The position numbers were made by a program, and so were the translations under genes. Of a stretch of DNA of 64,000 bases, positions 1 through 64,000 are shown in pieces. How positions within the stretch are numbered: position 1 is the stretch's first letter; each line of letters starts with the position of its first letter. The stretch is from Octopus vulgaris. Taxonomy: Eukaryota. The notes beneath the pieces were generated by a model. That model saw only the letters and a program-made list of their open reading frames with translations. It was not told the DNA's origin and made no database searches. The stretch is taken from the NCBI GenBank assembly GCA_951406725.2, contig OX597822.1:60822001-60886000 (forward strand), given 5' to 3'.

Positions 1-524
1 ACAAACCAAGGACATTATATAGACCTCCTTGACTCAAGTTAGAGAAGAGGTGTGTATTATACACAAGGTTTAGGTTTTTCAGAGGTACAGCCCCTTAAAA
101 ATCCTCTGCGTATTATACTCAAGGGCAGACTATACTCGAGGATTTACAGTAATTATTATTATAATTTCTGTGAACTCTGTAACATAACTTCTGGTTTAAT
201 TCACAACTCCCCCACTCTCTTATCTTCCCTTTCTCTCTCTCTCTCTCTCTCACTCTGTTTTCTCTCTTTTTGTCTCTCTCTCTCTCACTTTGTATAAATG
301 TATATATGAATTTACACAGACACATACATATATTTCTCAACACTATCACTAAAGACAGATTTTTTTTCATGGTACTCTTTCTTAACATGTCCATGTTCCA
401 GAAGAATACTTTTCACTTGTACTCCTTGATGTTTCAGTATAAACATCACCACTGCCACTACAACTATTTACCATTATCATCTTCTAGAAGATAGTTTTTT
501 AAAATAAAGAAATTGGTTATTTTA

Positions 525-911
525 TCTATATATAAAAGACAGGATGCCGGTGTGTGTAATATGTATGCATTTCTACAGTTTTCAACTGATTTTCCCCAAA
601 CTGTACACACATATTACTTATGTGACAAGGATGATCATGTACTATAATTTTTTGCCCAGAAAGCAAGAAATCAAGTAAAAAGGTGTTTTACATGGGTTTT
701 TCTCTAAAAACAACCGTTTTCAACTGATTCTCTCCCTTTTCTCATTCTCTATTTCTCTTGCTTATATTCTCTCTCACCCTCTGTAATAGTGCCTCTCTTT
801 TAGTCTGTCTTCTTTCCTTCTTTCTTCTTCCCTCTTTCTTTCTTTCGTTGTTTCCTTCTTTCATCCTTTCTTTCTTTCTCCCTCCAGCACTACTTATTTA
901 TCTTTCACTCA

Positions 912-977
<66 letters not shown>

Positions 978-1339
978 ATTTCTCTCAACAACTTTTTCTC
1001 CTCCCTCTCTATGCAAAGTGAAAGCCTTTTTAAAAGTCTGTGTTGCCTTCCCTTTATGTTGTAAGACACATAAACACACATGCAAACAACCAAAAAATAA
1101 CTATGTGAATATACAGTCGCTTTTGTCTTTTTTGAAGTATGTGTTGTTGTGTTGTATTGTGTTGTGTTGTGTTGTGTTGACAGATTTGCACTTTTAATAC
1201 TTCACATGTTTTTAATCTCCACTTGTTAGTTGCTATGGTGACAACCCTACCTAAGTATCTGTCTTTCACTCCCTCTCTCTAATAGATGTTGTGATGGGCA
1301 GACAAACAGGAGATCGGCTTTTCTGTTATAATATAAGAT
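525..1339. mobile_element. Helitron-like 5' ends facing each other, with CT/TA microsatellites between
   Basis: A^TCTATATATAAAA at 525 (+) and A^TCTTATATTATAA at ~1338 (-) resemble the 5' ends of the Helitrons at 5.5-6.4 kb. No 3' CTAG end was found. Confidence 0.35.
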
Positions 1340-1707
1340 TTGAAAAGTTTTCTACTTCTTTAAACCACAGTCTTTGATCAGATTCTCAAAATCAATCTTA
1401 TGTAACTCATCTGTTTCTATACTTAGTAGAGTTAAAGCATTCAGCCTACTTTGTTGCATAATTGCTCTGATGGGATTCATAATGTACTTCAGTGGAGAAA
1501 ATGAATGCTCAGCTGAGTAATTTGTGACCATTAATGTTAATTTACGAATGGCAACGTCTACATTTGGAAAGTCTCACTCAATATTTATTTTAGCAAGTTC
1601 AAAATGATTTATTTTGTCCCATAAACCATTTACCATTTCTGTGGTGCTTCTCCTTCCCTTGGTGTCCAAGAGACATGCTTATTTTGCTTAATGGTTAATC
1701 CAGTGTT

Positions 1708-2110
1708 GACCACATCATACCAACAACACTCTGCCTTGACATAGTGATCTCAAATTTCTCTCAGCAGATAATCATGTAGAAACTGACTGTACTCTGGGAA
1801 GAACATGTCAAGAAGGCTTTTTACCATTGGCTGGTAAAACAATGCAGAAACCAGAGCAGATAGACACTTTACAAGGCAACTGAGGTGGATTGCTGATGTT
1901 CTGTGCAGCATTCACTCTGTGAAACTCTGACTGGGCTTGGAGTTACTGGTGCAGCAAAGAGGAAGACCATAAATTCTATTACTGAAGTTGCAGACAAAGC
2001 CACTAGAAGGCATTAGATAAAGAGGGCAGACCAGTAGTTTTCTGTTGTTGGGTGCAAGCTGGGACTTGATGATCGAAACCAGCTGTGTCAACTAGATGAG
2101 GAGGTTTAAT
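1708..2110 (+). mobile_element. Decayed C-terminus of a REL-endonuclease non-LTR retrotransposon (HERO/R2-like)
   Basis: Reads HIIPTTLCLDIVISNFSQQIIM*KLTVLWEE, a degenerate TTLRPDIV..ELTVPWEE PD-(D/E)xK motif, followed by LGVTGAAKRKTINSITEVADKA. Confidence 0.6.
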
Positions 2111-2119
2111 ATCGAAAGA

Positions 2120-3005
2120 CAATCTGGAAAAGAAAGACTTGGAAGCTTAAGGACCCTTCATATGGTCAGAGATTTGGGGACATCCTAATTGAGAAATTTG
2201 ATGAGAGGGAGGAGGAGTTACAGACTTGTGACATAGAGGGCAACTGGGAATTCCTGTGGAACAGCTTGCTGAGTGCCACACACCAAATCTGCAACTGGTG
2301 CAAATTCCCATCCAGACCTAGGGTGACGTGGTGGTGAAACGATGTGGTAGACAGGGCCATTAAAGCAAAGAAACAGGCCTGGAAGAGTGGGGGTAGCAGG
2401 GAACTGTATCAGATAACCAGAAAGAAAGCTAGGAGACAGGTATGTTTAGCCAAGGGACAAGCAGAAAAGACGTTTGCCTATGTTCAGTGACATGAGAACC
2501 AAAGACTTGAAATGTTTCAGATTGCAAGACTGTATGTGAGAGAAAATTGTGATGTCATAGGAGAGAAATGTGTTCACATAGATGATGGCACATTTGCATT
2601 TAATGATTCTGTAAAAAAAGAGGCTTGGAAATGCCATTATGAAAGACTGCTGAACATGGAGAGTGAATGAGAGGAGGAGAGTCTGCCAAATGTTGACCCA
2701 ATTGAGAGACCAGCTATCCAAATCAACAGTACTTTGGTAGATAAAGCAATTAAGATTATGAAAACAGGGAAATCTCCCAGCCCATCAGGAATCACCGCTG
2801 AGATGGTTAAAATATCTGGTGGTGGATATTCATCTAGTTACTTGTACTGTAAATCAGGTGGTTCACAAAGGATTCATATCCAATGACTGATGTAACAGCA
2901 CCATAATCAACTGCTACAAAAGTAAAGGTGATGCCTTAGATAAAAATAATTACAGAGGTATCAAATTGTTGGATCAGATGATAACAGTTACAGAGAGGGT
3001 CACAG
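2120..3005 (+). mobile_element. RTE-clade LINE fragment (linker and start of RT), pseudogenised
   Basis: Broken frames read WKLKD..TWW*NDVVDRAIKAKKQAWK..WKCHYERLLN..MKTGKSPSPSGITAEM..YKSKGDALDKNNYRGIKLL. Confidence 0.85.
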
Positions 3006-3491
3006 GGAAGTCGTTAATTTGCAATGTATAAAGTAAATTTACAACTTTTGCCTGTATTAATTGTTTTCATTGTTTCATTGTTAAAAGCTTATACAATCCA
3101 TTTTTAGAGTAAAATTTATAAGGTATCATCCATGTTAAGGTAGTTTAGTCAAGATACTTCAATTGCCACTTAGGTGGGTGTCAGGCATTATAACCACTTA
3201 AAAGGAGCACTACAGAACCACTGATATATAAGATTGCATTGTTTATACCATTTATTCTTTTGAATAGTATCAGTGGAATTTTCGAAACATGTGTCAAAAG
3301 TAAAAATATTTGATTACACCTGCGTTAACTCCATTTTTTTATTCATATTATTCAAAATATTCAATGTAAACACGAAGTTTCTACCTTTATAAACAAGGAG
3401 TTACAACACCTTTACTTGTGAGATTTTTGCTGCCTGGTAACTATTTATTTTTTTTTTCCGTGTCAATTGTTAACAAGGTAAAAATACACTC

Positions 3492-3539
<48 letters not shown>

Positions 3540-3541
<2 letters not shown>

Positions 3542-3770
3542 TTTATCTTCGATTTGTTTCAATCATTAGACTGTGGCACCAACTTTAATTTTTTTAAAGT
3601 CAAATGAATCGACTCCAGTACTTCTTTTATAACACTGGTTTTTATTCTATCAATCTCTTTTGCCAAACCCCTAAGTTACAGGGATGTAAACACACCAACA
3701 CTGCTTGTCAAGGAACAAACATAGACAGAAAGACACACACACATATACATATACAACAGGTTTCTTTCAG
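3540..3770 (-). mobile_element. SINE family B, 3' part
   Basis: Reverse complement of the ...gagaccgatagaataagtac...gactgaaacaagtaaaag segment seen at 56.3-56.5 kb. Confidence 0.7.
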
Positions 3771-3789
3771 TTATGTGTAGCCTGATATC

Positions 3790-4480
3790 TCTAGAAAGAT
3801 GAAGTTCTGAGAAGGAAGGACTGAGTGAAGAGGTTAGTGTGGAGTATATGGAGGTAGAAACAAAATGAATGATATCAATAGGAGAAACATATGAATCAAG
3901 TGTACTTGAGAGGGGATGGTTTGAGACCAGTTAGCTCGGTGGAGCAGAGTCCATTGTAGTAGTGGTAGATAAATTAAGTAGAGAGAGAAAACAACACATC
4001 TATAAGACAAGGCTGAAGCTTGTCTCAGAGTGGTATTATGCTGATCAGTCATGCAGCCTTTTTTCTGAACGTAGTTTGTGTAGTAGCAGTGCTATTCTAG
4101 CTGTGGGAGTAGTACTCTACTGCGGTTCTTACCTGAGCTTTATAGTGAGTTAGTAGTTGTTATGGAATAAAGTATTTTCTTGATCTGAAGAGAAAGTCGA
4201 ATTTTTCTGAATCTATCTTTGCAATGTTAAACATGTGTATTCACCTCAGCAATAATGAGGTCTAGCATTTTGAGTAGCCATAAATACTAGTTGTTTGCTG
4301 CTCTTGTTTATGTTAGGAATATGATGTGCAATAATATTAGCAGTAATCTTGTTTATTGGTTGTTGAAGAAAACAAGAGTGTATTGGGACATTTTTAAGAT
4401 CCCTGTTTATAGAGTCAGTTCATGAAGTCAGATATGTCACGAGGTGTCTAGTTTGTTATGTAGTATACATATGTGCATGG
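3790..4480 (-). mobile_element. CR1/L2/Jockey-type LINE RT C-terminal relic
   Basis: The minus strand reads FNIAK..FLFRSRKYF..QLLTHYKAQVR..EYYSH and YHYYNGLCSTEL, typical post-RT motifs. Confidence 0.65.
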
Positions 4481-4781
4481 TTGGGAGCATGATAGAATTA
4501 GAAGAACATAACTCTAGAGATTTACCTTATGTATGCAACATGTACTTAGATGCAAAGCAAATAGTGGGTGAAGGCTTTAGTGAATTGAGTTTTACTCACA
4601 GACTCAGGTGGCTAAGAAGTAGAGGAAAGGAGAATTCCAGAAAATCAGTGGAAGTCTTTTCGGTAAGGAACCAGGAGTATTAGTCTGAGAAACAGGAGAA
4701 CTTAAAGATTGTTTTTGTTTTCTTTTCTCATTGTGTTCAACGTTTTTTTTTTATGTCCTGTACCCATATATGCATGAATGC

Positions 4782-4799
<18 letters not shown>

Positions 4800-4812
<13 letters not shown>

Positions 4813-5285
4813 TCAACTTGTGTGTCTGTCTGTGTATCTGCATGTGTGTCTGTGTGTTTAACTTCCCGGCACATCTCCTCCTAACCAACAAATCGTAGAA
4901 CCACCAAAAATGGTCACTTAAAGTTTAGGCAAATGGAAATTGAACTGCACTATTTCTGTTCCGAAATTCATCTCGCAAGTGCAAAAATCGATAATATGTT
5001 TGTTTAGGCCTTATCCCATGCATTGAATAGTGAACTTTACTCAGTCAGCTGTTTGACGTGAACTGTGTTCACCATGTGTGCAAGCATGCGTTAATTGCAT
5101 GAAAAATAAAAAATCAAGTTATAAAAACGAATCACCGTAATCATTGTAGAAATTTGGCAAAGAAGTGAATTTTTGGGATGTAGCCTGGAGGGTTTTTTCG
5201 TATTAATCGTTTGGACTTTGTGAACACATACCAATTGTTTTCATAACATTTTTAACACTTTGAATTAAATGTGACCATTTTGCGT
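4800..5285 (+). mobile_element. Non-autonomous Helitron-like element, copy 1 (3' end not seen)
   Basis: Roughly 90% identical by eye to 5894-6350. A short 5' fragment of the same family restarts at 5399. Confidence 0.65.
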
Positions 5286-5506
5286 TGAGTCTGCAGATTG
5301 AATCACTTTAACCAAATTTTAGCAGGCCGGATTTCTGATTATCACGATACATTGCCAGCGATTCCCTGAAACTCTCCCCTGAAATCCCCATTGAGAAATC
5401 TATATATATAAAACTCAACTTGTGTGTCTGTGTGTGTATCTGTGTGTGTTTAACTTTTGGATCTACCAAGTTTCATTATTAAGGATGGAAAGTAGTGTGT
5501 AGCAAA

Positions 5507-5893
5507 TCTATATATATGAAGCTAAAGTTGTCTGTGTGGCAGGTTTGGTAGCCTTCAACTAACACTATCTCCTTCAAGACCCTGCAGCGCAAGTTGACCA
5601 AAATTGACAGTATGATAGAAGAAGGCTTGCTCTTCATTCTGTGGAAGATAAAATTCAAATCAGACCATGTTAACACCAAAAATTATTTACATCAAAAAGG
5701 TGCTTTTTTTCTATGAAAATCTCTATTTTTTACGATTTTTGACTGCTGTGTCACCATTTTTCGGTGTATTTCAACTGGAAAAATGTTCACTTGAAGAGAA
5801 TAACAAGTTGCATAATGCAAAATTTTTACTTTTCAAACATTCCAATTCTAAAGGGTCAAAACAAACCCAAGCAACACCGGGTGATACTACTAG
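5507..5893 (+). mobile_element. Non-autonomous Helitron (family 2)
   Basis: A^TC start, subterminal CCC..CGGG hairpin remnant, CTAG^T end; no TIR or TSD. Confidence 0.75.
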
Positions 5894-6373
5894 TCTACAT
5901 ATATATAAAACTCAACTTGTGTGTCTGTGTGTTTAACTTCCTGGCACGTCTCCTAGCCAACAAATCGTAGAACCACCAAAAATGGGTCACTTAAAGTTTA
6001 GGCAAATGAAAATTGAACTGCGCTATTTCTGTTCCGAAATTCATCTTGCAAGTGCAAAAATCGATAATGTGTTTGTTTAGACCTTATCCCATGCATTAAA
6101 TAGTGAACTTTACTCAGCTGTTTGACGTGAACTGTGTTCACCACGCGTGCAAGCATGTGTAAATTGCATGAAAAATAAAAAATCAAGATATAAAAACGAA
6201 TTGCCGTAAACATTGTAGAAATTCGGCAAAGAAATGAATTTTCGGGATGTAGCCTGGAGGGTTTTTTCGTATTAATCGTTTGGACTTTGTGAACACATAC
6301 CAATTGTTTTCATAACATTTTTAACGCTTTGAATTAAATTTGACCATTTTGCAAAGCCGGGCAATACTGCTAG
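5894..6373 (+). mobile_element. Non-autonomous Helitron (family 1, copy 2)
   Basis: TC start directly after the CTAG of the previous element; ends GCAAAGCCGGGCAATACTGCTAG^T. Confidence 0.75.
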
Positions 6374-7252
6374 TATATATATATATGTACATATATGTAT
6401 GTATATATGCATATATTTATATATTATTTATATCATTATATGATCGAACGCCATGCATCCTTTTGCAAGTGAGTTTTATCTTAATAATTACAATGCACAC
6501 TCTTCTATCTTTACTATCTCTTCTCTGTTCTTCATCCTTTCTGGGTTTTCTCTCCCACCCTTCCCTATTATTCTCCTCTCCCCTTCACTGTTCCCTCTCT
6601 CTCACTCCTCCTCCTCAACTCTCTAATCGCTGACACATGACGAGAGGGAATCTATCTTTCTGACTACTACCTTTGCAAAGACTAAACATGCTTATACTGT
6701 CTCTTCATAAGCTTGTCTCCTTAAGCGTTCAGAATAATTTTTCCATCGTCTTGGCTTAACAGCCCTCATTGTTTGTTTTTACCGCTGTGTTCTCATTGTT
6801 CTGTCTTTTACTGTTTTAACTTTTTTATTGCTTTTACTGTTTTATTCTCACTGTCCTGTTCTTGTTACCACTTTCACCCCCAGTAAAAAATTCCAAATTA
6901 ATTTGCTTTGCGGGAAGGACTTTTCATTGAAGTTGCGTCTTGTCCTTGCCTTCGAAATGTGGAGTAGTTGAAACAGGGTCAACTGAAGAAGGGGAATATT
7001 CTTTATTTTGTATGTCTCGTTTCTTTGTTTGTTTTTTTTCGTTGTCCCCCCAAAAAAGTTTGTTTCTATGTTTTTGTTTTTATGTTTTCGTTTCTCAATT
7101 GTGTTCAACGTTTTGTTTTGTGTCCTGTACCTGTATATGCATGTATATATACATATATATGTAGCTATGTACATATATGTATATATATATATGCATATAT
7201 TTATATATTATTTATATTATTATATGATCGAATGCCACACATCCTTTTCCAA

Positions 7253-7294
<42 letters not shown>

Positions 7295-7619
7295 TACAGT
7301 TCCATTATAGGTAGGATCAACGAAAAAAGTACTCCATCCTGTGAGAGATAAATATAATTTAATATACTCAATTACAAAAGTTGTACTAATATTTTCATGC
7401 TTTAAAAAACATTAATTTGGCAGATTTATAAAACATGCCATGTATCTCCAAGCAATCTTTTAGGCTCAATTCATAATGTTAGGTGTATTTATAAACCAGG
7501 ATGCTAATGAATGAGAAAACATGAGAAAAACAAGAAGAGAAGCAAAGTAAGAAAACCAATATCTTTGTCCTGTAGAAATCATAATTAATGTAGCTGGGGC
7601 AGAATAATATAACAAGGTT

Positions 7620-8060
7620 AATTTTTGATAAAGCAGCCCCCTACTATAACAATGTCCTAGCTAATAGCAGCTTCAAAGATGAGATATCATATAACCCTTC
7701 AGTTAAAAATATGGATCCTAAAAATAGACCTAGGAAAATAATATCCTTCAGATATGCTTTCTCTTTAAATATTAAGACTAACATAGCATTATTAAATAAT
7801 TTTTAAAAGACACTCGATAAAAATTTCATACAGCTGCAGCCCCAATATGAAGGACATTATCACTCCCAATTGTAACTGTGGAAACCCTGCAGTTTGCCTG
7901 GTTGATCATGCATATCTGATAAATATGGTTGTTTATGATGTCAAAGTTACAGTAGTGCTCCAAAACAACATAATTGAGAAGAAATATTACACAGGTTTAT
8001 GCCAAGGCAATTTTAAAAGTTGTTATGCAAACCACCAGTCTTCTTCCTGACACATTCATA
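7620..8060 (+). mobile_element. Penelope-like element relic (RT thumb/linker and GIY-YIG endonuclease start)
   Basis: FDKAAPYYNNVLANSSFK, KNRPRKII, FSLNIKTNI, SCSPNMKDII, CNC....C, VVY..KV..KKYYTGLCQGNFKSCYANHQSS match the PLE pattern CNC..CP..VVY..YIG..FK.RY.NH. Confidence 0.75.
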
Positions 8061-8639
8061 AAAATAAGGCTGCTATGTTGGCTAGCCATGTATGGGATTA
8101 TATTTAGTCCCCTGTCACCAGGGTGGGAAAAAAAAAACTATCTGTATTGGCTTCAAATGTTTCCAGTAGATCAAAGCAGGCTTCCACTCTTCTCTTCTCC
8201 AAATCAAGAGTCAACTTCCAAGATACCCACTTTGCACACATTTACCAATTCTTAAAGTCTTCCAGTCTTCTGCAATGCATTGTGATTGCATTGTGATCTC
8301 AGAAAGAAAAGAACATTTTCTCACAAACTTTTAGAACTTTATTTACATACATTACATTTTCATATCTAAAACGACTACCATACATAGTTATGTCACAGGA
8401 CAAAAAAAAAACAAAAACAAAACATACAAGTAAGTGTGCAAAAGCAAGAAAAAATGTACAGTAGAGCAAACAATGAAAAAAATGTCCCAATTATTCAAAT
8501 AAGTTATGTGGAAGGTAGCAACAGTAACAACAACAACATTGGCAACTCTTAAACAAATTCAAACATTATAGTCCATTCATATTGCAGCTGTGTGGAAACA
8601 AATTTTCTCTCAACACTAAATGAGTAGACAAAATGTTTA

Positions 8640-9300
8640 CATCACAGTTGCAAAAGAAAATATGTAAATGGAAGAGTTTTGTAAAACACAACAGCCTTTT
8701 TTGCCAAATGATATAATCCAGGAGAGGGCAAAGAGAAAAATATATATATCACTACTTATGAAAAGACACAAGCAGATGAAAATTCTCCACATATCAATTA
8801 GTACAACAGTCCCCCAAAGACATATTGGGAGAAGCTATCTTGATTGAAAAAGCAGAAGTTATGGCACTATTTGTTGTACCTTTAAAACTGAAAATGCAGC
8901 CAAAACACTGGCTAAAATTGTCATGTATATCTTTGGTGCTACAGTACATGAGTCAATCAGACATGAGAGTGACAATAAGAGATATTAGACATGACCTATA
9001 GCTAGTATTGACTTTTGTGTAGCTGTATGGGAGAATGATCAATACAGACTTATCTAAAGGTGATGAAAGGTAATCCAATACCCTGTGGTCAGTGGATGTC
9101 AAAATGAACTTGTACATTGTAATGACCCCAGAAGGCCACAAGGATATACAGAAATTGTGCCTAATAGAAGGCACCAAAATTAATGATATAGTTAAGAAAA
9201 CATAGTTGCTATTTTTCTCAGTGTAAAACACACCTTAGAGCTGAATGTCCCAAAGAATACAGAAGAATAAACAAAAACACACAAAAAAATGAAAACAACG
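8640..9300 (+). mobile_element. Possible decayed LINE ORF1 (gag-like) with CCHC knuckle remnant
   Basis: CYFSQCKTHLRAECP near 9207-9251, and CTFKTENAAKT resembling the ORF1 at 25.5-26.2 kb. Many stops. Confidence 0.4.
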
Positions 9301-9837
9301 AAAATCAACAACAAAAGAACTACAAACCCCAGTTTCCAAAGCACCACCATTCAAAATTCTGGGAACAGCAAAGCAAATATCTTTTAGCCCAGCAAAACAA
9401 ATAGATGAGCAAATACCCTGTCCTCTAACAGTATCAACCTGTTGTAAGAAAATACGATAGATGAAAAAATCACAAAAAAGGCACAAAACAGTCTAATCTA
9501 TTTTCTTTGTTCTATGTTTATGAGAAACAATTTCTTTTGAAATGACAGCAAAATCATTCCTCTGCAAAATAACAAAGAAAATGTAGAAGACAAAAGTAAT
9601 TAATATCTAAGATTTTTTTTTTACAATAATAAATCTCTGAGCGAGGTATAACCAGTAGCTGCATGAGATCATGAAGTATATTTGCCATTTAAATGTGGCT
9701 AACCCTTAAGGGTGGTTGCTACTGTAGCTTGTAGCCCCAGGAGGACACCTCCTCCAGCTGACTATTGACACACTTTTTGTGCCCTATCAGTATTTGCAAA
9801 GGGAAGCCATCCTTCCGATCTGCAATCTGACATAATA

Positions 9838-9882
9838 CACATGGACTCGAGTTTCTGGGTATTGACCCGTCATCAGCGTGTG
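9838..9882 (-). ncRNA. Minimal type-I hammerhead ribozyme motif (mirror copy)
   Basis: Identical core on the minus strand; the 3' strand of stem I is catgtg. Confidence 0.7.
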
Positions 9883-9967
9883 ACAATCACCGATTGCTGA
9901 TGAAAAGTGGGTTCCCTTTGCAAATATATATCCTTTTTTCCACTTTTCATTGTCAATCAGTGATTGT

Positions 9968-10012
9968 CACACGCTGATGACGGGTCAATACCCAGAAACT
10001 CGAGTCCTTGTG
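9968..10012 (+). ncRNA. Minimal type-I hammerhead ribozyme motif (possibly degenerate)
   Basis: cacacg-CTGATGA-cGGGT-caat-ACCCa-GAAA-C-tcga-G-TC-cttgtg: both core boxes, stem II, a palindromic minimal helix III and a GUC site. Confidence 0.7.
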
Positions 10013-11099
10013 TATCATGTCAGATTGAAGATGGGAAGGATGTCTTCCCTTTGCAAATACTAATAGGGCACAGAAAGTGTGTCAATAGTCAGCTGGAGGA
10101 GGTGTCTTCCTGGGGCTACAAGCTACAGTAGCAACCACCCTTAAGGGTTAGCCACATTTAAGTGGCAAATATACTTCACATTTTTTTTTAGATTCTGGAG
10201 TTACAGACTTTCTGAAAGGTTTGGAATGACACAAGAATTGTTAAGTTGAGAATATAAACATCATGCAAAAAAGAAAATTAAAACATCATATCAAACTTTT
10301 TTTTAAAATACTGTCAAGATGCTGGTGCTTTTCAGTATCAAAATACATTAAAAAAAAATGCCTAGTGATACATTTGTTTGCACTCAAATACAATCTGAAA
10401 TGTGTTTAAGTGAACGGGATCATTGAGTACCCAATTCAACCTAACCAAAAAATCATTCATTGCTTATTTTTGTAAATTATTCTTTGTTTTAATTATTCTG
10501 TTATAATTGTACCTTTTAAATTTTTTCTATGTAAATATGTTTATATGCATACATATATGTACATGTATGCATATATTTGTGCATATGTGTATTTATATGT
10601 ATATGCACATGTGTGTGTGTGTGTGCCTTTTAAGTTCTAAAATTCTTAAAATATCCTACCATATATTGTTCAATGTCGCATACCTTCTTTCATAATTTGT
10701 AACTATGTTTTTTTTTTGTTTTTATAGTTCACTTTATACTTCCTTTGTAACCTCAAGTAAAAGTTTTATATTTTTTGTATCTTATCAAGCCCTTGTAGCT
10801 AATAAAGAAAGGTCCATCATTATTGTTATTATTATTATTATTATTATCATTATTGAGTGAGAGAGCAATGCATGCCATCAAAGTGACAATGGGGTACAAA
10901 TGACAATCAATAATTAATACATTGGGGTACAAATGAAACCCAAGATACCCATCATGACTACCTGTCTGATAAGGGTACACCAGGCACACATATCACAAAC
11001 CTTATGTTTGCAACATGGTGATCTCATATCAAGATAAATAGCACATGGCCTTGCAGGTGGAGCCCAGTTAGAATTTTCTACAGGTTGAGTAGACCAGCA

Positions 11100-11530
11100 A
11101 GCTGGCAGAATAGTTAGCATGCTGGACAAAATGGTTTGTGGTATTTCATCCATCTTTACATTTTGAGTTCAAATTCTACCAAGGTCAACTGTGCTTTTCA
11201 TCCTTTCAGGGTCAATAAATTAGGTACCAGTAAAATACTGGGGTCAATGTAATTGACTGGTCCCCTCCACCAAAATTTCAGGCTTTGTGCCTTTAGTAAA
11301 AAAGATTATTATTATTATTGTTAGTATGCTGGGCAAAATGCATAGCAGCATTTCATCCGTCCTTACATTCTGAGTTCAAATTCCACCAAAGTCAACTTTC
11401 AACTTTACCTTTCCTCTTTCTGAGGCTCAATAAAGTGAGTACCAGTTGAGCACTGGGGGGGGGGGGGGTGTAATTGACTCACCCTTCTCCTAAAATTACT
11501 GGCCTTGTGCCGAAATTTGGAACCATTATA
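11100..11530 (+). mobile_element. Two tandem SINE family A copies
   Basis: gctggcagaatagttagc...gagttcaaattc...ctttcatcctttc.gggtc.ataaa..agtaccag occurs twice. Confidence 0.8.
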
Positions 11531-11605
11531 GTTATTATAAACAAAAAGCCTATTACCTTGTAATATATTTCAATGTCTCGTTATTTCCTTTTGGAGATCC
11601 TTAAG

Positions 11606-24009
<12,404 letters not shown>

Positions 24010-24261
24010 TGTTGCTTTAGTTAATGTAATATTAGAGTGGCGGTAGAGAGTAGGTGATCGTACTGGTGCAGTAACTCTGTAGTAGCAGCGGTGACGGCCG
24101 CGATAGTGTAGGGACAAAGGTAGTGGTAGTGGTAGTGACCGAGATTGTGTAGAGGTGGTGGTAGTGACGGTGTAATGACACTGTATAGACTGTGTAGAGG
24201 CAGTGGTTGTGGTGGCGAGGTGCGAAGAGAAATTGTTTCTCCCAAAAGTACAGAACGCGTC

Positions 24262-24276
24262 GTTGTTATTGGCAAC
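24262..24276. promoter_or_regulatory. Candidate RFX X-box upstream of CFAP119
   Basis: GTTGTT-ATT-GGCAAC is an imperfect palindrome with a canonical GGCAAC half-site, ~250 bp upstream of the ATG of a ciliary gene and in a locally CpG-rich stretch. Confidence 0.5.
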
Positions 24277-24630
24277 AAATGTAAGGGAGGTAACAAATAA
24301 ACGCTCTAATTTAAACACGAGACTGCAGGATCGGACGAAGCTTGTAGTTTTGTTACGATGAATAAAAGGAAGGGATCCTTTGTCTGCGAAAGGAAGGTCC
24401 TGCTAAAAACATCAGATTTTCTTTTTCATATTCGTTTAGAGCAAGTTGTTTTACACCTATTACACTATTTTTCTTTTGTTTTTTGTTTTTTTTTTGCTCG
24501 GGCCAAACGCTTTAGTTTAACCAAGCCGGTTACATCGACTCCAGTGCGTAACTGGTTCTTATTTAATCGACCCCGAAAGGATGAAAGGCAAAGTCGACCT
24601 TTGAACTCTAATACCGCTAAGTATTTCGCA

Positions 24631-26460
24631 AATTTTTTATTTCCCACAAGGGGACTGTACAATCTGATATGGGGTTAGATTTAACGTATGAATTGACATA
24701 AAGATGAATTTTAAAATTTTACATAAATATGAAGAGTTCGAATGATAACAAGACATTACAAAATGGAGTGGGGATGCGGGATGTGCTCGGACCCCACGAG
24801 CCCCGCCTCACCACTGATGCTTTGGGTTCATCCTGCGTTGTATTCATGCAGTCCCATCCATACGCAACATTCGTGCGATATTCTTTCATCAATCTTGAAA
24901 TATTTTCGCGGATAGGCATTTTCTCTCTAACCCTATTTTCCTACTTAGGTGGAAGGTGAAGAAATTCACCATGTTAGGGCCAGAGATAAAAATGCCTGTT
25001 ATTAACCCATTCACTCGCGTCTTCCAAATCACCTCTCTCGCAAATGTTACAATGATGAGAAAGCAATTCTTACCTTCTTTCGATAGGAAATCCGCTGGGT
25101 CAATTTTTACTATTGACTCAGTCGATATCTGTACTCTTCCTGTACTTGACAACAGTTGTTCGGCATAAACCCACACATCTGATACCTCCGAACACTGAAC
25201 AATAGCCTGCAGGACGGATTCCTTGTCCCTCCCACATCTTGGACAGGTCGTTGGGCCAAAGCCACCATGCCTTGCGAGCATGTCCCGGACAGGTAAGGCT
25301 CCTCGGTAACATTGCCATGCCAAAGACTTCTGGAAGTTATCTCGTGTCTTCAGCCCGAATGTACGTGTGTGCTTACTGAGGGAGCTTTTTTCTTGTTCAA
25401 GCTGGATGTTGAGGGGGTGGGATTGGGGTTCTTCCTTTTGGTTACATTTTTTCTTTTTACGGTAGACCATCCGTCTTCACTCCTAGCTGGTTAAGTGTTT
25501 TCATTGCTGGGAGCCTGCTGGCTGGTCTTCTGTGTCTCTGCCTCTTCTGCATCCTTTTTTTTATATATTGGGCCATCTCCACCTTACGGGTAGGACAGTT
25601 TGCCCGAATGTGGCCCATCTGTTCACATACGAAGCACCGGGGTCTTCTCCTTTCCACCATTACCCATAAGGTGGTTTCTTCTCTGAGGTATATATTTTCC
25701 ACGATCTTTGCCAGGGTCTGGCACCGCATGGATGATGACCTCCAGGCCTTGCACCTTCCAGTTCTGCTGTTGGATTTTTGAGGCCTCTAATATTGTTATT
25801 TCTTCTTCGAGAGCCATTAGTAGGGCTGGGAGTTGCCATGAGATGTTCATTTCTGGCAGGATCTCTGATGTATGCCTGCCTAAGTATGTTGGCAGCAACA
25901 CAATGTCTTTGGTTCTCAAAGGCTGCACTGAGTATGTTTTAGCCTTCTCTTCACTCTTGAAATAAGCTACTGCAGTGGCAAAGCGTTTCCCTCTGGTATT
26001 CTGTGTCCTGTCTGATCAGTTGTACATATTTTTCTATTTCTTCTTTTGGTGCTTTGTCGAGTTTATTTTCCTTTATTACCAGAGTTTTAGACACAACTAG
26101 TTTAGGTGCTGCATTAGCACACTTCGATCTATACATAATTTTTCTTTTTTAACTCCTGCTGCAGCTGCAAAATTTATCTTTTTTGGCGGTTCAACAAGTT
26201 TGTCTGCTGTCGGCATACTTAACATTTCACAGTTTTCTTTCCTCTGCAAAAGAAGTATTCATTTTAAACAAAATTTAACAAAATTTGTGGGAAAACGCCA
26301 CAAAAATGGATAATTCCTCGCCTCACAGAGGGAAATAATAGTTCACACCGTCTGCCACATGCAGAACGCTATTAATAACAACACAAGGAAAGAATTCCGC
26401 AACAACAATTTCAACACTAACCTTCAAGCAAAAAAAAGACCACAGAATTATTCACAAGTC
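24631..26460 (-). mobile_element. Tx1/L1-like non-LTR element, internally deleted (ORF1 with CCHC knuckle and zf-RVT tail; no EN or RT)
   Basis: Frameshifted ORF1 (26216->~25460) with CFVCEQMGHIRANCP, then LAWQCYRGALPV..CPRCG..ESVLQAIVQC..VW (zf-RVT-like) in ORF 24889..25470. The 3' end is ...ccccttgtgggaaataaaaaa. Confidence 0.8.
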
Positions 26461-26470
26461 ACTATACCTA

Positions 26471-26700
26471 TTTTTTTACTACCCACAAGGAGCTAAACAC
26501 AGAGAGGACAAACAAGTAAAGACAAACGGATTAAGTCGATTATATCGACCCAGTGCGTAACTGGTACTTATTTAATCAACCCCGAAAGGATGAAAGGCAA
26601 AGTCGACCTCGGTAGAATTTGAACTCAGAACATAGCGGCAGACGAAATGCCACAAAGCATTTCACCTGGTGTGATAACGTTTCTGCCACCTCGCCGCCCC
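26471..26700 (-). mobile_element. SINE family A variant with an extended 3' tail
   Basis: Head ggcggcgaggtggcagaaacg, family A body, tail gtttagctccttgtgggtagtaaaaaa. Confidence 0.85.
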
Positions 26701-27123
26701 TGGGTGATGTATGATGACAGTAAATGGTGCATGTTGATATAACATGGCCAATGAAGAGGATAAATAGAACATATGCATGTCTGATGATGACCCTTAAATA
26801 TATACCTCAAGATAGTGAGAGAGCTGCAATGATAAGAATGAAAGAAGGTTACCTAAGTGGCATCCTTCGTGACTCTGAAAGCAATGTACAGTGAACTGAA
26901 AAGATCCACTGCTATTCTTAATCGCATCGGCAGCATAGAAGTGAGGAGAGTAATTAAGATTACTGAAAGGGGGTGTGAGCACTAGAAGCATTAGTGATAA
27001 AGGCAGGGGAAATAGAGATGTGGGTGACATAGGTGACAGAGTGATAGGTGTGTTAGATTATATGCGCTCATAAATACATACACCCAAAGATATAAACGAA
27101 TATATATATATATATATATAAAA

Positions 27124-27139
27124 TAACAACAACAACAAC

Positions 27140-27207
<68 letters not shown>
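27124..27207. repeat. (AAC)n/(AAT)n microsatellite
   Basis: Seen directly. Confidence 0.95.
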
Positions 27208-27209
<2 letters not shown>

Positions 27210-27429
27210 GGGAGTATGGCTCCAAACTTGCAGTGAAGAAATTAGATCTAGTATTAAATCAAATTTCACAGTATAAATATATAAAATATGAATTAGAGAT
27301 AAAACCACTATTAGGCAACTCAAACAGTGATAGACATAAACCAATACATAAATAACAAATAATATAAATATAATTAATATAATATATATATATATACTTT
27401 TTTTTTTCTTTTTGTTGCTAATCGACATA

Positions 27430-28340
27430 GTCTTTTACCATCTCATCTGTGAAATGCGACTGAGTTGTTTTTACCACTTTGTTCCAAGTATTCCTTAGTC
27501 TGCTCCTTCTGAGGGTTCTATTTACTTTGAGCACGTAATTTTTCTTTATATGGTTGCCCTCCTTCATTGACATCTAATGCCCAAACCAACAATCTTCTCT
27601 CTTGCACACAACATCTGATTCCTTTTATGTTAAGCTTTTCTCTCAGCTCATTTGTGCACACAAATATATTACACATCCAGCAAGCACGCTCCGTTTATTT
27701 CTAATCTTAGCAAATCCTCTGAACTTTTCCTCAACAGTTCTTACTCCAGTAAAAAAGATTTTTGAACAACCAAGCCTACTAATAATTAGATTCCCAAGGT
27801 AACTGAAGCTATCAACTACTGTCTAGACATTGTAGAAAATCTATTTTGAACACACTTTTGCTACTCATTGTCTCTGTGCACCTGTTGCATATGAAGTCTA
27901 CCTTCTCTGTTAATCTGCTTGTGATCCTTCTACATCTCTTGTGACCGTAAGTTATATTGAGTGCATCATGTAGAATTCTTACCTGTCCCTTTTCTATACA
28001 CTATTCATGGCCATTCCCCTGATAGTAACAGGATTTTGTCTTCTCTTTTACTTACTAATATTTTAATCTTGAAGCTTTGGTTTTGTTTTCAAGCTAGGAA
28101 TTTCTTTTCCAAGTTTGCTATTGATTAACTATAAGAACTAGGTCACATATACAGGAATTCTCATGAGTAGCAAGTCTCAAACCCTTCTGTTATGGCTTGG
28201 AAGTGGAGAGACGATTGACCTCTGATGTATCCCTACCGTCATGTTGAATTCATCACTATGTACATTACTCTCACCTTACTGACTGCACTTTTCGATATTG
28301 CTTGTACAGCTCTCACAAGCTATTCATCTACTCTGAGTGT
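27430..28340 (-). mobile_element. RTE-clade LINE RT 3' fragments, highly decayed
   Basis: VVDSFSYLG, LLYADDL-like and GVHQGS-like remnants; homologous to 58130-59340. Confidence 0.65.
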
Positions 28341-30409
28341 AAAATTCAATTAGTATAATAATAGATAAAACAAGTAAGTTTATCCTCCATTTTACTAAAA
28401 GAATATAAGATGTGATTAAGCCTTTTTATGGAAGATTAATAACTGATCAGAAATAAGAATTTCCTGTTTCTGAAAAAGGTCAGTTTTGGAGATGCAGATT
28501 TAGTTATGTTGTACATATGCAAGGTAACTAGGAAAACTCATCAGATTGCAAGATCTATTATTTGTAGTGATTCTGAAAGGTTTTAACTGCATGCCATCCA
28601 AAACTAGAGCGGGTGAGGTACAAGATTACTTCCTTGATATGAACAGTTTCTCTGTCTTTGTGATGATGGGGCTAGATTGTCACAAATATAGGTTTGATGG
28701 GTCATTAAAGTCCAAGTCTATTCTTATTCAGAATTCAGCTCACCTAGATAAGTGAGAGGACTATATCTCACTCATAAAGACAATATGTGTCACATTTTAA
28801 TTGCATCACGAATTAATCATATTTCATTGCTTCCAGGTTACTACTGTCAACCTATTGACTACATTACTGCTATTATCATTTAATATACTAAATTATATTA
28901 CAATCTCTAATATTTAACAATTGATATGAAATAAAATCAACAAATTATACAGCTTTAAAGTAAACAATTGAAGATCAGTTTGGATAAATATGCAAGTCTT
29001 AATTCTATTTATGATCAGTACAAGTTTTAATTAGATCTTCTACATATAAAATGAGAAAAGAATAATTTCAGGATAAAACAGCTTTATTTAAATTTCAGAG
29101 TAATGTGGTCACAATTTGGGGTAGCAGACACAAGTTTGAGAAAACATGGCAATAACTTGTATGACAGACATATCCAACCAAAATGGATATTGATGAAGAT
29201 GACGATGATTCACAAATTATACCAACTACTTTGCATTTTTATTAAGTTAAATGCTACACTGATACTTCCAAATTAACATTTAGCTTAGGCATCACGTCAC
29301 AAAGCAATCATTGCAATAAAAGGGAATATTTGTTCATTCATTTCTCCATACTGACACAGGTTAGACAGAGATTTACTGATGCAATATTTTACAACTAGAT
29401 GGACTTCCTGTTGTCAATTCTTTCCTGCTTTTCAAGCAAGGGTCTTCTTAAAATCCTACATCATCATCATCATTTAATGTCTATTTTCTGTACTGGTATG
29501 GATAAGATAGTTTGACAGGGTCTGATGAGCTGCAGAGCTGCGTCAGGTTCCAGTGTCAGCTTTGACATGGTTTCTATTGTTGGACATCTTTCCTAATGTC
29601 ACAAGGCTTTGAAAGTGTAGAGCTACAAGTTATTGCTTACAGGACATCCATGTTTTTCTCAGACAATGACACAGAGTGTAAGCACTGGAAGAAGATATTT
29701 GATAAAGATGTCACACAGAGATGAAACCTGAAATCACAAGGTCACCAGCAAACTCCACATCCACTCAGCCATGCCTATGTAACAAAATTATATAGATCTT
29801 ACGAACAACAGAATCATTTGTTAGTGGGGGCATATACATAACAAAATATCAACAATAACATATATAAGACACATGAAAGAATATATATCTAGAATATAAA
29901 TAAACTGTTAATATGTTTATATCATTATATATTTCTCAAAGAATTTACCTACAATCTCAAATAAATAAATAGTATTTTATTTCTCTTCTGGAAATATGTT
30001 AGATGCAATATATATTAGTATTCTGAAAGAATATTTCTATTCATAATATCAGTGTGGTAAGTTTTCTCACAAATATATAGTTGGTATATATAAAAAAAAA
30101 AGTATCTGGAAGTAGTTATACTGTTACATGTTCATTCCCGTCTGAATGCATTTATTGTGAATCATATTTCTTTCATAGAACAAAATTTGATATATTTCTG
30201 TGTAGTTTATTTATGCAATTTTTTTTTTTAGAGAGAATCTGACTTAACACAATAGTTATATGGTTTTAGGGAGTGTTTGTCCAGGATAGAACTACACAGC
30301 CACAGCAGGAGATGTATTAGGACATGAAAATGTAAAAGTCGGACTAGACTATTTTATGCACAACTCCATTGTCTCCCAAGACAAAAAAGGATGCCAACAA
30401 TATATGGTT

Positions 30410-31225
<816 letters not shown>

Positions 31226-33550
31226 TTAAGTTCCTCTCATAAATCATTTTTCTATACTTTTACTTTTTTCACCACAATACAAGGATATTTTTCTTCTTTT
31301 TACTTTTATATTTTGACCAGTACAAATATTTCTGCTGATATACTTCCATCAACTGATATCTTTGTCAACATCTGAAGATACTGTGATTTCCTTTGTAAAG
31401 TTTTCTCAAGTTTCATTAGAATCTCAAATCATCTATTACTTTTTCCAGGCAGCAAAAGTTGGGAGATTTTGCTTTTAATGTCAGTTCAAGTAAATATTCC
31501 ACAGGAATTCTACCATGAATTTAAATAAACAAAGTTGCATAAGTTTGGTATAGCATCTTCCTTAAGCCTTTCCATAATAATATGCCAACTTCATTTGGTA
31601 TTCTGAAATAGTAAAATAAAAACAGAATATGATACAGAGGATACTTAAAAAATAAAGAGATAACAGTGTAAGTCTTACTATCGTTCTATTCTGATAAACT
31701 GTAGGTATATAATTTCACCTAACCAACTGAATCCTATTCATTAATTTATTATAAAAATTACATCATACAGCCATGTGCAAAGTCTACATATACTTGTAAA
31801 TTATAGCCATAGCTTCAGATTGTTTAACATTATATAAGTTAAACTACTAAATAAGAAATGATAATTATCTGTGCATATTCAGAAACATCATTTGCCTTTG
31901 TGTTTTTGCTTTTGTTAAATCCAAGGTGAAGACCATCACTTCTCATGCGCATTATATATCAAGGACTCCATTATCTTGTGTCTCTCTCTCTTTTAAGTAG
32001 ATGAAGACAGACACAAAACACTCAGGTATTGGATACAGTTCATTATCATCATGATTGTTTTAACATCTACTTTTCAATACTTGCATAGATCAAACAGAAT
32101 TTGTTGAGTCAGGTTTTCTACAAACAGATATTCTTCCAGTCACTAACTCTCCTGTTTCCAAGTAACGTAATATTTCCTCATGGCCAAACACATTTTTCAG
32201 GGAAGACTGGAAAAAACAACATTGCTTGTATGATAGTGAGGTTTGTTTACAGCCATCATGTGATGTCAAGACATACATCCATGTATATACAAAAATATGA
32301 AAGTTTCAGCCTTTATATATATATATTGTATAGAAAATAAAAGAATTTCTCGAATGCAGGAAGGCTCTGATGATGGCTTTGACAATTGGGTAAATACTCT
32401 TTAGAAAGTGGAGAAAAGTGGCCAGCAAGCCTCTACAGAGAATTGAAACCTACACTTCTCAAAATCTAGCTGAGCACTCTGTATCATTAAGCTAAGAGAC
32501 CCCTGACAACAGATACTGCTTTTTTTATAATGCTAAGTAACAACTTATGGATTGTGCAAACATTTTGTTACAAACTTATAAGCATATTCTACAGAAAATG
32601 AAAACATGTCTTTAATGCAGGAAAGCTGTGAAGACAACTTAGAAAATCAGCCGTTGGGTTAGACTTTTACTTTGCAACAATGTGATTTCCATTGAGTCCC
32701 ACTGTGTGGAAGCCTGTTGTATAAATATATATGTATGTGTGTCTTTGTTCTTCCACCATTTGACAACTGGTGTATGTTCCTATAACTTAGTAGTTCACCT
32801 AAGAGACCAATAGAATAAGTACCAAACTTGAGAAAGTAAGTATTGGTGTTGATTTGTTTGACTAAACTTTTCTAAGATTGCAGTCCAATAACTGAAACAA
32901 GTAAAAGATAAAATGATAGACATTACTACATTTTGCTGCCCCTCATAACTGTCTGGAAAACGACTATTTTTAAAATGAAATTTTGCAAAGATACTTTACT
33001 GGGGGTGCAGATTACAATAACACTGACAACATTAAAAAAATGTTAATGTAGAACTTTTGGATCATTCCATCCGCAAAACTTGGTTCCCTCATAACTTTTT
33101 TTTAAAATCCATATTTGTAAATAACATTTTGAAGACAGATATTGTGAATGTAAACTGCATAGAGGTGATGTATTAAACATATAAATCTTAAGGTGGTAGT
33201 GGTGGATGGAGAAAAATGCTTAAGTACGGAAAGTTGTGGTGGGCGAGGAAAGAAAAAAGGCTCTGAAACACTTCTAAAAAAGATATTTTTTAGTGGCGTT
33301 TCAGGAAAGCTCACCCACATAAGTTGGACTTTATTCGTTTTCACAGGCATTTCTCAATATTTTTTTTTAATATTATGTACTTTGAAATGATATGGGAGTT
33401 GGGGGGGGGGGGCTTTTCTAAAAACAAAATTTTAAAATCCGTAAGTTTTAAAACTTCGCCCCTTCTTGTTATATTCCATATTCTGAAACATACGTAAAGG
33501 AAAACAGTTTAAATCCATGCATTTTATACGTGTTCCAGCCCCAGCAATCA

Positions 33551-33603
<53 letters not shown>

Positions 33604-34692
33604 ATTTTATCTCAAAGAATTGGAATACGCGTCAACAAAAAAAAACCACTTATAACTTTGTCCATTTCATCGCACACTTTGTAATTTAAAAAATTCTAAT
33701 ACCTTCACAAGTTGTGTGGTAAACGAAACAACAAATCTAGTCTTAATTAAAATCTTACATATATTTCTGTTTATTTTGGTCTCGTGCAGGAGGTGAAAAA
33801 ATAGTATGTAAAATTAAATTTGCTGACTATAAACCGAAGAAAAAATGGATGATCATAGCTACTAAAATGCAAATGAAACTCTAGGGAATAATCTGCATTA
33901 TTACATACATTGTTGTAGCTGTGAATATACAAAAACCATGTATATTTCGTCGTTTCGGTGTTTTACTAAATAAAATTTTACTGTCGCTATCGAAAATAAA
34001 TTACGTCGCTTTTCTCTAATTTTCTACCAGAACATCTGGTGATGAAAATAATTTAAATGTTTTGTGTCATGGTTTAAATAATATAAATATTTACCTACAT
34101 CATCATTCAGTCATTAGTAATCGGCAAGTACGGTAAAGGCTATTATATGATTCTAGTTGTCATATTATTATACAATCAACCAAAAAAGCAATTGCTGATT
34201 AAAGGCTCTCCTTGTATTTCTCCAAAATTTCAATATTGTGTTTCCCAAATCTAAACAATACTTGTCGTCCTTTATTTCTTTTACTGTCTCTTAGAATGCA
34301 GTCTTAGTTTTCGTTCACTTGTTATCACTTATTCCCTACACGCCTCCAGCACAATTTCTCGTCTTTCTTTTTTAAATATAATTTTTACAATGTTATCTAA
34401 TTTACTTCTCGGCTTGTCCCGGAGATCAATAACAATAACAACAGGAAACCATATAGCACTCTCTAACGATTAGAAATCAGTTCTTACCATTCAATCAATG
34501 AAACCTCCAGTAAATACAATCCACTTCTCACTAAATTTATAAACGTAACAGTTTATTTTTAACAGCTGTAGCTGACCTTAGTTTTATAAATAACTAAAAC
34601 AAAAGCAACATGAAATAACTACATTTTGATTCACGCAAAATTGCTTTAAAATGGTATTAGCACTTTTCATCGAAGTGTTGTATTCAAACATT

Positions 34693-35075
34693 GGCGGGGG
34701 TAAAGGACATGGACCACACCCCCTTTCGTTTTGGGGCGGTGGAGGAAGGGGTGTTCTACAAAAACCCACTTTTTCGACTGCAGAGATTCCGAATCTGCAA
34801 AAAAAAAAAAAAAAATCGGCATACTAAAATTTTAATTCCCAAACCGAAGATCCGATCCACTTTCTAAATACGAATTACCAAACAAAGAAAAAAAAATGTT
34901 AATGTCATTTTGTTGTCGTGTGTGTGTGCAAAATAAAAAAAAACCTAATTTTTATTAAATTTTGAAATGCCGATTTTTTTACAGATTCAGAATTTCCGCG
35001 GTCGAAAAAGTGAGTTTCTGTTGGAAAAAAACCCAAAAAACAAAGTGGGTGCGGTCCATGTCCTTTACTTCCACC
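34693..35075. mobile_element. Fold-back MITE with GGC-start TIRs
   Basis: GGCGGGGGTAAAGGACATGGACCACACCC / GGGTGCGGTCCATGTCCTTTACTTCCACC, plus an inner inverted block (ttttcgac..gattccgaatctgcaaaa / ttttacagattcagaattt..gtcgaaaa). Confidence 0.8.
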
Positions 35076-35282
35076 CAAACTCATTTTGATGAAACTCATC
35101 AAAATGGGTGGGTGAAAGGGAGGGTTTATAATTTTACTCTTCCATTTGTATATTTCCTCGCAAAAGAAATGCTTCCCACCCCAGATACTATAGTAATTTA
35201 CTTAATTACTTTAACTGATTAATTTTAACTGATCGGTAAGTTTATCCAATGTCTATTGCAATACTTGGGGTATAGAATATTT

Positions 35283-35358
35283 GGCGAAGGTAAAGAATAC
35301 GCACACCCAGTGTTTAGGGTTAAGTCATAAACAAGTGTGCATATTCTTGACCTCTGCC
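35283..35358. mobile_element. 76-bp MITE with GGCGAAGGTAAAG TIRs and ~8-bp TSD
   Basis: 24-bp imperfect TIRs; flanks gaatattt / gaatattc. Confidence 0.7.
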
Positions 35359-35758
35359 GAATATTCTAGGATTTTCTGTTACGAACTAAAGAGGGGAAAT
35401 GTCAACAGTCGCATAACCCATGAGTTTGATGAAAAGGCTTGTCCCTATCCAACATTTCAGCTACCTAGATGCAACATTGTGACCAACTTGGAACATACAT
35501 TCACTTTCACATTAAGATAAATGTTTCCTTGCTTTTATATATAAAGTGCTTGTAATAACTGACTAAATCATGTAATAACTTAAGAGATCATTCACGAACC
35601 AAAAGAAAATATGCTTTGAGAAGTGGTTAAAAGTTTGGCTGTCTGTCACTGTTTTCATCGATTTCAGATCGTATTACTTCATTACATCTCATAATTTCAT
35701 CTTATAACTAAAAAAACCTCTTTTTACATTAAAATTTTTTATATGTATGTTTGTATAT

Positions 35759-35808
<50 letters not shown>

Positions 35809-36776
35809 TTGCATACATATACACATATATAGATAGATTTTGTAAGAAAGAAAGGTATTTTTAACCATTCAATGACTTATACATAATCTAAACACAACTT
35901 TTAAAAAAATCTGATATTCATTGTTGATATAAAATTGGCAAGCAAGCAAGAAGAGAAAGTATCAACTTTATATTTAGCCTGCTACAATACAGACAAAAAA
36001 ATATTTTGGGTGATATTCTGTAATATGCCTCATTCCATACCATTATGCTATGCAATGATTATGAACAAGTTATTGAATGAACTTCTTTACTTCCTGGATA
36101 TGAAAAAAAAATTAGATGTAATCTAATATATCTGTAATCTAATATACTTATATTTGTAAAATTTCATCTGAAAAATATGTGCAGTTAGGAAGGTTATGAA
36201 GAAGCAAAGTTGGTAAAGGGTGAACCTATATTTCTTCTACTCCCAGCAAAATCATAAGTTCTGTTCATACAGTTTCAAACTCCTTTTCACCATGTTACTC
36301 ACAGATGAAAATAGGGATGTTGACTCTGTCATTCTCTGGTCTACCAGCCTATCTCTATCACAATATTTTTCTCATTTTTTCTATTCTCCTGCATCTGTTT
36401 TTTTTTGCTAAGCTATTCATTCTCCTTAAACTTAATGGTTACCACTGTTTCATGAAGATCAACAGTATTCTAGCCATGAATCATATGGTAACTAGGCCTG
36501 CTTGAAATACCAGTCAAATCTTGCTCAAACAACACCACAGTCTTTTTAATGTATATATGAACTTTTGAATTGCTTTAAAGTTGTATAGATTATTCTATAT
36601 TAATCTTTGTAAGATCGGTTTCATATGGATATATGAGAGTTCAGTGATGAAGATGATATTTTGCTTCCATTTTGTCTCTGCTGTTGACAGGCATTCCAAT
36701 AGTTTTAGAAATCCTCGGAAATTGAACCAATGTTACAAGAGTTAAAAGTAATAATTGTGGTCTGTGACTGTCACTT

Positions 36777-37996
36777 TTTCATTGACTTTGGTAGAATACA
36801 CTGAGATATACACAGGATATTTTATATTAATTTTACCAAGTACAAGAACAAATCTTTTTCTAATCTACTATTGCAACTCACTAACTAGGGATTGGTGTTT
36901 TCATATGGTCTATAGCTGTGTAGTTCTGACAGTATTTATTCAAAATAATTGGGAATGGTATCTGTGGACTTAACTTCAATAAAAATATACACTATAGATA
37001 ATACATCTCCCTCTCTCTCATTATCTACAAGACCACTTTCCCTCTCTCCATATGACTCATTTGCATTTATTTTATCTGACTTTTCTTCATGTTCTCTAAT
37101 GCATTATTTCTCTTGCTCATGTTCTGTTTCATTCTCTCTTTCTCTGAAGAGCTGTGCAAAGGAAATAACTGTAAGACAATATTTTCAGATTTTACTATAG
37201 AAATTTGAAAATTTAAAACATAATTTTAAAACCTTTACTTTGTTTTGCATCTTGTGGAATGATAAATGATGTGGATATTTGTTCAGTAGTTTCTGAATAA
37301 AACATTGACACACACAGGCCTCATGATACCATGATTATACATTCATGAATATAAGTATAGTCATATTTCTTCTACCAGCTACCTTAGTAATAGAGGCGGT
37401 GGAAATTATAGTGGCAATAGTGGTAGAGGCAGATAATAGTATTGGTGGCAGCATCTTCTACTAGTTTTACCTTGGTGGTAGAGCTGCCATTGACAATAAT
37501 GAGATACTAGATGCTATTCAGTTTCATTGTGGAGGCATGTGGCTTAGTGGTTAGAGTATCAGCATCATGATCGTAAGATTGTGGTTTCGATTCCTGGACC
37601 GGGCGACGTGTTGTGTTCTTGAGCAAAACACTTCATTTCACTTTGCTCCAGTTCACTCAGCTGGCAAAAATGAGTAACGCTGCGATGGACTGGCATCCCG
37701 TCCAGCTGGGGAAGACATATGCCATAGAAACCAGGCCCATGAGCCTGGCTAGGCTTTAAAAAGGGCACGAAAAAAATTCAGTTTCATTGACTTTGGTAGA
37801 ATACACTGAGATATACACAGGATATTTTATATTAATTTTACCAAGTACAAGAACAAATCTTTTTCTAATCTACTATTGCAACTCACTAACTAGGGATTGG
37901 TGTTTTCATATGGTTTATAGCTGTGTAGTTCTGACAGTATTTATTCAAAATAATTGGGAATGGTATCTGTGGACTTAACTTCAATAAAAATATACA
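36777..37996 (+). repeat. 215-bp direct duplication (36777-36991 and 37782-37996)
   Basis: One mismatch seen (ggtCtata / ggtTtata); gives near-identical peptides in the ORF track. Confidence 0.92.
37530..37775 (+). mobile_element. tRNA-derived SINE (family C) with 14-bp TSD
   Basis: A-box TGGCTTAGTGG, B-box GTTTCGATTCC, A-tail; TSD attcagtttcattg at 37516-37529 and 37776-37789. Confidence 0.9.
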
Positions 37997-38964
37997 TGTT
38001 GCCAGGCATCGATCATCCAAGTACAGATGTCTTTTAAACAAGCAAAAACTGAAAATATCAAAACAGAATAACTGTAGAATTCAATCTAATCAATGAAGCA
38101 ATATGTCCACAAAGCTACGAGAATGTTCTAACAACCCCGATATATCAAGATGCCTAACTAAATATCTTTAGGTTTCTGTAAATTATGTATGGAGACACAA
38201 TTTTGGGAAATAATATTTTGCCATAGTATTTTCAAGAGTAAAATAACTTTGAAATGGATTATTTTGACTGCCAGAAAAGAACAACCAACAAAAAAGATTT
38301 TTATTTATAATATTTTCATAAAATAATATTTTAATTTACAAATTTTGTTACAAATTTAAGTGATAAAATTTTACATGAATTTCTCAATTTCTTCTTTTTA
38401 CTTGCTATAGAATCATCTCAATAGTATGTTCCTCTTATATGTTCATCCCCTCAGGGGTAGCCCAATTGAGTATACTCTGTATACAATAATTTCATTATTA
38501 TTATTATATATTTACTGTTTAACAATATGGCTTTATAAAAACAATTTTCCTTAAATTTCAAACCAATAAAGTTCATTGCTATGTTTTCCAGTCATGTTTA
38601 ATGAGATTGTTTCTGTAAGAAACTTTAATGACAAATAACTGAATATATTTTTCCAAAGTGTGTATTTGTTGATTATGAAATTAGAATTCAGAGAATTACC
38701 TGAATGATTCCTTATATAGTTCACATTAATAGATGTGTATACAAACATACATATCTATATAAAATTTTTATTATGTCCAGCATTTGTTAACTTCAAGCTT
38801 ATAATTCACAAATATTTTAGTAAAGGGTTTCTCCTTAATATGAGTATTTTTTTTTTAAGGAATTGGAACTCAACAAGAATGATTTCTGACTCACACTCCA
38901 CCATCACCCTCTCTGCCTGTACTTTCTGTCATCAATCTGTTTGCCATTATACTTTTGCTTCAAG

Positions 38965-39172
38965 GTGGAGAACTGGATGTATTGTTAGCACGCTGGGCAA
39001 AATGCTTAGCGATATAGCGTCTGTCTTTAGGTTCTGAGTTCAAATTCCGCCGAGGTCAACTTTGCCTTTCATTCTTTCGGGGTCGATAAATCTAGTATCA
39101 GTTGCGTACTGGGGCCGATCTAATCGACTGGCACCCTCCCTATAAAATGTCAGGCCTTGTGCCTAGAGTAAA
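38965..39172 (+). mobile_element. SINE family A
   Basis: Family A pattern. Confidence 0.85.
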
Positions 39173-39777
39173 ATACCATACTTTTGCTCCTTTTCTCCCA
39201 CAAATTCTGGGTTTCTATCAGTGTTCTATCTCCTGGGTGATGTTGCCTTGAATATACATATCTACCTCAGAGTATTGATTATCTCTATTACGCTCCTCCT
39301 CTCACAGTCCTATCACTATCATTCATGTCTCTCAATCTGTAAAGATATCAACAAGCAAGCAGAGATATAGGGTCATGAAGTACTTTTAGTCATACTAAGG
39401 TCATGATTATCTCTCTAGTGCTGATACCATAAAAAAAAAATACACCCAGGGCACTCTGTCAAGTGTAAAGTTGTGCAGATCTTACTAAATAAATGACACC
39501 TCTCTAGTGCTGGTGCCATGAAAAAGTATCCAGTAGACTCAGTAAAGTGGTTGGTATTTGGAACGGCATCCAGTCATAGTAACCAAACCAAAAATGAAAC
39601 AGGAGATGCAGTCCTCTGGCTAAGCAAGAACTTCTGAGTATGCAGACTTCAACCATACCAAACTGTCCAATTCATGCCAGTATTGGGAGTGAATGTCAAA
39701 TGGTGATGATTCACCATGACAAATTTTCTCCAATGTTTACTTGGTGGACTATAAGTTTAGATTTGTAAGAAGGTTTT

Positions 39778-41685
39778 TCACATTTCACATTTAAAAGGTT
39801 TACCTCTAGTGTGTAATTGTTCATGTTTTCTTAAGTGACTGTTACTGGCAAATGATTTCCTACACGTCCCACAATGATAAGGTTTTTCTCCAGTATGGCT
39901 ACGTTTATGTATGACAAGACTATAATTCACTGTGAACGATTTACCACATATTTCGCAGCGGAATGGGTCTTCGCCATTGTGTCTACGTTTGTGGATTGTA
40001 AACTTGGAATTTTCATTGAAAGATTTCCCACACATTTCACAGTGGAACAGGCTTTCTCCAGTATGTGTTAGTTTGTGTTTTGTTAAATAACAGTTAAAGA
40101 CAAAAGATTTTCCACAAATATCACAACGATAAGGTTGTTCACCGGTGTGCATTCGCCTGTGAATAACTAAATGAGAATTACTGATAAATGATCTCTCACA
40201 TAACACACAATAATAAGGTTTTTCCCCAGTATGTGTTCTTTTGTGAACCTCAAGACAAGAATTATTAATGAATGATTTACCGCATATTTTGCAATCACAG
40301 GGTTTTTCCCCTGTATGTATTCTTCTGTGCGTTTTTAGGACACTGCTCAACCTGAATGATTTCCCGCATATCTGACAACGATATGGTTTTTCTCCTGTGT
40401 GACTACGCTTATGGATAACAAGCTTTGAATTATTAATGAAAGATTTGTCACAAATTTCACAGTGAAATCGGTTTTCCCAGGAGTGTATTTTTTGGTGCGT
40501 TTTTAAACCAACGTTGGAGGCAAATGATTTCTTACATATTTCACAACGGAAGGGTTTTTCTCCGGTGTGACTACGTATGTGGATAACAAGGTTTGAATTA
40601 TTAATGAATGATTTTCCGCATATTTTGCAGTCATAGGGTTTTTCCCCTGTATGTATCCTTCTGTGTGTTTTTAAGACACTGTTTAACATAAAAGATTTTC
40701 CGCATATTTCACAACGGTAGGGCTTTTCCCCAGTGTGACTACGTACGTGAACAACAAGACTTGAACTATCACAGAAAGATATGCCACAAATTCCACAGTG
40801 ACAGGGTTTTTCTCCAGTGTGATGTCGTTGGTGAATAACAAGACTGGAATTATTAGAGAAGGACTTTCCACATATCCCACAGTGACAGGGTTTTTCTCCA
40901 GTGTGACTACGTTGGTGAATAACAAGACTCGAATTCTGAGTGAAAGATTTTCCGCATATTTCACAGCGATAGGGTTTTTCGCCCGTATGTATCCTACTAT
41001 GACTTGTTAAATAACTGTTATTGACAAAAGACTTCCCGCATATCTCACAGCAATACGGTTTTTCTCCAGTATGTTTACGTAGGTGAATTGTAAGCTTAGA
41101 ATTCTCTGTAAAGGAAATCCCACATATTTTACATTTAAACGGTTTTTCTCCACTGTGTATTCGTTTGTGTGTCGTTAAATAACTGTTGGTGATGTAAGAC
41201 TTTCCACATATTTCACAGGTATAGGGCTTTTCTCCAGTATGACAACGTTTATGAACTACGAGATTAGAATTAACAGAGAAGGATTTCCCGCATATTTCGC
41301 AGCGAAAAGGCTTCTCGCCAGTATGCACTCTTTTGTGAGTTGTTAAATTACTCTTAGAATCAGAAGTTTTTCCGCATATTTCACAACGAAACGATTTTTC
41401 TCCAGCGTGTATTTTTTTGTGGGTTTTTAAATTACTTTTAGAGACAAAACATTTTCCACATAATTCACAACTATACGGTTTTTCCCCAGTGTGTACTCTC
41501 TGATGCCTTGCTAAATTACATTTATAAACAAAATATTTTCCACAGACTTCGCAGTAGGAAGGAGATTTTCTATTGTGTGTTTTTTTATGTGCAACAACTT
41601 CGTGGTCTGAAGAGAAACTTTTTCTACAAATCTCACAACAATATTCAGGAATATTTTCATGTAATGATTTTTCATTAGTAAACAT
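39778..41685 (-). CDS. C2H2 zinc-finger protein, 22 tandem fingers (ZNF-B)
   Basis: 635-aa ORF = 14 + 22x28 + 5 aa. The frame stays open for 39 codons upstream of the ATG, so an upstream exon is possible. Confidence 0.95.
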   Translation of the reverse strand: MFTNEKSLHENIPEYCCEICRKSFSSDHEVVAHKKTHNRKSPSYCEVCGKYFVYKCNLARHQRVHTGEKPYSCELCGKCFVSKSNLKTHKKIHAGEKSFRCEICGKTSDSKSNLTTHKRVHTGEKPFRCEICGKSFSVNSNLVVHKRCHTGEKPYTCEICGKSYITNSYLTTHKRIHSGEKPFKCKICGISFTENSKLTIHLRKHTGEKPYCCEICGKSFVNNSYLTSHSRIHTGEKPYRCEICGKSFTQNSSLVIHQRSHTGEKPCHCGICGKSFSNNSSLVIHQRHHTGEKPCHCGICGISFCDSSSLVVHVRSHTGEKPYRCEICGKSFMLNSVLKTHRRIHTGEKPYDCKICGKSFINNSNLVIHIRSHTGEKPFRCEICKKSFASNVGLKTHQKIHSWENRFHCEICDKSFINNSKLVIHKRSHTGEKPYRCQICGKSFRLSSVLKTHRRIHTGEKPCDCKICGKSFINNSCLEVHKRTHTGEKPYYCVLCERSFISNSHLVIHRRMHTGEQPYRCDICGKSFVFNCYLTKHKLTHTGESLFHCEMCGKSFNENSKFTIHKRRHNGEDPFRCEICGKSFTVNYSLVIHKRSHTGEKPYHCGTCRKSFASNSHLRKHEQLHTRGKPFKCEM

Positions 41686-42562
41686 TTCACTACTTAAAGG
41701 CTTATCACCATTGTATATCTGTGTGAATGAACCTATATTGCTAATATATTGCGTTGAAGTTATTAACGTCTCCCTTATAAAGTTTCGATGAATTCTTACA
41801 AGTTATGAAATCCCTGTAACTATAGACTAGTATTGTTTTGTTGTTTTTTGGCTTACGTATCGTGGGATTGTGTTTACATAATATAATTAGATTAATTATA
41901 ATACTATGTGATAAAGTTAGTTACTAATACTAATACAATTAAATAACTTGAACTTACAAAGATAACATATAGGCGGTGTCATTGAAAATATCACCCTGCC
42001 TAAATGATACCGGTGACATACGTTCAAGGTCCCAAACGTTATTTTGTATTTTCAGAAATAATCTTGTCTCGGTAGAGTCGTTATGACACAACAAAATTTT
42101 TTTCAATACACGAATTCACATAAAGAATCTTGCAAACCAGATACAAATATGAAGCAGAAATAATCTGTTACACCAATTGCTTCCTTAAATTATAACCTAC
42201 TAGAAATCGGAGACAAATCTCTCCAAATTAAAGGCGCTCTGGGTACCTATCAGCTTACTTGAAATTTTATAGACGTTTGCCTCGCCTCGCAGGTCTGGAT
42301 GGGTGTGTAGATACTCGTTTTTCTTATTAAGAGAAGGATAATTTTGACAGTATACCCCATTATATATAACCATATCGGTTAATGTTTACATCTTGATGGA
42401 TACACACATACACACACGTGCGCGCGCGTAAGTCGTCTAACATTCCATAAGCCAGGAAAAAGATGCCCTCGTATATCTGTCAATAGAGTGGGTATATTAT
42501 CCGAAGAGTACTATTATATATCCGTGATGGATATATAATACTGTACCTTTCGGATAATATAT

Positions 42563-42770
42563 CATCATCATCGTTTAACATCCGTTCTCCATGCTAGCAT
42601 GGGTTGGACGGTTCGACCGGGGATCTGGGAAGCCAGGAGGCTGCACCAGGCTCCAGTCTGATCTGGCATTGTTTCTACAGCTGGATGCCCTTCCTAACGC
42701 CAACCACTCCGTGAGTGTAGTGGGTGCTTTTTACGTGCCACCGGCACAGAAACCAGTCAAGGCGGCGCTA
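42563..42770 (-). mobile_element. RTE-tail type SINE/LINE 3' end with (ATG)n tail
   Basis: catcatcatcgtttaacatccgttctccatgctagcatgggttggacgg; the same family appears at ~12440, 16855, 29460, 32040, 39415-39710 (+) and 54430. Confidence 0.7.
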
Positions 42771-44594
42771 GCATATATATATATATATATCCTTATGTTA
42801 CACACACATACATATGTTTACCTGTTTTAGTCGAACGAATCGACCCCATTAGTTATTTTTTATTAAACCTGGTACTTATACTTGCAGATCTACATGTAAA
42901 CAAACCAACACCGGTTATGAATCAGTGGTCTCACTCACACACACACACACACGTACGTCCTTACCAAATTTGCCCACAAGGCATTAGCTGGCCCAGGGCT
43001 ATAGTAGAAGACTCTTGCCCAATGGGCCGGTGTCACGCAATGGGATTGAACCCAGAACCATGTGGGTGGGGAGCAAACCTTTTACCGCGCAGCCACTCTT
43101 GCACTATACATGAAATTAGATAAATGACAAAAGAAAAAAAAAGTATGTTATGAACTTCATTACAACTGTTTCTGCTGTAAGATGCAATGCACTCATAACT
43201 GAATGCTTGTGCATCATGTTATAACGGATAGCTATTATGCTGAATGTCAGTAGTGTGTGAGACTGTGTGATGAAAGAAGAAAATGTAAGTCTTCAAGTTC
43301 GGTGAAGTGGCCTTTTAACACGAAGTCGAAGTGGAATGACTGCCAGCGGATCAAGATAATCTTTACGAGTTTTCTGGTACCTGTCTTCTCTACCTTGTAT
43401 TTCTAACGATTCTCAATTTATAAGCATGATTTGACGCGAAACTGCATAGAATTTTCGATTAGTGTTGCTGCTACACAAGTGGACCAGAATATATTTCTTT
43501 ATTCACCTATAAAAAGGTTTACATAGAGGGGACGTTATAAGGACAGACAAGGGACATGTAGGGTACAAACACGCTTCTTATATACAAGATGAAAAGACAG
43601 ATGGATTTACATATATTATACAGATGGAAGTTAAAAATATACGTGATGATTGGATGGAAATTGGGTTCCAGGTTAGTGAATTAACCCGCCGGCTTGTTAT
43701 CCCTTTTGGTAATCTTTTTCCTGTCTTTTATGCCTCGACCGACGGTGCAAGCACAGCCTTGTGCATTCTCATCACAAGTGGACCAGAATTACAATTGACC
43801 AAAATACTGGCCAAGCCTTCGTTTGTTACAGAACTGATAAGCTTTCGAATGCTTAGCACTGCTGCATATAGATAAAACATACTACTGATGGTGCAATGGG
43901 AACTATCAACACCTTGGCTTCTTGCTGTCCCCTCACCATCACAAGTAACTGCGGCTACACTGTAGATTTAACCTATATACATAAATTTTTAATAAATAAG
44001 TAATAAATAACAAAAAAAAAAGTTGGGTTTTCCCTATATGCGTCTCCCCTGCATAATTTTTCTTGACTTTTTATGCTCTCTGCATTATATGTCAGACTCG
44101 CTAACGCATTGGGCAAAAAAGCTGCTGTATTTAGTTGGCGCTCTTCACGTTCTGTGTTCAGTCTTATCCAGGTCAGCTTTACTTTCAGAACTGTATGACT
44201 GTTACTACTTATCTGATAAAACGACACTTCATTCTAGAAAAGACTACTTCAGCAAAGCCTAGAATCGAAACCTTAGAGCTTTAATATCTAAGATCAGACA
44301 ACACGTAGATCAGGTGACGTGCCTTGAGTACCAACTAATCAACCTGCAGATATATCACCCATATTATAGAATGTTCTATCATGTTTCAGAAGTTTCCGCA
44401 TAAAAAGAAGCGGGGGTAACAACTTCAGAGAGGCATATATAGGATGCACAGACAAGCCCTGAAAACAGATAAGTTTTCTTGGTTCCAGCTTAATCCCGGA
44501 TTAAAGGAATCGTCGACTATCCTTCAAATATCGTGGAAGTTTTTCTCGCTGTTTTGGTTTTTACCAAACCAAATGGATGTCCCTAATAAGTTCA

Positions 44595-45350
44595 GTGGTA
44601 TTCTCGGACTAGTTCTGAAGCGCGCCAACAGATGGCAGCACACGGTTGTGTGTGTAGTGAGAGCTAGCAGTGACCTTCATGAGGCAGTGTGCCGAGTGAC
44701 ATCGCTGTTTACTTTGCAAGTTGTGACATTTGTGTTTTTGTGATCACATGTATGCTGTACTCTGCGATTTTTGTCATGGACAGGAAGTTGGAACAAAGAG
44801 CCAACGTGAAATTTTGCGTTAAACTTGGGAAGTCTGCTACAGAGATAGTGAGCATACTTCGACAAGCTTACAGAGATGAGACAATGGGGTCGTACGTAAT
44901 GTTTCGAGTGGAACGGGCCCTTCAAAAGTAGAAGAACGTCCCTGGAAGACAATGAGCGATCTAGATGACCAGCTATGAATGTCACCACCAGAAATGTGGA
45001 GATAATTCACCGGCATGAGAACCGTCGGAGGTCAATCAACGATATTTTGAAGAGTTTGAAGGAGGACATTTGGCGAAAGCGACCGAATCTGCGGAGTGCG
45101 AAAAATTGGATTCTTTGTTACGATAATGCACCCTGTCATCGAGCTCTTCTCACTAGTGAATTTCTCTCCAAAAACAACATGGTATCGCTTCTGCACCCGT
45201 CCTATTCGCCAGATTTGGCATCTGCGGACTTCCATCTCTTTCCCCAAGATGAAAATGCCACCGTTTTAATACCGTCGACGAGATCAAGACCGAATCGCAG
45301 AATCGCTTACGGAAAACGACTTTCAGACCAGATTCCAAAAGTGAAGAAAT
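44595..45350 (+). mobile_element. Mariner transposon fossil, internally deleted
   Basis: N-terminal MDRKLEQRANVKFCVKLGKSATE (HTH), DNAPCH and YSPDLASADFHLFP catalytic motifs; frameshifts; most of the central catalytic region is absent. Confidence 0.92.
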
Positions 45351-45427
45351 ACTTAGTAGTTCATGCTGTCTTTCTCATTTATATCATACTCCATAAAGAT
45401 TTTAATATTCATATTTCTATAATCGCT

Positions 45428-46060
45428 TTGTTGCCTCATAACTTCCAGAAAAATAGATGGTGCAGATTCTGAATATATTGGAATATGCAGGGGATGGAAA
45501 AATAAGTTTTTCGACGGTGGGGGTGAGAAGTTTCAGGAAATTCACACGAGACAGCTTTTTTAACTCATAACTTTCAGAAAATGGGTAATTTTTTAATGAA
45601 ATTTTCGAAAAATACCTTTCAGAGTGTGTCGATTACGATTATATCAGAATTTGATATGAAAAACTAAATCTGGTGGGCTCGTAAACATACATATTGACAC
45701 TTGATATATATATATATATATACAAAATGAAATTTGAAATTTCGAAAAAAAAAATTGTGATGTGTGTCAGTATGTGTTTATGTGCTCACAATTTTCTTTT
45801 CACATAAAATTATATAATAATTTACACATCTGGAAAAGTATTTGTAGAAAATTTCATTAAAAAAATATTCCTTTTTCTGAAAGTTAGGAGGAAACAAAGC
45901 CGAGCTGGGTGAATTTTCTGAAACTCTTTTCCCACCTATAGAAAAAAAAAATTCTCAACAAATTTCAATATAATCAGAATCGGCACCATCTGAAGCGTAT
46001 TTGTAGAAAACTTCATTAAAATATAGTTATTTTTCTGGAAGTTATGAGGAAACAAATGAG
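45428..46060. repeat. Unclassified fold-back repeat
   Basis: cctcataacttccagaaaaa / tttttctggaagttatgagg inverted ends with repeated inner inverted units. Related sequence at 32935-33170. Confidence 0.55.
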
Positions 46061-46277
46061 TGGTGGGAGGGGCACATATCTGTAAGCATGCCGTATTTAT
46101 AATATTATTAACAACATTCGTTTGTTCTATTAATTAATTGAAAGAAATAAAAGAATATTTATAAAAGTGTTTTTAAAATTATGAATTGGGGTATAGAACT
46201 TCCAGTAAGTCAATGTTTTTCCTAGTAACTAATTTTATGTGAAAATGGAGAATGGATATACGACTAAATGTTTAGAC

Positions 46278-47420
46278 CAGGGATAGGGAACCTTTTTGTA
46301 CACGAAGGCCACCCTACAATTCATCACCTCTAATAGAAGCCGCATTGAACAAATTATTTTTCTTTTTTTAAGTTATTTTATCCCCTAAGTAATTTATTAG
46401 TAATTTGATAAAAGAAAGACAGGTGTGTAGAAATCGAAAGCATAACTTTTGAAATATTTTAAGTACTTTTATACAAATAATAAGTAGATGAATAATAATT
46501 GTATAAAAAAGACAGTTTATGAACAGCGACAATATAACATTTTCAAATATTTAATTTGGGCAAGTAAGCACTTTTTATACAAATTAATGACTTCTTTGAA
46601 TTTGATTTTTTTGAGAAAGCATTTTGATGTCAGACTCTAACATAGTGGTTCTTTGTTTCAGTTGGTCCTCCAAATGTTCATCTGTCAATTGAAGTTCTCA
46701 GTGAATTCTTTGATTTGCGACAATGCGTCAAGTACGAGAATGTGGATTCACAACAGTTGGCTGAAGAAAAGCAGGAAATTAGTCGGCGTGCATGTTCACG
46801 AAGACGAGGATATTCTACCGCATTTTTCCAAATTTCGATGGGATTTTCCATTTTGTCAAACAGCGCTTCAGGATATTATTTTCAGACATTTTAATAAGCT
46901 ACATTTGTAACTCTTTGGAAGCCTCTGATACATCAACTGAGTGAGAATGAAAAACAAGTTTCAGAGTGATGTTATGTTTTTCAAAAGATTCATAGACATC
47001 TTCATTTTTACTCAATACCTTTGTAAGCTGAGGAAAGTGTTCTTCTGAAAGTTTTAATTGAGTCAAAAGGAACTTGAAAAACGACAATTTTAAAGTTTTT
47101 TGCCACATATAAATACATTTATTTTTGCCTTGCAACGAAATGTTTAACTCATTTTGTTTTGACATCACATCACATAAAAATGCAACATCTCTGAAAAAAT
47201 TTGGATCTGATAAATGACAATGCTTGTTGTTTTCTTTGAAAAAGTCAATTATTTGCCTTCGTAAAGACAAAATTTTGATCAATATTTTCCCTTGCGACAA
47301 CCAGCGTACTTTTGGGTGATACAGTAAATCCTCATTAATTACTTCATCATCCATCATCAGCATGTTTCGAAATTGACAATGCTTTAGGGCTTTTGCTCGA
47401 ATATAGCTTACAATACTATA
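46278..47420 (-). mobile_element. hAT (Buster/Charlie-like) transposase fossil, 3' half with one TIR
   Basis: IVSYIRAKALKHCQF..DLLYHPKVRWLSQGKIL..VAFLCDV..LNISLQGK. TIR CAGGGATAGGGAAC at 46278, preceded by gtttagac (NNNTANNN). Confidence 0.88.
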
Positions 47421-47444
47421 GTGTTTGACCCTGTGGGGGAGAGG

Positions 47445-47885
47445 ACTCGATGTTTTAACGATGTGAATTTTCCGAGGCCTCTCTCCCACCCCCGTTCACG
47501 AGCGCGCATTTTTTTTTTTTTTTTTCATATTCGTTTTGAGCAAATTGTTTTACACCTATTACACTATTTTTCTTTTGTTTCTTGGCTCTGGTGAGGCGAC
47601 TCGGAACATTCACGATGTGAATTTTCCGAGGCCCCCCCCACACGTTCGCGAGCGCGCGTCTTTTTTTTTTCATATTCGTTTAGAGCAAGTTGTTTTAAAC
47701 ATATTACACAATTTTTTATTTGTTTTGGTGCCCGGGTCAGCTCCTCAGACGCTTTCGGAACTTCCCGATGTGAATTTTCCGAGGCCTCTCCCCCACCCCC
47801 CTTTCGCGTGCGCGAATTTTTTTTTTCATATTCGTTCATAGGAAGTTGTTTTACACCTATTACACACATTTTTTTTTTTTTCTGA
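47445..47885. repeat. Tandem repeat, ~3 units of 154 bp
   Basis: gatgtgaattttccgaggcc at 47460, 47614 and 47768. Confidence 0.9.
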
Positions 47886-48502
47886 TAATCGTAACGCCCT
47901 ATATTAACGCCCATTTCGAAGAGTAAACAACGGTTATTTATTTGAAAGTTTTCAGAAGAGAAATTTACGAATAGGAATGTATGCCTTTCCAGATAAGAGT
48001 TAAAAATATGCATTGACGTATAACATTCACACAGATAGCCAAGTTATTTTTCTACATTCCTCATTATTGTTGGTCTCATAGTAATTGACGATGCTTCGGT
48101 TAAAGATCTCGCAGGAATCAATTATTTATTATAAATACAGTATCAATAAAGCGACTGGAAGTATGCCCATATTCGTACTGTCTCTAGATTTAATGAAGCG
48201 TGAGATTGACATACAGGAAGTTTTATTGATCGTGTGTACAAAGAACTCACCTCTAATCATTGGAAAGTGCTACATAGTTTCCTGTTTAACCTTAGGTTAG
48301 TTTTGATACAAATTAAGAAGGAAAAAAACCGTTTGAAGGTAATTAATCTGTACTGTATGAGTAACAACAGGTAAACGAAAAATCCTTCTAAGAAGAAAAC
48401 AGAGTTGAATTGGATATATTTCACAAAGTTTGGAGATCGGTAAGGTCTTAGACCAGAATAGAGAATGGTCCGTTTGATTCATTGACTATATAACCTATTA
48501 TA

Positions 48503-48565
<63 letters not shown>

Positions 48566-49750
48566 AATGTAGTGATTATTTGTTATTCTATAAATATGTT
48601 GAGAAATAGAATTGCTTTGACTTGTAGTGTTCGAAAACAGTCCGTCACAGCAGGTATTTTGAAGATTCTTTAAAAAATGTTTAAAACTTCAGAAAATCCA
48701 TGACAGCGCTCGAAAACCATGTTAATCATAAGTTTGTTATACATAAGTGTGATTGATAAAGTGAGCGTTAGTTTTCTATGTTTGTTTCGATCTTGAAATC
48801 AAATGACTTGTGTTTTTTCTTTTTTGGTTTCTACCAAATCAGTAAATATTTTTTGATTATCGATGTACTACAAGCGAAAAGTTTTAAAACTATTGTTTAG
48901 ATATTAAATAATTCAGATACCGTCTGTATGAATCACTATAGTGTTAACATATTTATTAAATGAAGAAATGATTACAGTAGAATAAAGCATAGTTGCTTAC
49001 TACATTTAAAGATATTTCACTTTATTGTATTGCTCTTTAAACAAATTATTATGGATCATATACATTCACATTTGTTCAATAGAAATATGACGAAATTTAT
49101 GTAGTTTAATAACGTTGATCACAGTCCATTAGAACAAAAAATATTCCTCAAATATGGTTGTTATATATTTATGTGTTAAAAAGAAAAATTCTTTAAACTT
49201 CACATTATGTATATATAATTTTATTCCAATGAAAAAACTTTTTTCTACCAACTCTGTCAACATTATTTTAATCATCTCGAAAGTGATGCAATATAGCTGT
49301 GAAGAACCTTTTATGACCTGTAGTGTGTGTCTGTGACCTGCACTACAGTTTCCGTAGAAATAGATCTACCAAAGAAACATCATACACTTGTGGGCTTTCC
49401 GTAAAGTCTGGACTTAAAACTTCCTGGCGAGGACATTGATCCCGAACAGTGCGCATTAGGAAATGAGTTGATAAAGACATTCATTGTGTACCTGTTTAGC
49501 TAATTTCTTTTGAATAGATGTATTGAACTCTGCAAACTAACAAAACGCTTCTTATTTCAACGCAATTCTTTCTGAGTAGTACGTGTTTTACAAATCAATG
49601 AAATGTAATTACTGTAGTTATAGTATTTGATACGGAAGTACGTTCGTTGTTTTTAACACCTTTCTCTTTTAATCTCGGAGGTGAGAGTTAGTTCCCCTGA
49701 AAGTTTATTTTGGATTTTCATTACTACGTCCGCACACATCCATTAACACA

Positions 49751-49810
<60 letters not shown>

Positions 49811-51167
49811 ATATTTATATATATATACATACACACACACATGCGAAAAAACATTTGATTATACGGTGCAGTTTTCTATTCTATAAAACATCATCGCATA
49901 TGTTTACCGCTCTCCCCCACCGTAACACTTTATCACCTGACCAAAATCGACCAATGAAAATTCAATAATTCGATTTCCGCTCTCTCATTATTCAAAAAGT
50001 ACCTGTTTCGCCATTTTACTGTCTCTGGGAACCGAGAAGGTTGTTAATAATTATTATTTATTACATACGACTTACTTCTGCACAGTTTTTGTCTACCAAA
50101 TTCAATTCTCGAGGTATTTAGCTTTAATATTTGATCTTTACATCTACCTGTAACAGCTGCAATTGTAAGGTGATAAAGGATAGACGTCAAGTACTTTGCA
50201 CCAAATTCAACAGTCAGTACTTCCTGAAATATATTTTATTCGAGATACTTTTTGCTGATATTTCTTTCAATCGTCTTTTCTTCATTCGCGAATGTAATAT
50301 TTCTTTTTGTTTAATCTGTCGTAAAATGCGTAGCCTTACAACTTGCTTTTGATCATAGGGTTGATTTGGGTCTTAACATCCTAGCTCTTAAGAAGTCTCT
50401 ACATTATTATCATTCAACCTGCAAGAAATAGCAATCCAGTTTTTTTCAAATTGCATCTGAACGTCTTGAATATGTACGGACACATTAAATAATGTAGTCT
50501 TTGATATAAATTGTCTGAAAGGGCGGGATGGCCTTGGCAGGAATACCTTTTATCATACCTGTCAGAACTGACTTTGGTTACACAAAATCTAACGGATCAA
50601 CAACGACGAATGACATTTCTGGAGAAAATAGAACTTTACTGTCTACTATTCTGCAGTTTCGTATCATGTTTCACAATCCGAAGATGTAGCTTAAGCTTGT
50701 GTGATATAATTTCATAAATTAAGTTCAGTTGTTCTGGTAAATGTTTATATTTACAGTTTATCAATAGAGAAATATTTCCTTCGTTGAATCCTTATTTTTT
50801 TACGTATTCTGAATATTTTACACTGTTTCTGTACTTTTTCAGGAATATCAGATGATCTTTGCGAAAAGGAATTTCTAACTTCGGATATATCATCAATATT
50901 TTTCATCTTTTAAACACTAAAGAAAGATATGCGGAATCGATACAACCAGTTTATATAAATCTATGGTAGAGATTTACTGTGAAATATTTCCTGAGAGTGA
51001 GATTTGAAAAGATACAAGATCTTGAATTCTAATTAAATTCAAGCAGATATACAAAGGAGTTTGCAGCATCTTCAGATATTGACCAGGATTACAGTTAGTA
51101 GAAATATTTGCTCAGAAAATATAAAATTCAAGGAACATAATTCTCTTGTAGTGAGATAGGAAAAAAT

Positions 51168-51932
51168 ATGGAAAATGAATTACGTGAGAAAGCAGTTAAA
51201 CGTAAAATTGAGAATAAAAAGACTCTTTTTCCAAAAGTGATTCTAAAAGGAGTAGGAAAAGCATCATATCACTGCGATGTCTGTAACAAAACATTCTCTC
51301 TAAAAGGTAACCTCACTACTCACAAACGTATTCATACAGGAGAAAAACCATATCACTGTTCTATCTGTGGTAAATCATTCTCTCAAAGATCCAGCTTAAC
51401 TACTCATAGACGCATTCATACAGGAGAAAAACCGTATCACTGTGATATCTGTGATAAATCATTTTCTGTAATTGGTAACCTTACTACTCATATACGTAGT
51501 CATACAGGAGAGAAACCATATCACTGTGTTATCTGTGGTAAATCTTTCTCTGGAAGTAGTGATTTAACTATTCATAAACGCATTCATACTGGAGAGAAGC
51601 CATATCGCTGTTATGTCTGTGGTAAATCTTTTGCTGGAAATCGTGACTTAACTACTCACAAGCGTATTCACACAGGAGAAAAACCATATCACTGTGATAT
51701 CTGTGGTAACTTATTTACGCAAAGATCTAGTTTAAATACTCACTTACATATTCATTCAGGAGTAAAGCCATACCATTGTGATACATGTGGTAAATCATTC
51801 TCTGCACCAGGTAACTTAACTACTCATAAACGTACTCATACAGGAAACAAACCATTTAATTGTGATATCTGTGGGAGATCATTCTCTAGAAATAGTGACT
51901 TAACTACCCATATACGTATTCATACTGGGTAG
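51168..51932 (+). CDS. C2H2 zinc-finger protein, 8 tandem fingers (ZNF-C)
   Basis: 254-aa ORF: 33-aa leader MENELREKAVK...KAS plus 8 fingers. TTTTTCAG acceptor at 50842. Confidence 0.93.
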   Translation: MENELREKAVKRKIENKKTLFPKVILKGVGKASYHCDVCNKTFSLKGNLTTHKRIHTGEKPYHCSICGKSFSQRSSLTTHRRIHTGEKPYHCDICDKSFSVIGNLTTHIRSHTGEKPYHCVICGKSFSGSSDLTIHKRIHTGEKPYRCYVCGKSFAGNRDLTTHKRIHTGEKPYHCDICGNLFTQRSSLNTHLHIHSGVKPYHCDTCGKSFSAPGNLTTHKRTHTGNKPFNCDICGRSFSRNSDLTTHIRIHTG

Positions 51933-52708
51933 AAACCATATGCTTGATAAGTGGTGAATCATTCTCTTGAAATAAGGGTGTCAGTGAAAGTTGACCATAT
52001 ATCTGCATATGTATGTTCAGGCATGGGCATGTTTTCCTGTTTTTTAAGTAAGACTGGCTAATTGCTCATGTTTGTAAGTCCTTTTCACTATGACTCTGCT
52101 GGTACTTTTTGATTATCTCCCCCAAATAAAAAAATTGTTTAACCCTCAATAAAACAAAATGAAAAAATTAATAAACATGAATGATAATATTTTTATAACA
52201 AACCATACGAAACTGAAAAAAATTAAACATCTTATTGAATCTAATAACATTTTTATAACAAATCATACCATACCTATTGAAGAAGCCAAACGTCAACAAT
52301 ATGTTGAAGTACCGAATCAAAAGGATCTAACACTAATCCAATCTCTTGTCACCACATAAACTCAATATTTTAGTGGAGAGATAACCCAATTTTTTAATGG
52401 GGGTGAGATAACCAAAGATACCCTCTGATGTTATTAAAAGTAAACGCTGCTGATATGGGTTAATACAGCATGGCATTGCTGTCAGAATGCTGAGAGCTGG
52501 AACAAATATTGCAAAGCATCTCACCCAACACGTTAACAGTTTTGCCAACCCACTGTCCTAGATTGATACATATTTTATTGACCCTGAATGGATGGAAGAC
52601 ATTATCCACAGCAGGATTTGAACTGATTGCAGAGTTTTGGAACAAATACTACAAGGCATTGTATCTAGCACCGTAATGACATTGCCAATTTGCTGCCTTT
52701 CTCTATGG

Positions 52709-52873
52709 CAGTGCTTTTCAAACTTTTTGCTGGAGCGGAACCCCAAGGAAACATTCCACTGGCTCGAGGAATTTAATAGTCTTATGCACACATATCTGCA
52801 CAGGAGACTTAAAAATTACTGTCGATTTTAGCACTTTTGTAACTTCTTGCGGAACCCTGGTTGAAAACCACTG
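52709..52873. mobile_element. hAT (Buster-type) MITE, 165 bp, perfect 8-bp TSD
   Basis: TIRs CAGTGCTTTTCAA / TTGAAAACCACTG; TSD ctctatgg on both sides. Confidence 0.92.
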
Positions 52874-53991
52874 CTCTATGGAAATGACTTACATTCTTAA
52901 AGAGTAGAAATCATATCACTAATATCTATGATAAATCATTCTCTAGAAATAATGACTGAGCTCTGTTTCTCATAGAAGAAAGGAACTGTGATTGAAAAGG
53001 AGGTGGATTAATTAACATTTAATAAAATTAAAATGTTTTTTATTGGCATAATTCTAAGTAATCAGGGATTTGTAGAAAGAGGCATTATACAGATGAAAAC
53101 TGTTTTAGTAAAAAAAGGAGAATCAGAAAATTTCATTAATATTGGATGGTTTGGCTGGTAATGGACAGTTTGAAACTTAGTAATGTAAGCACATGCCTAC
53201 AGGCAAAAAAAAACCCATATCACTATGATATCTGTGATAAATCATTCTCTCAAACGTCTAGTTTATGTAAACAAGTATTTTCATACAAAAAAAACTCATA
53301 ATATTTCTGCTAAAAGTATTCACTTATCTATGCATGTATTTATTGATACAGAAGAGTAAACATGTGAATGTTGAGCTATTCTATGAAGAAAAAAATAGCT
53401 TATTTAATTGCAAACTTATACACAATGGAATGAAGATATAACAATGTAATAAGATCCTCTCAACACTATATTTTACATGATCACTAATATATATTGGTGA
53501 AATAGGTTCCCACTGTGATATTTTTAATAAACAATCTTCCAGAATTTTCTTCATGTATTTTCCATTTAATTTATTTCTAAAGTGAAGAAAAAGTACTATT
53601 GATTTATTTTGACCTCGTAGATAATTTACTGAGAAATATATTCTCAGAAATCAGGGATAACACTACTGCAATTGTTTTACAAACAAATGTACAAACCATA
53701 ATGGGAAATATATCCCCACACTGTAATAGGATAAATAAATGTATGGCATTTTATGTATTCAAAATTTTATATATTCTACATTTTGTGTACATCCTCTATA
53801 TTCTTGGTTAAATTTTTATTCTTGTGGTAGGAAGGTTATACAATGATTAAATAAAAAAAAAACATAACTAAATTGTATTAATTTCATTAATATTGCTGTT
53901 ATTTATTTATATAATTTTATCTTTCTGTTGCATAATTCGTTTATGGTTAACCTCAATGGTATATAAATGTGTGTGTGTGTGTGTATGTATA

Positions 53992-54221
53992 TATGAGGTG
54001 GTATCAAAATATTCCTGGACTAGTTCTGTAATGTGCCAACGGTTGGCAGCACTTGGTTGCGTGTGCAGTGAAAGATAGCTGTGACCTTCATGAGGCAGTG
54101 TGCCAAGTGACATTGCTGTGTTTACTTCGCTAGTTTTGAAATTTGTGGTTGTGTGTACTTTGTAGTCTGCGATTTTGTCATGGACAGGATGTTGGAACAC
54201 AGAACCAATGTGAAATTTTGT
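53992..54221 (+). mobile_element. Mariner 5' end, same family as 44595-45350
   Basis: Shares ggactagttctg..gtgaccttcatgaggcagtgtgcc..ATGGACAGGA..GTGAAATTTTG. Confidence 0.85.
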
Positions 54222-55539
54222 CCCGGCTTGCGGGGGTGATTGCCTCCCCTTTGCAAATATAAGGACACAGAAAATGTGTCAAAGCTGACAGGAGATGTCG
54301 ATGTTTCCTAGGGCTAAATGGCAATGGTGTAATTCCCTTACGGGACTGTCACATTGAGTTGACAGTATACGATCACTATATATATATATATATAATATAT
54401 GCAAAATGTGTTGTATAATTTGTAAATCATCCTCATCAATGTTATATTCATTTTTCCATGTTGGTATGAGTTGGACTTGTTACACAAGGTTTGACTGCAT
54501 TTTCTTTTTTTTTAATGTTTTGTCATCCTAGCTGTAAGGCCCATAATTAGATCTTACCTCAACAATTTTTGTGAATATTCTTAAAAATTGAAAGTTTTAA
54601 TAAAACTAATTTATTATTAGTCTTTATCATTTTATGTTCAGAACAAAATCTAACCTCAACTTGTATTGACACAACTTTTAAATTATAGAATTCACAAATT
54701 AGATTAATAATGGATTAAATTTGCAAATTCCTCTGAAGTGATTAGGTAAATAATATTTGTATTAAAGAACTCATGTGTCTTCAAACTACTACGTTTATAT
54801 ATATTATCCCATTTATTGTGTATAAGCACTACTCTCTATTAAAATGGTAATAACTCGAATATGTTTCCATAAATAGAAGGATTATTGTTTCAAATGTAGT
54901 GCTTTTTTCATTTGGTTCTGAATTAATTGAATTATCTCATAGCTTTGACGTTTCAATGATGTGATTATTTTGAGACTGATAGTGTGAGGTCAGCTTGAAT
55001 ATAAAGCAGGAAGAATATTTGAGCCAGATCAGGTCAGTTTAAATGCTGAAGGGTTAATGAAGATATATTTACTTTCTGATCTGTATACTTCTCTCATCCT
55101 TTATTAATTTTTATGGGGAGTACTAAGATGTTTGTTTATAGATTACTTTCGTTGGAATGAATATATTGTGCCACATATACCAAACTTATATAAGCATTCA
55201 TATATTAAAGGCAGGTAGTCTCCAGAATTTAAAATTGAATTAAAGTCGCTTTAACACTTCCAGAAATATTTCTTTCAGCAGAATACAGTATCCAAATCCT
55301 TTAAAGGGAAAATTTAGTTATTTAACAAGTGTATGCAAATTGGCTATTGTTGTGTGTGAAAATGTAATCCTCATTCCTTTTGCATCATTTTGAGGAGTGT
55401 TTGGAACAATAGAGTACTAAATTGAGGAGTAATGCCCTAACATCCTGGATTCTACAGTCTAAAGATGACTTCGTTTGGGTTACATCTCTAAATGAGCTTG
55501 GAAACTAATAAATTCCTTGTCAGCATGCATTTGAAATGT

Positions 55540-56037
55540 ATTGTTGTTGTGACCCCCTTCAGTCACGACACATACCATGGGATTGCACCTAGAAAGTTAC
55601 TCTCCAAGGCACAAGTCTGGGCAACGTTGTTTATGGAAGACCAGCAGTCACCCATGCGTACCAACCTCTCCTCTCCACACCACCAATGTTATCCAAGGGA
55701 AAGGCAAAGGCTGATACAGCTTGGCACCAGTGACGTTGCAGCTCATTTATTAACATGCAAGTGGCCGAGCATTTCACAAACATGTGTACCCTTAACATAG
55801 TTCTTGGGGAGATTCAGTATGACATAGAGTGTGACAAGGCTGGCCCTTTGAAATACAGGTACAACAGAAAGAGGAAGAGAAAGTTGTGGTGAAAGAGTAC
55901 AGCAGGGTTTACCACCACCCCCTGTCAGAACCTTGTAGAGCTTAAGATGTTTTTGCTCAATAAACACTCACAATGCCCGGTCTGGGAATCAAAACTGCGA
56001 GTCCGCTGCCCTAACCACTGGGCCATTGCACCTCCAC
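55540..56037 (-). mobile_element. tRNA-derived SINE (long form) with 8-bp TSD
   Basis: Head tggaggtgcaatggcccagtggttagggcagcgg, (CAA)n tail, TSD tgaaatgt. Confidence 0.8.
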
Positions 56038-56096
56038 TGAAATGTTTAGATTACCAGTGAACTAAACCCCTCATATTCTTTATACATATATATATA

Positions 56097-56482
56097 GGCA
56101 TAGGGGTGGCTGTATGGTAAGTAGCTTGCTTACAAACAACATGGTTCCGGGTTCAGTCCCACGACTTGGCACCTTGGGCAAGTGTCTTCGACTATAGCCT
56201 CAGGCCGACCAAAGCCTTGTGAGTGGATTTGGTAGACGGAAACTGAAAGAAGCCTGCCGTATATGTGTATATATATAAGATTGTGTGTCAGTGTTTGTCC
56301 CCCCAACATCACTTGACATCCGATGCTGGTGTGTTTACGTCCCCGTAACTTAGCGATTCGGCAAAGGAGACCGATAGAATAAGTACTAGGCTTAGAAAGA
56401 ATAAGTCCTGGGGTTGATTTGCTCAACTAAAGGCGGTGCTCCAGCATGGCCGCAGTCAAATTACTGAAACAAGTAAAAGAGT
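56097..56482 (+). mobile_element. SINE family B, near full length
   Basis: A-box TGGCTGTATGGT, B-box GGTTCAGTCCC, then ccttgggcaagtg similar to the CORE domain. Confidence 0.88.
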
Positions 56483-56884
56483 ATATATATATATATATAT
56501 ATACACATATGCACATACACATACTAGTGTTACCTGTCATATGGCAGGTAATTTTGCCACCATGAGTTGTATCAGGAAATACGGCATGCATACAATAGTT
56601 ATAAATCAACTTTTATCAAATATGTCATTCTCTTCACTGCCTTTTTCTTACTTGTGTAGATCTGTTATTTTTCTTGCTTAGTTTCTTCCACTTTGTAGTT
56701 TTATGAAACACTCAGTTGGAATAAACTTTATACACATGTTTGAGTGATGTTCATTTCACTCAATGGTCCAGATGTTGTAATTATATAAGCTATTTAGATT
56801 TTTTTTCTTTATTAATAAAAAAAACAAATGAGCAATTACTTTTAATTGTAAAGGAAAAACTTTCAAAACAAGGTTAAAATGTAT

Positions 56885-57228
56885 ACTCTTTTTCTTGTTT
56901 CAGTCATTTGACTGCAGCCATGCTGGAGCACCACCTTTAGTCAAGCAAATCAACCCCAGGACTTATTCTTTGTAAGCCTAGTACTTATTCTATCAGACTC
57001 TTTTGTCGAATCGCTAAGTTACTGGTATGTAAACACACCAGCATTGGTTGTCAAGTGACGTTGGGGGGACAAACACATATATGTATACTTCTTTCAGTTT
57101 CCGTCTACCAAATCCACTCTCAAGGCTATAGTAGAAGACACTTGCCCAAGGTGCCACGCAGTGGGACTGAACCCAGAACCATGTGGTTGGTAAGCAAGCT
57201 ACTTACCACACAACCGCTCCTGCGCCTA
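56885..57228 (-). mobile_element. SINE family B, inverted relative to the previous copy
   Basis: Reverse complement of 56097-56482. Confidence 0.88.
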
Positions 57229-57259
57229 TAACGGTTTTTTTTTTTTTGCTGCTTTTGTT

Positions 57260-57830
57260 TGTCATCACTATCACTCTTTCTCCTTACTTCCACCACCTTC
57301 TCACAGATTTCTTCCTTCACCAAAACTCCCACATCTCCAGTCCCCTTGCTATTTCCCAACCACCACAACTTGTATCTTCTGCCCTTGACCCCTACAAATC
57401 TTGCACCCTGGCTTCTCCACCTAGCCTTCTGCACACATCCACCCTCCTCTTCCTCAATTCTTCACATATCTCCATTCCCCTTTCATCCAGACTGACCGCA
57501 TTCCAACTTCCCAACCTCACCCCCAAGCTTCTACTCAGGCCTTCGGCCATCATAAAGCAAGCCATGCTTGCACAACCCAGTATGAGGATTTGCATCTTCC
57601 TTTTTGAGGTAGCAAGTGCAGCCCATGCCAACCTTTGGGCTAGCTGGTGCCCATTCTCCTTTGTTATCATGAGGCTTTCTTAGAGCTGGATGTTCTTCAG
57701 GGAACATGCCCTTGCTTACCCACAACCTCAGTTTCTAGACATGAGTGGTCCCGAGACCAAGGCCTCTACCACGATTTTTAAGAAATGTGGTGGGAAAGTA
57801 GCTCAGGAAAGCAGGGACGCTACTCCCTGT
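57260..57830 (-). mobile_element. RTE-clade LINE 5' part (APE endonuclease N-terminus)
   Basis: RLGSWNAVSL..EELRKRRVDVC..RWRSQGA..YKLWWLG..GVLV..VVEVRRKSD. Confidence 0.85.
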
Positions 57831-58129
57831 TATCAAATATATGTAACTTCTACCAAATGTGTTGAGTGACAATTTGGTAGTATAGAAGGGTGGAATATAT
57901 GTAAAATATGAGTGGAAAAGGATAATGTTAAGAATGAACGATGGAAGTCAATTCAAGTGGTTCTTGGTATAGAGAATGATAACTGGTATCATGGAAAAGA
58001 TGATAAAATATGAAATTCTGCCCTCATTTGATTACAGCAGCAGAATGCTACAGTTACGTTAATGATGGAGAGATCAGTGATCAGAGAAATGAAGGTTATG
58101 GAGATTTGTTGAGGAATTAGCAAGCTGCT

Positions 58130-59340
58130 CAATTGTGTATGTAGATATTATGCTTCCAGAACCTCAATTTCACTGATATGAGTGGGTGTTCTTGCATATC
58201 ACTATTCATCTCAGTTCAGAGATTAGCCTTCATTATTCTTGTTCACAAGTTCCATCCACCTTAAGTGATCAGCACCTCTTTATATAGATGTTTTTATCTA
58301 TATACATCATATGACCATCAAGGTAGTCTTCTCTCTTGCACACTAATTCCAAGTGTGCCCTATTTTTCTCTCTATGTATTTGTACTTTGTCTTTCATGCA
58401 AACTGATTTTATACATCTAATGATGTATATTAGTTTCACCTTTTTGCAGTCATTGCATGTCCTGCATACTCATGACCCACGTCTCACTATTATGTAGTAT
58501 TGCTGTTTGTACATAAGCATGATACAGTCTGTCTTTCACTGAGAAACTTTTTTGTTACCATTAGATGTAACAGCTCTCTGAACTTTATCTAACCAGTTCT
58601 TATTCTAACAACTATATTCTCACATCCTCCTCCACTGATATGTAACAGAAGCTGTCTACTGTTTCTAGAAATCTTGGGCATTTCAGAAAATCTATTTCCA
58701 GTGTGGTGTTTATTACTCCTATGCTTCTGCCACATACAACATCTATTTCCTCTGTTAATCTCCCTCTGATAGCAATGCATCTTTTGAGTGTTCACAATTT
58801 GCATTGGGTACAACATGGAATTTCTACTTACTTCTTTCCTACATATTGAACAAAGCCATTTCTCTAATGGAAACAGAGTCCTGTATGCTCTCTTAGTTAC
58901 CAAAACTTTGGTCTTTGCTCAGTTAATCTTGGAGGCTTCTGATTCTAAGTTTTGTTTCCGTATTAGGAATTTCTTTTCTAATCCTACAACAGAATCAGCT
59001 ATAAGAATGAGGTCATCAGCATATAGCAAGTGGTCTTCAACTCCCCTTGTTATGACCTGAAACATGTGTAAGTGGGGACTAAGAACCAAGCCTTGATGAA
59101 CTCCTACCTGCATATTAAGTTTTTCATTATATTCATTGTTGACTCTTACCTTACTTACAGTACCTTAGTACATAGCTGGCACAGCTGTCACAAGCCATTC
59201 ATCCACTCCTAGCTTCCTCAGTGACCACCAGATTACAGAGAAAGAAACTCAGTTGAAGAGTTTCTCCAGATCAACAAATACTAACTACAGCAGCTTAATT
59301 TTAACCAAGTACTTCTACAGTTCCTCACCAGGAAGAAGGT
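58130..59340 (-). mobile_element. RTE-clade LINE RT fragment
   Basis: VGVHQGLVLSP and LLYADDLILIADS in ORF 58919..59113. Confidence 0.88.
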
Positions 59341-60379
59341 ATCAGGCATGTTCCCTGTAGAAAATCCAGCTCTAAGAAAGCCTCATGATAGCAAAGGAGA
59401 ATGGGCACCAGCTAGCCCAAAGGTTGGGGTGGGCTGCACCTGCTACCTCAAAAAGGAAGGTGCAAATCCTCATCCTGGGTTGTGCAAGCATGACTTGCTT
59501 TATGATGGCCGAAGGCCTGAGGAGAAGGTTGGGAAGTTCTGGTACAGAACTAAACTGCATCTCCTCTAGTCTAACTTCTTAATTAATTGAGTTACAGCTC
59601 CTTCTGTAATTATCATGACCTGGTCCACAAATTTCATACCTTGCAATTACCTCTCGTTAAGGCATCTCTTTTACTATTTTAACAGCTGATTATAACTAAA
59701 CAGTGCTATCAACATTACTGAAAAGGTCTCAAACATGGCATCTAAAATCATATCAGGAAAGAAAACTTGAAAAGTTTGACAAGATTTTTGCCATCTGATA
59801 ACACAATTTTATTTATCTAACAAGAAATTCAGAAAGCAGTCTGGACAACTAGTGAACATCCATAATTTGTAGTTGATACATAATATGGATTGGCTACAAC
59901 TTGAGATTAAACAGTTATATAAATCTTTATAAAAGAAGATCTCCACACACCCCAAGGCAATGAAGGTACTTCTACAAGGTTATTCAACTTGCTACAGTCT
60001 TGAAGTAAAGAATACAATTGACAATGTAATCCAAGATATACAAGAAGCTGGAACACCTATTGAATTAGGGCTAACCAATACTCCAAGAGATCCTAAGTAA
60101 AAGAACAAACCAGTGTGATCTTCAGATAGTCAACTAATAAAGTAATATGATCAATATCATTAGAGACAACAGACCATTGACATCTTTAATCCGGTCAATC
60201 AATGAAATCACTGTCACTAATAAGACAACAAACAAATGAGGTTTTCAACTAGTCAACCAAATAGTTAGATTGTTCTGAATGTCATGTGTATCAAGATATG
60301 GGAGTTACTATATTTAAGGTCGTGTTCATTATGTATAGAGATGTTATACATTTTACACTTGTGTTTTCAATGGTGAATT

Positions 60380-60725
60380 AACTTCTAACACCCGTGGACA
60401 TATTTACAAAGTAAGAAAACAGCACAGCTCCCATGAATTCAGGAAACATTTTTTCACGCTAAGAGTTGCTGAAGCATGGAACAAACTGCCGGCATCAGTT
60501 GTTAGTTGTCGGAGCACTGCATCCTTCAAAACTTCCATGCTTCCTGAGATTCGCCAACACTACACTTGATTTTCTCCCCTCCATACACACACAAGCATAT
60601 ATCTGACTCATACATTTTTTGCTTTCCAGACATTTCTACATTACTGCATGTACTTTATATGCACTTTCTGACAAGTTGTGGTGCACCTGAGCACTGTATA
60701 CAATTATTTCATTATTATTATTATG
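60380..60725 (+). mobile_element. CR1-like LINE 3' end with (ATT)n tail
   Basis: TRGHIYKV..RKHFFTLRVAEAWNKLPASVV..SFK. Confidence 0.85.
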
Positions 60726-61995
60726 TACTTTAGATTTGAAAGCCATCTATAAAACCATGAATGGCCAGGAACATTGTCAGTGTTCGGTGATTAGAATCCA
60801 GGTACACGATAGACGATCTTACGTTATTAGTAACATTACTTATAAACCACGTGGGTTTATTTACATTTCTGAAGAAGATCGTCGGTTTCCGTAAAGAATT
60901 TTAATTTTTTTTACATAAGGGGTTGGGGGGAAACAAATACAAGTGCATTTTTTTTTTTCTTGACAACTACGGTACTCATATCGAAATTTAACCAACATTT
61001 CATGTGATGCACAGTACTATAAAATTTAAGCTAAACTTTAAAACTGAAAAAAAATTATTATACTTGGGATGGTTATATTTTGCCGATTACATAAAAAGTA
61101 AAAAATACAGAAAAACAACAAAAACTTAGCTACTAAGACAACAGGGAAAGGGATGATATGAAAGTTGTTTTTCCTTTAAATATATTTATACGCATGCGTC
61201 ATAGTAGTAATATCCGTTGATACATTGAGACCTTCTTTTGTTCTCTGTTTAATTTCTTAATTATTACACAGGCAAACACAACTATAAAAAATATATTTTA
61301 CGAAGCATTTCAGTAAGTATTAATGACTAAAAGTATTACATCTAATCGTTTTGTATATTTTCGTTGGCTCTGTATATTTTCGCAGTACCAGATTTTTGTA
61401 GTTATTTTTTCATTGTTTCCTTATTGCAGTATTAAATGCTTTTCTTAATTTTATTATTTACCGAAAATTTCAAATGGTGTTATTTAGAAGCGTATTAAAT
61501 AAGCTCCCACTTACAAATGCGTTATAAAATGTCAAATAGATCAATTCCTTTATATCTCGCTGTCTTACGATCAAGAATTGGCTTAATAATGGCCCTGTGT
61601 GAAAGAGACATCTAAAAAGATATTGGATTAATGTACTGTAATCAATGTCATTTGGTGACATGTATAAATTCTCATTTTTTAAAAATAAATTCCTTTGACT
61701 TCAAAAGATCAAAAGTTGATTCAAACATTTACAAATGAGTCATTATATTGACCAACAGCATTGTATTTGTGTAGTCATTCTTTCGGCAGACTCAAAACGC
61801 AAATGTGCTAGTCGCTGTTGTGAGTGTACTCGAAAGTATTAAGAATAAAAGGTTATATTGTAGTCGAACAAAAGAGTCTGCAGCAAATATTTCTAATAAC
61901 GAAATACAAAAAGATCTCCCATAAAACAAAGTAAAATAATTGAAAAAAATAAAAATTAAAACAGAATTAAGTTTGCAAGAAGATTTAACTCAAGG

Positions 61996-62080
61996 GGCGA
62001 AGGTAAAGACTACGCACACCACCCGTTTTCGGCGTAACAAAAACCCCAATCACCGGGTGTGCGTATTCTTTACTTTCGTC
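61996..62080. mobile_element. 85-bp MITE with GGCGAAGGTAAAG TIRs
   Basis: 25-bp TIRs with 3 mismatches; caagg on both flanks. Confidence 0.75.
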
Positions 62081-62570
62081 CAAGGTTGTATGGCTTAATT
62101 TTAATAGCATATTAAAAAGTAAAGTTCATTTGTCACTGTTGAATCTGCTTTTTATGTCTTCTATATCTTATACTGTTCCTCTATGTTAAAATATCAGATG
62201 ACATGAGCTTAGCTTTAAAGTCTCATCTAATTTAGATGCAACATTAATATTTTTCATTAGATGAAAATTATTAGTGTTGCATCTAAAACTAAGGGAATAT
62301 GTTATACAGAACAAGTATAACCTTCTTTATATAAAGTTGTTGTAGAATTTCTATGAAAATATTCTCTAAGTCTTATTATTAGCAAAATTTTTTCTACTTG
62401 ATTGGAATGTATACCAGATTACATTCAGTTTAAACTTTCATTATAAAGGAATTTGTTGTATTTTCAGATTACAGTTGATAGAAATATCGCAGAATTATTG
62501 GTTAGAAATATATCATAAAATTGAAATCAAGAAAAAGCTTCATATGTTGCAATGAGAGATGAAAAAAAAT

Positions 62571-64000
62571 ATGGAAACTGAATTTCATGACAACCAAATT
62601 AAATGTAAAGAACAATCTGAAAGGATTAATTATTCTGATGAGTTGATGAAAGAGAAAGAAAAAACATGTAATATCATTGAAAAGTCATTCTCTCCAAAAA
62701 CAAACCTCAGTAACAAAAATATTCATACTAGAAAGAAGCCATATCACTGTGATATCTGTGGTAAATCATTCTCTCAAAATGATCACTTAACCACTCACAA
62801 ACGTATTCATACAGGAGAGAAGCCATTTCTCTGTAATATTTGTGGTAGATCATTCTCTCAAATAAATCACTTAACTATACATAAACGCATTCATACAGGA
62901 GAGAAGCCATATCTGTGTGATATCTGTGGTAAATCATTCTCTGGAAGTGGTGAGTTAACTTGTCACAAACGTATTCATACTGGAGAGAAGCCATATCACT
63001 GCAATATCTGCAATAAATCATTCTCTCGAAGTGATCATTTATCTAAGCACAAACGAATTCATACAGGAGAGAAACCACATCATTGTGATATCTGTGGCAA
63101 ATCATTCTGCCGAAGTGGTGAATTGACTTCTCACAAACGTGTTCATACAGGAGAGAAACCATATCACTGTGATATCTGTGGTAAATCATTCTCCCATGGA
63201 AAAACTTTAACTAACCACAGACGCATTCATACTGGAGAGAAGCCATATCACTGTGACATTTGTGGTGAGTCATTCTCTGAAAACGGTGACTTAACTAAAC
63301 ATAAACGCGTTCATACAGGTGAGAAGCCATATAAGTGTGATACCTGTGGTAAATCATTTTCTCAAATAAATCATTTAACTAAACACAAACGCATTCATAC
63401 AGGAGAGAGACCATACCATTGTGATGTCTGTGGTAAATCATTCTCTCAAAATAGTGTATTAACTAAGCATAAACGCATTCACACAGGGGAAAAGCCATAT
63501 TGCTGTGAAATCTGTGGTAAATCATTTGCTGTAACAGGGAGTTTAGCTAATCACAAATACACCCATACAGGAGAAAAGCCATATCACTGTGATATCTGTG
63601 GCAAATCATTCTCTCATAGAAATACCTTGACTACTCACAAACGTATTCATACTGGAGAAGAGCCCTACGAGTGTAATATCTGTGGTAAATCATTCTCTGG
63701 AAATAGTAACTTAATTATTCACAAACGTATTCATACAGGTGAGAAACCATATCACTGTGATATTTGTGGTAAATCATTTTCTCAGATAAATCACTTAACT
63801 AAGCACAAACGCATTCATACAGGAGAAAAACCATATCATTGTGATATTTGTGGTAAATCATTCCCTCGAAATGGTGACTTAACAATCCACATGCGTGTTC
63901 ATACAGGAGAGAAACCATATCACTGCGATATTTGTGGAAAATCATTTTCTGGAAAAAGTGATTTAACTAAACACAAGAGGATTCATACAGGTGAAAAGCC
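62571..64000 (+). CDS. C2H2 zinc-finger protein, >=15 fingers, truncated by the window end (ZNF-D)
   Basis: Translated by hand: [31 protein letters not shown], one degenerate finger, then 15 intact 84-nt fingers from 62742 with no stop. There is an alternative in-frame ATG at 62559. Not in the ORF track. Confidence 0.95.

What the first reader, a model, noticed from the sequence alone, without database searches (positions are those of the whole stretch)
9672..10178. 507-bp palindrome with a minimal hammerhead ribozyme in each arm
Seen: two 239-bp arms (~13 mismatches), each containing CTGATGA-cGGGTcaatACCCa-GAAAC-TCGA-GTC. The loop repeats an arm motif (ttccctttgcaaata). Known: Penelope-like elements carry minimal hammerheads with a palindromic helix III that cleave as dimers, and often leave inverted pLTRs. 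Inference: transcription in either direction makes the antisense arm first and the ribozyme second, so the RNA would either self-cleave or collapse into a long dsRNA (an ADAR or Dicer substrate). The element lies ~1.4 kb downstream of the CFAP119 stop and could be co-transcribed. A C.A mismatch at the base of stem II and one mismatch in stem I suggest decay.
Basis: partly seen in the sequence, partly recalled or inferred. Interest (0 to 1): 0.8.

Follow-up and report, generated by a model that had tools for sequence, protein, structure and literature searches.

The report
Back-to-back Penelope-type hammerhead insertion, octopus
A 507-base mirror-image stretch of octopus DNA is real and is likely the stump of a Penelope-type jumping gene that landed as two back-to-back copies; each copy carries an imperfect hammerhead self-cutting RNA motif that is predicted to be locked in one long hairpin if read through, so this is probably an ordinary case of a known kind.

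Summary
The palindrome is real: 239-nt arms, 13 mismatches, one hammerhead motif per arm, 1.43 kb past the stop codon of Octopus CFAP119. It is larger and more lopsided than described. The 'loop' is the extra 5' end of the left copy and closes a long rod capped by the hammerhead. A 48-nt tail lies outside the left arm only, and an 11-12-nt candidate target duplication flanks the whole 556-nt unit. A third, 5'-truncated copy (65% identical, 54.2 kb) ends at nearly the same 3' point beside (TA)n and keeps five small hairpins with compensatory changes. Head-to-head copies, a one-sided tail and a short duplication match the published Penelope-like insertion signature. The hammerhead fits the canonical animal type I (retrozyme-like) layout better than the 'minimal' one. 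Its C·A mismatch is shared by both arms, so it need not be decay. Cleavage here is unlikely: the motifs lie on opposite strands, and read-through pairs 44 of 45 motif bases with the other arm. No reverse-transcriptase gene, genome-wide consensus or expression data could be obtained. The scan earlier noted the same kind of palindromic stump in other genomes (unchecked notes). Verdict: new member of a known kind, low-moderate interest.

The parts
9612..9623 (.). Left copy of candidate target-site duplication (A-T10-A)
   Evidence: Matches 10180-10190 over 10 nt exactly, plus one T of slippage. A match of 10 nt or more in the same geometry occurs at 0.04% of 5,000 random window positions and 0.15% of 3,401 local positions. 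Low complexity, so moderate evidence.
9624..9671 (-). 48-nt extension ('tail') outside the left arm only
   Evidence: Absent beside the right arm. GC 0.40 (0.47 for 9634-9671) against 0.23 and 0.27 in the 100-nt flanks. No second copy in the window. Its identity as a PLE tail is inferred from position and size.
9672..9939 (-). Left copy, the longer unit (about 268 nt), read outward from the centre; includes the so-called loop as its extra 5' end
   Evidence: fold z = -6.3, 0 of 150 shuffles as stable
9791..9926 (-). Irregular rod (extended helix I) with the hammerhead at its tip; the outer 15 bp are perfectly complementary
   Evidence: MFE -53.5 kcal/mol, z = -6.2, 0 of 150 shuffles, 50 predicted pairs of which 6 are G-U; the antisense strand also folds (z = -5.0)
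9837..9882 (-). Type I hammerhead motif of the left copy; predicted cleavage after 9844; C·A at the base of helix II and a C·A mismatch at helix I position 1.2
9911..9939 (.). Asymmetric centre: 9911-9926 is the rod's 5' strand (left copy); the rest is either native 5' sequence or junction filler
   Evidence: origin of the remainder unresolved
9940..10178 (+). Right copy: inverted, 16-29 nt shorter at its 5' end, no tail
9968..10013 (+). Type I hammerhead motif of the right copy; predicted cleavage after 10006; C·A at the base of helix II and a C·U mismatch at helix I position 1.2
10067..10167 (+). Five small hairpins of the 3' domain (mirrored in the left arm), conserved in the third copy
10180..10190 (.). 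Right copy of candidate target-site duplication (A-T9-A)
54221..54375 (+). Third, diverged, 5'-truncated family member without the hammerhead; near-coterminal 3' end, followed by (TA)n
   Evidence: blastn E 1.3e-7; nhmmer E 2e-8 with the left copy as query; 94 of 144 ungapped columns identical to the right arm
11606..11812 (-). Last coding exon and stop codon of CFAP119 (neighbouring host gene, not part of the element)
   Evidence: tblastn 98.5% identity to P0002 residues 222-289

Best explanation
The palindrome is likely one Penelope-type retrotransposition event that left two head-to-head copies of a structured, hammerhead-bearing terminal unit, and its hammerheads are predicted to be silent at this site. 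Inferred steps: (1) A GIY-YIG/RT complex nicked an AT-rich site and copied the element RNA from an internal start, giving the left copy with its tail. (2) Synthesis then turned back near the 5' end and made the shorter inverted copy. (3) Repair duplicated about 11 nt of target. In the parent RNA the hammerhead, at the tip of a long rod, would cut tandem transcripts, alone or as a dimer through the 8-bp palindromic helix III. At this locus the two motifs lie on opposite strands and each has a stem I mismatch next to the cut site. Any read-through RNA, for example a long CFAP119 3' UTR, would zip into a 239-bp hairpin as it is made, an incidental dsRNA substrate rather than a switch. Shown: the anatomy, the third copy, the conserved hairpins and the computed folds. 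Inferred: the integration mechanism, the parent's ribozyme activity, and any transcription. Whether the parent is an autonomous PLE or a non-autonomous retrozyme is open.
For: Head-to-head orientation with the inverted copy 5'-shorter. One-sided 48-nt GC-richer extension. Candidate 11-12-nt duplication flanking the whole unit. These features are described for Adineta Pen2a: inverted shorter pLTR, 31-bp tail, 9-bp TSD; for PLEs generally, a 30-40-bp tail; and in PMC4209133, dual hammerheads 100-700 bp apart on opposite strands. The anole PLE starts reverse transcription downstream of its hammerhead and prefers ATT targets; here the ends lie 172 and 220 nt past the cut site and the candidate duplication starts with ATT. 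A third copy is 5'-truncated, near 3'-coterminal and abuts (TA)n. Its hairpins are conserved: 25 pairs, 95.9% of 74 cells paired, 3 pairs changed on both sides, 9 of 500 shuffles as high, slid controls 31-46%. In the three hairpins needing no loop-length choice, 14 of 14 pairs are kept despite 5 changed positions, P about 0.004. Silence at this site: 44 of 45 motif bases pair with the opposite arm, and all bases made so far do at shorter prefixes, in both directions; the active fold costs 90 kcal/mol. PLEs cover 6.83% of the O. vulgaris genome in 190 families.
Against: No PLE RT or GIY-YIG reading frame is linked to the unit: a crude motif scan of the window found none convincing, and no genome is held. 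The tail (48 nt) is longer than the published 30-40 nt and has no second copy in the window to confirm it is element-derived. The target duplication is a poly-T run. The covariation rests on two independent sequences only; two of the five hairpins were aligned by hand, and helix 3 scores only 80% in the unedited alignment. The third copy lacks the hammerhead, so stems I and II show no tested covariation. The Rfam score is far below threshold. The conserved G10.1-C11.1 pair directly against G12 is not present. No clear fold-back microhomology is visible at the central junction.
Confidence: 0.76

Rival explanations
1. Exapted cis-regulatory element: the insertion arose as above but now lies in the CFAP119 3' UTR and is kept because its 239-bp hairpin is edited, retained in the nucleus or diced, or because the hammerhead trims the mRNA.
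For: The only AATAAA on the minus strand between the stop and position 7300 is at 8338, beyond the element, and 8301-9500 is A-rich on the plus strand, i.e. U-rich in that direction. Perfect paired runs of 54, 48 and 33 bp remain. Retrozyme copies that overlap exons tend to be in 3' UTRs.
Against: An ATTAAA at 10488 and several weaker hexamers lie before the element, so the mRNA may end upstream. Arm divergence of 5.4% gives no sign of constraint by itself. Trimming is predicted to be blocked by the hairpin.
Confidence: 0.08
2. Foldback/Mutator-type non-autonomous DNA transposon with long terminal inverted repeats; the hammerhead motif is a passenger or chance.
For: Long near-perfect arms and a short centre; a 9-11-nt duplication is typical of Mutator-like elements (recalled, no call).
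Against: The duplication is separated from the left arm by 48 nt. The related copy at 54.2 kb is single-armed and 5'-truncated. The unit carries RNA-type structure with G-U pairs and compensatory changes.
Confidence: 0.07
3. A single element copy inserted first, and the mirror image was made later by a host replication or repair template switch.
For: The element's own rod and AT-rich centre could promote fold-back; the centre is irregular.
Against: The candidate target duplication flanks both arms together, and the right arm stops within one base of it without copying any left-flank host DNA.
Confidence: 0.07
4. Assembly or library artefact (a fold-back chimera).
For: Palindromes are a known artefact class (general knowledge).
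Against: The arms differ at 13 of 239 positions scattered along their length, and the unit has an asymmetric centre, a one-sided tail and a flanking duplication, none of which a chimera would produce.
Confidence: 0.02

Closest known systems
Inverted-pLTR insertions of endonuclease-bearing Penelope-like elements (Adineta vaga Pen2/Pen2a, PMC3846280; general scheme in PMC8557442; anole PAc in PMC11167929)
   Same: Head-to-head copies with the inverted one 5'-shorter, an extension on one copy only, a short target duplication, an AT-rich target, and a hammerhead a short distance upstream of the 3' end.
   Different: No RT-endonuclease ORF between or beside the repeats. The tail is 48 nt rather than 30-40. 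The unit is densely structured and has stop codons in all three frames of the left copy.
Metazoan non-LTR retrozymes (coral 220-245 nt, mussel 350-390 nt, axolotl 330/350 nt; PMC7229834; PLE link in bioRxiv 10.64898/2026.07.22.740005)
   Same: Non-coding unit of about 270-315 nt, under 50% GC, highly self-paired, with a canonical-layout type I hammerhead and a 2-bp helix III with tetraloop. Axolotl HHR_Amex2 has a native mismatch at the base of helix II.
   Different: No head-to-tail tandem here. No circular RNA or cleavage shown. The mismatch is C·A, not U·U. Inverted arrangement.
Minimal hammerheads (min-HHR) of metazoan PLEs (PMC4209133)
   Same: Type I topology, palindromic positions around 15.2-16.2 and loop 3, probable dimer capability; opposite-strand pairs 100-700 bp apart were already noted in Schistosoma.
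   Different: min-HHRs have a 7-8-bp helix II, a 4-5-bp helix I with poorly defined loop 1, and G10.1-C11.1 directly against the core. This motif has a short helix II, a 6-bp helix I continuing into a long rod, and an extra or mismatched A before G12.

Membership tests
Penelope-like element insertion (EN+ PLE) | RT plus GIY-YIG ORF associated with the repeat | not testable with these tools
   No genome held; none found in the window by a crude motif scan
Penelope-like element insertion (EN+ PLE) | Inverted, 5'-truncated copy adjacent at the 5' end (head-to-head) | tested here: met
   both motifs read outward; the right copy is 16-29 nt shorter
Penelope-like element insertion (EN+ PLE) | 30-40-bp tail on one end only | tested here: inconclusive
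   One-sided 48-nt GC-richer extension (38-nt core); not confirmed as element-derived by a second copy
Penelope-like element insertion (EN+ PLE) | Short target-site duplication in AT-rich DNA | tested here: met
   9612-9623 / 10180-10190; chance 0.04-0.15%; low complexity
Penelope-like element insertion (EN+ PLE) | Dispersed 5'-truncated, 3'-coterminal copies | tested here: met
   One further copy at 54221-54375; no more above noise in the window
Type I hammerhead ribozyme | Conserved core CUGANGA / GAAA / NUH in type I order | tested here: met
Type I hammerhead ribozyme | Helices I-III paired, G10.1-C11.1 at the base of helix II | tested here: not met
   C·A at the base of helix II in both arms; mismatch at 1.2 in both arms; 10 of 12 model pairs are standard
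Type I hammerhead ribozyme | Rfam Hammerhead_1 gathering score (34 bits) | tested here: not met
   11.7 bits, E 4.1
Type I hammerhead ribozyme | Loop 1-loop 2 tertiary contact (unpaired U1.7 with the terminal A of loop 2) | tested here: inconclusive
   U at 1.7 in both arms, and loop 2 ends in A if read as 6 nt (contact described); it would end in U if the U-A pair closes; no covariation available
Type I hammerhead ribozyme | Self-cleavage | not testable with these tools
   Needs an in vitro assay
Minimal PLE hammerhead (min-HHR) | Long helix II (7-8 bp), short helix I (4-5 bp), extra base after A9 followed by G10.1-C11.1 against G12 | tested here: not met
   Helix II has 4 pairs at most plus the C·A, helix I has 6 positions plus a rod, and an A precedes G12
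Non-LTR retrozyme | Head-to-tail tandem units of 150-450 bp, each with a hammerhead | tested here: not met
   No tandem array of the unit in the window; the rest of the genome was not available
Non-LTR retrozyme | Non-coding, highly self-paired unit | tested here: met
   z = -6.3; stops in all frames; hairpin covariation
Non-LTR retrozyme | Circular RNA expressed | not testable with these tools
   No read data obtained
Foldback/Mutator-like MITE | Target duplication abutting both terminal inverted repeats | tested here: not met
   48 nt lie between the left duplication and the left arm

The most novel reading that the evidence does not exclude
The unit is the monomer of an undescribed cephalopod retrozyme, a self-cleaving circular RNA with a long rod and a five-hairpin domain, whose hammerhead works natively with C·A at the base of helix II. 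Penelope machinery inserts it head-to-head, which silences the ribozyme and seeds long dsRNA hairpins in host 3' UTRs, here CFAP119, as substrates for octopus A-to-I editing.
Probability: 0.12. Interest if true: 0.62.

Novelty: new member of a known kind. Interest (0 to 1): 0.3.

Why it matters
As best explained it is one more stump of a known retroelement class, useful mainly as a compact record of how PLE integration makes inverted copies and tails. Two things lift it slightly. First, my one search for 'octopus' with 'hammerhead ribozyme' (4 papers listed) and term searches in the 2026 O. vulgaris repeat annotation and its supplement (no 'ribozyme' or 'hammerhead') turned up no description of a cephalopod hammerhead family; the unreadable supplement of PMC7229834 could contain one. 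Second, the unit has a conserved RNA architecture (rod plus five hairpins) that may be the signal the PLE protein recognises. If such insertions commonly sit in 3' UTRs, they would be a ready source of long dsRNA in an animal known for heavy RNA editing (recalled), which is testable with existing RNA-seq.

Tried and rejected
Whole-genome search: no genome is held, so there is no family consensus or copy number.

Read and contig mapping gave no result. Expression, editing, RNA ends at 10006/9844, empty-site alleles and read-level proof of the palindrome therefore stay open. The run index listed 24 runs, of which 20 hold part of 8200-11900 and 7 hold half or more of its words; no RNA holder is listed.

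Collection scans: two patterns in metagenome contigs and one in genome contigs found 0 loci. A looser hammerhead pattern in viral contigs gave 2 loci with the same sequence around the match (L001, L002). I rejected these as chance: helix I does not form and L001 lies in frames open across the whole locus.

Rfam: no hammerhead in the 6-kb or whole-window scans; the miRNA hits there are below gathering scores and lie on AT repeats or on the palindrome itself. A covariance model of the 3' domain found only its three training copies and the rod's own partial repeat (E 0.003); the other 21 of 25 rows had E of 0.05 or more. Look-ups of earlier findings by sequence, genome and relatives were empty.

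Monomer folding puts the active fold 8-10 kcal/mol above the ensemble. I give this little weight: the model ignores tertiary contacts and I ran no known active hammerhead as a control. A coding reading of the unit was rejected (stops in all three frames of both copies). The literature search on G10.1/C11.1 variants listed one paper, not read.

Full report
Observation. Each arm holds a type I hammerhead-like motif reading outward from the centre, so the copies are head-to-head. In the right arm, helix I is 9968-9973 with 10007-10012, the core starts at 9974, helix II is 9981-9984 with 9991-9994 around a 6-nt loop, helix III lies in the perfect 8-nt palindrome 9998-10005, and C17 is 10006; the left arm mirrors this. 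Ten of twelve model pairs are standard in each arm. The exceptions are C·A at the base of helix II (both arms) and position 1.2 of helix I (A in the left arm, T in the right). A relaxed descriptor finds only these two motifs in the window, against 10 hits in 150 shuffled windows. A chance motif somewhere in 64 kb is thus not negligible (about 0.07), but one at the tip of a rod inside a 300-nt insertion is unlikely (inference). Rfam does not call it: 11.7 bits against a gathering score of 34 (no hammerhead hit).

Host context. The neighbouring gene is CFAP119 on the minus strand (CLAMP domain; best named relatives from Octopus bimaculoides and O. vulgaris; last exon 11812-11609 at 98.5% identity). 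The stop is 1,428 nt from the right arm. On that strand an ATTAAA lies at 10488, before the element, and the only AATAAA down to position 7300 lies at 8338, beyond it. Whether the mRNA includes the element cannot be told from sequence.

(a) The centre is not a neutral loop. Bases 9911-9926 continue the left copy at its 5' end and pair with 9791-9805 over 15 perfect bp, closing an irregular rod with the hammerhead at its tip: -53.5 kcal/mol, z -6.2, 0 of 150 shuffles, 6 G-U among 50 pairs. The antisense strand folds nearly as well (z -5.0), so this alone does not prove selection on one RNA strand. The right copy lacks those 16-29 nt. (b) Outside the left arm only lies a 48-nt segment (9624-9671) richer in GC than either flank (0.40, core 0.47, against 0.23 and 0.27). 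(c) Beyond it, 9612-9623 (A-T10-A) matches 10180-10190 (A-T9-A), which begins one base after the right arm; such a match arises at 0.04% of 5,000 random positions and 0.15% of 3,401 local ones. (d) A third family member lies at about 54221-54375: nhmmer E 2e-8, 94 of 144 columns identical. It is 5'-truncated before the hammerhead, ends at nearly the same 3' point and abuts (TA)n. Five hairpins predicted from the left copy alone are kept in it: 95.9% of 74 cells paired, 3 double-sided changes, 9 of 500 shuffles as high, slid controls 31-46%. With loop lengths chosen by hand for two hairpins, 24 of 25 pairs are kept; in the three hairpins needing no such choice, 14 of 14 are kept despite 5 changes, P about 0.004. 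This is two independent sequences only, and it does not test the hammerhead stems. No further copy rose above noise.

How it most likely arose. A head-to-head pair with the inverted copy shorter, a one-sided tail and a short duplication in AT-rich DNA is the published signature of endonuclease-bearing Penelope-like elements. Adineta Pen2a has an inverted pLTR 37 bp shorter than the full ones, a 31-bp tail and a 9-bp TSD. Craig et al. describe inverted 5'-truncated copies and a 30-40-bp tail in general. The anole PAc protein cuts ATT sites and starts reverse transcription at two internal sites downstream of its hammerhead, the interval being the tail; here the ends lie 172 and 220 nt past the cut site. 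Self-priming was proposed for head-to-head junctions; I see no clear microhomology at this junction, so the turn-around step is inferred. If the arms were identical at insertion, their distance (JC 0.056) on the O. vulgaris scale of JC 0.09 = 25 million years gives very roughly 8 million years; gene conversion would make this an underestimate. No RT/GIY-YIG frame is linked to the unit, so the parent may be an autonomous PLE or a non-autonomous retrozyme; the 2026 preprint argues that the two are related through the pLTR.

The ribozyme. Cervera and de la Pena define canonical metazoan type I motifs as helix I of 6 bp, helix II of 4 bp and a 1-2-bp helix III with a palindromic loop; Schistosoma min-HHRs have a 7-8-bp helix II, a 4-5-bp helix I and an extra base after A9. 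This motif fits the first layout better, and has U at 1.7 with a loop 2 ending in A, the described tertiary contact. An alternative reading, a bulged C plus a four-pair helix plus a bulged A, is the same structure and cannot be excluded. The C·A is shared by both arms, so it was in the template or was homogenised. One CpG transition from C-G would explain it, but a native mismatch at this position is known in axolotl HHR_Amex2. Position 1.2 differs between the arms and is mismatched in both, which fits decay of a CpG. Invertebrate motifs with a 2-bp helix III can cleave as monomers, PLE minimal motifs cleave poorly, PAc needs its protein, and 8 of 9 Xenopus retrozyme dimers showed no cleavage; activity of the parent is therefore plausible but unproven.

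Consequence at this locus. The two motifs are on opposite strands, so one transcript carries one sense motif and no cis dimer is possible. In read-through RNA from either side, every motif base made so far pairs with the earlier arm (23 of 23, 39 of 39, then 44 of 45), and the active fold costs 90 kcal/mol (full hairpin about -435 kcal/mol). If transcribed through, the element would be a long dsRNA with perfect runs of 54, 48 and 33 bp, a likely ADAR substrate (general knowledge). Only a transcript starting in the centre would present a free hammerhead. None of this is tested, because no read data were obtained.

Novelty. Opposite-strand hammerhead pairs 100-700 bp apart, attributed to truncated PLEs, were noted in 2014, and unchecked earlier notes of this scan describe similar palindromic stumps in other genomes. 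I found no description of a cephalopod hammerhead family. It is a new member of a known kind.

Papers seen: PMC4209133, parts 1-3 of 4, supplement not read. bioRxiv 10.64898/2026.07.22.740005, parts 1-3 of 5, supplements closed. PMC7229834, parts 2-3 of 6; its supplement was unreadable and may list further invertebrate motifs. PMC11167929, parts 1-2 of 4. PMC3846280, passages and Discussion. PMC8557442, PMC6765202, PMC6155905 and PMC11875169, passages only. PMC13282606, passages and a supplement term search. All others: search listings only. Recalled without a call: Mutator TSD length, heavy editing in cephalopods, and the mariner-like look of the DNA around the third copy.

Noticed in passing
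window 8301-9500 versus 10501-10900: AT skew flips across the element (A-rich on the left, T-rich on the right), with AATAAA on the minus strand at 8338 and on the plus strand at 10801, as if U-rich transcript ends lay on both sides.
   Followed up: partly
window about 9686-9620, minus strand: A frame beginning with ATG near the end of the left arm stays open for about 22 codons through the tail, reminiscent of pLTR-plus-tail covering the first codons of a PLE ORF. The right arm has GTG there. It is too short to search and within what chance allows.
   Followed up: no
window 53995-54220: The third copy interrupts or follows sequence that looks like the end of a Tc1/mariner-type element (recalled resemblance); the copy itself begins with a short GC hairpin.
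   Followed up: no
window 9951-9953: Three adjacent arm mismatches create a second ATTGTCA in the right arm, 14 nt before an existing one, suggesting one local template slip rather than three substitutions.
   Followed up: no
window 30410-31225, 39778-41802, 51141-51973, 62721-64000: Several C2H2 zinc-finger arrays with an 84-bp period.
   Followed up: no
window 24889-26015 (-) and 44969-45472 (+): Decayed non-LTR retrotransposon pieces (zf-RVT, zf-CCHC) just upstream of CFAP119, and a weak DDE_3 transposase fragment.
   Followed up: partly
window about 4800-5330 and 5890-6350: Two similar copies of a roughly 450-500-nt repeat in tandem with a spacer, each starting after a (TA)n run (seen by eye).
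   Followed up: no
window 47458-47884: A 145-bp tandem repeat of 2.8 copies.
   Followed up: no
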